From: a virus
Lineage: Duplodnaviria > Heunggongvirae > Uroviricota > Caudoviricetes
IMG/VR virus record: IMGVR_UViG_2671180778_000012
Span: 1-9,480 of that record
Direction: 5' to 3' (one strand)
Length of the DNA stretch: 9,480 nucleotides
Made by a program: the position numbers and the translations under genes. Below are positions 1 through 9,480 of the stretch, one piece after another. The notes beneath the pieces are model-generated. The model worked only from the letters and a program-made list of their open reading frames with translations. It made no database searches and had not been told where the DNA came from. How positions within the stretch are numbered: position 1 is the stretch's first letter; each line of letters starts with the position of its first letter.

Positions 1-717
1 ATGGATGATAACAATATATCGGTCAAACAATATATTATTTATTCGGTTATGAATGATTTAATTACTGGTGGGCGAGAATCTTCAGTTTTAAACGTTCCTG
101 TATCTTTATCCCCGAAAAACTCCACCATAGAGGCTATAAAACGCTTGATTGATGATATAAGAGATTATTTTTATAAATCAAAATATCCAACAAGAGAATT
201 TCTTTTGTGTTATGGTTTAGAATCAAGTGAAATCGAGCAATATCCTATTGAATTAGCTGCAAAAATGGATTCATGTGGTTTTTTAATATTTGATAGTAAA
301 CTATCTTGTCAGGTTGTCGATACTTTAAATTCAGCAGTTGCATTGTACCATGTCGGAATGCGTAATCACGCAGACAAACTTACTAGAGTTGGTGTTGAGT
401 TATTGCTTAATGATTTTTTTGAAGAAATTATATCGAACCATGAAAAAGATAAAAAAATAAAGGATGCTTTATCCTTATCACAGAAAGAAAAAGCGCGCAA
501 ACCAAGAAATCATTATTACAATGAAGTTATGCACGTAATTAAACTAACATGGGAAAAGTACCCTAAAGCCAGTAAAACAGGTTTATTGAACGAGCTTTCT
601 GTTTACTACCATGGGAAAGTAAGTAAAAACACGCTAGATAGATGGATTAAAGAATCAGGGGCACAACCACCAAAGCCTGATAAATACTCTTCGTTTGAGC
701 TTGTTCACCCCCAATAG
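1..717 (+). CDS. Hypothetical AT-rich protein (238 aa) with C-terminal helix-turn-helix-like segment; possible accessory/regulatory cargo
   Basis: Complete ATG..TAG ORF. Strongly AT-rich (first 60 nt about 23% GC) against about 50% GC for the rest of the window. C-terminal segment GLLNELSVYYHGKVSKNTLDRWIK resembles an HTH. No family recognised by eye. Confidence 0.6.
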   Translation: MDDNNISVKQYIIYSVMNDLITGGRESSVLNVPVSLSPKNSTIEAIKRLIDDIRDYFYKSKYPTREFLLCYGLESSEIEQYPIELAAKMDSCGFLIFDSKLSCQVVDTLNSAVALYHVGMRNHADKLTRVGVELLLNDFFEEIISNHEKDKKIKDALSLSQKEKARKPRNHYYNEVMHVIKLTWEKYPKASKTGLLNELSVYYHGKVSKNTLDRWIKESGAQPPKPDKYSSFELVHPQ

Positions 718-798
718 CTGGCTACGGTATTTTAATAGCTGGCTATTGAGGCTAAATAACTGGTAACAGCCCCACAGCAACTGGCTATTGGGCTAAAA
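714..798. repeat. Direct repeat array: CTGGCTA core at 718, 739, 781; 18-bp repeat CTGGCTATTG(A)GGCTAAA(A) at 739-756 and 781-798
   Basis: Read directly. Core copies are offset by 21 and 42 bp, i.e. whole numbers of helical turns. Array lies between the ORF1 stop and the AlpA-like gene. Confidence 0.75.
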
Positions 799-822
799 AC
801 AAAATACTCATTGATTGATATT

Positions 823-856
823 TATCACCGTTGTTACTTAGACGTACACGGTGATA
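823..856. promoter_or_regulatory. Inverted repeat TATCACCG-N18-CGGTGATA overlapping the RBS/start region of the AlpA-like gene; candidate operator
   Basis: Arms at 823-830 and 849-856 are exact reverse complements. Possible -35 TTGATA at 815-820 just upstream. No convincing -10, so promoter assignment is tentative. Confidence 0.4.
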
Positions 857-859
857 GAT

Positions 860-1069
860 ATGAATTTAAAGAAATCTGATTTATCAACTGACCGCCTTAC
901 ACGTGCTGAAGCTGCTGCCTACCTTGGCGTTAACAATCAAACACTGGCGAACTGGGCGTGTACTGGCAAGGTAAAAATCCCTTTCCATAAACTTGGTCGC
1001 AAAGTGCTGTATATGCGCACTGATCTCGATGCTTATCTTGCATCCACTCGCAGAACGCAGACGGTGTAA
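860..1069 (+). CDS. Excisionase-family HTH DNA-binding protein (AlpA/Xis/Vis-like), 69 aa
   Basis: Sequence LTRAEAAAYLGVNNQTLANWACTGKVKIPFHKLGRKVLYMRTDLDAYL fits the excisionase-family (AlpA/Xis-type) DNA-binding domain pattern. ATG at 860 is preferred over the in-frame GTG at 851. GGTGA lies 5 nt upstream of the ATG. Confidence 0.75.
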   Translation: MNLKKSDLSTDRLTRAEAAAYLGVNNQTLANWACTGKVKIPFHKLGRKVLYMRTDLDAYLASTRRTQTV

Positions 1070-1182
1070 GGGGGAGTGATGGCACATAAAACAAAGGCGA
1101 CCGGGGGCGGTCGCCAATGGATACACACTAAACTTGAACGCATCACCAACAATGCCACATTTGCGGCTGGTGGGCAATGTGA

Positions 1183-1371
1183 TCAGTCAGATTTGGTTCG
1201 TTCCAAGGTTTGCAACGAGAGCTTTTTCCTGTGCTCTTTAAGGAATTTCTCAAGAGCAAAAGCACATGGCGCGAATCTTTCTGATTCATGCTCTATCTTT
1301 CTGCGCCGTCTTTTCCGTGCCGGTGATAATGTTTTGGTCAATTCTTTATCGGTCATTGTGTTGTCCTGCAT
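1183..1371 (-). CDS. Small basic hypothetical protein (62 aa), uncertain
   Basis: ORF downstream of and co-oriented with the 1414..1719 gene. Charged, protein-like composition but no clear Shine-Dalgarno. Confidence 0.25.
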   Translation of the reverse strand: MQDNTMTDKELTKTLSPARKRRRRKIEHESERFAPCAFALEKFLKEHRKKLSLQTLERTKSD

Positions 1372-1413
1372 AGCAATGCGCCGTAATACCTTACACCACG
1401 GCGCTGATGGTGA

Positions 1414-1719
1414 TTACTCTGGTTCTTTGGTCTTGCGACGCTGGAGTTCTTCGCGTGCAACGGTGACAAGCTGCCCGATTTCTTCCGCTGCTTTGATGCC
1501 GATTTGTTCGACCTTAGCCAGGGCATCCAGTGACGACACAAGGGGATTTTCTCCGCTGCCTTCTGCTTGGCGGCGGGCTATTTCTCCGCGCATGGCGGTT
1601 ACGATAAATCCGGCATTGCTTTCGCCGTCCAGCTTAACGGATTCCATCCCTTGCATAACATCTAGTGGGACTCTGACAGTTGTCAGTTGTGATTTTGCGT
1701 TTTTGTTAGCCGTTGCCAT
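1414..1719 (-). CDS. Hypothetical 101-aa protein, possibly a ribbon-helix-helix-type DNA-binding regulator
   Basis: AGGAG Shine-Dalgarno 8 nt upstream of the ATG (plus-strand CTCCT at 1728-1732). About 40% of codons start with G, a strong coding signature. No Cys, E/A/K-rich. N-terminal SQLTTVRVPLDVMQGM resembles an RHH beta-strand plus helix; this fold assignment is inference. Confidence 0.65.
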   Translation of the reverse strand: MATANKNAKSQLTTVRVPLDVMQGMESVKLDGESNAGFIVTAMRGEIARRQAEGSGENPLVSSLDALAKVEQIGIKAAEEIGQLVTVAREELQRRKTKEPE

Positions 1720-1737
1720 TTCTGAAACTCCTAATCA

Positions 1738-1818
1738 TCGGTGTGTTTCAGTATACACAAAAAAAGAAATACAAAAAGCCTTGACGTGTGTTTCATGCGC
1801 TCATAACATGAAACACAC
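1738..1818. promoter_or_regulatory. Divergent promoter/operator region: 12-bp perfect inverted repeat GTGTGTTTCATG-N9-CATGAAACACAC (1786-1818), extra half-site GTGTGTTTCA (1741-1750), candidate sigma70 promoter (-35 TTGACG 1781-1786, -10 TAACAT 1804-1809)
   Basis: Palindrome and half-site copies read directly. Promoter hexamers have 17-bp spacing and overlap the palindrome. Region lies between the minus-strand gene start (1719) and the + strand small-ORF operon. Confidence 0.55.
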
Positions 1819-1916
1819 CGAAAGGATTGTTGAAATACAAAGAGCAACGCCCCGCAGTGCCGGAAACACATACGGGGCGTCTAACCACCAACGATAACGA
1901 GAGTATCGAGGCAGCT

Positions 1917-2120
1917 ATGAGAAATCATACCATACACCCGCAAGGGCGGGACTCGTACAACCTGAATAAATACATCTGGCGTTTTATCGCCCTGAGCACG
2001 GCACAACCGCGCGTGATTACCATTGAGGCCAGCAGCGAACAGGAAGCACGCCAGCAATCCCCGGCTGGCTGCGTGATGGTATTCGCCGCCCGTATTCGTC
2101 AGGGGGGGGGCCATGCCTGA
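1917..2120 (+). CDS. Small hypothetical protein (67 aa); faint resemblance to P4-type Icd-like proteins is a guess
   Basis: ATG at 1917 preceded by GAGG 5 nt upstream. The annotated upstream start at 1827 is TTG and unlikely. Ends ...FAARIRQGGGHA; the Gly codons are the G9 tract. Confidence 0.4.
   Translation: MRNHTIHPQGRDSYNLNKYIWRFIALSTAQPRVITIEASSEQEARQQSPAGCVMVFAARIRQGGGHA
2102..2110. repeat. G9 homopolymer tract at the junction of two small ORFs
   Basis: Nine consecutive G at 2102-2110, immediately before the ATG at 2113 and inside the last codons of the 1917..2120 ORF. Confidence 0.95.
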
Positions 2121-2433
2121 TATGTCAAATTACCAGTACCTGATTAATCCGCATTTTAACTGTGAGCATGATATTGCTAAAAAGGTTTATTCCGCTGCGG
2201 ATGGGGCTACTGACAATATATCAATGGCTGTTGCGTCAATTGGTAGCCTGATGTGGCATGCGTCAGAAAATGAGGACTATGACGAAAAGGCCATGCGCAT
2301 TGATATGGGTAATATTGGTTTGTTACTGGCAATGCTTGGACATTTTGATATTTCGTTACGGTGCACCATTGAAAATGCCACAGATGCATTAAATGCTATA
2401 AAGAAAGCGAATACTGATTCAAATCGGGGATAA
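2113..2433 (+). CDS. Hypothetical protein (106 aa)
   Basis: ATG at 2113 overlaps the upstream stop (ATGCCTGA). Alternative in-frame ATG at 2122. No family recognised. Confidence 0.5.
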   Translation: MPDMSNYQYLINPHFNCEHDIAKKVYSAADGATDNISMAVASIGSLMWHASENEDYDEKAMRIDMGNIGLLLAMLGHFDISLRCTIENATDALNAIKKANTDSNRG

Positions 2434-2439
2434 ATAATC

Positions 2440-2739
2440 ATGAGAACATATTTATCTGGCTTGACTGCCAGCGGTTATGCACACCCCCAAATTATCCCCG
2501 GCGCTATTTATCTGGATAAGAACGGTAACAGAGTAACGGTAAAAGAACTGATGTTTGACCGTGTGTATTTTATTCGTGATGGCTATTCATTTCATAGTTC
2601 GCTGAACGTGGAGATCTTTATTAGCAGATTCAGGCGGGAAATCCCGCTTTCCAGAAAAAACCATGTGTCACGTGTGAATGTGGATAAAAAACTACAGGAA
2701 CTGAAAAACATGATTGCCGCGTGGAGAGAGCAGAAATGA
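2440..2739 (+). CDS. Hypothetical protein (99 aa)
   Basis: ATG at 2440 with GGGGA 9 nt upstream. Stop TGA overlaps the primase ATG (ATGA at 2736-2739), suggesting translational coupling. Confidence 0.5.
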   Translation: MRTYLSGLTASGYAHPQIIPGAIYLDKNGNRVTVKELMFDRVYFIRDGYSFHSSLNVEIFISRFRREIPLSRKNHVSRVNVDKKLQELKNMIAAWREQK

Positions 2740-4553
2740 AAAAAGCGCCAAATTTAAAACACCAGCCGCGTGACAAAATGACGGAAGTCATCATTTTTGC
2801 GGGTAGTGATGCGTGGGCACATGCGAAGCAGTGGCAGGAACAGGACGGGCGACTGGCTGGCGATAACGTGCCACCTGTCTGGCTTGGAGAGCAACAACTT
2901 GCCGAACTGGACAACCTGCAAATCGTACCGGACGGACGCTATCGCGTGCGTCTCTATCAGGCGGGGTTATTGCGTCCGGGGCTTGTTAATACCATCGGGC
3001 AGAAACTGGCAGTGGCAGGTGTCAGGGATGCTGATTATTACCCTGAAGGAATGCACAGCCAGAAACGGGAGAACTGGCGCGAATATCTGGAACGTGAACG
3101 GGCAGAGCAGGCGGAAAAGAAAAAGGTAGTTGAACTGCCTGTAAAGAAAAAAGAGCGGGTAAAAGACGATAACGCGTCATCACTGGCGCTTAACCAGATG
3201 GGAGCAAGTCAACGCGGCGAAGTTCTCCTGGCACATTATGGCGGTGAACTGGCGATTCATGCTGACTCTGACACTGTTCACCATTACAACGGCGTTGTAT
3301 GGGAGCCAGTACAGGATAAAGAATTACAGCGAGCTATGGCACAGATTTTCATTGATGCGGAGATCAGCTATTCGCAGAACGCCATTAAATCGGCGGTCGA
3401 TACCATGAAGTTAAGTTTGCCTGTAATGGGGAATACAGCCCGTAACCTGATTGGATTCAGTAACGGGGTATTTGATACCAGAACAGGTAATTTTCGGGAG
3501 CATAACAAAAACGACTGGTTGTTAATTGCCAGTGAATTACCTTTCAGCCCACCAGCAGAGGGGGAAACGCTGGCAACACATGCGCCGAATTTCTGGAAGT
3601 GGTTACGCCGTTCGGTGGCTGAGAATGACCGCAAGGCGGATCGCGTACTGGCTGCATTATTCATGGTGCTGGCGAACCGGTACGACTGGCAGTTATTCAT
3701 TGAGGTAACAGGTCCAGGGGGAAGTGGTAAAAGCGTGATGGCGGAGATTTGCACCATGCTGGCGGGTAAGGCCAACACAGTATCGGCAAGCATGAAGGCG
3801 CTGGAAGATGCAAGGGAACGCGCGTTAGTGGTTGGCTTTTCGCTGATTATCATGCCGGATATGACCCGCTACGCTGGTGATGGGGCAGGGATTAAGGCTA
3901 TTACAGGCGGTGACAAGGTGGCAATTGACCCGAAACACAAAGCCCCCTACTCAACGCGTATTCCGGCAGTAGTGCTGGCGGTTAACAATAACGCCATGTC
4001 ATTCAGTGACCGCAGCGGGGGGATCTCACGTCGTCGGGTGATATTCAATTTTTCGGAAGTTGTACCGGAGAACGAACGTGATCCAATGCTGGCGGAAAAA
4101 ATAGAAGGTGAGCTGGCGGTAGTGATTCGCCATCTGCTTACACGGTTTGCTGACCAGGACGAAGCCAGACGCCTGTTATATGAGCAGCAGAAATCTGAAG
4201 AAGCACTGGCGATAAAGCGAGAGGGGGATTCGCTGGTGGACTTCTGCGGCTATCTCATGGCGTCGGTAATGTGTGATGGCCTGTTAGTGGGTAATGCTGA
4301 AATTGTGCCATTCAGCCCACGCAGGTATCTCTATCATGCCTATCTGGCTTATATGAGGGCACATGGGTTTGGTAAACCTGTAACACTGACGCGCTTCGGT
4401 AAAGATATGCCGGGGGCAATGGCGGAATATGGCAGGGAGTATATGAAACGGAAAACGAAGCACGGTTTGCGTTCAAACGTGACACTGACGGAGGAATCAG
4501 AAGACTGGATGCCATCATGTGTATCGGTCACTAATGACGATAGCAAAAATTAA
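2736..4553 (+). CDS. P4 alpha-type phage/plasmid primase-helicase (D5_N / primase C-terminal region plus SF3 P-loop NTPase)
   Basis: Walker A GPGGSGKS. Motifs NGVFDTRTG and RRRVIFNFSE are typical of the P4-family primase C-terminal / D5 helicase region. ATG at 2736 preferred over GTG at 2721 (GGAGAGAG 5 nt upstream). The N-terminal ~250 aa carry no motif I recognise. Confidence 0.85.
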   Translation: MKKAPNLKHQPRDKMTEVIIFAGSDAWAHAKQWQEQDGRLAGDNVPPVWLGEQQLAELDNLQIVPDGRYRVRLYQAGLLRPGLVNTIGQKLAVAGVRDADYYPEGMHSQKRENWREYLERERAEQAEKKKVVELPVKKKERVKDDNASSLALNQMGASQRGEVLLAHYGGELAIHADSDTVHHYNGVVWEPVQDKELQRAMAQIFIDAEISYSQNAIKSAVDTMKLSLPVMGNTARNLIGFSNGVFDTRTGNFREHNKNDWLLIASELPFSPPAEGETLATHAPNFWKWLRRSVAENDRKADRVLAALFMVLANRYDWQLFIEVTGPGGSGKSVMAEICTMLAGKANTVSASMKALEDARERALVVGFSLIIMPDMTRYAGDGAGIKAITGGDKVAIDPKHKAPYSTRIPAVVLAVNNNAMSFSDRSGGISRRRVIFNFSEVVPENERDPMLAEKIEGELAVVIRHLLTRFADQDEARRLLYEQQKSEEALAIKREGDSLVDFCGYLMASVMCDGLLVGNAEIVPFSPRRYLYHAYLAYMRAHGFGKPVTLTRFGKDMPGAMAEYGREYMKRKTKHGLRSNVTLTEESEDWMPSCVSVTNDDSKN

Positions 4554-4566
4554 ACTTATGGAATAA

Positions 4567-4795
4567 CTGTTCACCACTGTTCACCCTGTCATAAATATCT
4601 TTTATATCAGTATATTATAGGGTGAACAGTTATTTATGAACTGTTCACCAAACTATTCACTGTTCACCTTTTTGATTGTTTATTGAGCTTCAAGGGTGAA
4701 CAGTGGTGAACAGTTGGTGAATAGTTTTTGTGAAACTGTTCACCCCTTAACATTATGAATTAAAAGAGAAAATATCAAAAGGTGAACAGGTGAAG
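4567..4795. repeat. Iteron array, putative replication origin: 9-bp CTGTTCACC / GGTGAACAG in 9 perfect and 2 degenerate copies, flanking AT-rich segments
   Basis: Forward copies at 4567, 4577, 4641, 4660, 4736; reverse copies at 4621, 4695, 4705, 4781; degenerate copies at 4652 and 4716. Tandem pairs are 10 bp apart. AT-rich 4591-4620 is flanked by inverted copies. Array begins 14 bp after the primase stop. Confidence 0.65.
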
Positions 4796-4925
4796 GGTTA
4801 AAACGCAAAAATTTTAATTTACTGCTGTGAGATAAAGCCTATGACAGCGAAGCACACCAAAACAACAGGCGGGGAATGATGATCCGTACGGGGATAACAT
4901 ACCGTTTTAAGCAACGAGTAACAGA

Positions 4926-4948
4926 AGCCGGAGCAATCCGGCTTTTTT
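4926..4948 (+). terminator. Intrinsic terminator-like hairpin AGCCGGA-GCAA-TCCGGCT followed by a T run
   Basis: 7-bp perfect stem, GNRA-type GCAA loop, T run to 4948. Confidence 0.55.
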
Positions 4949-4950
4949 AT

Positions 4951-5022
4951 GGGTCCTCCCGGTGTAGTGACCTGCCACGGGGCGGGAACGGCGCGGAAAA
5001 AGGCTGGTTTTTGCATTTTCAT
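4951..5022 (+). repeat. Conserved 72-bp non-coding element, copy A (second copy at 7487-7558)
   Basis: Hand alignment to 7487-7558 gives 66 of 72 identical positions. Both copies start 2 nt after a terminator T run. Confidence 0.8.
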
Positions 5023-5209
5023 GGCGGCGGCAGCATGTGTGATAATTTATTGATAATTAAAAGTTATTTCTGTTTTCACCTGTACAATATTTTTTTCTCC
5101 CTGTCATTAGACCAGTTTGCAATTAATTGAAATATATAAATAAATCTGTTTTTCACCTGCCAGGTGGAGTTGCCTGTGTCAAAACGTGTTCAGATGGCGG
5201 GATATTTAT

Positions 5210-5232
5210 GCCGGATTTTCTCCGGCTTTTTT
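5210..5232 (+). terminator. Intrinsic terminator-like hairpin GCCGGA-TTTTC-TCCGGC followed by T6
   Basis: 6-bp stem and T6 read directly. Stem sequence matches the core of the 4926 hairpin. Confidence 0.5.
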
Positions 5233-5334
5233 GTGTCTGAATCTCATTAATCTGTTTTTATGATAGAAATATGTTTATCTACCACTTTTATCGATCAATA
5301 ATGTGCGCAGTTTAGTCAGTAAGAGGAAGTTACT

Positions 5335-5544
5335 GTGAGTTGTATTAATGACCTGAACACGGGCGATATCAGGGGTGGTTCCGTTCATCTGGATGCGCAG
5401 ACCGTTATGCGCCTTAAGCAGTACAGGATCGACCATATAAATCATCATCCTGACCAACCATTACCAGGTGTGGCGCAGATTGTCAGACATGCCGTAAACA
5501 CCTGGCTTAATCAGAATGGTTTTGCATCGGTGGGGGAACAATGA
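5335..5544 (+). CDS. Small hypothetical protein (69 aa), possibly ribbon-helix-helix-like, translationally coupled to the protease-capsid gene
   Basis: GTG start with AAGAGGAAG 5 nt upstream. Stop overlaps the next ATG (ATGA at 5541-5544). SVHLDAQTVMRLKQY resembles an RHH strand-helix; fold assignment is inference. Confidence 0.5.
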   Translation: MSCINDLNTGDIRGGSVHLDAQTVMRLKQYRIDHINHHPDQPLPGVAQIVRHAVNTWLNQNGFASVGEQ

Positions 5545-7454
5545 ATCGCTGGTACACCATTAAGGCGGCGGATGTTCGCGGAGCGGCGGATATATCTATC
5601 TATGAGGAGATTGGCGGCTTCGGTGTTACTGCAAAGCAGTTCGCGGAAGACCTGAAAGCCCTTGGCGATGTTTCACATATCAATCTGAGGATCCATTCAC
5701 CAGGTGGTGATGTGTTTGAAGGCATCGCCATCTATAACCTGCTACGGAATCATCCGGCAGACATTACGGTTTATATCGATGGTGTTGCGGCTTCAATGGC
5801 TTCGGTGGTCGCAATGGCTGGCGATCGTGTTGTGATGCCGGAAAACGCCATGATGATGATACATAAGCCGTGGGGTATCTCTGGCGGAAATGCTGGTGAT
5901 ATGCGTGATTATGCTGATTTGCTGGATAAGGTGGAAACCGTGTTAGTCCCTGCTTATGCCAGAAAAACGGGCAAATCAGCACAGGAAATTACCGCCATGC
6001 TGGAAGATGAAACCTGGATGGACGGGAAAGAATGCCTTAAGCACGGTTTTGCTGATGAATTGTTGCCATCCGTCAGAGCAATGGCGCGAATTGAATCGAA
6101 GCGCACAGGAGATTTTTTACATATGCCGGAAACCATTAAAGGAATGATTACACCGCCACAGGGAGCGGCAAATATTGCTGGTAATGAACAGAAACGCATC
6201 AATGGAATAAGTGAAGTGTTTAGCCTGTTCGGCAGTCGTTACGACGGGATCAAAATGGCGTGTCTGGAAGATGCATCATGTACACCGGAAATGGCCCGTG
6301 AAAAGCTGTTGAACGAGCTGGGGCGCGAGTCCACGCCATCCAATAAAAATACCCCGCCTCATATCTATGCCGGAAACGGAAACATAACAGGTGATGCAAT
6401 TCGTCAGGGGCTTTATTCCCGTCTTGGGTATGAACGGCCTGAACGAGGCAACCCTTACGCGATGATGAGTCTTTTTGAAATGGCCCAGGCATCACTGGTT
6501 GATCGTGGTATCACTGTGAGCGGTTTTATTAATCGCTCGCAGGTTGTTAATGCGGCTTTTACACACAGCAGCAGTGATTTTTCTCATATTCTGGCTGGTG
6601 GGGCTGAAAAATCTGTACTGAAAGGCTGGCAGGACAGCGGCGAAACGTTCCAGAAATGGACGCGTACCGGTTCGCTTTCAAACTTTCATGAAGCAAAGCG
6701 CGTTGGTCTGAATGGTTTTTCAAAGCTGGATAAAGTACCGGAAGGTGCGGAATATAAATACATCACCACCAGCGATAAAGGTGTACCTATTGCGCTGGCC
6801 ACGTACGGGAATATATTTTCCGTTACCCGTCAGGCCATTATCAACGATGACCTGACCCAGTTAACTACAATCCCCATGGCGATGGGACGCGCAGCTGCCA
6901 GAACAGTTGGCAATCTGGTTTATCTCCTGTTAACCAGCAACGGCAAGTTTACGGATGGTAAAGCGTTATTCCATGCCGATCATAAAAATCTTATTGCGAA
7001 GGATATGGACATGGAGGGGCTTAACGAAGCCCGTAAGCTGATGCGCCTCCAGGAAGACGCTAACGGCGATTCGCTGAATATTACCCCTGCATTTGTCCTG
7101 GTCCCCGCCGCGCTGGAGTCTGCCGCACATCGCGCCATTCTGTCATCGTCATCACTCTTTCCGGTTGATGGCGTGGGCACTATCAATCAGAACCCCGGCA
7201 TCATTAACGTGGTGAAAGATATGGCGGAGGTAATCGTTGAGCCACGTCTTGATAAAGCCAATAACAAGGAGTGGTATGTGGCAGCGGCGAAGGGTATGGA
7301 CACGATAGAGGTCGCTTATCTTGATGGTATTGATACGCCATATCTTGAGGAGCAGGAGGGCTTTACTGTTGATGGCGTCGCCTGGAAGGTGCGCATAGAT
7401 GCAGGTGTCGCGGCCCTCGACTATCGCGGATTACTGAAATCGAGTGGAGCATGA
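5541..7454 (+). CDS. ClpP-like (S14) prohead maturation protease fused to HK97-fold major capsid protein (637 aa)
   Basis: N-terminal ~190 aa has ClpP-type motifs (GVAASMASVVAMAG with active-site Ser context; MIHKPWG with His). C-terminal ~400 aa has the length and composition of an HK97/Mu gpT-like major head protein. GGGGGA 3 nt upstream of the ATG. Confidence 0.8.
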   Translation: MNRWYTIKAADVRGAADISIYEEIGGFGVTAKQFAEDLKALGDVSHINLRIHSPGGDVFEGIAIYNLLRNHPADITVYIDGVAASMASVVAMAGDRVVMPENAMMMIHKPWGISGGNAGDMRDYADLLDKVETVLVPAYARKTGKSAQEITAMLEDETWMDGKECLKHGFADELLPSVRAMARIESKRTGDFLHMPETIKGMITPPQGAANIAGNEQKRINGISEVFSLFGSRYDGIKMACLEDASCTPEMAREKLLNELGRESTPSNKNTPPHIYAGNGNITGDAIRQGLYSRLGYERPERGNPYAMMSLFEMAQASLVDRGITVSGFINRSQVVNAAFTHSSSDFSHILAGGAEKSVLKGWQDSGETFQKWTRTGSLSNFHEAKRVGLNGFSKLDKVPEGAEYKYITTSDKGVPIALATYGNIFSVTRQAIINDDLTQLTTIPMAMGRAAARTVGNLVYLLLTSNGKFTDGKALFHADHKNLIAKDMDMEGLNEARKLMRLQEDANGDSLNITPAFVLVPAALESAAHRAILSSSSLFPVDGVGTINQNPGIINVVKDMAEVIVEPRLDKANNKEWYVAAAKGMDTIEVAYLDGIDTPYLEEQEGFTVDGVAWKVRIDAGVAALDYRGLLKSSGA

Positions 7455-7461
7455 CAACAAG

Positions 7462-7484
7462 GGCGGCGATAGCCGCCTTTTTTT
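7462..7484 (+). terminator. Intrinsic terminator GGCGGC-GATA-GCCGCC followed by T7, 8 nt after the capsid stop
   Basis: Perfect 6-bp GC stem, 4-nt loop, seven T. Confidence 0.7.
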
Positions 7485-7486
7485 AC

Positions 7487-7558
7487 GGGTCCTCCCGGTG
7501 GGGTGGTCTGCCACGGGGCGGGAGCGGCGCGGAAAAAGGCTAGTTTTTGCATTTTCAT
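7487..7558 (+). repeat. Conserved 72-bp non-coding element, copy B
   Basis: 66 of 72 identity with 4951-5022. Lies 154 bp upstream of the Nu1-like gene. Confidence 0.8.
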
Positions 7559-7711
7559 TCGTCATCATCATCTTTCTATGATATTGAATTTTAAGTGTTT
7601 TTATTTTTGGTATGTTAATTTTGCTTGTTTTATGCTCAACATATAGCGCATTTTTTGACCTCTTCTGAAAGTTGTTCGCAAGATGCATGTTTAAAACATT
7701 CTGGAGCGGGT

Positions 7712-8197
7712 ATGGATCGAGAACTGAAAAATCTGATGCTGAACATTAATCAACTGGCGGCGATAGCGGGAATATGTCGTCAGACTGCGGCGGCAAGGCT
7801 GAAAAACATCCAGCCAGCCGGAGGGCATGACAAGCTAAAACTCTATCGGGTGACTGACATTCTGACCTGTTTTCTTGATCTTCCCGTTCCGGCATCACTG
7901 GAAGAAATGGAGCCACATGACCGTAAGGCCTGGTATCAGTCCGAACGTGAGCGCCTCAAGTTCGAACAGGAAACGGCGCAACTCATACCCGCCGATGATG
8001 TGCGAAAAGAGATGGCTATATGGGGGGAAATCGTAAGCGAGGAACTGGCAAAACTCCCCAATATTCTGGCACGTGATGCCGGGCTTAAACCGATGGCAGT
8101 AAACAGAGTGCAGTCAATTATTGACGATTTGCGTAATCAGATTATCAGCCGGATGGTAAAAAATGACGTAGTGAATGAGGTCGCAAAACAGGCATGA
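7712..8197 (+). CDS. Lambda Nu1-like small terminase subunit homologue (TerS / packaging-redirection type), 161 aa
   Basis: N-terminal HTH INQLAAIAGICRQTAAARLKN parallels lambda Nu1 KKQLADIFGASIRTIQNW, recalled from memory. ATG at 7712 with GGAG 5 nt upstream. The upstream TTG at 7625 is unlikely to be the start. Confidence 0.7.
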   Translation: MDRELKNLMLNINQLAAIAGICRQTAAARLKNIQPAGGHDKLKLYRVTDILTCFLDLPVPASLEEMEPHDRKAWYQSERERLKFEQETAQLIPADDVRKEMAIWGEIVSEELAKLPNILARDAGLKPMAVNRVQSIIDDLRNQIISRMVKNDVVNEVAKQA

Positions 8198-8481
8198 TAA
8201 TGACCGAATCTGAAATACTGCGATTAATCCGCTGTGCTGGTGGAATCAGCCAGTTGGCTGACGAACAGGCCGCGCAGCCGGATACAGTCACCGCTGAAAA
8301 TTACGCGCGTGTGGTGGCTGAGGTGATGCGCCGTGACGGTATTGAGCTTAACGGCGTGGATATGCGCAACATACGAACTAGAGTTCTTGAGTTGCTGGCA
8401 TACCGTCGCCGTTCTCAACAACGGAGGGAGAGCGCGAAAAATACTTACCAGTGGAAGAAGCCGGAACGGTTGCAGCGGTAG
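8194..8481 (+). CDS. Hypothetical protein (95 aa)
   Basis: ATG overlaps the TerS stop (ATGA at 8194-8197). No family recognised. Too short to be a large terminase. Confidence 0.45.
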   Translation: MIMTESEILRLIRCAGGISQLADEQAAQPDTVTAENYARVVAEVMRRDGIELNGVDMRNIRTRVLELLAYRRRSQQRRESAKNTYQWKKPERLQR

Positions 8482-8818
8482 ATTCCTGATATTCAGGAAA
8501 ACCACGAATCTGTGGGGTTTACTGGCGCGGTTACGGCGGTGACACGCACCGAGGCAGAACAATTACCGTAGGTTAAAGCGACAGTATTCACACCAAAGGC
8601 AGAAATTAGCGGTTAACGTAACTGACTGATATTTTCGGGAACAGCCAACGGCTGAGGCCGGAGCTATAAAAATAGCTTTGGGTACAGTCCTCAGTTTTGA
8701 GGGATGTTAACCAACTGAATAATAAGCAAACCTCAAAATTGAGTTTTGTATCTGCCTGAGTTATTTCTGTGCTAACTTGCTGATATTCCCGATAGCGCAA
8801 AAGTGCGTTGGCTGGTGG

Positions 8819-8990
8819 GTGAGTTGCAGATCTGCAACTCGACCATGAAATTACGGAAACTACCCGTAGTTTGGGTAGTAAGAGTAACACCCAGATTTTG
8901 GGGCTTACTCGCGATACCCAAATAAAGGGTATCGGTGTAAGAAATATCGTTTCTCATATGTGAGCACCGAGGGCGGAATTCCGCCTTCGG
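8819..8990. other. Cluster of palindromes/hairpins in non-coding DNA: 20-bp perfect palindrome 8821-8840, hairpins 8859-8879 and 8912-8934, near-palindrome 8967-8990
   Basis: All four read directly. 8821-8840 is GAGTTGCAGATCTGCAACTC. Hairpins are ACTACCC-N7-GGGTAGT and CGATACCC-N7-GGGTATCG. 8967-8990 is CCGAgGGCGGAATTCCGCCtTCGG. No long ORF with a coding signature covers this region. Confidence 0.6.
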
Positions 8991-9177
8991 TTACTTATTG
9001 TGCCCATGCACAGGGAGGGGCGGGTCAAATCTCTGTACCCTGACGTCTTCCGGACTGCCAGCCCCATCGTTTTTTTACGCCCGCGAAAAATAAAAATTGT
9101 TTGTATGTGAGTATTGTAGCCAGCAAAAGCTCTTTCTTTAGTGGCTTATTGTTTCTAATAGATTTTGGGAGGTAGAA

Positions 9178-9480
9178 ATGGGAGGCCCAGCGAAAGCTGG
9201 GCCGAGCTTGTTACGCTGTCATTACTTCAGCATGATAACTAAAGCTATACATACTAGCACTACGGCTATTGGGCATAGACCTAAATTGCCAAGTGCTGCG
9301 ATTAAACCTGTAACGGCAATCACACGTGCAGACAGCAGGTCTGAGCCCTTTCTTAAAGTATCCATTGATACCTCCGTCAGGGTTTTTGCCGGTCTCTTGG
9401 AGAGTTGGGGGCAAAAGTTCAGACCCGTAGCACTTTCTTGTTCGCAGGTGAACGGCTGCTACGACCCAACTGTTCTGTAG
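9178..9480 (+). CDS. Hypothetical protein (100 aa), uncertain
   Basis: GGGAGG 5 nt upstream of the ATG. ORF ends with TAG exactly at the window end. G-first codon fraction about 29%. Unusual amino-acid composition and a perfect hairpin right after the ATG leave coding status open. Confidence 0.4.
   Translation: MGGPAKAGPSLLRCHYFSMITKAIHTSTTAIGHRPKLPSAAIKPVTAITRADSRSEPFLKVSIDTSVRVFAGLLESWGQKFRPVALSCSQVNGCYDPTVL

What the first reader, a model, noticed from the sequence alone, without database searches (positions are those of the whole stretch)
1..717. Compositionally foreign AT-rich gene just upstream of the AlpA-like gene
GC content drops to roughly 25-35% across this single ORF while the rest of the element is about 50%, which points to separate acquisition. 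The slot next to the excision/activation gene is where satellites often carry variable accessory cargo such as anti-phage or host-interaction genes. The protein has a C-terminal HTH-like segment but an unrecognised ~180-aa N-terminal domain.
Basis: partly seen in the sequence, partly recalled or inferred. Interest (0 to 1): 0.55.

Follow-up and report, generated by a model that had tools for sequence, protein, structure and literature searches.

The report
Integrase-linked regulator gene of a phage satellite
The AT-rich gene is not random foreign cargo: it belongs to an uncharacterised protein family that always sits between the integrase and the AlpA master activator of one lineage of enterobacterial phage satellites, and it most likely controls the alpA switch by binding a matching array of DNA sites just downstream.

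Summary
ORF 1-717 (238 aa) has 33.1% GC (GC3 25.5%) against 47.7% for the rest of the window. Its C-terminus is a predicted winged-helix/HTH domain. Its N-terminal ~165 aa match no known family or fold.

The "foreign accessory cargo" reading is not supported. A homologue lies downstream of a ~475-aa integrase and upstream of alpA in every related island examined. These come from E. coli, Salmonella, Klebsiella, Yersinia and Serratia. All 15 homologues measured have the same low GC (30-38%).

In E. coli the integrase is at least 95% identical in 85 genomes. The gene, however, occurs as at least four alleles only 20-33% identical. The break points are sharp, as in a phage immunity cassette.

Three or four 12-bp palindromes start on the stop codon and repeat every 21 bp towards alpA. 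Their sequence changes with the gene's C-terminal domain, not with AlpA or the integrase arm-binding domain.

Best model: an allele-specific DNA-binding regulator of alpA, probably a brake, with a swappable N-terminal sensor domain. This rests on computation only. I rate it a new variant of a known kind, of moderate interest.

The parts
1..717 (+). Gene 'X': 238-aa protein of an uncharacterised family. In near-identical E. coli islands its ATG overlaps the stop codon of the upstream integrase by 8 nt; the integrase lies just outside the window.
   Evidence: ORF. int/X overlap in L001. Family. Synteny. GC 33.1%.
1..480 (+). N-terminal all-helical domain (aa 1-~160). It is hypervariable between alleles (14-29% identity between types) and swaps independently of the C-terminal domain. 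It contains one conserved motif, aa 109-127 (LNSA..L...G..N.A..L), and ends in a 46-residue helix (aa 121-166). Proposed sensor/oligomerisation domain (inferred).
   Evidence: Alignments. Identity matrices. Recombination break at about nt 481-486: (H24). AF2. No fold match.
481..717 (+). C-terminal conserved domain (aa ~161-238): a basic arm (KASKPRN), a three-helix winged-helix/HTH-like bundle, and a conserved tail (PPKPDKYSSFELVHPQ). Predicted DNA-binding domain.
714..788 (.). Array of four 12-bp sites at exact 21-nt spacing: 714-725 ATAGCTGGCTAC, 735-746 ATAGCTGGCTAT, 756-767 ATAACTGGTAAC and 777-788 GCAACTGGCTAT. The first two fit a palindrome of two 5-bp half-sites around a CA/TG centre, with at most one mismatch; the last two are more degenerate. 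The first site contains the X stop codon. Proposed operators of X.
   Evidence: The two well-matched sites occur nowhere else in the window or in the 25-kb locus L001. Site type follows the X C-terminal type in 10 of 10 loci of types A and B, with no cross matches.
813..866 (+). Inverted repeat or RNA hairpin (cores TATCACCG 822-829 and CGGTGATA 849-856). Its 3' arm holds the alpA Shine-Dalgarno sequence (GGTGAT) and the ATG at 860. It may hide the alpA ribosome site on transcripts that read through from int-X (inferred).
   Evidence: MFE -22.6 kcal/mol, z -6.4, 0 of 200 shuffles as stable. Consensus fold in 10 diverse loci: 10 pairs, 5 with compensatory changes.
860..1069 (+). alpA-like gene (HTH_17). 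AlpA is the master activator/excisionase-type regulator of Gram-negative PICIs and is the presumed target of the switch.
   Evidence: Pfam HTH_17 E 1.4e-11. PHROG excisionase/regulator families. Role of AlpA: PMC6092414 and PMC11773190.

Best explanation
Gene X encodes a sequence-specific DNA-binding regulator. It is a fixed part of the int-X-alpA 'integration/switch' module in one lineage of enterobacterial PICI-type phage satellites.

Its start codon overlaps or abuts the end of the integrase gene (shown). From this I infer that it is made together with the integrase in the quiescent island.

Its C-terminal winged-helix/HTH domain, probably as a dimer, binds three or four palindromic sites. 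These begin on its own stop codon and repeat every two helical turns towards alpA (inferred from co-variation).

I judge it most likely a brake on the self-activating alpA switch. It could block read-through from int-X and/or the upstream region of the alpA promoter. The hypervariable, independently swappable N-terminal domain would be the part that senses a helper-phage signal or sets allele specificity. The alleles would then behave like immunity or induction-specificity groups.

The low GC is a standing trait of the whole family and of its cassette. It is not a mark of recent foreign origin.
For: 1. Fixed synteny. Integrase (473-481 aa), X and alpA lie in this order in 27 of 28 loci with upstream sequence. 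These come from E. coli, Salmonella, Klebsiella, Yersinia, Serratia and metagenomes. The replication modules downstream (D5 primase, DUF927, AAA_25) and the capsid modules differ.

3. Phased palindromes directly after the stop codon. The two well-matched sites are unique to that spot.

4. Natural swaps.
- L001 vs L004: integrase arm domain 100% identical, integrase core 95%, AlpA DNA-binding part identical. The X C-domain is only 33% identical, and the sites change from ATAGC-TG-GCTAT to AAATC-CA-GATTT.
- L023 and L024 share their AlpA type with L008 and L010, but carry a type-A X domain and type-A sites.
- L006 vs L013: integrase 94% identical, with different X C-domains and different sites.

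5. Immunity-cassette-like mosaicism. In E. coli the integrase is at least 95% identical in 85 genomes. X alleles (22+1, 54-58, 1, and at least 1 genomes) are 20-33% identical. Break points fall at int nt ~1320, at the X domain boundary, or ~70-100 nt inside alpA.

6. Literature. [quoted passage not shown]

7. The family is absent from 50,697 phage genomes.
Against: - No experiment exists, and DNA binding is not shown.
- The sites lie directly next to the X 3' end, so co-variation could be plain linkage within one recombination block. In the L001/L004 comparison that block also includes the first ~25 codons of alpA.
- The array lies about 70-145 nt upstream of the alpA ATG. This fits an activator or anti-activator as well as a repressor. 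No convincing sigma-70 promoter was found there.
- X is co-oriented with alpA, not divergent as classical satellite repressors are.
- Model Gram-negative PICIs such as EcCICFT073 are induced without any such gene, so it is not needed in general.
- A second regulator candidate exists: a divergent YlcI/YnfO-type gene at 1414-1719.
- In type C and D loci the sites are less clear.
Confidence: 0.5

Rival explanations
1. X is a helper-sensing activator or co-activator of alpA, not a brake. It is made constitutively with the integrase and sits on an upstream activating array. It turns alpA on only when its N-terminal domain meets a helper-phage signal.
For: The array lies upstream of, not over, the likely core promoter. 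The last site is centred ~78 nt before the alpA ATG. Phased sites on one face of the helix are typical of upstream activators. Helper phages induce alpA transcription by an unknown route (PMC6092414).
Against: AlpA already activates its own promoter, and X-less PICIs are inducible. An added activator is therefore less economical than an added brake. The first site overlaps the X stop codon, and the RBS-hiding hairpin suggests insulation against read-through, which fits a negative role better.
Confidence: 0.17
2. X is an accessory factor of the integrase, for example an architectural, directionality or target-choice protein. The link to alpA is only positional.
For: Its start codon overlaps the integrase stop by 4-19 nt in most loci. 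It is found only with this long integrase lineage (473-481 aa), which has a ~65-aa extension after the catalytic Tyr. The last ~100 nt of int always swap together with the X N-domain.
Against: The repeats lie ~2.2 kb from the attL end next to int, so they are not part of the attachment site. At least four X alleles only 20-33% identical serve an integrase at least 95% identical at the same tRNA site. That is hard to reconcile with a co-adapted partner. The integrase tail stays conserved at protein level across alleles. AlpA already fills the excisionase-type role.
Confidence: 0.1
3. One reading: X is horizontally acquired accessory cargo, for example an anti-phage or host-interaction gene in a variable slot. 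The HTH serves only its own regulation.
For: Low GC. Extreme allelic diversity of the N-domain. The N-terminal fold is unknown. Other AT-rich cargo-like genes, such as a HEPN gene, exist elsewhere in sister islands.
Against: The slot always holds a homologue, never an unrelated gene or nothing. Low GC is shared by all 15 family members measured, in hosts of differing GC. There is no PADLOC hit and no catalytic or membrane features. The conserved part is the DNA-binding domain together with matching sites that lead to alpA.
Confidence: 0.08
4. The phased palindromes are bound by another factor, such as a helper-phage or host protein or AlpA. X has an unrelated function, for example acting on the helper phage's own repressor or DNA.
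For: Co-variation can arise from linkage alone, because the sites and the X C-domain are contiguous. In types C and D the sites are poorly defined.
Against: The sites do not follow AlpA type or the integrase arm-domain type in several natural recombinants. Type A and type B sites keep the same layout of two 5-bp half-sites around a CA/TG centre while the half-site sequence changes. That is expected for homologous binding domains with altered specificity.
Confidence: 0.1

Closest known systems
Stl/Rpr master repressors of SaPIs and other Gram-positive PICIs
   Same: A satellite-encoded HTH protein with a conserved DNA-binding part and a highly variable second domain. Its gene is co-oriented with int. 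It stands next to the gene set that starts the satellite cycle. Allelic diversity is expected to match different helper-phage inducers (PMC6092414).
   Different: There is no sequence or family relation: no XRE/HTH_3 hit. The domain order is reversed, with the HTH at the C-terminus. X lies downstream of int and is co-oriented with its presumed target, not divergent from it. Its presumed target is the activator gene alpA, not a xis-rep operon. Repression and derepression by a phage protein are untested.
Immunity regions of lambdoid phages (cI/cro with their operators)
   Same: A short AT-rich cassette holding a regulator plus its own operators. It occurs as very divergent alleles between conserved flanks, with sharp recombination break points. 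This comparison rests on general knowledge of lambdoid phages.
   Different: There is one regulator gene, not a divergent pair. The operators are 12-bp sites in a 21-bp phased array downstream of the gene. There is no peptidase (SOS-cleavable) domain. It belongs to a satellite and has no homologue in 50,697 phage genomes.
AlpA / P4 Vis (HTH_17) regulators of Gram-negative PICIs and P4
   Same: Small DNA-binding regulators in the integration zone next to int that control the switch to the active cycle (PMC10111431; PMC6092414).
   Different: X is a different family: it has no HTH_17 match, is three times larger and has two domains. It is present in addition to AlpA. The published 'integration zone' holds only int and alpA.
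Defence/cargo hotspots of phage satellites (P4 psu-int hotspot; PICI-encoded immune systems)
   Same: AT-rich, highly diverse genes beside the integrase of a satellite.
   Different: Hotspots hold unrelated genes in different elements. Here every element holds a homologue with a conserved DNA-binding domain, and no defence model matches.

Membership tests
Gram-negative PICI-type phage satellite (the element as a whole) | Co-oriented int, alpA and primase/replicase genes in that order | tested here: met
   alpA lies at 860-1069 and the D5-type primase at 2721-4553. int lies immediately upstream in near-identical E. coli islands.
Gram-negative PICI-type phage satellite (the element as a whole) | Small size (about 10-20 kb), integrated at a specific site, with few or no tail or lysis genes | tested here: met
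   Only a ClpP-capsid fusion and a DUF1441 (terS-like) late gene are present. The island lies between a tRNA 3' fragment and tRNA-Ile in L001.
Gram-negative PICI-type phage satellite (the element as a whole) | Induction, packaging and transfer by a helper phage | not testable with these tools
   This needs experiments. The only hint is that related loci occur in IMG/VR viral contigs.
Stl/Rpr-type satellite master repressor | Sequence-specific DNA-binding (HTH) domain | tested here: inconclusive
Stl/Rpr-type satellite master repressor | Homology to known Stl/Rpr/CI-like (XRE) repressors | tested here: not met
   No Pfam, PHROG or NCBIfam hit for X or for 75 family members. No PDB sequence hit.
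Stl/Rpr-type satellite master repressor | Gene divergently transcribed from the operon it represses | tested here: not met
   X is co-oriented with alpA and lies upstream of it.
Stl/Rpr-type satellite master repressor | Own operators between the repressor gene and its target | tested here: inconclusive
   The phased palindromes at 714-788 co-vary with the X C-domain. Binding is not shown, and linkage is an alternative explanation.
Stl/Rpr-type satellite master repressor | Repression lifted when a helper-phage protein binds the repressor | not testable with these tools
   The only indirect pointer is the hypervariable, swappable N-domain.
Known anti-phage defence systems (PADLOC models) | Match to a defence-system protein model | tested here: not met
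   No PADLOC hit at E <= 1 for X or for the L002 allele.
Variable accessory-cargo slot | Unrelated genes, or no gene, occupy the slot in sister elements | tested here: not met
   A family member occupies the slot in every locus examined. In E. coli, three alleles account for about 78-82 of the 85 genomes carrying the integrase, and one of the remaining genomes, when sampled, held a fourth allele.
HTH_17 excisionase/AlpA family | Match to PF12728 | tested here: not met
   X has no HTH_17 hit. The neighbouring gene at 860-1069 has one.

The most novel reading that the evidence does not exclude
X is the missing helper-sensing master regulator of a Gram-negative PICI lineage, a functional analogue of Stl built from an unrelated fold. 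Its C-terminal domain would hold alpA off through the phased operator array. Its interchangeable N-terminal domains would each recognise a different helper-phage protein. The alleles would then decide which phage can induce the island, and sister islands sharing one integrase and one attachment site would be 'heteroimmune'.
Probability: 0.25. Interest if true: 0.75.

Novelty: new variant of a known kind. Interest (0 to 1): 0.5.

Why it matters
How Gram-negative PICIs stay silent, and how a helper phage switches on alpA, is an open question. The founding paper states that a global repressor is unclear and the inducer unknown (PMC6092414).

This lineage offers a concrete candidate that can be tested:
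- a protein family with no annotation;
- a defined operator array;
- natural allele swaps of both the binding domain and the putative sensor domain, all beside a nearly identical integrase.

If the model holds, it would give a direct handle on satellite induction specificity. It would also add a new DNA-binding regulator family with a new N-terminal fold.

If it fails, there is still a practical lesson. Low GC beside a satellite integrase is not by itself evidence for cargo.

Tried and rejected
- Family libraries gave nothing for X: Pfam, PHROGs, NCBIfam and PADLOC. The only hit was a weak ISNCY transposase HTH (E 0.027). Scanning 75 family members against Pfam gave only scattered sub-threshold HTH hits.
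- A profile search against PDB sequences gave one spurious hit (E 1.5).
- The GTDB species-representative genome scan found no relative. Two alignments were too diverse for that tool.
- Phage genomes gave no tblastn match. Plasmids gave one weak match, in a 728-kb record.
- Rfam found no family in the window, including the P4-type C4/isrK immunity RNAs reported in some PICIs. No tRNA lies in the window.
- Literature. No paper cites the RefSeq accessions. The gene between int and alpA in EcCIMP1 is a small ORF (about 10% the size of UvrB by the authors' description), judged unrelated on size alone and not compared by sequence. I found no published description of this family.
- Rejected: that the integrase C-terminal tail is hypervariable and co-adapted to X. 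It swaps at the DNA level but stays conserved at the protein level.
- Rejected: that X alleles track the capsid module. Allele B occurs with both a separately annotated major capsid protein gene and the ClpP-capsid fusion.
- The sigma-70 scan found no promoter in 700-860, and the overall hit count was not above chance.

Full report
**Observation**

The window opens on an ATG ORF, 1-717, of 238 aa. Its GC is 33.1% (GC3 25.5%) against 47.7% for the rest of the window. It is the lowest of all 717-nt windows, with z = -4.7. An HTH_17 (AlpA-type) gene follows at 860-1069.

The rest of the window is a PICI-type phage satellite. It holds:
- a YlcI/YnfO-like gene on the minus strand;
- an Icd-like gene;
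- a DUF4222 gene;
- a D5-type primase;
- a ClpP-capsid fusion;
- a DUF1441/terS-like gene.

The composition claim is therefore correct.

**Where the window comes from**

Bases 1-1100 are 99.8% identical to E. coli chromosomes. In strain MS1679 a 473-aa tyrosine integrase ends 8 nt inside the ORF (int 10587-12008, ORF 12001-12717 of L001). The island lies between a tRNA 3' fragment next to int and a complete tRNA-Ile. I call the ORF X.

**X is a family, not an orphan**

A word-indexed search found only 11 clusters. A profile search of 1.84 billion representatives found about 130 proteins of 190-280 aa, 80 of them at E <= 1e-10.

All share a C-terminal ~80 aa. The motif is ASKPRN..Y.E...I..TW.KYP.ASK......L..H....VS..TL..WIK...L.PP.P.KY..F.LV.P, and T183, W184, P188 and L234 are invariant. 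The N-terminal 100-160 aa are barely alignable.

No Pfam, PHROG, NCBIfam or PADLOC model matches, and no PDB sequence does.

The DNA-binding fold is a prediction of modest strength.

**Is the slot variable cargo?**

No. I looked up the genomic places of diverse family members. I checked whether an integrase ORF ends at the start of X and whether alpA follows.

- Sources: E. coli, Salmonella, Klebsiella michiganensis, Yersinia enterocolitica, Serratia oryzae, several metagenome assemblies and IMG/VR contigs.
- In 27 of 28 loci with enough upstream DNA, a 473-481-aa integrase (Arm-DNA-bind_3 plus Phage_integrase) ends at or overlaps the X start.
- alpA follows within 110-175 nt. The exceptions are one locus cut by IS1 and one, L024, where the alpA reading frame is disrupted.
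- Downstream modules differ: D5 primase, DUF927 or AAA_25 for replication, and an E-like capsid or a ClpP-capsid fusion for packaging.
- In all 15 loci measured, X has 30-38% GC beside an integrase of 47-51%.

**Allelic structure**

In 5426 complete E. coli genomes the integrase (at least 95% identical) occurs in 85.

| X allele | Genomes |
|---|---|
| Window allele | 22, plus 1 cut by IS1 |
| Allele B (L004 type) | 54-58 |
| L002 allele | 1 |
| Fourth allele (L031) | at least 1 |

Between alleles the N-domain is 14-29% identical and the C-domain 26-33% identical across types, while the integrase stays at 92-100%.

Sliding identity shows sharp break points:
- L001 vs L004 collapses at int nt ~1320 and recovers ~70-100 nt inside alpA.
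- L001 vs L002 and L004 vs L031 collapse at the same int position but recover at the X domain boundary (window ~481-486).

So the N-domain swaps on its own. The C-domain swaps together with the intergenic region. This resembles an immunity cassette between conserved flanks.

**The sites**

From the stop codon onward there are four 12-bp sites at exactly 21-nt spacing, at 714, 735, 756 and 777. The first two fit the palindrome ATAGC-TG-GCTAT with at most one mismatch; the last two are more degenerate. Those two well-matched copies occur nowhere else in the window or in 25 kb of L001.

Loci with a type-B C-domain carry AAATC-CA-GATTT-like sites in the same layout. Type C loci carry TTAAC-CA-GTTAA-like sites. 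In a blind count, A-sites occur in 6 of 6 type-A loci and in no others. B-sites occur in 4 of 4 type-B loci and in no others. The first site always overlaps the stop codon.

The site type does not follow the other two candidate binders:
- L001 and L004 have identical integrase arm domains and identical AlpA recognition regions, yet different sites.
- L023 and L024 share their AlpA type with L008 and L010, but have type-A X domains and type-A sites.
- L006 and L013 have integrases 94% identical, yet different X C-domains and different sites.

The caveat is linkage. The sites abut the X 3' end and may simply travel with it.

**Context that bears on mechanism**

A strong inverted repeat (813-866; MFE -22.6 kcal/mol, z -6.4) pairs an upstream TATCACCG with the alpA Shine-Dalgarno sequence and ATG. 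It is kept in ten diverse loci, with compensatory changes in five of ten pairs. On transcripts reading through from int-X it would hide the alpA ribosome site. A transcript starting inside the loop would escape it. This is inference.

The literature says that AlpA is a self-activating master activator whose transcription is switched on by the helper phage through an unknown inducer. It also says that a global repressor in Gram-negative PICIs is unclear (PMC6092414; PMC11773190). The published integration zone contains only int and alpA (PMC10111431).

X has no homologue in 50,697 phage genomes.

**Model and rivals**

I conclude that X is a DNA-binding regulator of the int-alpA switch (about 0.5). 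A brake on alpA is somewhat more likely than an activator, and the N-domain would be a sensor or specificity module.

The rivals are:
- an activator or co-activator;
- an integrase accessory factor, disfavoured because very different alleles serve the same integrase and attachment site;
- true cargo or defence, disfavoured by fixed synteny, the family-wide composition and the absence of any defence-model match;
- binding of the array by another factor.

A second possible repressor is the divergent YlcI/YnfO-type gene at 1414-1719, with an inverted repeat and a promoter-like site at 1772-1832. It could be the island's main repressor instead. That would limit the role of X.

**Unexplained**

Why does the cassette stay AT-rich in hosts whose chromosomal flanks at these loci range from about 39% to 57% GC? 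Possibilities are silencing by H-NS, or exchange within a low-GC allele pool. Neither was tested.

**Verdict**

The feature is a new variant of a known kind: a satellite regulatory or immunity-type cassette built on an undescribed protein family. Interest is moderate (0.5). It is restricted to a narrow lineage and unproven, but it makes an open question about Gram-negative satellite induction directly testable.

Noticed in passing
window 813-866: A strong inverted repeat or RNA hairpin. Its 3' arm is the alpA Shine-Dalgarno sequence plus the ATG (TATCACCG ... CGGTGATA). MFE is -22.6 kcal/mol and z is -6.4. It is conserved in 10 diverse loci with compensatory changes. It may insulate alpA against read-through, or it may be a protein-binding site. 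The half-sites also resemble lambda operator half-sites, which may be coincidence.
   Followed up: partly
window 4552-4767: An AT-rich region just downstream of the primase gene, packed with direct and inverted copies of GGTGAACAGT. It looks like the island's replication origin with iterons.
   Followed up: no
window 4943-5022 and 7479-7558: An 80-nt GC-rich direct repeat, 91% identical between copies. Each copy lies just upstream of a late-type gene block: the first before orf69 and the ClpP-capsid fusion, the second before the DUF1441/terS-like gene. It may be a shared regulatory element, such as a helper-responsive promoter, a terminator or a small RNA. No Rfam match.
   Followed up: no
window 1414-1719 (- strand) and 1772-1832: A 101-aa YlcI/YnfO-family protein (NCBIfam E 1.6e-17) is transcribed divergently from the Icd-like/DUF4222/primase genes. 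Between them lie a 26-nt-arm inverted repeat and a promoter-like TTGACG-17-TAACAT. This layout is closer to the classical divergent satellite repressor arrangement, and the gene is a competing candidate for the island's repressor.
   Followed up: partly
window 1096-1115 (- strand): A perfect GC-rich hairpin followed by a T-run on the minus strand, directly after the alpA stop. It is probably the terminator of the minus-strand genes, preventing convergent transcription into alpA.
   Followed up: no
L001 16547-17260 and 20279-21067 (E. coli MS1679 island): Sister islands carry other AT-rich (about 30-35% GC) minus-strand genes after the primase and after the terS-like gene: a HEPN-domain protein and a 262-aa hypothetical protein. 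These behave like true variable cargo. The window lacks them and has a 780-nt non-coding AT-rich stretch (4554-5334) in the place where L001 carries the HEPN gene.
   Followed up: partly
L001 10587-12008 (integrase upstream of the window): The integrase lineage is unusually long (473-481 aa). It has a conserved ~65-aa extension after the catalytic Tyr (…IDAQLL..L..MSDEEKR.LLFSL…), and the last codons of the gene overlap X. The role of the extension is unknown.
   Followed up: partly
L001 10520-10580: Upstream of int there are direct and inverted copies of GGTATCC(T/A)GG. They may be arm-type or regulatory sites at the int promoter, and they differ from the X-linked palindromes.
   Followed up: no
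L003 6001-7100 (E. coli PEC41); L014 3588-5909: Damaged versions. In PEC41 an IS1 cuts X at about codon 209 and alpA is gone. In L014 the integrase is split and X has lost its stop codon and reads into alpA. It may be worth checking whether loss of X goes together with loss of alpA or int, as expected if X restrains a harmful switch.
   Followed up: no

Follow-up and report, generated by a model that had tools for sequence, protein, structure and literature searches.

The question raised by this locus is what reads the repeats that lie between two divergent genes of a mobile element, and what would be controlled when they are occupied. In a preliminary description, an exact 12-bp palindrome with a 9-nt gap was noted over a candidate promoter, a further half-site was placed near the leader of the minus-strand gene, and multi-site operators in such divergent regions were taken to mark the on/off switch of a mobile element. 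We conclude that the inverted repeat is probably the right-hand operator (O_R) of a genetic switch in which a repressor related to YlcI, predicted from its sequence, silences a replication operon together with its own gene.

Judged by its gene content the window, that is, the whole stretch of 9,480 nucleotides analysed, belongs to a Gram-negative phage-inducible chromosomal island (PICI), a phage satellite. Such islands were recognised by co-directional int and alpA genes, a primase gene and ori repeats downstream, a size of ~10-15 kb, the absence of tail and lysis genes, the frequent presence of a capsid gene and a specific chromosomal site. This layout is found in the identical island of E. 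coli D5, which occupies ~10 kb between cspD/yljB and clpS, has its integrase upstream of alpA, and comprises int, alpA, ylcI, icd-like, DUF4222, primase, protease/capsid fusion and DUF1441 genes. The 901 bp around the palindrome are 100% identical in several E. coli chromosomes, and the region was matched in 1,768 of 5,426 complete E. coli genomes, in 390 of which at least 80% of it is covered. In the window the icd-like gene is followed by orf106, a DUF4222 gene and a D5-type primase gene (2721-4553); iterons are present at 4552-4767, and a ClpP-protease/major-capsid fusion (5541-7454) and a DUF1441 terminase-small-like gene are also found. The leftward unit consists of ylcI, orf57 and a terminator read from 1115 to 1096 (Table 1). 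In a later survey the genes were found to be mostly unidirectional (PMC10111431).

Table 1. Features of the ylcI-icd control region and its neighbourhood (window coordinates)
Feature	Position	Strand	Remarks
alpA, HTH_17 excisionase/activator family	851-1069	+	Pfam; upstream context, not the site reader
Stop-free frame of 828 nt, P4 eta-like organisation	1070-1897	+	begins right after the alpA stop, in the frame of alpA
Intrinsic terminator of the ylcI-orf57 unit	1096-1115	-	8-bp GC stem followed by TTTGTTTTAT; terminator scan
orf57, small basic 57-aa protein, co-transcribed	1183-1356	-	downstream of ylcI; phrog_21027, unknown function; conserved
ylcI-like gene, 101 aa, predicted ribbon-helix-helix repressor	1414-1719	-	ribosome-binding site AGGAG at 1728-1732
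S1, left half of O_L, GTGTGTTTC	1741-1749	+	exact copy; 98% conserved relative to Xenorhabdus/Photorhabdus; class-specific word here in other islands
Candidate -10 of the ylcI promoter	1750-1755	-	tentative; AGTATA on the plus strand, TATACT on the minus strand; conserved hexamer, not called by the scan
S2, right degenerate half of O_L, GAAATACAA	1766-1774	-	100% conserved across genera; other classes have their own word
-35 of P_icd, TTGACG	1781-1786	+	promoter scan; TTGAC, TTGAA or TTGCA at the equivalent position in all relatives
S3, left arm of O_R	1786-1797	+	half-site 1786-1794, 96% conserved; 12-bp arm to 1797 in the window's lineage
-10 of P_icd, TAACAT	1804-1809	+	promoter scan; TAnnnT-type hexamer at constant distance in relatives; start at ~1815-1817, within S4
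S4, right arm of O_R	1807-1818	-	half-site GAAACACAC at 1810-1818, 100% conserved
S5, possible degenerate fifth site, GAAATACAA	1832-1840	-	same sequence as S2; direct repeat; tentative
Structured leader of the rightward operon	1847-1908	+	hairpins 1 and 2; compensatory changes in 7 of 12 pairs, 18 loci
icd-like, first gene of the P_icd/O_R operon	1917-2120	+	NF033153, 69.6 bits; Pfam, PHROGs; annotation of the identical island

The same layout recurs in the model island EcCICFT073 of E. coli CFT073, which lies between roxA and phoQ. There a gene for a 59-aa YlcI/YnfO protein, C_RS30120, is divergent from icd-like, and two perfect 12-bp repeats (GTGGGCCACACC-N11-GTGGGCCACACC) lie over a promoter of the form TTGACG-18-TATAGT. 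The locus tag C_RS30120 is a late addition in RefSeq, and its gene occupies 1380473-1380652 of NC_004431.1. Induction of EcCICFT073 has been explained by the activator AlpA alone, with no repressor reported (PMC6092414).

Perfectly complementary arms, GTGTGTTTCATG and CATGAAACACAC, were returned by a repeat finder as the longest perfect inverted repeat of the window, so that the palindrome itself was borne out, gap included. The same is true of its overlap with the promoter elements: a promoter scan placed TTGACG and TAACAT 17 nt apart as the sole plus-strand match within 1300-2300, and the left arm begins on the last base of the -35 hexamer, while the right arm overlaps the -10 hexamer and covers the predicted start. 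A third exact copy of the half-site, GTGTGTTTCA, is present, as had been stated, at 1741-1750; it lies in the leader of the minus-strand gene. With its TCG prefix (1738-1750) it is complementary at 13 of 13 positions to 1809-1821. The three copies of this 10-mer compare with 0.62 expected, a count of three being reached in 3 of 200 shuffles. The core word GAAACACA occurs a fourth time at 1863-1870, inside a hairpin loop; this copy is probably coincidental, since in related sequences the loop does not follow the changes of the half-site.

For comparison, ylcI-icd control regions were gathered from E. coli islands and from Xenorhabdus, Photorhabdus, Enterobacter, Serratia, Erwinia, Yersinia and Phytobacter, giving 26 distinct intergenic sequences from as many related islands in about eight enterobacterial genera. 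Six Xenorhabdus/Photorhabdus elements encode, as does the window, the sequence QLTTVRV in the putative DNA-reading strand (residues 11-17) of the YlcI-like protein. In these six the O_R half-sites are identical to those of the window at 52/54 and 54/54 positions, and the 9 spacer positions outside the -10 at only 14/54 (26%); O_L is 98-100% identical between E. coli and these genera. Because the O_R half-sites have been kept and the spacer has diverged, the evolutionarily conserved unit, as read from this alignment, is a 9-bp half-site in the arrangement GTGTGTTTC-N15-GAAACACAC. The inner ATG/CAT that extends the arms to 12 bp is specific to the window's lineage.

A de novo search found the best repeated 8-mer in most loci at ~25, 49, 70 and 93 nt, counted from the ATG of ylcI, which corresponds to 1741, 1766, 1786 and 1810 of the window, sometimes with a fifth copy at ~115 (1832-1840). 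The half-site word is found, that is, at four or five fixed positions, S1 to S4 and possibly S5. What had been described as a third half-site is a real copy, but it is not a stray one: together with S2, its right-hand partner, it makes up a second dyad, O_L. The reverse complement of S2, TTGTATTTC, equals the half-site at 7 of 9 positions, and the pair equivalent to O_L is a good dyad in the related loci L002 (GTGTAAGAC-N16-GTCTTACAT) and L020 (TGTGATTC-N15-GAATCACA). The same search found a fifth copy ~22 bp past S4 in the window and in L014, L024 and L027; since such a copy is not consistent across all classes, S5 is put forward as a fifth site only tentatively.

O_R (S3/S4) brackets the spacer and the -10 of P_icd. 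O_L (S1/S2) fronts the leftward 101-aa gene and brackets its candidate -10, S1 sitting just downstream of this hexamer, in the leader. In most relatives the hexamer reads TATACT, TATATT or TATAAT (AGTATA, AATATA or ATTATA on the plus strand). It is treated as tentative because it was not called by the promoter scan, which found no convincing sigma-70 promoter for ylcI, there being a -10-like hexamer without a good -35.

Within any one island every copy of the site carries the same changed word at constant positions, and the word goes with residues 11-17 of the YlcI-like protein. GTGTGTTTC is paired with QLTTVRV or QLFTVRV, GTGTAAG with QSLTARI, TGTGATTC with KQISIRI, (G/T)ATTCAC with QQLNARF or QQINARF, GTGTAG(G/T)C with QMISTRV, GTGGGCCAC with QALKARV (the strand of EcCICFT073), and GTGTGTATTTA with xKNxRx; further words among the islands are TGGTATTCAC, GTGCGATTCAC and GTGTATATC. 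A table of cross-matches between words is block-diagonal by these residues. The word that goes with QLTTVRV is one and the same in E. coli, Xenorhabdus and Photorhabdus, as is that of QSLTARI in E. coli and Enterobacter soli, and the pairing holds despite differing integrase, AlpA and primase/replication partners. The strand alone does not set specificity, because L005 and L007 have QQLNARF in common and differ in the outer bases of the half-site (TGGTATTCAC versus GTGCGATTCAC). Co-inheritance also contributes to the correlation, since no more than 70-100 bp separate the variable ylcI codons from the sites.

The exact arrangement GTGTGTTTC-N15-GAAACACAC was found in 49 IMG/VR contigs, 48 of them carrying this same module. 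A divergent gene with an LTTVR(V/I) strand is present in 47; in the 48th, again the same element, the contig stops before the adjacent gene, and the remaining match, L054, is an unrelated metagenomic palindrome. The operator set is real and functional-looking, and the conservation of the half-sites together with the concerted change of the word supports the initial view of a multi-site operator over a promoter in the divergent control region of a mobile element.

That three to five distinct sites change in concert calls for a sequence-specific reader. The YlcI-like protein is the sole local candidate that varies, and on the sequence comparison the best reading is that this 101-aa member of the YlcI/YnfO family is the predicted reader and repressor of the sites. 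Of the two binders originally proposed, the 101-aa protein thus gains support, its strand co-varying with the word, and the AlpA-like protein does not co-vary.

We consider it improbable that the sites are operators for AlpA, for the Icd-like protein or for a factor of the host or helper phage, with the YlcI-like protein a bystander. The known master activator of these islands, AlpA, is needed for downstream expression in EcCICFT073 (PMC6092414), and the PHROGs label of the Icd-like family is "transcriptional repressor." Neither protein, however, changes when the word changes. L002-L004 have one common operator with AlpA proteins that are 14-25% identical to that of the window and are annotated as three different proteins, while L003, L005, L006 and L007 have near-identical AlpA proteins and four different operators; across operator classes, Icd-like proteins are 93% identical. 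Both were rejected as site readers on this lack of co-variation. The PHROG label probably derives from the historical "cI ORF" of P4, to which the Icd-like protein showed no BLASTP similarity. Within E. coli there are at least seven different words, which no host factor could track. As for helper phages, in whose genomes the preliminary description had proposed to look for the half-site, no match to it was found among 50,697 GenBank phages, nor did blastn and tblastn searches of the same phages find the region or the 101-aa protein.

What, then, is the YlcI-like protein? Over residues 9-50 it scores 63.2 bits with the NCBIfam model NF041551 (YlcI/YnfO), above the cutoff of 30, and an identical protein is annotated as YlcI/YnfO family in RefSeq. 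Variation in the N-terminal domain peaks, among 37 aligned homologues, at residues 11-17, which are flanked by the invariant S10 and R16-x-P18. An AlphaFold model (pLDDT 81 overall, 83-92 in the N-terminal part, and 83 for the N-domain modelled alone) has residues 11-17 extended, helices at 19-28 and 35-52/54, and a C-terminal helix at 59-97. The strand, two helices and short turn of a ribbon-helix-helix protein are present in this monomer model, in which strand pairing is not visible, and the inter-helix turn, DGESNAG, fits the G-x-S/T/N type. On this model we predict a DNA-binding protein of the ribbon-helix-helix (Arc-like) fold.

Profile alignment with Arc by hhalign, using an Arc sequence that agrees with PDB 1arq, gave P=0.0035 in the correct register, QLTTVRVPLDV being aligned with PQFNLRWPREV. 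L12, T14 and R16 are placed by this register at Gln9, Asn11 and Arg13 of Arc, which are its base-contacting residues. With Mnt only 14 columns were aligned. Some UniRef entries among the homologues are named "Arc-like DNA binding domain." In other searches no Pfam family, Arc and RHH_1 included, was matched at E <=10 by the whole protein or by either half; phmmer and hmmsearch against PDB sequences returned no ribbon-helix-helix protein; and Foldseek found no significant match in the PDB for either of two models. The C-terminal half gave a weak helix-hairpin-helix-like match to Hef (E=0.0038) which the AlphaFold model does not reproduce, and there are short homologues of 59 aa without the C-terminal extension. 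Our literature search found no paper giving a function for YlcI/YnfO or describing these operators, and a regulator of this type has not so far been described for this class of satellite.

A ribbon-helix-helix protein could also be the antitoxin of a type II toxin-antitoxin or addiction pair with orf57 as the toxin, the operators then being mainly autoregulatory. This we regard as unlikely. The orf57 gene accompanies ylcI in 13 of 34 loci and is missing from the other 21, including those of all non-E. coli genera, although ylcI and the operators are kept; no toxin family was matched, and no toxin gene is conserved downstream. Furthermore, the promoter on which the best operator, the perfect dyad, lies is directed away from ylcI, to the replication genes, and the 59-aa forms are without a C-terminal toxin-binding region.

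Very unlikely, in our opinion, is that the repeat acts as RNA, be it as a hairpin or terminator or in antisense immunity of the P4/P1 kind, with boxes like seqA, seqB and seqC and the GAAACACA loop as partner. The idea draws on a 46-nt segment that folds at -17.6 kcal/mol (z = -4.3), on the P4-like order of the island (alpA, a long ORF with an internal promoter, icd-like), and on the recurrence of the core word inside a conserved hairpin loop. The predicted start lies inside the right arm, however, so that the palindrome hairpin would be absent from the P_icd transcript, and the outer 9 bp of the arms alone are conserved, which would leave a 15-nt loop. The stem, stable in silico, is not conserved as a hairpin in relatives: L006 has 22 nt between the arms, and in EcCICFT073, L080, L013 and L026 the sites repeat in direct instead of inverted orientation. 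No T-run follows the palindrome stem. The loop of the hairpin at 1847-1880 does not co-vary with the half-site, and Rfam, which detected C4 and isrK in P4 as a positive control (74.9 and 60.8 bits), matched no family in the window at E <=1, RNA immunity of the P4/P1 type (RF01695, RF01394) included. That the repeats arose by chance in an AT-rich intergenic region is hardly credible: the repeated 8-mer count was reached in 40-78 of 200 shuffles for L002, L006, L011, L022 and L079 and in 176 of 200 for L080, but only 3 of 300 dinucleotide shuffles hold any perfect inverted repeat with arms of at least 12 and a spacer of up to 30, the repeated word lies at the same four positions across many independent classes, and the half-sites were kept across genera while the spacer diverged.

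Returning to repression by the YlcI-like protein, we propose binding of a single dimer to each 9-bp half-site GTGTGTTTC, with the N-terminal beta-strand as the element that would read the bases. Two dimers on O_R, at 1786-1794 and 1810-1818 with centres 24 bp apart, would flank the -35, spacer and -10, lie over the start site and block RNA polymerase at P_icd and so keep the icd-like/DUF4222/primase (replication) operon silent, and the second, weaker dyad O_L would provide negative autoregulation of ylcI. Direct repeats of the site, as in EcCICFT073, would fit omega-like binding of one dimer per site and not an RNA hairpin. The C-terminal helix would probably join dimers into tetramers across the 24-bp spacing, as may be compared with NikR or Mnt; Mnt has a C-terminal helical tetramerisation domain. 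Several points tell against the proposal as a whole: a centre spacing of 24 bp is unusual for operators of the Arc/Mnt type, the 59-aa forms are without the extension, ylcI has no convincing sigma-70 promoter, and the published account of EcCICFT073 induction invokes AlpA alone. Loss of the extension was considered in connection with altered half-site spacing, and no simple rule emerged, the 59-aa forms having both 23-bp (EcCICFT073, L080) and 34-35-bp (L006, L007) spacings.

Several known systems resemble this arrangement in part. In immI of phage P22 (Arc/Mnt, O_arc/O_mnt, Pant/Pmnt) a small ribbon-helix-helix repressor, such as is predicted for the window, is encoded beside divergent promoters with operators overlapping promoter elements. 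The likeness extends to the proposed base reading by alternate residues of the N-terminal beta-strand and to R16-x-P18, which aligns with R13-W-P15 of Arc. Unlike P22 Arc, the window protein has no match to the Pfam Arc family; its half-site centres are ~24 bp apart as opposed to ~11 for Arc and Mnt, with four or five sites over ~100 bp, and the operon controlled would be icd-like followed by primase, whereas that of immI is the antirepressor. A further comparison is with NikR, whose operator is GTATGA-N16-TCATAC; the window protein has a single long predicted C-terminal helix in place of a metal-binding domain, and the function of its system would be mobile-element immunity. The omega repressor of pSM19035 (inc18 plasmids) binds contiguous 7-bp heptads, whereas the sites of the window measure 9-12 bp and are spaced 20-25 bp. 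A divergent repressor gene between the integration side and the replication module is also a feature of the Gram-positive PICIs (SaPIs), where it encodes Stl/Rpr (PMC6092414). Stl proteins are larger, of the helix-turn-helix type and unrelated in sequence to YlcI, and for Stl release by helper-phage proteins has been demonstrated. Gram-negative PICIs, unlike SaPIs, have been reported as AlpA-activated with no known repressor (PMC6092414).

The closest parallel in layout is the immunity region of P4, which likewise has an alpA homologue (vis), a long ORF at its 3' end, an internal promoter and replication genes. The P4 ORF, eta (8812-8168), overlaps the end of vis; it contains the internal promoter PLE and the immunity RNAs (CI RNA and seqA, with kil nested; PMC10111431), and must, according to the statement in PMC10111431 that cites Forti et al. 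1999, be translated to prevent termination. Immunity in P4 is RNA-based, as its Rfam matches to C4 and isrK reflect, whereas the window has the gene of a predicted protein repressor on the opposite strand together with DNA operators. The stop-free frame of the window is antisense to orf57 and ylcI and spans both operators, the promoter and hairpin 1. An equivalent open frame of 700-1,600 nt exists in 26 of 27 related loci, in most of them continuous with icd-like to its stop, and in these 27 loci the remaining two frames have stops every 18-135 nt. The same frame is open in 24 of the 26 distinct intergenic sequences; shuffles give any open frame in 4-15%. The "intergenic" region is thus open in one frame in nearly all relatives, and long "Icd-like" and pseudogene calls need re-evaluation. 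In the structured leader that follows, hairpin 1 (1847-1854/1873-1880) has an inner GTG/CAC stem and is followed by single-stranded TCTAACCACCAA, and hairpin 2 (1892-1896/1904-1908) abuts the Shine-Dalgarno sequence GAGG.

How the repressor would be released can be guessed at. AlpA-driven transcription and translation through the long frame, antisense over ylcI and across the operators, might override repression; such an override is suspected because the layout of the frame mirrors that of P4 eta, and it is speculation by analogy. Alternatively, a helper-phage anti-repressor may be responsible. In its widest form, which we put forward as a possibility of some doubt, the proposal is that YlcI/YnfO proteins would act as immunity repressors, so far unrecognised, in a large subgroup of Gram-negative PICIs that includes EcCICFT073, that orthogonal strand/word types would define immunity groups, and that the repressor gene, antisense within a translated, eta-like frame coupled to alpA, would be switched off, and its operators swept, by AlpA-driven transcription and translation. 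If true, a protein would have taken the place of P4's RNA immunity.

Ribbon-helix-helix repressors encoded on mobile elements along with their operators are already familiar, and the practical importance of this predicted member for satellite biology comes from its presence in a model island. If our reading is true, the replication operon is under a classical repressor/operator switch in a widespread group of satellites of E. coli and other enterobacteria; a near-full copy of the module is present in some 390 of 5,426 complete E. coli genomes, and its presence in EcCICFT073 makes the switch directly testable there. The matched strand/word pairs form a natural series that could show how specificity is encoded in ribbon-helix-helix proteins, and could supply orthogonal repressor/operator parts.

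The gene for the AlpA regulator is followed on its own strand by a long stop-free frame that 26 of 27 relatives conserve. The frame is reminiscent of eta/kil, the nested genes of the satellite P4 immunity region, of which eta overlaps the alpA homologue vis. It crosses orf57 and the YlcI/YnfO-family gene ylcI in antisense orientation, and then the operators and leader. The frame of the relatives is usually in frame with the icd-like gene, the first gene of the rightward operon, and parts of it carry the PGAP label "Icd-like pseudogene"; that of the window stops at TAA 1895–1897, 20 nt 5' of the icd ATG. At the other end, 5' of alpA, the 238-aa ORF at 1–717 matched nothing in Pfam, PHROG or NCBIfam; in the related locus L003 the equivalent position, which lies between int and alpA, is taken by a DUF6387 protein.

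Coordinates of the features described (window positions unless a locus is named)
Feature	Position	Strand	Remarks
Long stop-free frame	1070–1897	+	begins at alpA end
Same kind of frame, EcCICFT073 (L082)	4752–6053		likewise in 25 other loci
Strong terminator	1096–1115	-	3' of orf57
orf57	1183–1356	-	conserved, very basic 57-aa protein, phrog_21027; co-transcribed downstream of ylcI
C-terminal extension of 101-aa YlcI/YnfO protein	1414–1560	-	residues 55–101
59-aa YlcI/YnfO gene, EcCICFT073	L082 5474–5653 (NC_004431.1 1380473–1380652)		divergent from icd-like gene
Structured 5' leader of icd-like gene	1847–1908		hairpins 1847–1880 and 1892–1908
Iteron cluster GGTGAACAGT(T)	4552–4767		direct and inverted; directly 3' of primase stop
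80-nt direct repeat	4943–5022, 7479–7558		two copies, 91% identical

The orf57 gene accompanies 13 of the 34 ylcI loci, all 13 in E. coli. The 59-aa YlcI/YnfO forms lack the C-terminal extension that the 101-aa protein has. This extension matches Hef weakly (helix-hairpin-helix-like, E=0.0038), but is modelled by AlphaFold as a single long helix. The 59-aa gene of the model satellite EcCICFT073 received its RefSeq locus tag late; the promoter there (L082 5654–5852 region) is overlaid by two perfect 12-bp direct repeats, GTGGGCCACACC, at 11-nt spacing.

Between the two leader hairpins, the second of which adjoins the Shine-Dalgarno sequence of the icd-like gene, lies a conserved single-stranded TCTAACCACCAA. 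Compensatory changes were found in 7 of 12 leader pairs (18 loci), and the leader matched no Rfam family. A 65-nt piece (1837–1901) is present in O157 genomes without ylcI. The icd-like gene has at its 3' end a run of nine Gs (2102–2110), which just precedes the overlapping start of the next ORF (ATG 2113) and is possibly a slippage-prone tract; the protein reads QGGGHA here versus QGVxHA in relatives.

Each copy of the 80-nt repeat stands upstream of one late-module gene block (5335–7454 and 7625–8481), and the repeat may be a late regulatory element common to both. The iterons account for a weak Rfam match to MIR1508 in the window, and their cluster is probably the replication origin of the island.

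Follow-up and report, generated by a model that had tools for sequence, protein, structure and literature searches.

Two features of a Caudoviricetes sequence raise the question of how its replication region is organised: a cluster of short repeats behind a gene annotated as a DNA primase, and a pair of similar-looking motifs 300–400 bp further downstream. An earlier note, made from the sequence alone, had read the first as an iteron origin of replication and the second as possible further binding sites of the same initiator. The window we analysed is a 9,480-nucleotide stretch (positions 1–9,480 of IMG/VR record IMGVR_UViG_2671180778_000012), and coordinates below refer to it unless P4 is named. 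We consider it very probable that the window is a phage-inducible chromosomal island (PICI) of the EcCICFT073/EcCI224 kind, which holds two separate elements in this interval, the island's own origin (4554–4840) and a copy of a helper-phage cos site (4951–5183), the latter lying outside the origin.

An iteron cluster behind the rep gene

The origin region comprises the whole intergenic region from the rep stop to the ATG of the next gene (4554–4840, 67% A+T), and forms an imperfect 240-bp palindrome; read in a near-identical relative, the block 4564–4800 shares 69.5% identity with its own reverse complement. The repeat CTGTTCACC is present in ten exact copies in the whole window, compared to 0.07 expected (none of 200 shuffles reached ten); nine lie within 4567–4789 and the tenth at 3274, within the rep open-reading frame. 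The rep stop codon ends at 4553 and the first repeat starts at 4567, which confirms the 14 bp previously noted between them. The cluster itself is real, however the eleven copies counted in it earlier were not recovered, as 4567–4797 contains nine exact and three degenerate iterons.

From left to right, the cluster consists of two tandem iterons CTGTTCACC on the plus strand (4567 and 4577, 10 bp apart, together 4567–4585), a first A+T-rich spacer (4586–4620, 80% A+T), an inverted iteron on the minus strand (4621–4629), and three plus-strand iterons (4641–4668), exact at 4641 and 4660 with the degenerate CTATTCACT at 4653–4661 (two mismatches). These are followed by three tandem minus-strand iterons (4695–4724) spaced 10 and 11 bp apart, exact at 4695 and 4705 with CTATTCACC as the third (4716–4724, one mismatch), a plus-strand iteron (4736–4744), a second A+T-rich spacer (4745–4780, 81% A+T), and a minus-strand iteron at 4781 with an overlapping degenerate copy, CCCTTCACC (4789–4797, minus strand, two mismatches; the pair spans 4781–4797). 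The copies do therefore occur in both orientations and in tandem, with measured spacings of 10, 10 and 11 bp, and inverted copies do surround A+T-rich DNA, the two spacers reaching 80–81% A+T vs. 53% in the whole window; both are candidate unwinding segments. Nor is the repeat a motif dispersed throughout the genome, the observation that had been named as counting against an origin: the complete island in strain Ecol_224 contains no second cluster, and only two copies of the octamer TGTTCACC are found beyond the cluster in 25 kb of the Ecol_224 locus. A tandem-repeat search recovered the iteron arrays alone, and no P4 type-2 repeats. The lone match in an Rfam scan of the window was a spurious plant microRNA over the inverted iterons (23.8 bits vs. 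a threshold of 70), so no RNA family explains the region.

The octamer links this cluster to satellite phage P4 (NC_001609), where ori and crr both carry TGTTCACC under the annotation 'ori type 1 repeat'; we take it to be the sequence bound by P4 alpha, on the basis of the GenBank annotation and the name of PDB entry 1KA8. A full-text literature search for the octamer returned primer lists only. Positions 4686–4812 align iteron for iteron with P4 ori 9300–9425 and with both crr units: the minus-strand triplet at 4695–4724 has the arrangement of P4 ori 9310–9338, the iteron at 4736–4744 aligns with P4 ori 9353–9360, and the final pair corresponds to the iteron pair that closes P4 ori and crr. 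The first spacer also aligns with the A+T-rich spacer of P4 ori and the crr units.

The upstream gene (2721–4553, plus strand), annotated 'DNA primase family protein', encodes a replication initiator of 610 aa with the Pfam domains D5_N, DUF5906 and Pox_D5. Residues 1–150, with no assigned function, are followed by D5_N and an SF3 helicase core, and the C-terminal part forms a winged-helix origin-binding domain (residues 502–598, nt 4224–4514), which matches the P4 origin-binding domain, PDB 1KA8, with an E-value of 1.8e-24. The protein shares 50.7% identity with P4 alpha over residues 150–600, 48% with the Pri-Rep of EcCICFT073 and 74.5% with the initiator of the Klebsiella element vB_KppS-Ant. 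The 'primase' label, repeated in the earlier note, has no counterpart among the domains recognised in the gene product, in which family, BLASTP and PDB searches and alignment detected no primase domain. No Pfam, NCBIfam or PDB entry matched one, the zinc finger and EGYATA block of P4 alpha are missing from the alignment, and BLASTP against P4 alpha residues 1–330 gave only E=3. A single-sequence AlphaFold model of the N-terminal 166 residues (pLDDT 62) has a generic alpha/beta fold, for which Foldseek found nothing in the PDB at E≤0.001.

Repeats of this kind recur behind related initiators. In 67 of 83 related loci, at least three exact copies of one octamer are present within 350 bp past the stop codon, with almost none elsewhere in the locus; in vB_KppS-Ant, eight exact copies of TGTTCACC follow directly past the initiator stop codon. 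Repeats past the rep gene of the Pasteurella element Pmp7 were not found in the deposited record. That a rep gene here directly precedes its iteron-type origin, as had been proposed, is thus supported by the P4 octamer, the P4-type binding domain, the recurrence in the 83 loci and the EcCICFT073 precedent described below.

The repeats of the 83 loci fall into four classes, TTCACC (64 loci), TCCACC (9), TCTACC (7) and TCCGCC (3), and class co-varies with residues 578–584 of the binding domain. The TTCACC class has G at residue 582 in 98% of cases, the TCCACC class always (100%) has N, and both the TCTACC and the TCCGCC class have R. An Escherichia ruysiae locus, L017, encodes a protein near-identical to the window's initiator except in segment 578–584, and its repeat is TGTCTACC. 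Serratia phage Scapp, whose iterons differ in sequence (TTGCACTTTT), was excluded from the class analysis because a tblastn search with the origin-binding domain (E≤1e-3) did not match its C-terminal region. This co-variation suggests that residues 578–584 may form a small specificity segment of the binding domain, which could be of use in predicting or engineering replicons that are compatible. Natural origins also vary at iteron position 2, TATTCACC and TCTTCACC being common and TTTTCACC found in three loci.

A probable helper-phage packaging site downstream of the origin

Between the origin and the downstream motifs lies the remnant of a small ORF and ssb (4841–4925, plus strand), left by a deletion of ~590 bp with its junction in a 12-bp overlap at 4851–4862; in an undeleted relative (L008), the next gene begins at the equivalent of 4841. 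A hairpin with the sequence GCCGG-AGCAAT-CCGGC and a trailing T run (4926–4949, plus strand) lies 3' of the ssb remnant. It was missed by the hairpin scan and was read by eye from the sequence, and is kept after ssb in the island L095.

The block that follows (4951–5183, plus strand), which we designate cosA, is 92–96% identical to the cos regions of lambdoid phages and prophages of the cdtI/Tritos/HannyBb type; in prophage MS6198 this region sits between the lysis genes and terS. The block would represent a copied helper-phage packaging site, with a cosN cut at ~4980 and a cosB segment, within which lies an IHF-like site. The putative cohesive-end sequence GGGCGGGAACGG occupies 4980–4991 (plus strand), and the cdtI and Tritos genome records, as deposited, start at 4980. 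It resembles the left end of lambda, GGGCGGCGACCT followed by CGCGG. An IHF-consensus match, TATCAATAAATTA (5043–5055, minus strand), is the window's only one and is invariant in the phage alignment. Homology to the phages stops a few bases beyond 5176–5178 (plus strand), the position aligned with the phage terS ATG, which is GTG here.

Both downstream motifs, CTGTTTTCACCTG (5070–5082) and CTGTTTTTCACCTG (5146–5159), are present where they had been reported, as is the palindrome CACCTGCCAGGTG (5154–5166), and both lie within this block. The 10-mer they have in common, TTTTCACCTG, occurs exactly twice in the window vs. 0.03 expected, at 5073–5082 and 5150–5159 (both plus strand), and these putative small-terminase binding elements form cosB repeats 1 and 2. 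The phage versions of the motifs (CTCTTTTCACCTG; CTGATTTTCACCTGCCAGATG) have only TTTTCACCTG in common, with no CTGTT part and no perfect palindrome. The cos block is also present in island L095, whose iterons are TGTCTACC; both TTTTCACCTG copies are unchanged there, yet the second motif reads TTTGTTTTTCACCTGCCAGATG. The CTGTT and the perfect palindrome are thus not conserved even among islands. The TTTTCACCTG pair is best read as small-terminase binding repeats, a reading we infer solely from position and repetition, and the two would most likely be bound by the small terminase of the helper phage, a DUF1441 protein. Phages conserve the cos block so strongly over its entire length that motif-level conservation of TTTTCACCTG is inseparable from this background.

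This placement argues against the suggestion that the motifs serve as secondary initiator-binding or autoregulatory sites: they are inside a phage-derived 233-bp cos block, such phages lack the initiator, and the TTTTCACCTG cores are kept beside a TGTCTACC origin in L095. Low-affinity sites for the island initiator, whether secondary, autoregulatory or for looping, are nevertheless the likeliest of the alternatives, although we regard this reading as very unlikely. TTCACC, the invariant part of the iteron, is found in both motifs, and since iteron position 2 is variable, with TTTTCACC a minor variant in three origins, weak binding of the initiator to TTTTCACC is conceivable. Substitutions in the island relative to the phages also create CTGTT upstream of both motifs and perfect the palindrome, and P4 alpha bridges ori and crr. 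However, the motifs were inherited from the cos regions of phages without this initiator and persist in an island with TGTCTACC iterons, their octamer register is broken by two to three extra T residues, and ~4.6 TTCACC hexamers are expected in the window by chance. Island and phages differ at ~13 positions in 200 bp, and the three to four substitutions near the motifs are close to the ~2 expected. On our preferred reading, the likeness of TTTTCACCTG to the iteron is coincidental.

One iteron cluster, P4 and the EcCICFT073 precedent

The island replicon resembles that of P4 in its octamer TGTTCACC, in an initiator which shares the helicase core and origin-binding domain, in a repeat cluster which begins directly past the initiator stop codon, and in the architecture of its units, where tandem inverted repeats come first, then one repeat in the opposite orientation, and a 35-bp A+T-rich spacer leads to a repeat pair. 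By analogy, the C-terminal winged-helix domain of the initiator, homologous to that of P4 alpha, would bind the 12 TGTTCACC-type repeats, which form inverted groups around the two 35-bp A+T-rich spacers; assembly of the initiator on the repeats may then melt a spacer, and the same protein could subsequently serve as replicative helicase. All three steps, binding, melting and helicase action, are modelled on P4 alpha and on a plasmid test of EcCICFT073. The island differs from P4 in that its initiator is without the zinc finger and DnaG-type primase domain of P4 alpha, and in the number of clusters: P4 needs both ori and crr, 4.5 kb apart, whereas the island, in its whole length and also in circular form, has one compact 230-bp cluster. 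The P4 mechanism is therefore not transferable one-to-one.

The same difference bears on whether the cluster is a crr-like cis enhancer, with initiation elsewhere. In P4, the iteron region directly past the alpha stop is crr, with ori 4.5 kb away, and the window cluster shares synteny with crr, to whose units it also aligns. Against this, neither the complete island nor the circular 10.79-kb form has a second cluster, the alignment of the cluster's right half with P4 ori is at least as good, and the pri-ori fragment of EcCICFT073 alone supported replication, maintaining a temperature-sensitive plasmid in which deletion of rep or ori reduced maintenance (PMC6092414). An enhancer role with initiation elsewhere thus appears highly improbable, and we retain the cluster as the origin.

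The two elements could also be combined, with helper-derived cosB repeats adapted into weak initiator sites (CTGTTTTCACC and CTGTTTTTCACC, arising via island-specific substitutions, with any base tolerated at octamer position 2 in natural origins) and an origin-bound initiator looping to cos 300–400 bp away. If true, such looping would be a miniature of the P4 ori–crr bridge and could tie replication to packaging or protect cos from being cleaved too early, but we hold it to be very unlikely. The least probable of the readings weighed here makes the downstream motifs promoter or operator elements of the capsid/packaging operon from 5335: they do lie upstream of the 5335–7454 genes in an A+T-rich stretch, and the palindrome at 5154–5166 is operator-like, but a sigma-70 scan of 4500–5600 returned no promoter-like site (3.1 expected) and so lends no support, a terminator-like hairpin with a T run (5210–5235, plus strand) stands between motifs and operon, and the phage counterpart, where the palindrome is imperfect, sits between the lysis genes and terS.

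Island identity, second cos site and probable helper phages

An island ~98% identical to the window, differing at the right end, is catalogued as PICI EcCI224, an entry in a supplementary table of the paper on Gram-negative PICIs (Fillol-Salom et al. 2018, PMC6092414); the complete island in strain Ecol_224 is 10.6 kb. Comparison of the island map with that of EcCICFT073 shows the features of a Gram-negative PICI of this type: a unidirectional int – alpA – ... – pri/rep order in about 10–15 kb without lysis or tail genes, an origin directly 3' of rep with iteron sets on both sides of A+T-rich DNA, and helper-phage cos sequence with two cosN copies. The full capsid and packaging set of a cf-PICI, including portal and head–tail connectors, is lacking, as island annotation and family scans show nothing of it beyond a protease-capsid fusion and a small terminase. 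The same sources contain no psu, delta, sid or epsilon, the genes which the P4-like satellite definition of de Sousa and Rocha (2021) requires besides int, alpA and alpha; outside the replicon too the island, unlike P4, has no sid, psu or delta. A close relative with a different integrase, 99.5% identical over 4400–5400, is deposited as a circular 10.79-kb record, which shows excision and circularisation of the related island and is not proof of replication.

EcCICFT073 shares the gene order int, AlpA-like HTH, YlcI, Icd-like, DUF4222, rep, ori, and its repeat groups, there with TGTCTACC, are likewise laid out around A+T-rich DNA. It also carries two cos sites, as does the island (PMC6092414; PMC6739421). 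The island differs in its repeat (TGTTCACC vs. TGTCTACC), with binding-domain residues 578–584 differing accordingly, in the loss of ssb through the deletion, and in having a small-terminase homologue of its own besides a protease-capsid fusion, whereas EcCICFT073 has lambda-type capsid and decoration genes and Rpp. The cosB regions of EcCICFT073 are reported to be unlike those of the phage (PMC6739421), whilst one island cos retains a phage-type cosB. Compared with lambda cos, the island site has a similar cohesive-end sequence, and the stretch from the putative cut to the start of terS likewise contains short direct repeats and an IHF-consensus site, but its cosB sequence is unrelated, its cognate small terminase is a DUF1441 protein rather than Nu1, and the terS gene behind cosA has been lost. 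The SaPI origins of Staphylococcus aureus, from a Gram-positive host, are unrelated in both initiator and repeat sequences.

The capsid/packaging operon starts at 5335 and its genes occupy 5335–7454; its small ORF at 5335–5544 has no similarity to the equally placed ORF of EcCICFT073. A second cos site, cos2, follows at 7479–7711 (plus strand), with a cosN part (7479–7558) ~92% identical to that of cosA and a different cosB part, and shares ~74% DNA identity with the cos–terS region of mEp460-, phi458- and PhiR40-type phages. Directly downstream, 7712–8197 (plus strand) encodes the island's own small-terminase homologue (DUF1441/phrog_141), which resembles the TerS of cdtI in its C-terminal half only. 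As a candidate Rpp this DUF1441 protein was rejected: no solved structure, Rpp proteins included, matches its sequence, and it is the phrog_141 small-terminase homologue.

From cos, TerS and capsid homology we infer the types of helper phage. The cos copy would allow cdtI-type lambdoid phages to cut and package concatemeric island DNA, and the cos assignment predicts mobilisation by cdtI/Tritos-type phages via cosA and by mEp460-type phages via cos2 and the island's own small terminase. The locus is ordinary, another case of a known kind of island, now correctly annotated, and does not overturn current understanding. It does provide a direct link between the Gram-negative PICI origin and the P4 alpha–iteron system, studied for many years, so that research on PICI replication can draw on P4 biochemistry and on the 1KA8 structure. 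It also corrects the annotation of a 630-bp 'intergenic' stretch, which holds an origin and a helper-type cos site, with a deletion scar between them, and ends in a terminator. This stretch is present in about 110 complete E. coli genomes, and the cos block alone, in prophages, in a further thousand or more.

Initiator and origin

The octamer CTGTTCACC occurs ten times in the window against 0.07 expected, with nine copies concentrated within 4567-4789, 3' of the gene for the 610-aa initiator (2721-4553, plus strand). Together with three degenerate copies (4653, 4716 and 4789) this amounts to 12 sites, so that the repeat cluster described in the earlier note is real, though its count of eleven copies is not. 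Tandem iterons are phased at 10-11 bp, much as had been read, and A+T accounts for 80-81% of both long spacers (4586-4620 and 4745-4780). Compared with its own reverse complement, the segment 4564-4800 (read in a near-identical relative) shares 69.5% identity. The octamer is not a dispersed motif: the complete island contains no second cluster, and the surrounding 25 kb only two other copies.

In satellite phage P4 (NC_001609), TGTTCACC is annotated as the 'ori type 1 repeat', with six copies in ori and ten (five exact) in crr, which lies directly 3' of the alpha gene; alpha reportedly binds this octamer. The window protein shares 50.7% identity with alpha over residues 150-600, and between residues 502 and 598 it matches 1KA8, the solved structure of the P4 origin-binding domain (E = 1.8e-24). 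On alignment, each iteron in window 4686-4812 has its counterpart in P4 ori (9300-9425) and in both crr units, the common pattern being three tandem repeats in inverted orientation, a single opposed repeat, a ~35-bp A+T-rich spacer and a terminal pair, whilst the left part of the cluster (4556-4640) aligns as an inverted version of the same unit. P4 divides its repeats between ori and crr, whereas the island, in both its complete and circular forms, has one compact cluster.

An experimental precedent is EcCICFT073, a phage-inducible chromosomal island (PICI) with the same gene order, an initiator 48% identical to that of the window and an origin of the same layout, but with TGTCTACC as its repeat unit. 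An EcCICFT073 pri-ori plasmid was maintained at the restrictive temperature, and deletion of rep or ori lowered its maintenance (Fillol-Salom et al., PMC6092414). As this experiment was performed on a homologue of the same layout, it supports the origin reading and places the element among a described kind; homology, architecture and the co-variation of repeat and protein bear the reading out as well.

In P4 alpha, a DnaG-type primase at the N-terminus is followed by an SF3 helicase and, at the C-terminus, a winged helix (PMC2777425). Unlike alpha, the window initiator lacks the zinc finger and the EGYATA block in its first 150 residues, as judged by alignment. Although annotated as a 'DNA primase family protein', it has no detectable primase domain in residues 1-150 (window 2721-3170): this region showed no similarity to the alpha N-terminus and no match among the family models searched or to any solved structure in the PDB. 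A single-sequence model (pLDDT 62) gave a generic alpha/beta fold, for which a structure search returned no significant match. EcCICFT073 Pri-Rep shares this conserved N-terminus. Primers for island replication may come from host DnaG or from an unrecognised activity.

Co-variation of repeat and binding domain

A scan of one genome per species yielded 80 loci with relatives of the initiator, spanning Raoultella, Klebsiella, Pectobacterium, Serratia, Yersinia, Xenorhabdus, Photorhabdus and others. Analysed jointly with the window, P4, EcCICFT073 and vB_KppS-Ant, 83 loci were evaluable, and in 67 of these a single octamer occurred at least three times without mismatch in the 350 bp 3' of the stop codon; in the others the copies were divided among close variants. 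The rest of each ~6-kb locus held 0-2 copies.

The repeats fell into four core classes, which co-vary with a short segment of the binding domain, residues 578-584: position 582 holds G in 98% of the 64 TTCACC loci, N in all nine TCCACC loci, and R in the TCTACC (seven loci) and TCCGCC (three loci) classes, associations that are inflated by relatedness between the sequences. A locus from E. ruysiae (L017) argues that the link between repeat and segment is real and modular, in that its protein has a domain nearly identical to that of the window except at residues 578-584, and its repeat is TGTCTACC. From its location after the helices, the segment is probably the beta-hairpin wing; on these comparisons, it may act as a simple specificity determinant.

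Downstream motifs and the two cos sites

The stretch separating the origin from the capsid operon is a patchwork. A small open-reading frame and ssb follow the origin in UTME-8, strain 488 and EcCICFT073, all close relatives; at window 4841-4925 a ~590-bp deletion has removed both, leaving a 12-codon stub, and the junction falls in a 12-bp overlap (4851-4862). Next comes a hairpin and its T run, at 4926-4949.

The next segment, 4951-5183, has ~92% identity matches in more than 1,000 E. coli genomes, under or beside 'DUF1441 family protein' genes. Its equivalent in strain MS6198 belongs to a lambdoid prophage and is flanked by the lysis genes on one side and a DUF1441 gene on the other, 3' of which are the large terminase, portal and protease-capsid fusion genes. 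Phages HannyBb, Tritos and cdtI match the segment at 92-94% identity, the deposited genomes of Tritos and cdtI begin exactly at window 4980 (GGGCGGGAGCGT then CGCGG, compared with GGGCGGCGACCT then CGCGG at the lambda left end), and the phage terS ATG aligns at 5176, just beyond which homology stops. The segment is therefore a phage cos region, with a putative cosN at ~4980 and cosB extending to 5175, as read from these alignments. The sole IHF-consensus match in the whole window (5043-5055) falls within this block.

The motifs at 5070-5082 and 5146-5159 and the palindrome at 5154-5166 are present as described, but the suggestion that the motifs are secondary initiator-binding or autoregulatory sites is not supported: both lie within cosB and belong to the helper-phage cos. 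Their phage counterparts are CTCTTTTCACCTGTACA and CTGATTTTCACCTGCCAGATG, which leaves TTTTCACCTG as the common unit; the window has exactly two copies of it (0.03 expected). Island-specific substitutions create the 'CTGTT' likeness to the iteron and the perfect palindrome. Decisive here is the island of strain 488, where an EcCICFT073-type origin with repeats TGTCTACC and TATCTACC sits beside this cos block, in which the two TTTTCACCTG copies are present and the palindrome is in imperfect form; it is the packaging module, then, that the motifs accompany, and not the specificity of the initiator. The R elements of lambda offer an analogy, from which we infer that the helper's DUF1441 small terminase could bind at the TTTTCACCTG copies. 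A 13/14 direct repeat, ATAAATCTGTTTTT (5140-5153) and ATTAATCTGTTTTT (5246-5259), 106 bp apart and with its second copy outside the phage-derived block, is probably due to chance.

A second copy of the cosN segment (7479-7558) is followed by a cosB unlike the first and by the island's own small-terminase homologue (7712-8197, DUF1441/phrog_141). This cos-terS unit (7479-8197) resembles those of mEp460-, phi458- and PhiR40-type phages (~74% DNA and 66-71% protein identity), and likeness to the cdtI TerS is limited to the C-terminal half of the homologue. EcCICFT073 also has two functional cos sites, whose cosB regions are not phage-like and are recognised by an Rpp-TerS complex (PMC6092414; PMC6739421), whereas here one cos has retained a cosB of phage type and the other is accompanied by a terminase subunit of its own. 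With the first cos belonging to the cdtI/Tritos type, two groups of helper phage may be open to the island; alternatively, its own TerS may redirect packaging.

The island and its relatives

The window is most of a ~10.6-kb E. coli chromosomal island. Strain Ecol_224 is 100% identical over 4400-5400, and its island carries int, DUF6387, an HTH regulator, YlcI, an Icd-like gene, a hypothetical, DUF4222 and the 'DNA primase family protein', then, after a long gap, the ClpP-protease/major-capsid fusion, the DUF1441 protein and a hypothetical. Fillol-Salom et al. 2018 (PMC6092414) catalogue that island (CP018948.1 1961620-1972242) as PICI 'EcCI224' in their supplementary table. The window is a close variant of it (~98% identical), differing at the right end beyond ~9096. 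A closely related island of 10,790 bp, with 99.5% identity over 4400-5400 and a different integrase, is deposited as a circular 'plasmid' (NZ_CP148328.1); this is an excised form, possibly a replicating one. Between its capsid gene and terS there is an additional fragment of a tail-assembly gene.

The window's capsid fusion (5541-7454) shares 57% identity with head protein gp05 of phage cdtI and, like capsid homologues in other PICIs, may redirect capsid assembly. A plus-strand 69-aa open-reading frame (5335-5544; phrog_4934, E = 1.8e-33) overlaps the start of the capsid gene; in its place RefSeq gives a minus-strand 57-aa frame (~5275-5448), probably spurious.

The window itself has a right end unlike that of Ecol_224 and contains no TPP riboswitch match. 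In Ecol_224 the thiM TPP riboswitch contains the att core AGAAATACCCGTAT. At the right end of that island (L001 16598-16732) island DNA has replaced the 5' half of the riboswitch, which brings the Rfam TPP score down to 33.3 bits (threshold 54.3); thiM regulation in this strain may therefore be altered.

Follow-up and report, generated by a model that had tools for sequence, protein, structure and literature searches.

Two probable lambda-type cos sites with cosB flanks of two helper classes in a PICI-type satellite of Escherichia coli

The two copies of a 72-bp element in the stretch of DNA analysed here (9,480 nucleotides, hereafter the window) are very probably the cores of two lambda-type cos sites of a PICI-type satellite, in which the cores would be read by TerL and the dissimilar flanks would be TerS-specific cosB sequences. 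The satellite is of the E. coli PICI type and about 10.4 kb long, and the window covers most of it. An earlier note made from the sequence alone had taken the element for a selected cis-acting module tied to helper phages, with a packaging signal as one example, and both proposals are borne out, the element aligning with the cos of lambda and spanning the genome ends of phages cdtI and Tritos. As a whole, the interpretation given there is partly supported, as detailed below.

Direct comparison of the two copies, A and B, bears out a match at 66 of 72 positions, for which about 5e-20 occurrences would be expected by chance over all position pairs. If the preceding T run is included, the repeat finder extends the pair to 80 nt (4943-5022 and 7479-7558; 73/80, 91%), and no other repeat in the window is nearly as long. 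The terminator that had been described ahead of each copy is likewise confirmed by strong, G+C-rich hairpins and T runs at both places, with a gap of 2 bases between T run and element (AT at copy A, AC at copy B). The predicted folding energies of the hairpins are -15.4 kcal/mol at 4927-4942 (z = -6.0) and -16.2 kcal/mol at 7462-7477 (z = -4.6). The former hairpin ends the transcription unit on the primase and origin side and delimits the cos A cassette on the left; on the right the cassette is delimited by a second hairpin with the same stem (5210-5226). The loop is GCAA in the first and TTTTC in the second of these hairpins and GAAA in the related island L093 and in CFT073; that of the second hairpin is the near reverse complement of the loop found at this position in related islands. 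The junction of hairpin, T run, AT and GGGTCCT at copy A also occurs at the plus-strand cos of EcCICFT073, and the hairpin seems to be a recombination site for cos cassettes.

Table 1. Coordinates of the two cos sites and of neighbouring features in the window
Feature	Position	Strand	Remarks
HTH regulator, AlpA-like	851-1069		
DUF4222 gene			listed between regulator and primase
D5-type primase-helicase gene	2721-4553	+	
Iteron-rich origin	4552-4790	+	CTGTTCACC repeats
Minus-strand ORF over copy A	5022-4819	-	ATG start at 5022, 67 aa
Hairpin GCCGGA-GCAA-TCCGGC + T6	4927-4948	+	stem 4927-4932/4937-4942, T run 4943-4948
cos A core	4951-5022	+	cosQ GGGTCCT 4951-4957; putative overhang GGGCGGGAACGG 4980-4991; conserved right arm CGCGGAAAAAGGCTGGTTTTTGCATTTTCAT
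cosB of cos A, cdtI/Tritos type	5023-5163	+	
Remnant of cdtI-type terS start	5164-5183	+	GTGGAGTTGCCTGTGTCAAA, in phage ATGGAGTTGCTTATGTCAAA; phage homology ends here
Second copy of hairpin (GCCGGATTTTCTCCGGC) + T run	5210-5232 (hairpin 5210-5226)	+	right border of cos A cassette
69-aa gene and ClpP-like prohead protease/major capsid fusion	5335-7454	+	between the two cos sites
Minus-strand ORF over copy B	7558-7421	-	ATG start at 7558, 45 aa
Hairpin GGCGGC-GATA-GCCGCC + T7	7462-7484	+	after capsid gene; stem 7462-7467/7472-7477, T run 7478-7484
cos B core	7487-7558	+	cosQ 7487-7493; putative overhang GGGCGGGAGCGG 7516-7527
cosB of cos B, mEp460 type	7559-7711	+	begins TCGTCATCATCATC
TerS homologue, DUF1441	7712-8197	+	161 aa, island-encoded
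Gene of 95-aa protein			listed after DUF1441 gene

In both copies, cosQ GGGTCCT is followed by 22 bases, the left nick site, a 12-nt overhang and CGCGG, and the lambda junction (...ACGGGTCCTTTCCGGTGATCCGACAGGTTACG/GGGCGGCGACCT/CGCGGG..., with slashes for the nicks and the part to the right of the overhang GGGCGGCGACCT reading CGCGGGTTTTCGC) aligns with both of them base for base, the distance from cosQ to the nick being 29 nt in both copies and 30 nt in lambda. A search of phage genomes with the repeat matched only lambdoid coliphages, and in three linear phage records the match starts at base 1. The cdtI and Tritos records end in ...GGGTCCT(T/C)CCGGTGGGG...CTGCCACG (...CCACG) and start with GGGCGGGAGCGTCGCGGAAAAAGGCT... 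(GGGCGGGAGCGTCGCGGAAAAAGGCTAGTTTTT...) at the G that matches window positions 4980 and 7516, their ends following the same convention as those of lambda. A cosQ at a fixed distance and cosN half-sites at which phage genomes have their ends, as in a lambda-type cos, are thus both found. The nick positions and the 12-nt length of the overhang were placed by homology with lambda and these two deposited records, as has also been done for mEp213 and LLS (PMC12315714); the mEp460_4F5 record was not used for this purpose because its first base lies 5 nt before the expected end and 3 nt are missing, so that it looks trimmed. In related phages a DUF1441 terS comes immediately after the element, followed by terL, adaptor and portal. 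Since every match of the repeat lies in a lambdoid phage or prophage or in a related satellite, it is not the dispersed intergenic repeat unrelated to phages that the earlier note had named as a refuting outcome.

An alignment of 34 sites was made from lambda, CFT073 (two sites), four phages, copies A and B of the window and 25 loci in prophages or islands of Enterobacterales and relatives. Across this alignment cosQ reads (G/A)GGT(C/A)CT, and conservation is found in cosQ, CCACGGGGCGG, CGCGG and AAACGGCTAGTTTT as well as in the half-sites flanking the nicks (CCACG/GGGCGG.../CGCGG), with variation in the middle of the overhang. Of the 31 columns conserved at 90% or more among the 32 other cos sites, 30 are retained in each window copy, and all six differences between the copies fall in columns that also vary among those 32 sites. 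This pattern of conservation is the one expected of a terminase substrate, not of an RNA. The core of cos B differs at only three positions from those of phages 569R4 and PhiR40_1. At the final position of the overhang (4991 and 7527), both copies have G, as opposed to T in 29 of the 32 other cos sites, a substitution that could weaken nicking.

The similarity between the two copies stops at 5022 and 7558, presumably because the TerS-specific cosB begins there, and in a global alignment the flank of cos A is 54% identical to that of cos B, which is background level. The roughly 160 bp at 5023-5183 match bases 44-204 of Tritos, cdtI and HannyBb at 94% identity, a stretch that covers the whole cosB through the first terS codons, and the truncated terS leaves an ORF of 28 aa. 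This flank contains the only IHF-consensus match in the window (5043-5055, minus strand) and, according to k-mer counts, two repeats TCTGTTTT(T)CACCTG of 14-15 nt (5069-5082 and 5145-5159, 76 bp apart) that occur at cos A only and are candidate TerS-binding sites; together, IHF match and repeat pair recall the layout of the lambda cosB. The repeat finder run on both cosB flanks returned no direct repeats, and none is clear in the flank of cos B. The latter flank (7559-7720) is 71-77% identical to the interval between cos and terS in the mEp460-type phages 569R4, phi458, mEp460_4F5 and PhiR40_1. The island TerS homologue likewise groups with the mEp460 type, being 64-68% identical over its full length to mEp460-type TerS and 31% identical to the cdtI type. 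The TerS proteins of the cdtI and mEp460 types are themselves 31% identical, as opposed to 88% for the TerL proteins of cdtI and mEp460_4F5, and the cores may be alike in both copies because the two helper groups have nearly the same TerL and hence the same cosQ and cosN. The view of the element as a duplication thus holds for the core common to both copies, but not for the flanks, which come from two different phage cos types, so that there is no plain internal duplication.

Two further observations concern the TerS-specific parts. To the right of the 72-mer, many prophage cos sites in the 34-site alignment continue with GTCATCATCATCATGTG and others with GCTGTCAGCAGCAGGTG or GGCGGCGGCAGCATGTG, a triplet-periodic element that begins exactly at the end of the window repeat and may be the first TerS-specific determinant. 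The island TerS diverges from phage TerS at residues ~105-130, where the otherwise distant cdtI- and mEp460-type proteins are nearly identical (KAVVQVLETxPDxLERDC), and it lacks the acidic C-terminal tail (DDEEELQQEE) of both phage types; this divergence may reflect an altered interaction with TerL or with the helper TerS.

The surroundings of the two sites are those of a Gram-negative PICI. A 97%-identical island in strain Ecol_224 (NZ_CP018948) lies between rcnR and thiM, has an integrase at its left end and is framed by direct (att) repeats of 25 nt at a distance of 10,377 bp; the layout of the window island and of this relative is the one described for Gram-negative PICIs (PMC6092414), with the unidirectional int/regulator/primase/ori backbone of the cos type (int in the Ecol_224 relative), a size in the usual range of about 10-15 kb, and neither tail nor lysis genes. 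Window positions 1-1065, 8494-8772 and those beyond 9096 do not match the Ecol_224 island, and the ORF at the left end (1-717) has no Pfam or PHROG match; the window island probably differs from that island in accessory region and integration site. The origin comprises at least nine CTGTTCACC copies in both orientations and long imperfect inverted repeats, from which a spurious sub-threshold Rfam match to the miRNA family MIR1508 (4638-4727) arises, the only one in the window at E<=1. From the origin to the end of the island only the capsid fusion, the TerS homologue and small ORFs are encoded, and since terL and portal are missing the island is not a capsid-forming PICI (cf-PICI). The fusion is recognised by Pfam Phage_capsid_4 (1.6e-53) and CLP_protease (2e-35), the region of the 69-aa gene and the fusion by PHROG 133 and 4934, and the TerS homologue by Pfam DUF1441 (2.9e-36) and PHROG 141 'terminase small subunit' (1.5e-57). 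The statement that each copy precedes a morphogenesis or packaging gene is right for copy B, which lies ahead of the TerS-homologue gene; in the case of copy A the 69-aa gene and the protease-capsid fusion do follow, but only after an interval of about 310 bp with other sequence.

Taken together, the 72 bp would comprise the part of cos that is read by TerL, that is, cosQ for termination, cosN, which would be nicked to leave a 12-nt 5' overhang, and the adjoining arm. As cos A comes with a cdtI/Tritos cosB but no terS, recognition would depend on the TerS of a cdtI/Tritos-type helper, and at cos B the island TerS homologue or the TerS of an mEp460-type helper would recruit the helper TerL. After induction and replication, the terminase would cut island concatemers at the cos sites for packaging into helper-derived particles, and with ~10.4 kb per unit about four units would fill a head of 42-47 kb. 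What we show directly is the homology, the location of the phage genome ends, the two kinds of flank and the patterns in populations; the exact nick positions, the pairing of proteins and sites, and the use of both sites are what we infer from sequence. We give an even chance to the further proposal that the two cos sites widen the helper range, with helpers of the cdtI type and of the mEp460 type packaging one and the same island. Counted against the main reading, that of both copies as cos sites, are the G at the last overhang position, the absence of cos A from some islands and from relatives in other genera (see below), the increased transfer of EcCICFT073 upon deletion of cos2 (PMC6092414), and the fact that the cosB of cos B is only 71-77% identical to known phage cosB.

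Other functions of the 72-mer have to be weighed against this reading. An element acting at the level of RNA, e.g., in antitermination, processing or as a small RNA, would fit the position directly after terminators and upstream of late-type genes, and minus-strand transcription into the bidirectional hairpin is possible in principle. However, scanning the entire window against Rfam at E<=1 found no family over the element, the folds of both strands of both copies are not better than those of shuffled sequences (z = -0.4, -1.0, +0.8 and -1.0), and copies A and B are predicted to fold into different structures. In addition, the variation in the 34 homologues tracks cosQ and cosN rather than paired columns, none of the six differences in the covariation check that the earlier note had proposed being compensatory, and in phages the element spans the physical genome ends. 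The antitermination or RNA-processing element suggested there thus finds no support, and an RNA function is extremely unlikely. The same absence of Rfam matches and of stable folds, and the restriction of the A/B differences to variable columns, also speak against the helper-responsive late-activator site that had been offered as another example. A binding site for such an activator, or a promoter for the downstream morphogenesis genes, could be suspected from the position of both copies upstream of capsid and terminase genes and from their AT-rich flanks. However, no sigma-70-like site was called in or beside either copy, the homologue in lambda and its relatives is cos, with late transcription starting far upstream, and the terminator at 5210-5232 separates copy A from the next genes, so that we regard this possibility as very improbable. 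Finally, the repeat could encode a small protein on the minus strand (MKMQKPAFFRA..., starting at 5022 and 7558), since ATG-initiated ORFs of 67 and 45 aa exist and some phage records annotate a 'hypothetical protein' over the element. These annotations are, however, on different strands in different records, the two ORFs differ in length and diverge completely outside the repeat, and conservation tracks DNA motifs common with lambda, where no such ORF exists. As they are not conserved beyond the repeat, the ORFs were rejected and a coding function is hardly credible; it is in this sense only that the earlier designation of the copies as non-coding holds.

With respect to the origin of the two cos sites, relatives of the island from the genera Trabulsiella, Yersinia, Buttiauxella, Phytobacter, Kluyvera and Rahnella contain a single cos just 3' of the capsid fusion, in the position of cos B, and no cos at the position of cos A. 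Islands of the same lineage without cos A exist as well (L093, L100, L122, L123 and L130); in L093 (NZ_OY754377), a single hairpin, GCCGGAGAAATCCGGC-TTTTTTTGTGTCTGA, is followed by TTTTTTGTGTCTGA, whereas in the window the cos A cassette with a hairpin on either side precedes TTTTTTGTGTCTGA. Because cos A is missing from L093 and from the relatives in the six other genera, cos B is taken to be the ancestral site and cos A a cassette of about 260 bp that was inserted at the terminator. Its absence from some same-lineage islands and from the relatives in other genera also means that natural islands can do without cos A. L093 carries fragments of phage tail genes between its capsid gene and cos B (9266-9966; a tail protein pseudogene and a tail assembly protein).

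Among 5426 complete E. coli genomes, 195 contain the capsid-cos B module, and 155 (of the ~195 islands) contain cos A joined to the island capsid module. The latter number was obtained with a junction query, a 2.85-kb query for genomes with both cos sites having been dropped since it also passes 80% coverage in islands that lack cos A. The 233-bp cdtI-type cos adjoining a DUF1441 gene was found in about 750 of the 5426 genomes; these loci are presumably prophages and possible helpers.

The cores of the two sites have in part been homogenised by gene conversion. In the island L116 both copies carry a private variant, GGTGGAGTGG, and differ at 1 of 72 positions, and the right arm of the cos A hairpin is also B-like. 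Whether the overhang ends in G or in T co-varies between the two copies in five of seven islands, which suggests gene conversion or a selection for matching ends. Two loci, L113 (IMGVR_UViG_2654587792_000035, 6340-7054) and L170 (6392), have a single hybrid cos and no capsid gene; with the left side and hairpin of cos A and the right side of cos B, these hybrids look like deletions by recombination between direct cos repeats.

In a survey of 80 IMG/VR loci with the island's primase, which used a cos profile built from three sequences of this cos type and may thus miss lambda-type cos in primase-sharing islands, a second lineage was found in which the capsid fusion is 62% identical and the capsid gene is again flanked by two cos sites. 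Its sites have a common cosN variant, GGGCGG(G/A)(C/G)GG..., and distinct flanks, of which A' begins with GGCACCATCACCACCAC and B' with CGTCATCATCATCATGTG. Several of these islands are inserted in a prophage terL, in the order helper cos and terS, 5' half of terL, island, 3' half of terL, portal and capsid. The helper cos is of the A' type in L165 and of the B' type in L175, and at either locus both types are present in the embedded island; flank identity is 64% between A' and the A'-type helper and 74% between B' and the B'-type helper, as compared to 52-55% at background level. Such a pattern supports, but does not prove, the idea that the two sites may serve two helper classes. Close relatives of the window island (L105, L112, L154, L145, L146, L165 and L175), whose primase is 87-99% identical, lie inside lambdoid prophage terL at about codon 330-350 and represent helper-embedded satellites of the kind described before (bioRxiv 10.1101/2022.07.18.500453). 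Two short 'phage' records considered as possible packaged islands were rejected, ON470578 (16 kb) being a partial phage genome and LR881103 (16.5 kb) a cf-PICI of another family. LR881103.1 (L097) has been deposited as an induced 'phage', vB_KppS-Ant; it has the gene set of a cf-PICI and a primase 78% identical at the DNA level to that of the window.

Among the closest known systems is the E. coli PICI EcCICFT073 (Fillol-Salom et al. 2018, 2019), which carries two cos sites, both functional, with cosQ and cosN like those of phages and a different cosB; both sites allow plasmid transfer by lambda and phi80, deletion of both abolishes transfer of the island, and cos1 is recognised by a complex of the helper TerS and the island protein RppA (PMC6092414, PMC6739421). 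Deletion of cos2 increased transfer (PMC6092414), and a second cos is therefore not necessarily beneficial with every helper. EcCICFT073 resembles the window island in the int-regulator-primase-ori backbone, the two cos sites with divergent cosB and a capsid-protein homologue nearby. However, its cos sites are inverted and flank rppA, whereas those of the window are direct repeats flanking the capsid gene, and its overhang is that of lambda, GGGCGGCGACCT, as compared to GGGCGGGA(A/G)CGG in the window. According to the published descriptions (PMC6092414, PMC6739421) it has no recognisable phage cosB, whereas each cosB of the window matches a phage group. Its specificity is conferred by Rpp bound to the helper TerS, whereas the window island lacks an Rpp homologue and has a full-length TerS homologue: a comparison of CFT073 RppA with the latter revealed no similarity (E 9), tblastn of RppA on the window gave only a stretch of 30 aa with 27% identity inside the primase gene (E 0.009), which was taken as chance, and neither the TerS homologue nor the 95-aa protein gave a match to Rpp or RppC when searched against PDB sequences.

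Compared to lambda, the cosQ heptamer is identical, the half-sites ACG/GGGCGG and /CGCGG are common, cosB and terS lie to the right, and an IHF-consensus site is also present in the cosB of cos A; in contrast, the centre of the overhang and the whole cosB differ, TerS belongs to the Nu1 type in lambda and to DUF1441 in the window, and the window cosQ is one base nearer to the nick. The phages cdtI, Tritos, mEp460 and mEp213/LLS (PMC12315714) have fused protease-capsid heads and TerS families as in the window. These fused-head lambdoid phages have one cos followed by terS, terL and portal, whereas the island has two, each after a terminator, and no terL. Capture of a helper cos has been reported for the embedded satellites 11capE and 50icd (bioRxiv 10.1101/2022.07.18.500453), where a cos cassette of ~250 bp is common to satellite and helper at ~90% identity, as is the case with cos A of the window, and two putative cos sites have been reported for SaPIbov4, as cited in PMC6092414. 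Neither the 11capE/50icd report nor the account of SaPIbov4, as far as it is rendered in that citation, describes one satellite with two cassettes that differ in cosB type.

An alternative hypothesis assumes that cos A is a non-functional scar, left when some 260 bp of a cdtI-type prophage recombined at the hairpin, and that only cos B is used for packaging. In favour of this scenario are the lack of cos A in some islands of the lineage and in the other genera, the insertion-like arrangement with two copies of one hairpin on either side, the truncated terS start, and the increased transfer of EcCICFT073 upon loss of cos2 (PMC6092414). However, the captured piece extends exactly from cosQ to the terS start codon and thus coincides with the functional cos unit, all conserved cosQ and cosN columns but one have been kept, and cos A is present in ~155 of the ~195 E. 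coli islands of this type. In addition, the design with two cos sites and two cosB types recurs in the second lineage, and both cos sites of EcCICFT073 support plasmid transfer (PMC6092414). We therefore consider it unlikely that cos A is a mere scar, and favour the reading of both copies as cos sites.

Two cos sites in a Gram-negative PICI have been published before, and apart from one point the present finding is an ordinary one, a packaging signal of a known kind; what it adds is that the sites carry the cosB of two helper TerS classes. Since cos sites decide which helpers spread a satellite together with any cargo, two helpers for one satellite would be a concrete and testable explanation for the presence of two cos sites. 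With this island type in about 3% and prophages with a cdtI-type cos in about 14% of complete E. coli genomes, such an interaction may be expected to be common.

Follow-up and report, generated by a model that had tools for sequence, protein, structure and literature searches.

Results

A conserved element between the capsid gene and the small-terminase gene of an E. coli satellite is most probably the satellite's lambda-type cohesive-end packaging site (cos). By its gene content, the satellite is a PICI of approximately 10.6 kb. It is represented here by the window, i.e. the whole 9,480-nt stretch of DNA that we analyzed (IMG/VR record IMGVR_UViG_2671180778_000012, positions 1 to 9,480). The element occurs twice in the window, and the copy in question (copy B) is followed by AT-rich DNA and a DUF1441 gene (Table 1). 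This layout of terminator, conserved 72-mer, AT-rich DNA and small-terminase gene had been described in an earlier, sequence-only reading of the window and is present as noted. That reading likened the layout to lambda, where cos precedes terS, and the likeness holds: a lambda-type cos lies directly upstream of the small-terminase gene, and cosQ, cosN, AT-rich cosB and terS follow one another as in lambda and at matching distances. It had placed cosN in the hairpin of the capsid-gene terminator, but it is the conserved 72–80 bp element, not the hairpin, that aligns with lambda cos. Now that the true cosQ and cosN have been placed, exact ends can be predicted, and a tempting wrong assignment is corrected.

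Table 1. Features in and around the two predicted cos sites (window coordinates).
Feature	Position	Strand	Basis or detail
Terminator hairpin before copy A	4927..4948	+	GCCGGA-GCAA-TCCGGC then T6; after ssb 3′ remnant 4858-4912
Predicted copy A cos core	4943..5022	+	cosQ 4951-4957, cosN 4978-4993, predicted cohesive end GGGCGGGAACGG 4980-4991
Putative copy A cosB, different specificity type	5023..5183	+	runs a few codons into a phage terS that has been lost
ClpP-type prohead protease fused to major capsid protein, 637 aa	5541..7454	+	stop TGA 7452-7454
Capsid-gene intrinsic terminator	7461..7484	+	hairpin GGGCGGC-GATA-GCCGCC 7461-7477 (stem GGGCGGC / GCCGCC(C), loop GATA), T7 7478-7484; contains GGGCGGCGA 7461-7469
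Copy B of the 80-nt repeat: predicted cosQ, cosN and I2-like segment	7479..7558	+	repeat of 4943-5022; lambda cos alignment
Predicted cosQ, GGGTCCT	7487..7493	+	identical to lambda 7-bp cosQ
Exchanged specificity cassette: right part of core, cosB, terS DNA-binding part	7500..7975	+	identity bins
Predicted cosN, CG-GGGCGGGAGCGG-CG	7514..7529	+	predicted 12-nt 5′ cohesive end 7516-7527
Conserved I2-like segment right of cosN	7530..7558	+	position of lambda I2; CGCGGAAAAAGGCTAGTTTTTGCATTTTCAT
Copy B cosB, AT-rich putative small-terminase binding region	7559..7711	+	153 bp, 32% G+C; phage homology
DUF1441 small-terminase homologue, 161 aa	7712..8197	+	ATG 7712; Pfam DUF1441 1.7e-36; PHROG 141

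The host satellite

In keeping with a Gram-negative PICI (an island of approximately 10 kb that has an integrase, an AlpA/HTH regulator, a primase-replicase next to an iteron origin, few genes for morphogenesis and a site-specific insertion), the window contains HTH_17, DUF4222 and a D5-type primase, as well as iterons at 4550–4790. In strain Ecol_224 the island, with its integrase, lies between rcnR and thiM, and relatives of the island are inserted at other chromosomal sites. One relative was deposited as a circular ‘plasmid’ of 10,790 bp with both cores present, which indicates that the family excises and circularizes. The gene at 8194–8481 is 73 per cent identical to the last gene of EcCICFT073, and the place that rppA has in EcCICFT073, directly after a plus-strand cos, is taken here by the DUF1441 gene.

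The satellite has its own capsid gene, a fusion with matches to Pfam CLP_protease (2e-35), Phage_capsid_4 (1.6e-53) and PHROG 133. Its product is 57 per cent identical to the 675-aa fusion protein of L074, a Gifsy-2-type lambdoid prophage. Neither the window nor its relatives contain portal, connector or large-terminase genes, so the full head module that characterizes cf-PICIs (capsid, protease, portal, head-tail connectors and terminase) is missing; the protease::capsid fusion and the small terminase are its sole parts here.

The predicted cos core

Copy B is a direct repeat of copy A, with 91 per cent identity over 80 nt and sixty-six of seventy-two positions identical over the 72-mer at 7487–7558. 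When the end and start of lambda (J02459) are joined, they align to the 72-mer and not to the hairpin, matching at 46 of 77 positions with one gap, in the blocks TTTACGGGTCC(T)TCCGGTG, ACGGGGCGG and CGCGG. Both window copies are also in register with lambda cos, the cos of a CFT073 prophage and two cos-pattern sites of EcCICFT073. This alignment has thirty-six invariant columns, which span cosQ, the left half of cosN and the flanking CG dinucleotides. Across eight phage and satellite loci the copy B core is near-invariant.

Among lambda-like phages, cosQ is highly conserved (Feiss, PMC4669245), and the conserved positions of cosN are its left half and the flanking CG, with a right half that usually differs (PMC4669245). 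We took our criteria for cosN membership from this paper. Copies A and B each have a cosQ and a cosN with a GGGCGG left half and CG on both sides. In copy B the 7-bp cosQ, the left half of cosN and both flanking CG are those of lambda, whereas the right half differs at five of six positions. The distance from cosQ to the predicted nick is 22 bp in both copies versus 23 bp in lambda, i.e. 1 nt shorter here. A search of the window for GGGTCC-N18-34-CGGGGCGG returned exactly two matches, at 4951 and 7487, both on the plus strand (0 of 200 shuffles), and it is thus within the 72-mer that the likeness to lambda goes beyond chance. To the right of cosN, the two copies and all the related phages that we examined share the I2-like sequence.

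The nick positions of copy B are predictions, placed by homology to lambda. One linear phage record, mEp460_4F5, starts and stops inside the core, 5 nt left of the lambda-predicted nick, and the exact cut sites are uncertain for this reason. The mEp460 and Ayreon records are linearized near terS rather than at cos. Among twenty-six IMG/VR relatives checked for physical ends, most of which are prophage predictions, none ends at the cos core and none has terminal repeats.

cosB and the small terminase

Similarity to the cos of candidate helpers runs through the core and cosB. From 7479 to 7720 the window is 97 per cent identical overall to the cos-to-terS stretch of prophage L074, and the cosB of copy B is approximately 80 per cent identical to phages 569R4 and phi458. 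The AT-rich stretch is homologous to phage cosB, in keeping with the proposal that the recognition site is nearby. The proposal of an IHF site in this stretch is weak: related phages have a perfect IHF consensus at the position of 7577–7589, where copy B has an IHF-like site with two mismatches. A search for R-site repeats in both cosB regions gave nothing usable.

The 161-aa protein encoded just downstream matches PHROG 141, ‘terminase small subunit’, with an E-value of 1.5e-57. Its residues 1–94, which include the DNA-binding domain, are 100 per cent identical to the prophage small terminase P0010, and in an AlphaFold model (mean pLDDT 78) residues 9–55 form a beta-alpha-alpha-beta-beta-alpha winged helix-turn-helix. 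The gene had been called Nu1-like, a description that suits its position and perhaps its fold. The similarity itself is slight, as the protein has no Pfam Nu1 match and the alignment to Nu1 residues 3–47 by hhalign is marginal (E = 0.0019 but a probability of 14%). The best Foldseek matches of the model, MerR-type domains and lambda TerS chain 6hn7_B, are likewise weak (all with E of at least 0.26).

DUF1441 homologues follow cos and precede a GpA-type large terminase in phi458, 569R4, mEp460 and the loci L074–76, L010–11 and L080–81. In phages the core is found approximately 215 nt upstream of the DUF1441 gene, which is followed by the GpA large terminase, the portal and the ClpP::capsid fusion. 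Outside E. coli's genus, the core pattern of the E. coli type is missing from most DUF1441 loci, which were therefore unusable for covariation.

Residues 95–161 form a satellite-specific C-terminal module that is 49 per cent identical to the phage type. Over this module, thirteen protein clusters are at least 85 per cent identical and all others at most 55 per cent; the best identity in 50,697 phage records is 60 per cent. Satellite and phage C-terminal types separate cleanly, and the phage types track the type of large terminase. The module nevertheless retains most of the motifs that are conserved across phage small terminases, which suggests that it may still bind the large terminase.

These features bear on an alternative that we regard as possible but doubtful, in which the site is cos and the DUF1441 protein is an Rpp-like interference factor rather than a working small terminase. 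Such a protein, which combines the DNA-binding domain of a phage with a changed C-terminal half, would occupy cosB or co-assemble with the helper TerS and thereby poison or redirect helper packaging. The position of the gene in the rppA slot fits this role, but the protein has no sequence similarity to RppC. A PDB sequence search with it found no match to Nu1 or to Rpp/RppC, and pairwise BLASTP against Rpp gave an E-value of 9; EcCICFT073 C_RS07025 matched 6HLK at 5e-31 in a PDB sequence search. The restriction of the C-terminal half to satellites and the link between phage C-terminal types and large-terminase type would suit interference, as would the roles of this half of the lambda small terminase in oligomerization and large-terminase binding (PMC9026076), whereas the phage motifs that it keeps suggest continued binding of the large terminase. 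Moreover, a poison acting on the same cosB would also block the satellite's own copy B.

A second predicted cos and cassette exchange with phages

By homology, copy A (4951–5183) makes up another complete cos, oriented like copy B. The hairpin before it (-16.2 kcal/mol, z = -4.6) also precedes the plus-strand cos of EcCICFT073, and ssb, of which a 3′ remnant is left here, is intact in relatives. The 12-nt ends predicted for the two copies are alike except for a single base (A at 4988 in copy A, G at 7524 in copy B). Its cosB has a perfect IHF consensus at 5043–5055 on the minus strand. By BLAST, 4951–5183 is 91–93 per cent identical to the DNA upstream of a 175-aa DUF1441 terS in DEC9B and Qin-like prophages, and the cosB part aligns with theirs almost base for base. 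The large terminases of the two candidate helper groups are 88 per cent identical overall and near-identical over the C-terminal ~320 residues (one mismatch seen), which fits one shared cos core with differing cosB regions. Most plausibly, then, copy A would let a second helper group package the satellite without a satellite protein.

The cosB of copy A is conserved at 94–100 per cent in eighteen of twenty-six IMG/VR relatives. At least one relative (L086) has no copy A though the normal flanking sequence is present, and four other contigs have one core only, in a sample of relatives that was selected through the copy B hairpin. Copy A may be dispensable or a relic.

The right part of the copy B core, its cosB and the DNA-binding part of terS make up a cassette that has been exchanged with phages. 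The window is 90–100 per cent identical to prophage L074 (100% in most 40-nt bins) only within approximately 7500–7975, and 90–100 per cent identical (mostly 98–100%) to satellites L077 and L079 only outside approximately 7540–7940. Four satellite lineages carry at least three cosB types, each of which pairs with the adjacent terS DNA-binding-domain type, and two of these cosB types are common to phages. As judged by these identities, the block of cos, cosB and DNA-binding domain swaps with phages as one unit, so the packaging site and its reader stay matched.

The same cassette could be taken to mean that copy B is a passenger from recent recombination with a prophage, the satellite being packaged through copy A only, or the island being in decay and unpackaged. 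We consider this improbable. Identity of 98–100 per cent to the prophage over 7500–7975 does speak for a recent transfer, and the cassette gives no basis for telling satellite DNA from helper DNA. It is also true that EcCICFT073 needs one cos only and that deleting the other raises transfer (PMC6092414). All copy B subsites are intact, however, and in every satellite relative examined an intact cos B lies beside an intact terS, with matched cosB and DNA-binding-domain types. A relative is known as a free circle, and the copy that is sometimes missing is A and not B, though the relatives sampled had been picked by means of the copy B hairpin.

The capsid-gene hairpin and its 9-mer

The hairpin to the left of copy B begins 7 nt past the capsid TGA and, with its T7 tail, has the features of a textbook intrinsic terminator. 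Its RNA fold (-16.2 kcal/mol, z = -4.3) has a 9-bp stem, with six G-C pairs in the core GGCGGC/GCCGCC, and a 4-nt loop. The terminator scan gave the stem on the minus strand only, and we took the T7 tail on the plus strand straight from the sequence. As the sequence-only reading had noted, the 9-mer GGGCGGCGA in this hairpin is identical to bases 1–9 of the left end of lambda J02459 by direct comparison, but it starts at 7461 rather than 7462.

That the 9-mer is the element's cosN, and the conserved 72-mer an accessory site, is very improbable. It is true that such a match is rare (0.08 expected in the window) and that the hairpin is kept in satellite relatives L071, L077 and L079. Yet the 9-mer has neither the flanking CG nor a cosQ approximately 22 bp upstream, and positions 10–12 are not those of lambda; the predicted 12-mer cohesive end begins 55 nt downstream of it. 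The hairpin is missing from all the phages that share the cos and small terminase, copy A is preceded by a different hairpin, and in the island relative L108 the core is retained while an insertion takes the place of the hairpin. The 9-mer also recurs in an unrelated place, at 2083–2091 on the minus strand, and is therefore rare yet not specific to the hairpin site. From these comparisons, its match to lambda is a coincidence of a G+C-rich terminator stem. We also considered the 9-mer as a relic of an older lambda-type cosN and rejected this, as both a cosQ and a CG flank are lacking and the terminator stem explains the sequence fully.

It is scarcely credible that the 80-mer is instead a structured RNA or a transcriptional regulatory element (e.g. 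a late-operon attenuator): both copies come after terminators and the 80-mer is G+C-rich with some self-complementarity, but as RNA the two copies fold no better than shuffled sequences do (z = -1.6 and -0.4), an Rfam scan of 4800–7800 found no match at E up to 1, and the pattern of conservation is that of lambda cosQ and cosN.

Discussion

If copy B is the packaging site of the satellite, the 72–80 nt element would be the part read by the helper's large terminase, and cosB would be the landing site for the winged-helix DUF1441 small terminase. We propose that the satellite would be induced by a Gifsy-2-like lambdoid helper, after which a small terminase would bind satellite concatemers at cosB. 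Either the satellite's or the helper's small terminase could serve, because the DNA-binding domain is identical. The helper's GpA-type large terminase would then nick cosN, and DNA would enter the head rightwards, terS first, followed by att, int and the replication genes in the direction of copy A; when the head has filled, packaging would stop at a subsequent cosQ/cosN. The C-terminal half of the satellite TerS would presumably alter how the large terminase or the helper small terminase is engaged. The comparisons themselves establish homology, positions, mosaic structure and distribution among relatives, and from these we infer the nick positions, the direction of packaging, the identity of the helpers and the roles of copy A and the C-terminal module. 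Since cosB and the DNA-binding domain are those of the phage, the arrangement alone gives no obvious preference for satellite DNA over helper DNA.

More tentatively, the satellite may represent a third and as yet undescribed way of hijacking cos packaging, based on a chimeric TerS, a module that disables or captures the large terminase, and a dual helper range. The DNA-binding domain and cosB would be replaced repeatedly by recombination with resident lambdoid phages, in which the cos core and mid-terS, both conserved, would serve as homology arms. The satellite-only C-terminal half would capture or disable the helper large terminase, and the dual helper range would come from the second cos, whose cosB is that of another group of phages.

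EcCICFT073 is similar to this satellite in many respects. Both have an integrase, an AlpA-type regulator, DUF4222, a primase, a capsid homologue and a related last gene, and in both there is a pair of cos sites whose cosQ and cosN are lambda-like, one site lying between a terminator and the gene that occupies the packaging-redirection slot. Two cos sites in one PICI are therefore already known. We located the EcCICFT073 pair by its cos pattern; cos1 and cos2 of EcCICFT073 have been reported to be functional (PMC6092414, PMC6739421). The EcCICFT073 sites are inverted and flank rppA, whereas those described here lie on either side of the capsid gene as direct repeats, 2,536 bp from each other. 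The cosN of EcCICFT073 is that of lambda, while the right half here is GAGCGG or GAACGG. The cosB of EcCICFT073 is unlike any phage cosB and is read by an Rpp–TerS heterodimer (PMC6092414, PMC6739421). In the satellite described here, both cosB regions are of phage type (approximately 97% and 91–93% identical to prophages) and the gene after cos is a small-terminase homologue, not Rpp.

Relative to lambda itself, cosB shows no detectable similarity, and terS is DUF1441 rather than Pfam Phage_Nu1. The Gifsy-2-like group (mEp460, phi458, vB_EcoS-569R4, L074 and the DEC9B/Qin-like prophages) has the same 72-nt core as the satellite. This group shares cosB and the terS DNA-binding domain with copy B, except that the cosB of the DEC9B group is that of copy A. 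In contrast to these phages, the satellite carries the core after its own terminators, has no large-terminase, portal or tail genes next to it, and has a terS C-terminal half of the satellite type.

The pac-type SaPI TerS provides a precedent for a satellite-encoded small terminase, although SaPIs come from another bacterial phylum and have unrelated sequences. SaPI TerS reads a satellite-specific pac; in the present satellite, both the site and the domain that binds it are those of the helper. The Rpp and SaPI TerS systems, unlike the arrangement here, offer a way to prefer satellite DNA. SaPIbov5 is similar in that it has copied its helper's cos site (cited in PMC6092414) and encodes a capsid homologue (Ccm). 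Lambda–21 hybrid terS genes (PMC9026076) also consist of two modules with a crossover in mid-terS, and cosB travels with the N-terminal domain; those hybrids were made in the lab between two phages, whereas the exchange here is natural, recurrent and between phage and satellite. What is apparently new is the combination of a phage-exchanged cassette of cos, cosB and TerS DNA-binding domain with a satellite-specific TerS C-terminal half.

The one cos mechanism that we found described in the literature for Gram-negative PICIs is that of Rpp acting on a cosB that is not phage-like. The satellite family described here instead has two phage-type cosB specificities and a TerS that joins the helper's type of DNA-binding domain to a satellite C-terminal half. 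Diversion of packaging by this C-terminal half, if it occurs, would add a new mechanism to those of molecular piracy, and cassette exchange would explain how satellites track changes in the packaging specificity of their helpers. Phages with this helper head type include Shiga-toxin-converting phages, and the arrangement may thus have a bearing on gene transfer among pathogenic E. coli.

Two predicted lambda-type cos sites

The window contains an 80-nt direct repeat, with copy B at 7479-7558, after the capsid gene, and copy A at 4943-5022 (91% identity; 66/72 over 7487-7558). When the right and left ends of lambda were joined and then aligned with the window, the lambda match fell in this conserved element and not in the hairpin after the capsid gene (TTTACGGGTCC(T)TCCGGTG ... 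ACGGGGCGG ... CGCGG). In a six-way alignment the two window copies line up with lambda cos, with cos from a lambda-like prophage of CFT073, and with two sites of the E. coli PICI EcCICFT073, which we found in the CFT073 genome by their cosQ...cosN pattern. EcCICFT073 is reported to carry a pair of functional cos sites, cos1 and cos2 (PMC6092414, PMC6739421), and the Feiss laboratory described the same conserved part of lambda-like cos as is seen here, with cohesive-end positions 7-12 free to vary (PMC4669245). The window has two matches to GGGTCC-N18-34-CGGGGCGG, and none of 200 shuffles has any. The only linear record ending inside the core has its terminus 5 nt from the predicted nick, so the exact cut sites are uncertain. 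Together with the DUF1441 gene downstream, the core alignment bears out the lambda-type layout proposed in the sequence-only reading (conserved element, AT-rich DNA, small-terminase gene).

Features of the packaging region
Feature	Position	Strand	Evidence
ClpP-type prohead protease fused to major capsid protein, 637 aa	5541-7454	+	Pfam CLP_protease 2e-35, Phage_capsid_4 1.6e-53; PHROG 133
Terminator hairpin GGGCGGC-GATA-GCCGCC	7461-7477	+	Seven bases past capsid TGA; followed by T7 at 7478-7484
cosQ	Copy B 7487-7493; copy A 4951-4957	+	Homology
cosN	Copy B 7514-7529; copy A 4978-4993	+	Homology
Predicted 12-nt 5' end	Copy B GGGCGGGAGCGG 7516-7527; copy A GGGCGGGAACGG 4980-4991	+	Homology
DUF1441 ORF, 161 aa	From ATG 7712	+	Pfam DUF1441 1.7e-36; PHROG 141 'terminase small subunit' 1.5e-57

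The same reading had likened the first 9-mer of the hairpin to lambda cosN. The 9-mer, GGGCGGCGA, is indeed identical to bases 1-9 of lambda (J02459), though it begins at 7461 rather than 7462 (7461-7469). We rejected it as cosN because lambda cos aligns to the conserved element instead, the 9-mer has neither a CG flank nor a cosQ upstream, and the hairpin is missing from phages that share the core and the downstream region with copy B. In those phages (vB_EcoS-569R4, phi458, mEp460, and prophages L012-L015 and L074) the hairpin position holds unrelated sequence; the hairpin is kept only in satellite relatives (L071, L077, L079), at the end of their capsid gene. A further relative, L108, carries an insertion of ~785 bp in place of the hairpin, with the cos core intact. 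Copy A is preceded by another terminator hairpin, the same as the one before the + strand cos of EcCICFT073. With its T7 tract, the hairpin next to copy B has an RNA folding energy of -16.2 kcal/mol (z = -4.3). It is the terminator of the capsid gene and lies outside cos, and the 9-mer match to lambda is best taken as chance similarity within a G+C-rich stem.

The 9-mer occurs once more in the window at an unrelated location, 2083-2091(-). Here, where the Icd-like gene meets the following ORF, nine consecutive C (G on the + strand) are found 8 nt away from the 9-mer (2083-2108(-)); such a tract could be prone to frameshifting or be a sequencing-error hotspot.

Two cosB regions of predicted different specificity

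Between the copy B repeat and the small-terminase start codon are 153 bp at 32% G+C, compared with 46.6% for the whole window. The stretch 7479-7720 is 97% identical to the cos-to-terS-start stretch of L074, a Gifsy-2-type lambdoid prophage encoding a DUF1441 small terminase, GpA large terminase, portal, ClpP::capsid fusion, and cement and Gifsy-2-family head proteins. The IHF site that had been suggested for this AT-rich DNA has a consensus-like candidate at 7577-7589, at the place homologous to the copy A site, but with two mismatches, as in L074; phi458-type phages have a perfect consensus there. In copy A the IHF consensus is perfect, at 5043-5055(-), about 64-76 nt from the cohesive-end start. 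The best match in lambda, used as a control, has one mismatch, at 79-91, and is also on the - strand. A repeat search of both cosB regions gave no usable R sites.

Copy A has different phage relatives. Positions 4951-5183 match the cos and cosB of the DEC9B and Qin-like APEC O78 prophages at 91-93% (BLAST), and the copy A cosB aligns almost base for base with this group. These prophages have a 175-aa DUF1441 small terminase after cos, which is 32% identical to the window's. Homology to the group ends a few codons into terS: at 5176-5232 the first codons of a DEC9B-type gene (GTGTCAAA...) give way to unrelated sequence, in which there is a terminator with a T run (5210-5226). This is the stump of a small-terminase gene that formerly followed copy A, and it is kept in four satellite lineages. 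Between the two prophage groups the large terminases share 88% identity over their whole length and are near-identical in the C-terminal ~320 residues (one mismatch seen), which fits a shared core read by the large terminase and differing cosB regions read by the small terminase. On these sequence comparisons, the window holds two complete predicted cos sites of different specificity.

Among 26 IMG/VR contigs chosen by the satellite hairpin, eighteen have copy A and its cosB ~2.5 kb upstream in direct orientation, and two (L087, L097) have an additional inverted core downstream, like EcCICFT073. L086 is without copy A (about 285 nt shorter) despite the presence of the flanking ssb end. In L077 and L078, copy A (6252-6294 in their own numbering) has its cosQ mutated to GGGGCCT. 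In the window, a 3' remnant of ssb with the terminal residues ...DNIPF* occupies 4858-4912, immediately in front of the copy A terminator; ssb is intact in L071-L079.

A predicted small terminase with a satellite-specific C-terminus

The gene after copy B had been called Nu1-like. Its PHROG assignment and its phage homologues, always located between cos and the large terminase, agree with a small terminase, but its resemblance to lambda Nu1 in fold and profile comparisons, though in the right direction, is weak. In the AlphaFold model (mean pLDDT 78), residues 9-55 form a beta-alpha-alpha-beta-beta-alpha unit, and long helices come after it.

Identity to the prophage small terminase P0010 is 100% over residues 1-94 and about 49% over residues 95-161. 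N-terminal types are common to satellites and phages and track the adjacent cosB type, and the C-terminal part of the homologues falls into discrete types. The satellite type (residues 95-161, window 7993-8197) is found in the window and twelve further protein clusters at >=85% identity; all other homologues are at <=55%, and the best tblastn match among 50,697 phage records is 60%. The four distinct satellite-type proteins whose context was checked are all from PICIs: the window protein (L003), P0004 (L071-73), P0006 (L077-78) and P0015 (L079). A third C-terminal type occurs in a 158-aa DUF1441 protein of Shiga-toxin-converting prophages (L080/L081), beside a 707-aa large terminase, which suggests that in phages C-terminal types track large-terminase type. 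One 234-aa database protein, P0005 (E. coli O9,30:H25), has a ClpP-protease N-terminus and a DUF1441 C-terminus; a deletion between capsid gene and terS in some relative may have produced it.

Sliding identity delimits an exchanged block at ~7500-7975. Inside it, the window matches L074 at 90-100% (in most bins at 100%), whereas its identity to the satellites L077 and L079 is 40-90%; beyond the block the order switches, with the satellites closer than L074. Crossover falls in the conserved cos core on one side and in the invariant middle of terS on the other, so that site and reader move together.

The host element and its relatives

At 99.8% identity, the window matches an island of ~10.6 kb that E. 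coli Ecol_224 carries between rcnR and thiM. The island encodes, in order, an integrase, DUF6387, an HTH regulator, YlcI, an Icd-like protein, DUF4222, a D5-type primase, the capsid fusion, DUF1441 and a 93-95-aa protein, an organisation that is that of Gram-negative PICIs. Most components are common to EcCICFT073, and window 8194-8481 shares 73% identity with the final gene of that island. EcCICFT073 differs in having rppA directly after its + strand cos (match to RppC, PDB 6HLK, 5e-31), where the window has the DUF1441 gene; no relationship was found between the DUF1441 protein and Rpp. Relatives with other integrases and replicases retain the packaging module (ssb, cos A, small ORF, capsid, cos B, terS, 94-aa gene). 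Two small conserved satellite genes lie on either side of this module, at 5335-5544 (PHROG 4934) and 8194-8481 (PHROG 1561). Dense direct and inverted GGTGAACAG iterons at 4550-4790, right after the primase gene, are the probable satellite replication origin.

The close relative L108 (NZ_CP148328.1, 1-10790) was deposited as a 10,790-bp circular 'plasmid' from a clinical E. coli and has both cos cores; phage tail-gene fragments make up its ~785 bp at the hairpin position. The record probably represents a satellite that had excised as a circle and was caught in the assembly, and its circularity suggests that the satellite family excises and circularises.

Proposed packaging mechanism

PICI cos sites, even two, are already published for EcCICFT073, and cos before terS is standard in lambdoid phages; the 9-mer detail was wrong, and the cos site itself is of a known type. 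Our search of open-access papers found no description of two phage-type cosB regions of different specificity in combination, of a satellite-encoded small terminase whose DNA-binding domain is identical to a helper's, or of a satellite-only C-terminal module kept via cassette exchange.

If packaging works as in lambda (PMC9026076, PMC4669245), a small terminase sitting on cosB would position the helper's large terminase to nick cosN, and DNA would enter the head in the cosB/terS direction. An L074-type helper could then use copy B, and a DEC9B-type helper copy A. Since the sites are direct repeats spaced 2.5 kb apart within a unit of ~10.6 kb, either could form the end of particles. Position 9 is the only base at which the two predicted cohesive ends differ; lambda-N15 hybrid chromosomes with mismatches there and at position 12 stayed viable, with about four-fold lower yield (PMC4669245). 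In lambda, the C-terminal half of the small terminase serves oligomerisation and large-terminase binding (PMC9026076). The satellite-specific C-terminal half could act in large-terminase capture, provide a wider helper range, or be an Rpp-like inhibitor.

Follow-up and report, generated by a model that had tools for sequence, protein, structure and literature searches.

Positions 7712-8481 of the 9,480-nucleotide stretch of viral DNA analysed here (the window) encode a small-terminase homologue and a coupled 95-aa open reading frame, and the locus raises the question of what a terminase small subunit (TerS) does in an element that has no large subunit (TerL) to pair with. The initial annotation had read the pair as a Nu1-like TerS that redirects the large terminase of a helper phage to satellite DNA, with the 95-aa ORF as a candidate accessory factor. 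Both ORFs lie where it had placed them, and matches to DUF1441 and PHROG 141 agree with a TerS homologue at 7712. In order, the window holds an HTH regulator, a primase, an origin, a cos site, a ClpP-capsid fusion, a second cos site, terS and a small terminal gene; the genes and cos sites described below are all on the plus strand.

On its gene content the element is classed as a Gram-negative PICI-type phage satellite of around 11 kb integrated at tRNA-Ile, a known kind of element. The PICI core order of integrase, AlpA/HTH regulator, primase-replicase, capsid gene and terS is present, with the regulator, primase, capsid fusion and terS in the window itself and the integrase immediately upstream in 98%-identical relatives. 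Size (PICIs span around 10-15 kb), site-specific integration, in this case at tRNA-Ile beside mug, and the lack of TerL, portal, tail and lysis genes also agree with this class, and the compact layout is found again at four integration sites. A 98%-identical island in E. coli HS13-1 runs around 100 nt beyond the window end and then reaches tRNA-Ile, mug and rpoD; because the island ends at the tRNA, there is no TerL beyond the window. A sister element is represented by a circular record of 10,790 bp, an excised copy in one assembly, and in this complete copy TerL, portal and tail genes are lacking. Together with cos sites identical to those of prophages, the excised copy gives indirect support to induction of the element by a helper phage, packaging by that phage and interference with it. 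Within the window no ORF is similar to a TerL, and lysis genes were likewise absent from the window, the HS13-1 island and the circular sister copy. The claim that terS lacks a large terminase partner thus stands, also just beyond the window, where a conventional terS-terL operon might have lain. The components of a cf-PICI (its own TerL, portal, head-tail connectors and HNH nuclease) were found neither in the window nor in the complete circular relative. ARAGORN detected no tRNA in the window, the tRNA-Ile lying around 100 nt outside it, and a search of the whole window against Rfam at E ≤ 1 gave a single chance match to a plant miRNA.

The first half of the window carries an AlpA-like HTH_17 regulator/excisionase (851-1069; Pfam HTH_17, 1.4e-11; PHROG 66 excisionase/regulator) and a primase-helicase (2721-4553; D5_N/DUF5906/Pox_D5) with 48% identity to the primase of EcCICFT073. 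Just 3' of the primase gene is an iteron field (4550-4790) with direct and inverted copies of CTGTTCACC (repeat families D4, D6 and D11; inverted pairs I1, I2, I5, I7 and I11), which is the probable replication origin; its position agrees with the PICI ori described previously (PMC6092414). Further downstream a 69-aa ORF (5335-5544; PHROG 4934) overlaps by 4 nt the start of the capsid gene, which encodes a fusion of a ClpP-like prohead protease and a major capsid protein (5541-7454) with 58% identity to its phi458 homologue.

Elements of this kind have already been catalogued. Tommasini, Mageeney and Williams (2023, PMC10111431) list tRNA-Ile2 PICIs with a CLP_protease gene, which have their integration site and a ClpP-capsid late gene in common with this element. 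The core set of the SatelliteFinder PICI model (10.1101/2022.09.14.508007) is present here, with the integrase in relatives and the regulator, primase, capsid and terS genes in the window. The accessible portions of these two catalogues do not describe chimeric terS genes, tail loss or dual cos sites and do not mention DUF1441. Published definitions list terS among the core PICI components, and a satellite TerS that redirects the helper terminase is the standard PICI model (10.1101/2022.09.14.508007; PMC6092414).

The satellite gene, which we call terS', spans 7712-8197 within an ORF of 7625-8197 and encodes 161 aa (MDRELKNL...); its in-frame ATG at 7712, with GGAG 9 nt 5' of it, is the start in all homologues. 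The product, TerS', matches Pfam DUF1441 (PF07278) with a score of 125.8 bits (cut-off 35.1; 1.7e-36) that spans profile positions 1-145 of 147, and it matches PHROG 141 'terminase small subunit' at 1.5e-57. Aligned end to end, it shares 65% identity with the annotated phi458 TerS, whose gene stands before that for a 700-aa TerL. A DUF1441 homologue lies directly 5' of a gpA-type TerL in 64 of 80 species-level loci, with portal and ClpP-capsid genes next; phi458, cdtI and the prophage L086 have the same adjacency, and from this genomic context we assign DUF1441 as the TerS of mEp460/phi458/cdtI-like lambdoid phages. No gpA-type TerL directly follows terS', where the next gene is the 95-aa ORF. 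Three Halomonadaceae loci (L072, L075 and L077) have a TerS without an adjacent TerL; the gene in L072 sits beside a tape-measure gene, which is not a PICI layout.

The description 'Nu1-like' is appropriate for fold and position but not for family. TerS' has the N-terminal MerR-like winged helix-turn-helix that is a feature of the lambda Nu1 family, and like lambda gpNu1 it is encoded right after cos, which in phages places it before a gpA-type TerL. At the sequence level, however, membership of the gpNu1 family is not found: the Pfam Phage_Nu1 model (PF07471), which scores 271.9 bits on the lambda-type TerS from CFT073, gave no match to TerS' at E ≤ 0.01, and an hhalign comparison of the DUF1441 alignment with that CFT073 protein was not significant (probability 0.8%, E = 0.07, 23 columns).

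Two cos sites were located through an 80-nt repeat and the ends of phage records; their identification is based on these record ends and on alignment to the experimentally verified cos sites of EcCICFT073. The first, cos-A (4951-5183), consists of a cosQ-like GGGTCCT (4951-4957), cosN GGGCGGGAACGG (4980-4991) and a cdtI-type cosB, and its end retains the first ~20 nt of a cdtI-type terS. It is 92.6% identical to bases 1-204 of phage cdtI, the cdtI and Tritos phage records begin at window position 4980, and it aligns with the lambda-type cos of EcCICFT073 and of the CFT073 prophage. As cos-A is a near-copy of a cdtI-type phage cos, packaging by such helpers is expected without any satellite protein. 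The second, cos-B (7487-7711), with a cosQ-like element at 7487-7493, cosN GGGCGGGAGCGG at 7516-7527 and cosB at 7528-7711, lies immediately 5' of terS', the same arrangement as in phages. Its first 80 nt have 91% identity to cos-A, and the segment as a whole aligns with lambda-type cos and is 98-100% identical to the cos of two prophages (L086 and L088); over window positions 7520-7939, 353 of 360 bases (98%) are identical to L086. A search for the exact lambda cosN GGGCGGCGACCT with up to two mismatches found no match in the window because cosN here is GGGCGGGA[A/G]CGG.

Comparison with phage and prophage homologues divides terS' into two parts. The 5' cassette (7712-7985, codons 1 to ~91) encodes the MerR-like winged helix-turn-helix and a conserved central helix. 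Residues 1-93 of the product are 100% identical to the E. coli prophage TerS P0010, and the segment formed by cosN, cosB and codons 1 to ~91 is 98-100% identical to E. coli prophages with no nonsynonymous changes. The 3' half (7986-8197, residues ~92-161) encodes a satellite-specific helical domain ending in a non-acidic tail, RMVKNDVVNEVAKQA; here DNA identity to phages is only 55-60%, synonymous sites are saturated, and no phage among 50,697 records matches it better than 59-60% over 56 aa. Judged by these alignments, terS' is a chimera of a helper-phage DNA-recognition half and a satellite-only tail half. While a satellite terS without TerL is an expected satellite feature, this chimeric structure goes beyond what the initial annotation had described. 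The satellite C-half allele (residues 94-161) occurs in no phage among the 50,697 records, and for this set an origin in a different phage lineage that has a TerL to match was rejected.

The two halves differ in how they have diverged from the phage proteins. None of 15 conserved positions in the N-half is changed, whereas in the C-half TerS' carries K106E, D117N/S and E120A, at charged positions that are 99-100% conserved in phages. The acidic C-terminal tail present in 67 of 67 phage TerS proteins is missing, and the tail charge is +1 compared with a mean of -5.75 (range -10 to -2); the rule of an acidic tail with K106/D117/E120 is an empirical one, derived here from these 67 proteins. The core C-half motif LP-IL-RD--L-P-AV-RVQSIIDDLR is still present. 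The TerS proteins of mEp460/phi458/cdtI and of the P0010 prophage belong to the same DUF1441 family and are encoded in the same place behind cos; they are followed by TerL, have the acidic tail and keep K106/D117/E120, none of which is true of TerS'. The satellite C-half is nearly invariant across satellites with three different DNA-binding cassettes and four integration sites, and is found together with the 93-aa form of the terminal gene in 191 of 5,426 complete E. coli genomes. In the homologue clusters, intact proteins of 161-162 aa predominate, and terS' keeps its start, ribosome-binding site and translational coupling to the next gene. Sister satellites from Phytobacter and an uncultured enterobacterium have a TerS' with a fully phage-like C-half.

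Our best explanation, in which as a whole we place an even measure of confidence, is that terS' is the small-terminase gene of a Gram-negative PICI-type satellite that packages its DNA through a helper terminase, and that the phages parasitised are lambdoid phages of the mEp460/phi458/cdtI type; the candidate helpers carry a DUF1441 TerS, a gpA-type TerL and a ClpP-capsid fusion. Most likely, TerS' serves the satellite as its subunit for cos recognition and engages the helper terminase, via TerL directly or via the helper TerS. We infer that after induction and replication its N-terminal winged helix-turn-helix would bind the cosB beside its own gene and engage the helper terminase, upon which the helper TerL would nick cosN-B and satellite concatemers would be packaged into capsids made up of proteins from the helper and/or the capsid protein of the satellite itself. 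On this reading the cosB and DNA-binding cassette is exchanged with helper prophages through recombination, with a left-hand crossover in cosN and a right-hand one in the RKAWYQSERERLKFEQE coding segment, both of which are conserved flanks; the satellite would thereby stay matched to current helpers and keep its private C-terminal domain.

Redirection of a helper TerL, as first proposed, is therefore sustained in part: a satellite TerS without TerL fits the PICI model, but cosB and the DNA-binding half are identical to those of helper-type prophages with a full terS-terL operon, so TerS' has no private DNA specificity, unlike SaPI TerS or Rpp. In addition, the C-half without an acidic tail and with three changed charged residues makes direct recruitment of TerL uncertain. 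If the tail is the TerL contact, by analogy with the C-terminus of lambda Nu1 (PMC9026076), direct recruitment may have been lost. Also counting against the small-terminase reading, the C-half is unlike every phage TerS examined, one related element (L098) runs from the capsid gene to cos to the 93-aa gene without terS', strain L73 has an internal stop in the gene, and cos-A is expected to work with cdtI-type helpers unaided.

Comparison with EcCICFT073 and its Rpp system (Fillol-Salom, 2018, PMC6092414; 2019, PMC6739421) gives insight into the position of terS'. The two elements are of one type and share, in the same order, a regulator, DUF4222, the primase (48%), the ori, a capsid gene, two cos sites, a winged-HTH gene right after cos and a terminal 93-aa gene (73%), and both lack TerL. 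The succession of cos, winged-HTH gene and 93-aa gene corresponds to cos1-rppA-c1504 in EcCICFT073, where (locus L004) cosN is at 7559-7570, rppA at 7660-8094 and the terminal gene at 8374-8655; terS' thus occupies the Rpp slot, just 3' of a PICI cos and 5' of a c1504-like gene. EcCICFT073 differs in having a lambda gpE-type capsid gene, a gpD homologue and RppA, whereas here there is a ClpP-capsid fusion and a full-length DUF1441 TerS homologue; its second cos is inverted, while the two are co-oriented here.

This shared slot is among the arguments for a second reading, which we hold only tentatively, that TerS' lacks canonical TerL coupling and acts on or through the helper TerS, by forming mixed oligomers via the central helix or by occupying the helper cosB. 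It would chiefly interfere with helper packaging and/or re-target the helper TerS-TerL, and in evolution it would stand midway between a captured terS and a protein of the Rpp type. The loss of the acidic tail and the change of near-invariant charged residues in the C-half alone are consistent with this, as are the absence of that C-half from phages, the identity of the DNA-binding domain to a prophage TerS and the L098 architecture, which stands without terS'. Rpp also joins a winged HTH to a helical domain and has been proposed to work without a tail that binds TerL, with the helper TerS as its adaptor (PMC6739421; PMC9026076). Nevertheless, TerS' has no sequence similarity to RppA (BLASTP E = 9) or to RppC, which gave no match among PDB sequences at E ≤ 1, and an hhalign comparison with Rpp gave E = 0.055, in the HTH only. 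Rpp moreover pairs with a PICI-specific cosB, whereas the cosB here is that of helper-type prophages, so that a protein occupying it would block the satellite's own cos-B too; and as the core C-half motif is kept, the fold, and possibly the TerL contact, may persist. It is possible, if rather doubtful, that TerS' represents a distinct hijacking design, in which a swappable cassette of cosB and winged-HTH reads the current helper signal while a private C-domain uncoupled from TerL makes the protein a terminase poison or an adaptor, on the way from a captured terS to Rpp and possibly as a party to an arms race in which cosB specificity is contested.

We consider it improbable that selection acts on cos-B, helper cos mimicry being enough for packaging, and that the 5' half of terS' is merely carried along, the protein having no required role. 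In favour of this passenger reading, the right-hand crossover is confined to the conserved central segment because there is no homology further 3', some relatives have cos but no terS', the copy in strain L73 is a pseudogene, and cos mimicry alone is enough in other satellites (PMC6092414; PMC11417361). Such passenger status is difficult to reconcile with a C-half that is old, as judged by synonymous sites saturated against phages, yet nearly invariant at four chromosomal sites behind three 5' cassettes, with the predominance of intact 161-162-aa proteins, or with the retained start, ribosome-binding site and coupling. An ordinary phage terS heading a terS-terL operon, clipped by the window edge or in a decayed prophage, would account for a genuine lambdoid-phage TerS family placed behind cos, but is refuted to the point of being barely credible by the 95-aa PICI terminal gene that comes next, the island end at tRNA-Ile followed by mug and rpoD, the complete 10.8-kb circular sister copy without TerL, portal or tail genes, and the compact layout at four integration sites.

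SaPI TerS retains a TerL-compatible C-terminal part; the pattern is reversed here, with a helper-identical DNA-binding half and a divergent C-half. SaPIs of that kind use headful (pac) packaging, whereas the element here uses cos. The S. aureus system of SaPI TerS and Ppi is alike in that a satellite without TerL uses the helper TerL through a TerS homologue, which in SaPIs has its own pac-site specificity (PMC6092414). The Vibrio PLE proteins Gpi, GpsA and GpsB (Boyd and Seed, 2024, PMC11417361) resemble the present case in combining mimicry of the helper packaging site with small proteins that act on the helper terminase. They are not related to TerS'; the inhibitor of the PLE is directed at TerL, and its helper phage is lytic and of the pac type.

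Gram-negative PICIs carry virulence and defence genes between enterobacteria, and how they are packaged has, to our knowledge, been established for the Rpp type alone, with lambda/phi80-like helpers. The islands that carry the module described here would draw on another lambdoid group, a very common one, whose members have a DUF1441 TerS and ClpP-capsid heads and include cdt-converting and some Stx-converting phages. If TerS' is a helper TerS mimic uncoupled from TerL, satellites would have turned a stolen terS into an interference factor, which suggests a possible origin of Rpp-like proteins; if it is a plain TerS, it is a routine PICI feature. The predicted helpers are phages with a cosB like that of cos-A (cdtI-like phages, among them cdtI, Tritos and HannyBb) or like that of cos-B (prophages of the P0010 type), and the system is therefore directly testable.

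The 95-aa ORF (8194-8481) overlaps the terS' stop by 4 nt (ATGA) and encodes a protein with a basic C-terminus; most homologues start at the second ATG (8200), giving 93 aa. Homology marks it as the conserved terminal gene of Gram-negative PICIs, with which many of these islands consistently end. The protein is 73% identical to the last gene product of EcCICFT073, encoded after rppA, and homologues are also found directly after cos without terS and after a TerL fragment; for this reason it is not a TerS-specific accessory, contrary to the initial suggestion. In EcCICFT073 only c1503 (rppA) blocked lambda, and the other cloned post-ori genes did not (PMC6739421). The suggested profile search gave a match to PHROG 1561 (5e-52) but none in Pfam, NCBIfam or the PDB. 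There are 875 homologue clusters, all unnamed, and the alignment is of limited depth because every homologue listed shares at least 80% identity. A PADLOC match to BrxA (E = 0.0077, 14 bits) was judged a chance match, an origin as a leftover of the TerL N-terminus was rejected as there is no similarity to TerL, and comparison with the phage 70-aa gene revealed no similarity. The gene has an omega of ~0.3, and the AF2 model of the protein has three helices (pLDDT 62.6). Between this last gene and the tRNA-Ile attachment site lies around 1 kb with no annotated gene (8482-9480), which includes a strong hairpin at 8966-8991; positions 8773-9096 are common to sister satellites.

The ORF at 7625-8197 contains an in-frame ATG at 7712 with GGAG upstream, and this start, common to all homologues, gives a 161-aa protein (MDRELKNL...), TerS'. 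The following 95-aa ORF (8194-8481) overlaps the terS' stop codon (ATGA), and the window has no ORF similar to a large terminase; the initial annotation had located and described this ORF pair correctly. TerS' matches Pfam DUF1441 (E=1.7e-36, 125.8 bits against a cut-off of 35.1) and PHROG 141 'terminase small subunit' (E=1.5e-57), and DNA and protein searches of phage records matched the annotated 'terminase small subunit' genes of mEp460, phi458, vB_EcoS-569R4 and others. It is 65% identical to the TerS of phi458 and 31% identical to that of cdtI, lambdoid phages in which the order is cos, DUF1441 homologue, 700-aa TerL, 70-aa gene, portal and ClpP-protease/capsid fusion. DUF1441 is the TerS of this phi458/cdtI-type group, because a gpA-type TerL gene lies directly downstream in 64 of the 80 DUF1441 loci of a pattern scan with one genome per species. 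The earlier label 'Nu1-like' does not hold at the level of sequence: Pfam Phage_Nu1 does not match TerS' (a control lambda-type TerS from a CFT073 prophage scored 272 bits with the same model), and a profile comparison with lambda-type TerS gave E=0.07 over 23 HTH columns only. Three loci of Billgrantia and Halomonas (L072, L075, L077) have DUF1441 TerS homologues without an adjoining TerL; the L072 copy has a tape-measure-like gene on its upstream side and a SesA-domain ORF on its downstream side, a layout that is not that of a PICI.

The element of the window is laid out as a Gram-negative PICI. Read along the plus strand, it begins with a 238-aa ORF of low GC, an HTH_17 regulator, a minus-strand YlcI/YnfO gene, a DUF4222 gene and a D5_N/DUF5906 primase. 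An iteron field and the first cos site follow, then a 69-aa ORF and a ClpP-capsid fusion, and after these the second cos site, terS' and the 95-aa gene. The primase shares 48% identity with its counterpart in EcCICFT073, a known PICI with rppA; immediately behind the primase gene of the window, at 4550-4790, dense CTGTTCACC iterons, direct and inverted, form a probable replication origin. In the 98% identical island of E. coli HS13-1 a 475-aa integrase is encoded upstream, and the island ends at tRNA-Ile ~100 nt past the window end, with mug and rpoD next. In a complete E. coli assembly, a circular 'plasmid' of 10,790 bp (L096; NZ_CP148328.1, 1-10790) is a whole sister satellite, from integrase to 93-aa gene, and presumably its excised, replicating form; its gene content is that of the island, and it lacks TerL, portal and tail modules. 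The absence of a TerL partner, as first proposed, is thus borne out, and a terL gene just beyond the window, the arrangement that would have spoken against it, is ruled out. In a PICI, a TerS homologue with no TerL is to be expected, and the island type is already catalogued: terS is counted as a core PICI component (10.1101/2022.09.14.508007), some Gram-negative PICIs have terS homologues (PMC6092414), and tRNA-Ile2 PICIs with a CLP_protease gene have been listed (PMC10111431).

The two copies of an 80-nt direct repeat (at 4943-5022 and 7479-7558, 91% identical) align to the cosQ-cosN part of lambda-type cos sites, including cos1 of EcCICFT073, whose function has been shown experimentally (PMC6092414). 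The phage records of cdtI and Tritos start at window position 4980 (GGGCGGGA.CG...), and the upstream half of the repeat is found at the end of the cdtI record. From these record ends and the repeat alignment we place cosN at 4980-4991 in cos-A and 7516-7527 in cos-B; the two differ by one base. cos-A (4951-5183), with a cdtI-like cosB, is 92.6% identical to bases 1-204 of cdtI, a match that extends into the first 20 nt of cdtI terS, whereas cos-B (7487-7711) has a cosB like that of P0010-type prophages and immediately precedes terS', the arrangement of the phages. Within 5164-5230, ~20 nt from the start of a cdtI-type terS survive in cos-A (GTGGAGTTGCCTGTGTCAAA vs ATGGAGTTGCTTATGTCAAA in cdtI), after which homology ends and a terminator-like hairpin stands at 5210-5226. 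The arrangement resembles a scar left by a deletion from terS to portal. Two co-oriented cos sites flank the ClpP-capsid gene in all eight satellites of this type examined (the window, L001, L005, L090, L093, L094, L095 and L096), whereas phages have one. As a near-copy of a cdtI-type cos, cos-A should allow cdtI-type helpers to package the satellite without any satellite protein, and the pair of sites may therefore widen the helper range.

Judged by its sequence, terS' is a chimera. Residues 1-93 of the homologue P0010 are those of the window TerS', joined to a phage-type C-half ending ...TEAGADDEEELQQEE, whereas in P0006 and P0015 two other N-halves are joined to the window C-half, ending ...RMVKNDVVNEVAKQA. 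P0010 belongs to lambdoid prophages with lysis genes, cos, DUF1441, TerL, portal and ClpP-capsid; P0006, P0015 and the PI7 copy all lie in satellites, at four different integration sites with different integrases. Window 7485-~7985, comprising cosN, cosB and codons 1-~91, has 98-100% DNA identity to L086, a prophage with P0010-type cos and TerS, with 7 synonymous and 0 nonsynonymous differences over 93 codons. Beyond ~7985 identity drops to 55-60% and synonymous sites are saturated (pS 0.74). In the satellite L090 the cassette is that of phi458 and the downstream part that of the window. The exchanged cassette is limited by cosN on the left and by the RKAWYQSERERLKFEQE coding segment on the right, both conserved, and we infer that these served as recombination flanks. 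The satellite C-half is absent from 50,697 phage records (best match 59-60% over 56 aa) and occurs together with the 93-aa gene in 191 of 5,426 complete E. coli genomes.

To characterize the C-half (residues ~92-161), four satellite proteins were compared with 67 TerL-preceding phage TerS, from Escherichia through Pasteurellaceae to Halomonadaceae. All 67 phage proteins have an acidic tail (mean net charge of the last 15 residues -5.75, range -10 to -2); the corresponding charge in satellite TerS' is +1. At positions conserved in at least 90% of phage TerS, the satellites deviate at four of 16 in the C-half (A105G, K106E, D117N/S, E120A) and at none of 15 in the N-half, and the C-half core motif LP-IL-RD--L-P-AV-RVQSIIDDLR is still present. 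The C-terminal ~40 residues of lambda Nu1 have been proposed to bind gpA (PMC9026076); if this role also holds for DUF1441 TerS, the TerL coupling of TerS' would be altered. Over the N-terminal 40 residues of phi458 TerL the net charge is only +4. A phage-like C-half is retained in sister satellites of Phytobacter and of an uncultured enterobacterium, which confines the divergent allele to the Escherichia lineage. In the literature searched we found no description of cassette-wise exchange of cosB and DNA-binding domain with helpers, of a private TerS' C-terminal domain without the tail universal in the compared phages, or of conserved dual cos sites in satellites of the window type; all three are directly testable.

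The PICI paradigm is the best-supported reading of TerS', and we hold it with middling confidence: TerS' would bind the cosB adjoining its own gene and engage the helper terminase, and satellite concatemers would be cut at cosN-B and then packaged. An Rpp-like or decoy mode is a tentative alternative: TerS' would work through or against helper TerS without itself recruiting TerL. It carries real weight because the cosB and DNA-binding half are identical to the helper's, the acidic tail is gone, charged residues near-invariant in phages are changed, and the genomic slot is common to rppA. That TerS' is a passenger of cos-B, the element on which selection acts, is improbable; a relative lacks terS' (L098) and the gene is a pseudogene in strain L73, but the old C-half is conserved across integration sites and cassettes. 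An ordinary truncated phage operon is refuted by the tRNA-Ile end of the HS13-1 island and the TerL-less circular element.

The 95-aa ORF had been proposed as an accessory factor in TerS-mediated interference. Most homologues start at its second ATG (8200), giving 93 aa. The protein has no Pfam, NCBIfam or PDB match, a weak PADLOC match was dismissed, and it matches PHROG 1561, which has no assigned function; none of its 875 homologue clusters is named. An AF2 model has three helices at low confidence, the last 38 residues have a net charge of +10, and omega is ~0.3 against a copy at dS 0.31. It shares 73% identity with the product of the gene that closes EcCICFT073, and many Gram-negative PICIs carry this gene in a constant last position. 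Homologues follow rppA in EcCICFT073 and ETEC1734. In the sister satellite L098 (E. coli O145:H28 RM12581, 2855-5283) the order is ClpP-capsid, cos and 93-aa gene, with no terS', so that the TerS homologue is dispensable for satellite architecture. In L099 (E. coli KL53, 4132-5240, fis site), a decayed island of different late-gene configuration, a truncated 'TerL endonuclease subunit' fragment beside an IS3 element immediately precedes the 93-aa gene. Among the cloned post-ori genes of EcCICFT073, c1503 (rppA) alone blocked lambda (PMC6739421). Given these contexts and this result, the 95-aa gene is not TerS-specific.

Several further features of the island were noted. The 238-aa ORF (1-717; GC 31-35% vs ~50% elsewhere), which overlaps the integrase gene 3' end in relatives and has no match in Pfam, PHROGs, NCBIfam or PADLOC, may be accessory cargo. 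Window 1187-1843 is absent from the closest relatives, which have a shorter YlcI/YnfO gene and an Icd-like gene instead. A 273-aa plus-strand ORF (1076-1897) is probably spurious, since it overlaps the 101-aa YlcI/YnfO-family gene (1414-1719, minus strand) and has no family match. Between the last gene and tRNA-Ile lies ~1 kb without annotated gene (8482-9480), with a strong hairpin (8966-8991, 11-bp stem); here 8773-9096 is conserved among satellites at different sites and 8503-8772 is variable. Finally, in some sister satellites (L001, 16100-16830; L093, 8128-8700; L096, 8473-9173) the capsid gene and cos-B are separated by an insertion with a gpI-like lambda tail-assembly gene and a fragment of a tail gene, which indicates capture of helper late genes.

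What the first reader, a model, noticed from the sequence alone, without database searches (positions are those of the whole stretch)
8819..8990. Dense cluster of perfect palindromes and paired hairpins in a 700-bp non-coding tail
Within about 170 bp lie a 20-bp perfect palindrome, two related hairpins with 7-nt loops that share a TACCC...GGGTA core, and a 24-bp near-palindrome centred on GGCGGAATTCCGCC. This density is far above chance and is not explained by any ORF. Candidates are a structured non-coding RNA, a recombination or att-proximal site, or a single-strand origin or transfer-type site.
Basis: seen in the sequence. Interest (0 to 1): 0.6.

Follow-up and report, generated by a model that had tools for sequence, protein, structure and literature searches.

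The report
Conserved hairpin block beside satellite cos
The palindrome cluster is real: it is a conserved non-coding block plus a terminator-like hairpin at the right end of an E. coli phage satellite, just upstream of a DNA-packaging (cos) site, and the block's own function is still unknown.

Summary
Four strong hairpins lie in 8819-8990, against 0.2 expected by chance.

The window is the right 9.5 kb of an ~11-kb PICI-type phage satellite integrated at tRNA-Ile. The cluster lies in the non-coding tail after the last gene (orf95, 8194-8481).

The tail is modular:
- Unit A (8773-8815): an IHF-consensus motif plus a small hairpin, ending in a Chi site.
- Block B (8816-8937): the 20-bp palindrome plus three CCC-N7-GGG dyads spaced exactly 27 bp apart.
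- Module C (8938-9012): a GC-rich hairpin (8966-8991) with a U-rich tail, terminator-like.
- A cos site (9013-9098), 80-92% identical to the cos regions and physical genome ends of SfV, SfI, SfII, ST64B and phiP27 phages.

Block B occurs in 704 of 5426 complete E. coli genomes, about one copy each. Every copy examined lies in a satellite tail, in satellites with different packaging modules. B is better conserved than the neighbouring gene. It matches no Rfam family, tRNA or coding frame.

B is not tied to cos: 46 of 66 unique copies lack that cos, and EcCICFT073 lacks B.

Best reading (~0.4): a transcribed 3'-end and terminator module. Rivals: a DNA protein-binding array, or a separate small RNA. 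A single-strand origin, an att site and a dispersed host repeat are not supported.

The parts
8773..8815 (+). Unit A. TAAC-TTGC-TGATA (8773-8785) matches the IHF core consensus WATCAR-N4-TTR on the - strand. A small hairpin GCGCA-AAAG-TGCGT follows. It is one copy of a repeat unit found in arrays in satellite tails; further window copies start at 8619 and 8708.
   Evidence: There are 83 unique units. The 4 central bases vary while the flanks are fixed. 75% carry a perfect stem of at least 5 bp, against 14% of shuffles, with at least 26 different stems.
8811..8818 (+). Chi site GCTGGTGG abutting the palindrome. It is oriented to be recognised by RecBCD entering from the cos end on the right.
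   Evidence: 29 of 66 unique block-B copies have Chi in this position. Tails carry 1.9 Chi per kb.
8816..8937 (+). Block B, a conserved 122-bp satellite-specific module that folds as four tandem hairpins.
   Evidence: It occurs in 704 of 5426 E. coli genomes. It is 95.6-98% identical where orf95 is 79.5-94%. Fold.
8821..8840 (.). P1, the perfect 20-bp palindrome centred on GATC. The outer helix TGG(8816-8818)/CCA(8843-8845) extends it.
   Evidence: The outer pair is G-C in 20 sequences and A-U in 3, which is compensatory. The centre varies: GATC, GATT or AATT.
8859..8879 (.). H1, dyad 1: ACTACCC-GTAGTTT-GGGTAGT. It competes with an alternative hairpin at 8848-8872.
   Evidence: The stem hardly varies. 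The two inner pairs are broken in the 75%-identity class.
8882..8910 (.). Middle hairpin containing dyad 2, CACCC-AGATTTT-GGGGC (8888-8904).
   Evidence: It is in phase, 27 bp from dyads 1 and 3. Its pairing is not kept in the divergent class.
8912..8934 (.). H2, dyad 3: CGATACCC-AAATAAA-GGGTATCG. The loop is variable and the stem covaries.
   Evidence: Pair 99-121 is CG in 18 sequences, UA in 5 and UG in 2. Pair 103-117 is AU in 22 and CG in 1. Loop variants are listed.
8966..9003 (+). GC-rich hairpin ACCGAGGGCGGAATTCCGCCTTCGGT followed by UUACUUAUUGUG. It looks like an intrinsic terminator for the + strand.
   Evidence: It is the only terminator-like site in 8400-9480. Fold energy is -23.7 kcal/mol on + and -19.4 on -. 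It has a G.U position on +.
9013..9098 (+). HK97/SfV-type cos site. The cosN region is 9049-9065, with TGCCAGCCCC at 9056-9065. A T/A-tract region lies downstream.
   Evidence: It is 80-92% identical to the cos regions of SfV, SfI, SfII, SfIV, ST64B and phiP27. The SfI record ends and the SfV record starts here. phiP27 annotates CGCCCGCCCC as the cos-site.
8194..8481 (+). orf95, the last gene of the satellite (phrog_1561, function unknown). Its stop codon lies in the first tail repeat unit. Every block B examined follows a homologue of it.
   Evidence: The AlphaFold model has low confidence and shows three helices.
7712..8197 (+). TerS-like gene (DUF1441, phrog_141), preceded by its own lambda-type cos at 7487-7560.

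Best explanation
The cluster is the 3'-terminal non-coding module of a PICI-type phage satellite.

Shown:
- It lies after the last gene (terS-like, then orf95).
- It consists of a conserved 122-bp block of four tandem hairpins (8816-8937) followed by a GC-rich hairpin with a U-rich tail (8966-9003).
- It ends 10-22 bp before an HK97/SfV-type cos site (9013-9098).

Inferred:
- The region is transcribed on the + strand as the 3' untranslated end of the terS-like/orf95 transcription unit.
- The hairpins form in that RNA, and the GC hairpin terminates it just before cos and att.
- The upstream hairpins act as a structured 3' end that protects or processes the message. Its strong sequence constraint suggests that a specific factor also recognises it.

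The block is a portable module of enterobacterial satellites, not part of the cos signal itself.
For: Context:
- The satellite has an integrase, an AlpA-type HTH protein, a P4-like primase, a protease-capsid fusion and a TerS-like gene. It sits between nfeF and tRNA-Ile.
- A 10.8-kb circular copy exists.

Position and orientation:
- Every copy of the block examined lies downstream of an orf95 homologue on the same strand.
- The only terminator-like site in 8400-9480 is the + strand hairpin at 8966-8991. It is more stable on + than on -.
- In the cfPICI class, a different hairpin plus a T-run follows the block.

Hairpin selection:
- Compensatory changes occur in H2 and in the outer helix of P1. 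Nine cells changed on both sides, against 3.3 +/- 1.4 in shuffles, 0 of 500 reaching 9.
- Intermediates are U.G, never C.A, at pair 99-121.
- The + strand consensus fold has 7 more pairs, using G.U.
- The tail repeat units keep hairpins through at least 26 different stems.

Not part of cos:
- 46 of 66 unique copies lack the SfV-type cos.
- In cfPICIs the cos lies 2.6 kb upstream of the block.
Against: - No transcript data are available.
- No sigma-70-like promoter was found nearby, and the U-tract of the terminator is imperfect.
- Plain stabiliser or terminator hairpins do not need the near-complete sequence conservation seen here. The block is 95.6-98% identical where orf95 third codon positions are 68-78%.
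- Against the 75%-identity class, substitutions fall in stems about as often as in loops. The middle hairpin and the inner pairs of H1 are not kept.
- Consensus fold energies of the two strands are nearly equal, -25.4 against -25.1 kcal/mol.
- G.T against A.C mismatch counts across all tail hairpins show no strand bias, 29 against 21, p = 0.32.
- The exact 27-bp phasing of three dyads looks more like a DNA-binding array than an RNA structure.
Confidence: 0.4

Rival explanations
1. A DNA-level nucleoprotein site. The palindrome and the three phased CCC-N7-GGG dyads are binding sites for a dimeric DNA-binding protein of the satellite, helper or host. Together with the flanking IHF-type site they would build a bent complex that assists a late step, such as packaging termination at the adjacent cos, protection of the DNA end, or module exchange.
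For: - Three dyads are spaced exactly 27 bp apart.
- Half-sites are conserved while the spacer of dyad 3 varies freely.
- Inter-hairpin sequence is also conserved, and the block is more conserved than the adjacent gene.
- An IHF consensus and a Chi site lie immediately upstream.
- In 20 of 66 unique copies the SfV-type cos lies at a fixed +180 or +189 nt. With that cos the block would be within about 250 bp of the last-packaged end.
Against: - The motif occurs nowhere else in the satellite, so no operator-promoter logic is visible.
- The left half-sites of dyads 1 and 2 are lost in the divergent class.
- 46 of 66 copies have no SfV-type cos nearby.
- SfV-type phages hold the complete cos in about 100 bp between the HNH and terS genes, without such a block.
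- HK97 TerS binds downstream of the cut, not upstream (bioRxiv 10.1101/2023.07.17.549218).
- The SfV operators are of a different type, TGTACC-N5-GGTACA.
- No candidate binding protein was identified. The orf95 model has low confidence.
Confidence: 0.25
2. A separate structured small RNA, or an sRNA processed from the 3' UTR, of about 120-190 nt on the + strand. It would act in trans on helper-phage or host transcripts.
For: - Four tandem hairpins end at a terminator-like hairpin.
- Sequence conservation is high in loops as well as stems.
- G.U-compatible polymorphisms occur on the + strand.
- The block moves as a cassette between otherwise unrelated tails.
Against: - No Rfam family matches, even at E up to 10.
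- There is no conserved promoter: the sequences upstream of P1 are unrelated between classes, and none was detected.
- The terminator differs between classes.
- No exact-string match to four of its sequences in the searchable paper library.
Confidence: 0.15
3. A sequence spread by recombination with no function of its own. It would be a cassette carried along at the boundary between the conserved satellite backbone and the exchangeable int/att module. Its conservation would reflect recent exchange, perhaps promoted by the abutting Chi site.
For: - Similarity boundaries are sharp and the flanks are unrelated.
- Copies truncated at different points exist.
- Chi abuts P1 in 29 of 66 copies.
- Substitutions against the divergent class look neutral with respect to the hairpins.
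Against: - It is kept full-length in 692 of the 704 genomes that carry it.
- Compensatory pairs occur in P1 and H2.
- There are no terminal inverted repeats or target duplications of the kind a mobile element would leave (sequence inspection).
Confidence: 0.12
4. A single-strand initiation or origin site, a transfer-type site, or an att arm.
For: Multiple hairpins within about 120 nt resemble G4-type priming signals. This is resemblance only.
Against: - The satellite has a P4-type origin with about 10 TGTTCACC iterons at 4566-4790, and none in the tail.
- No relaxase or rolling-circle Rep gene is present.
- The block occurs with at least four different att sites and integrases, at variable distance from the core.
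Confidence: 0.05

Closest known systems
E. coli PICI satellites such as EcCICFT073 (Fillol-Salom et al. 2018, PMC6092414; 2019, PMC6739421)
   Same: - Same backbone: integrase, AlpA-type HTH protein, YlcI/YnfO, Icd-like, DUF4222, P4-like primase, a capsid-related gene, a TerS-related gene, an orf95 homologue and a non-coding tail with IHF-motif/hairpin units.
- It carries helper-type cos sites, more than one, as EcCICFT073 does.
   Different: - EcCICFT073 has no block B, and its two lambda-type cos sites flank rppA.
- This element has a protease-capsid fusion and a DUF1441 TerS-like gene instead of RppA. No sequence relation to any solved structure, RppC included, was found.
- It has three cos-like sites of two types: lambda-type at 4951-5022 and 7487-7560, and SfV/HK97-type at 9013-9098.
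cos sites of HK97/SfV/phiP27-type phages
   Same: Window 9013-9098 is 80-92% identical to the whole intergenic cos region of these phages, including the G-rich left part, the 10-nt cos core and the downstream T/A tracts.
   Different: The palindrome cluster itself lies outside this homology. In the phages an HNH gene occupies the equivalent upstream position.
BIME-1 / RIP elements of E. coli: REP palindromes flanking an IHF site (recalled from general knowledge, not tested by alignment)
   Same: The tail repeat units combine an IHF core consensus with a hairpin whose stem varies while pairing is kept. They lie just after stop codons.
   Different: - They were seen only in satellite tails, not dispersed. 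Density is 2.5 per kb in tails against 0.39 per kb across all fetched loci.
- They do not resemble the REP consensus as recalled.
- Block B has no IHF motif and is a single-copy element.
Lambda sib/tI retroregulator and REP-type 3' stabilisers (functional analogy only)
   Same: Structured hairpins at the distal end of an operon next to att or cos. A terminator is embedded in a larger dyad region.
   Different: There is no sequence relation. RNase III or exonuclease involvement is untested, and the block lies upstream of att rather than beyond it.

Membership tests
PICI-type phage satellite (the element that holds the cluster) | About 10-15 kb, flanked by att, with integrase, AlpA-type regulator and primase/replication module, and no full set of virion genes | tested here: met
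   The element is about 11.2 kb between nfeF and tRNA-Ile. It has an integrase, an HTH_17 protein, a D5_N/Pox_D5 primase and a P4-type iteron origin. Its only virion-related genes are a protease-capsid fusion and a TerS-like gene. A circular 10.8-kb copy exists.
PICI-type phage satellite | Induction, packaging and transfer by a helper phage | not testable with these tools
   Inferred only, from the helper-type cos sites.
HK97/SfV-type cos site (window 9013-9098) | Sequence homologous to the physical genome ends or annotated cos of these phages | tested here: met
   The SfI record ends and the SfV record starts inside the match. The phiP27 cos-site CGCCCGCCCC aligns with TGCCAGCCCC at 9056-9065.
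HK97/SfV-type cos site | Cleavage by a helper terminase at this site | not testable with these tools
   Needs sequencing of the ends of packaged satellite DNA.
cos accessory sites (cosB or cosQ) as the role of the palindrome block | Constant linkage to a cosN, and presence in satellites or phages that use that cos | tested here: not met
   - 46 of 66 unique copies have no SfV-type cos within 450 nt.
- In cfPICIs the block is 2.6 kb from cos.
- EcCICFT073 and SfV-type phages lack the block.
Rho-independent terminator (8966-9003) | GC-rich stem-loop followed by a T-rich run on the transcribed strand | tested here: met
   11 pairs, 8 of them G-C, and at least 5 T in the 8 bases that follow.: -23.7 kcal/mol. 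Termination itself is untested.
Any Rfam RNA family, tRNA or tmRNA | Covariance-model or ARAGORN match | tested here: not met
   The best hits in the tail have E between 0.46 and 5.7 and fall far below the gathering scores.
Structured RNA in general | Base pairs kept through compensatory changes beyond what relatedness explains | tested here: inconclusive
   Three pairs have double changes, 9 cells against 3.3 in shuffles. The covariation score is only marginal (30 of 500 shuffles reach it). The middle hairpin is not supported. The two strands fold with nearly equal energy.
Dispersed host intergenic repeat (REP, BIME, ERIC) | Many copies per genome in unrelated intergenic regions | tested here: not met
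   present in 704 of 5426 genomes, median 1 copy and maximum 6. All contexts examined are satellite tails.
P4-type ori/crr replication site | Clusters of TGTTCACC-type iterons bound by the primase | tested here: not met
   The iterons lie at 4566-4790, with none in 8482-9480.
attP arm | Co-variation with the integrase type and a fixed distance to the core | tested here: not met
   The same block occurs with tRNA-Ile, tqsA, prophage terL, prophage capsid-gene and other att sites, at about 150-750 bp from the core.
Protein-coding gene | A conserved open frame with an excess of synonymous change, or a family match | tested here: not met
   A 61-codon - strand frame is open in three variants. Synonymous against non-synonymous counts are no better than in the other frames, and PHROG and Pfam give no hits.

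The most novel reading that the evidence does not exclude
Block B (8816-8937) is a previously undescribed, satellite-specific cis element: a structured RNA, or a phased three-dyad DNA site. It would be required for a step of the PICI or cfPICI life cycle that is independent of which helper and which cos the satellite uses. Examples are control of the late packaging operon, protection of the entering DNA end together with the abutting Chi site, or interference with the helper.
Probability: 0.3. Interest if true: 0.65.

Novelty: new variant of a known kind. Interest (0 to 1): 0.45.

Why it matters
PICI and cfPICI satellites move virulence and defence genes among enterobacteria. Their proteins have been studied, but their non-coding ends have not.

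- **An untested shared element.** A 122-bp element is kept more strictly than the neighbouring gene. It is present in 13% of complete E. coli genomes and shared by satellites with different capsid and terminase strategies. That makes it a candidate for a common, still unknown step of satellite biology. Deletion and transfer assays in existing EcCI systems can test it directly.
- **Possible use of two helper families.** One small satellite carries three cos-like sites of two helper types. This suggests it can use two unrelated helper families, which bears on host range and spread.

If the block proves to be only a terminator or stabiliser stack, the finding is ordinary.

Tried and rejected
- **Rfam.** The whole window at E up to 1 and the tail at E up to 10 gave nothing credible.
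- **ARAGORN.** No tRNA or tmRNA.
- **Literature string search.** Four exact strings from the cluster returned one unrelated paper. A search for 'DUF1441' returned nothing relevant.
- **Coding hypothesis.** The - strand ORFs 8772-8957 and 8606-8890 have no PHROG or Pfam hit and no synonymous excess.
- **cosB hypothesis for the DUF1441 TerS-like protein.** Rejected. Its cognate lambda-type cos lies upstream of the gene at 7487-7560, and block B is not linked to any cos.
- **Decoy for the helper repressor.** The SfV operator region holds TGTACC-N5-GGTACA, and no ACCC-N7-GGGT occurs in its immunity region.
- **P4-like crr.** No iterons in the tail.
- **MITE.** No terminal inverted repeats or target duplications at the block boundaries.
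- **Strand test by G.T against A.C mismatches over 168 tail hairpins.** 29 against 21, not significant.
- **orf95 as a DNA-binding partner.** No PDB relative. The AlphaFold model has pLDDT 64, too poor for a fold search.
- **Genome-contig scans.** Both failed. The protein patterns found no relative, and my DNA pattern was too loose, giving 120 chance hits with no homologue.
- **Covariance model of the block.** It found no diverged copies in block-less tails.
- **Locating EcCICFT073.** This took three region fetches. A megablast meant to find it was uninformative.

Full report
**1. Observation**

- a perfect 20-bp palindrome, GAGTTGCAGATCTGCAACTC, at 8821-8840;
- two hairpins with 7-bp stems and 7-nt loops that share TACCC...GGGTA, at 8859-8879 and 8913-8933;
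- the near-palindrome ACCGAGGGCGGAATTCCGCCTTCGGT at 8966-8991.

A hairpin scan (at least 7 pairs, at most 1 mismatch) finds four in 8819-8990. Markov shuffles give a mean of 0.2, and 0 of 2000 reach four. Single hairpins fold with z about -4 to -5. The 122-nt core folds with z -6.6 on + and -8.0 on -.

I add four features:
- A third dyad, CACCC-AGATTTT-GGGGC, lies midway between the two TACCC hairpins. CCC-N7-GGG therefore recurs at 8863, 8890 and 8917 with an exact 27-bp period. Only one other CCC-N7-GGG occurs in the window (9003, out of phase), and the fuller ACCC-N7-GGGT form occurs nowhere else.
- A competing hairpin lies at 8848-8872.
- A Chi site at 8811-8818 abuts the palindrome.
- There is no credible ORF. 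No frame shows a coding-like substitution pattern, and no family matches.

**2. What the window is**

The tail is found in E. coli chromosomes and, apart from the cos segment, not in phage records. In strain HS13-1 the homologous locus is an ~11.2-kb island between nfeF and tRNA-Ile. Its genes, in order:
- tyrosine integrase and a hypothetical protein;
- an HTH (AlpA-like) protein;
- YlcI/YnfO, Icd-like and DUF4222 proteins;
- a P4-like primase;
- a ClpP-protease/major-capsid fusion;
- a DUF1441 protein and a 93-95-aa hypothetical protein.

The window proteins match these families. DUF1441 is PHROG 141, 'terminase small subunit'. It is 53-70% identical to the TerS of the closer lambdoid phages, such as phi458, Ayreon and mEp460. 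About ten TGTTCACC iterons follow the primase gene at 4566-4790, as in a P4-type origin.

A 10.79-kb circular 'plasmid' record, NZ_CP148328.1, is the same kind of element in excised form.

This is a PICI-type phage satellite, the class described by Fillol-Salom et al. (PMC6092414, PMC6739421). The cluster lies in the non-coding tail between the last gene (orf95, 8194-8481) and the tRNA, which is about 100 nt beyond the window end.

**3. A cos site starts 22 bp after the cluster**

A sensitive blastn of the tail against phages gives one strong match. Window 9013-9098 is 80-92% identical to SfII, SfV, SfI, SfIV, ST64B, phiP27 and relatives. The match falls at the physical ends of those records:
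- The SfI record ends at ...CTGCCCGCCCC.
- The SfV record begins at TCCGGACTGCCCGCCCC.
- phiP27 annotates CGCCCGCCCC as its 'cos-site'.

The window equivalent is TGCCAGCCCC at 9056-9065.

In the phages the homologous ~100 bp fills the whole gap between the HNH gene and terS. For HK97 the TerS-binding site lies 15-29 bp downstream of the cut (bioRxiv 10.1101/2023.07.17.549218). By analogy, the complete cos signal of this type lies at 9013-9098, and the palindromes upstream are not part of it.

**4. The tail is built of modules, and the cluster is two of them**

E. coli and IMG/VR comparisons give sharp similarity boundaries.
- **Module A, 8773-8815.** This is one copy of a repeat unit that forms arrays in satellite tails. 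The unit is TAAC-N4-TGAT(A/T)TT... followed by a short hairpin. On the - strand the fixed positions spell the IHF core consensus WATCAR-N4-TTR, and the four variable bases coincide with its N4. Of 83 unique units, 75% carry a perfect stem of at least 5 bp, against 14% of shuffles. At least 26 different stems occur (CCTCA/TGAGG, GCGCA/TGCGC, CCCCC/GGGGG, CCTGC/GCAGG and others). In these units the hairpin, not its sequence, is what is kept.
- **Module B, 8816-8937.** This holds the palindrome and the three dyads.
- **Module C, 8938-9012.** This holds AGAAATATCGTTTCT and the GC-rich hairpin. That hairpin is the only terminator-like site found in 8400-9480. It is more stable on the + strand, -23.7 against -19.4 kcal/mol, because of a G.U position.

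**5. Distribution of block B**

B occurs in 704 of 5426 complete E. coli genomes, 692 of them near full length, with a median of one copy. It is therefore not a dispersed host repeat. In every context examined it follows an orf95 homologue at the right end of a satellite, but the satellites differ:
- protease-capsid/DUF1441 elements (window, L001, L002, L178);
- a satellite embedded in a prophage terminase gene (L009);
- capsid-forming PICIs with HNH, TerS and TerL (L008, L127);
- an EcCICFT073-like element (L010) whose B is only 75% identical.

EcCICFT073 itself has orf95 and the unit array but no B. Its two lambda-type cosN sequences flank rppA. A covariance model of B finds no diverged copy there or in other B-less tails.

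Of 66 unique B copies with enough downstream sequence, 20 have the SfV-type cos at a fixed +180 or +189 nt, and 46 have none. In the cfPICI L008 the cos-like G-rich site lies between HNH and terS, 2.6 kb upstream of B. B is thus a portable module of the satellite backbone. It is not an accessory of one cos type or of one att site.

**6. Constraint on B**

B is 95.6-98% identical between elements whose orf95 genes are 79.5-94% identical. Third codon positions of orf95 are only 68-78% identical in the two most distant same-length comparisons. Either nearly every position is constrained, or the block has been exchanged recently.

In an alignment of 26 distinct variants:
- Three pairs show changes on both sides that keep pairing. 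H2 pair 99-121 is CG in 18, UA in 5 and UG in 2. H2 pair 103-117 is AU in 22 and CG in 1. P1 outer pair 4-31 is GC in 20 and AU in 3.
- This amounts to nine such cells, against 3.3 +/- 1.4 in shuffles, with 0 of 500 reaching nine. The covariation score is only marginal, reached by 30 of 500 shuffles.
- The H2 loop is the most variable stretch.

Against a purely structural constraint:
- The middle hairpin and the inner pairs of H1 are broken in the 75% class. Substitutions against that class fall in stems about as often as elsewhere.
- RNAalifold on the + strand adds seven pairs that use G.U, and two common polymorphisms turn wobble pairs into Watson-Crick pairs. Even so, the consensus energies of the two strands are almost equal, -25.4 against -25.1 kcal/mol.
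- A count of G.T against A.C mismatches over all tail hairpins shows no strand bias, 29 against 21.

The comparative evidence for an RNA structure is therefore suggestive, not decisive.

**7. Explanation and rivals**

| Reading | Weight | Main support | Main objection |
|---|---|---|---|
| Transcribed 3'-end and terminator module of the terS-like/orf95 unit | 0.40 | Constant position and orientation after the last gene; a terminator-like hairpin closes it just before cos; in the cfPICI class a different hairpin plus T-run follows; hairpins selected throughout the tail | Does not account for the strict sequence conservation or the 27-bp phasing |
| DNA protein-binding array next to the IHF-type site and Chi | 0.25 | Accounts for the conservation and the 27-bp phasing | No binding protein, no second site and no promoter to anchor it |
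| Separate or processed small RNA | 0.15 | Hairpins ending at a terminator; cassette-like mobility | No Rfam match, no conserved promoter |
| Recombination-spread cassette without function | 0.12 | Sharp boundaries, truncated copies | Kept full-length in 692 of 704 genomes; compensatory pairs |

A dispersed repeat is excluded.

**8. Comparison with what is known**

- The element is a new member of the E. coli PICI family.
- The cos at 9013-9098 belongs to the HK97/SfV cos type by sequence.
- The GC hairpin meets the sequence definition of an intrinsic terminator.
- Block B matches no described family (Rfam). Exact-string searches of the paper library for four of its sequences found nothing relevant. 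The PICI papers I read discuss only cosQ, cosN and cosB, not the tail.
- The repeat units resemble BIME-1/RIP elements in design, an IHF site plus a variable-stem palindrome. They appear specific to the satellites.

**9. Verdict**

The terminator-like hairpin is ordinary. The 122-bp block is a real, conserved and apparently undescribed element whose mechanism remains open. Interest is moderate.

Noticed in passing
window 4951-5022 and 7487-7560; 9013-9098: The satellite carries three cos-like sites of two helper types.
- Two near-identical lambda-type copies (GGGTCCTCCCGG...CACGGGGCGGGAGCGGCGCGG...) each follow an intrinsic terminator. They closely match the cos region upstream of DUF1441-type terS in the lambdoid phages phi458 and vB_EcoS-606R10.
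- The third is the SfV/HK97-type cos.
This suggests the satellite can use two unrelated helper families.
   Followed up: partly
window 4566-4790: About ten TGTTCACC/GGTGAACA iterons lie just after the D5/P4-alpha-like primase gene, a probable P4-type origin. Rfam's weak 'MIR1508' hit at 4638-4727 is this inverted iteron cluster, not a microRNA.
   Followed up: partly
window 8811-8818, whole window, and related tails: Chi (GCTGGTGG) is strongly enriched.
- The window has 7 sites in 9.5 kb, 5 of them on the + strand.
- Satellite tails carry 1.9 per kb, against 0.47 per kb in the upstream coding DNA.
- One site abuts the 20-bp palindrome and faces the cos end, where it could stop RecBCD entering the packaged DNA end.
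- SfV is also Chi-rich, with 17 on + and 5 on -.
   Followed up: partly
window 8619-8660, 8708-8750, 8773-8815; arrays in L065, L070, L177 (38656-38900): Satellite tails hold arrays of units of about 50 nt. Each unit is TAAC-N4-TGAT(A/T) (the IHF core consensus on the - strand) plus a hairpin whose stem differs from unit to unit while pairing is kept. The stop codon of orf95 lies in the first unit. The design resembles BIME-1/RIP, but the units appear specific to the satellites.
   Followed up: partly
window 9225-9365 (- strand), hairpin 9183-9202: An unannotated 47-codon ORF encodes a hydrophobic peptide, MDTLRKGSDLLSARVIAVTGLIAALGNLGLCPIAVVLVCIALVIMLK. It has a GGAGG ribosome-binding site 5 nt upstream, and a GGCCCAGC-GAAA-GCTGGGCC hairpin follows it. 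It could be a small membrane protein or a type I toxin-like gene. No Pfam or NCBIfam match.
   Followed up: partly
L178 (NZ_CP148328.1, 10,790 bp, circular): A record deposited as an E. coli plasmid is an excised circular copy of this satellite type. In it the whole stretch from orf95 to int is about 720 bp, in the order unit A, block B, module C, cos, Chi, attP arm repeats.
   Followed up: partly
L008 about 9270-9300, L177 about 38975-39000, L086: Other satellite tails hold a second 20-bp palindrome centred on GATC, GATATGGGGATCCCCATATC. A symmetric variant, GATATGGTGATCACCATATC, also occurs. The style matches the window palindrome, which is also centred on GATC. Function unknown.
   Followed up: no
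L009 (O157:H7 H6437) and L010 (PK8275): Related satellites sit inside prophage late genes: terminase gpA in L009 and the major capsid gene in L010. These are helper-embedded PICIs of the kind described in PMC10111431, and they carry the same block B.
   Followed up: no
window 8495-8531: A 37-nt stretch of the tail is 89.5% identical to part of a KilA-N/hkbK gene of HK620-like phages (E = 7e-3). It could be chance or a small recombination remnant.
   Followed up: no
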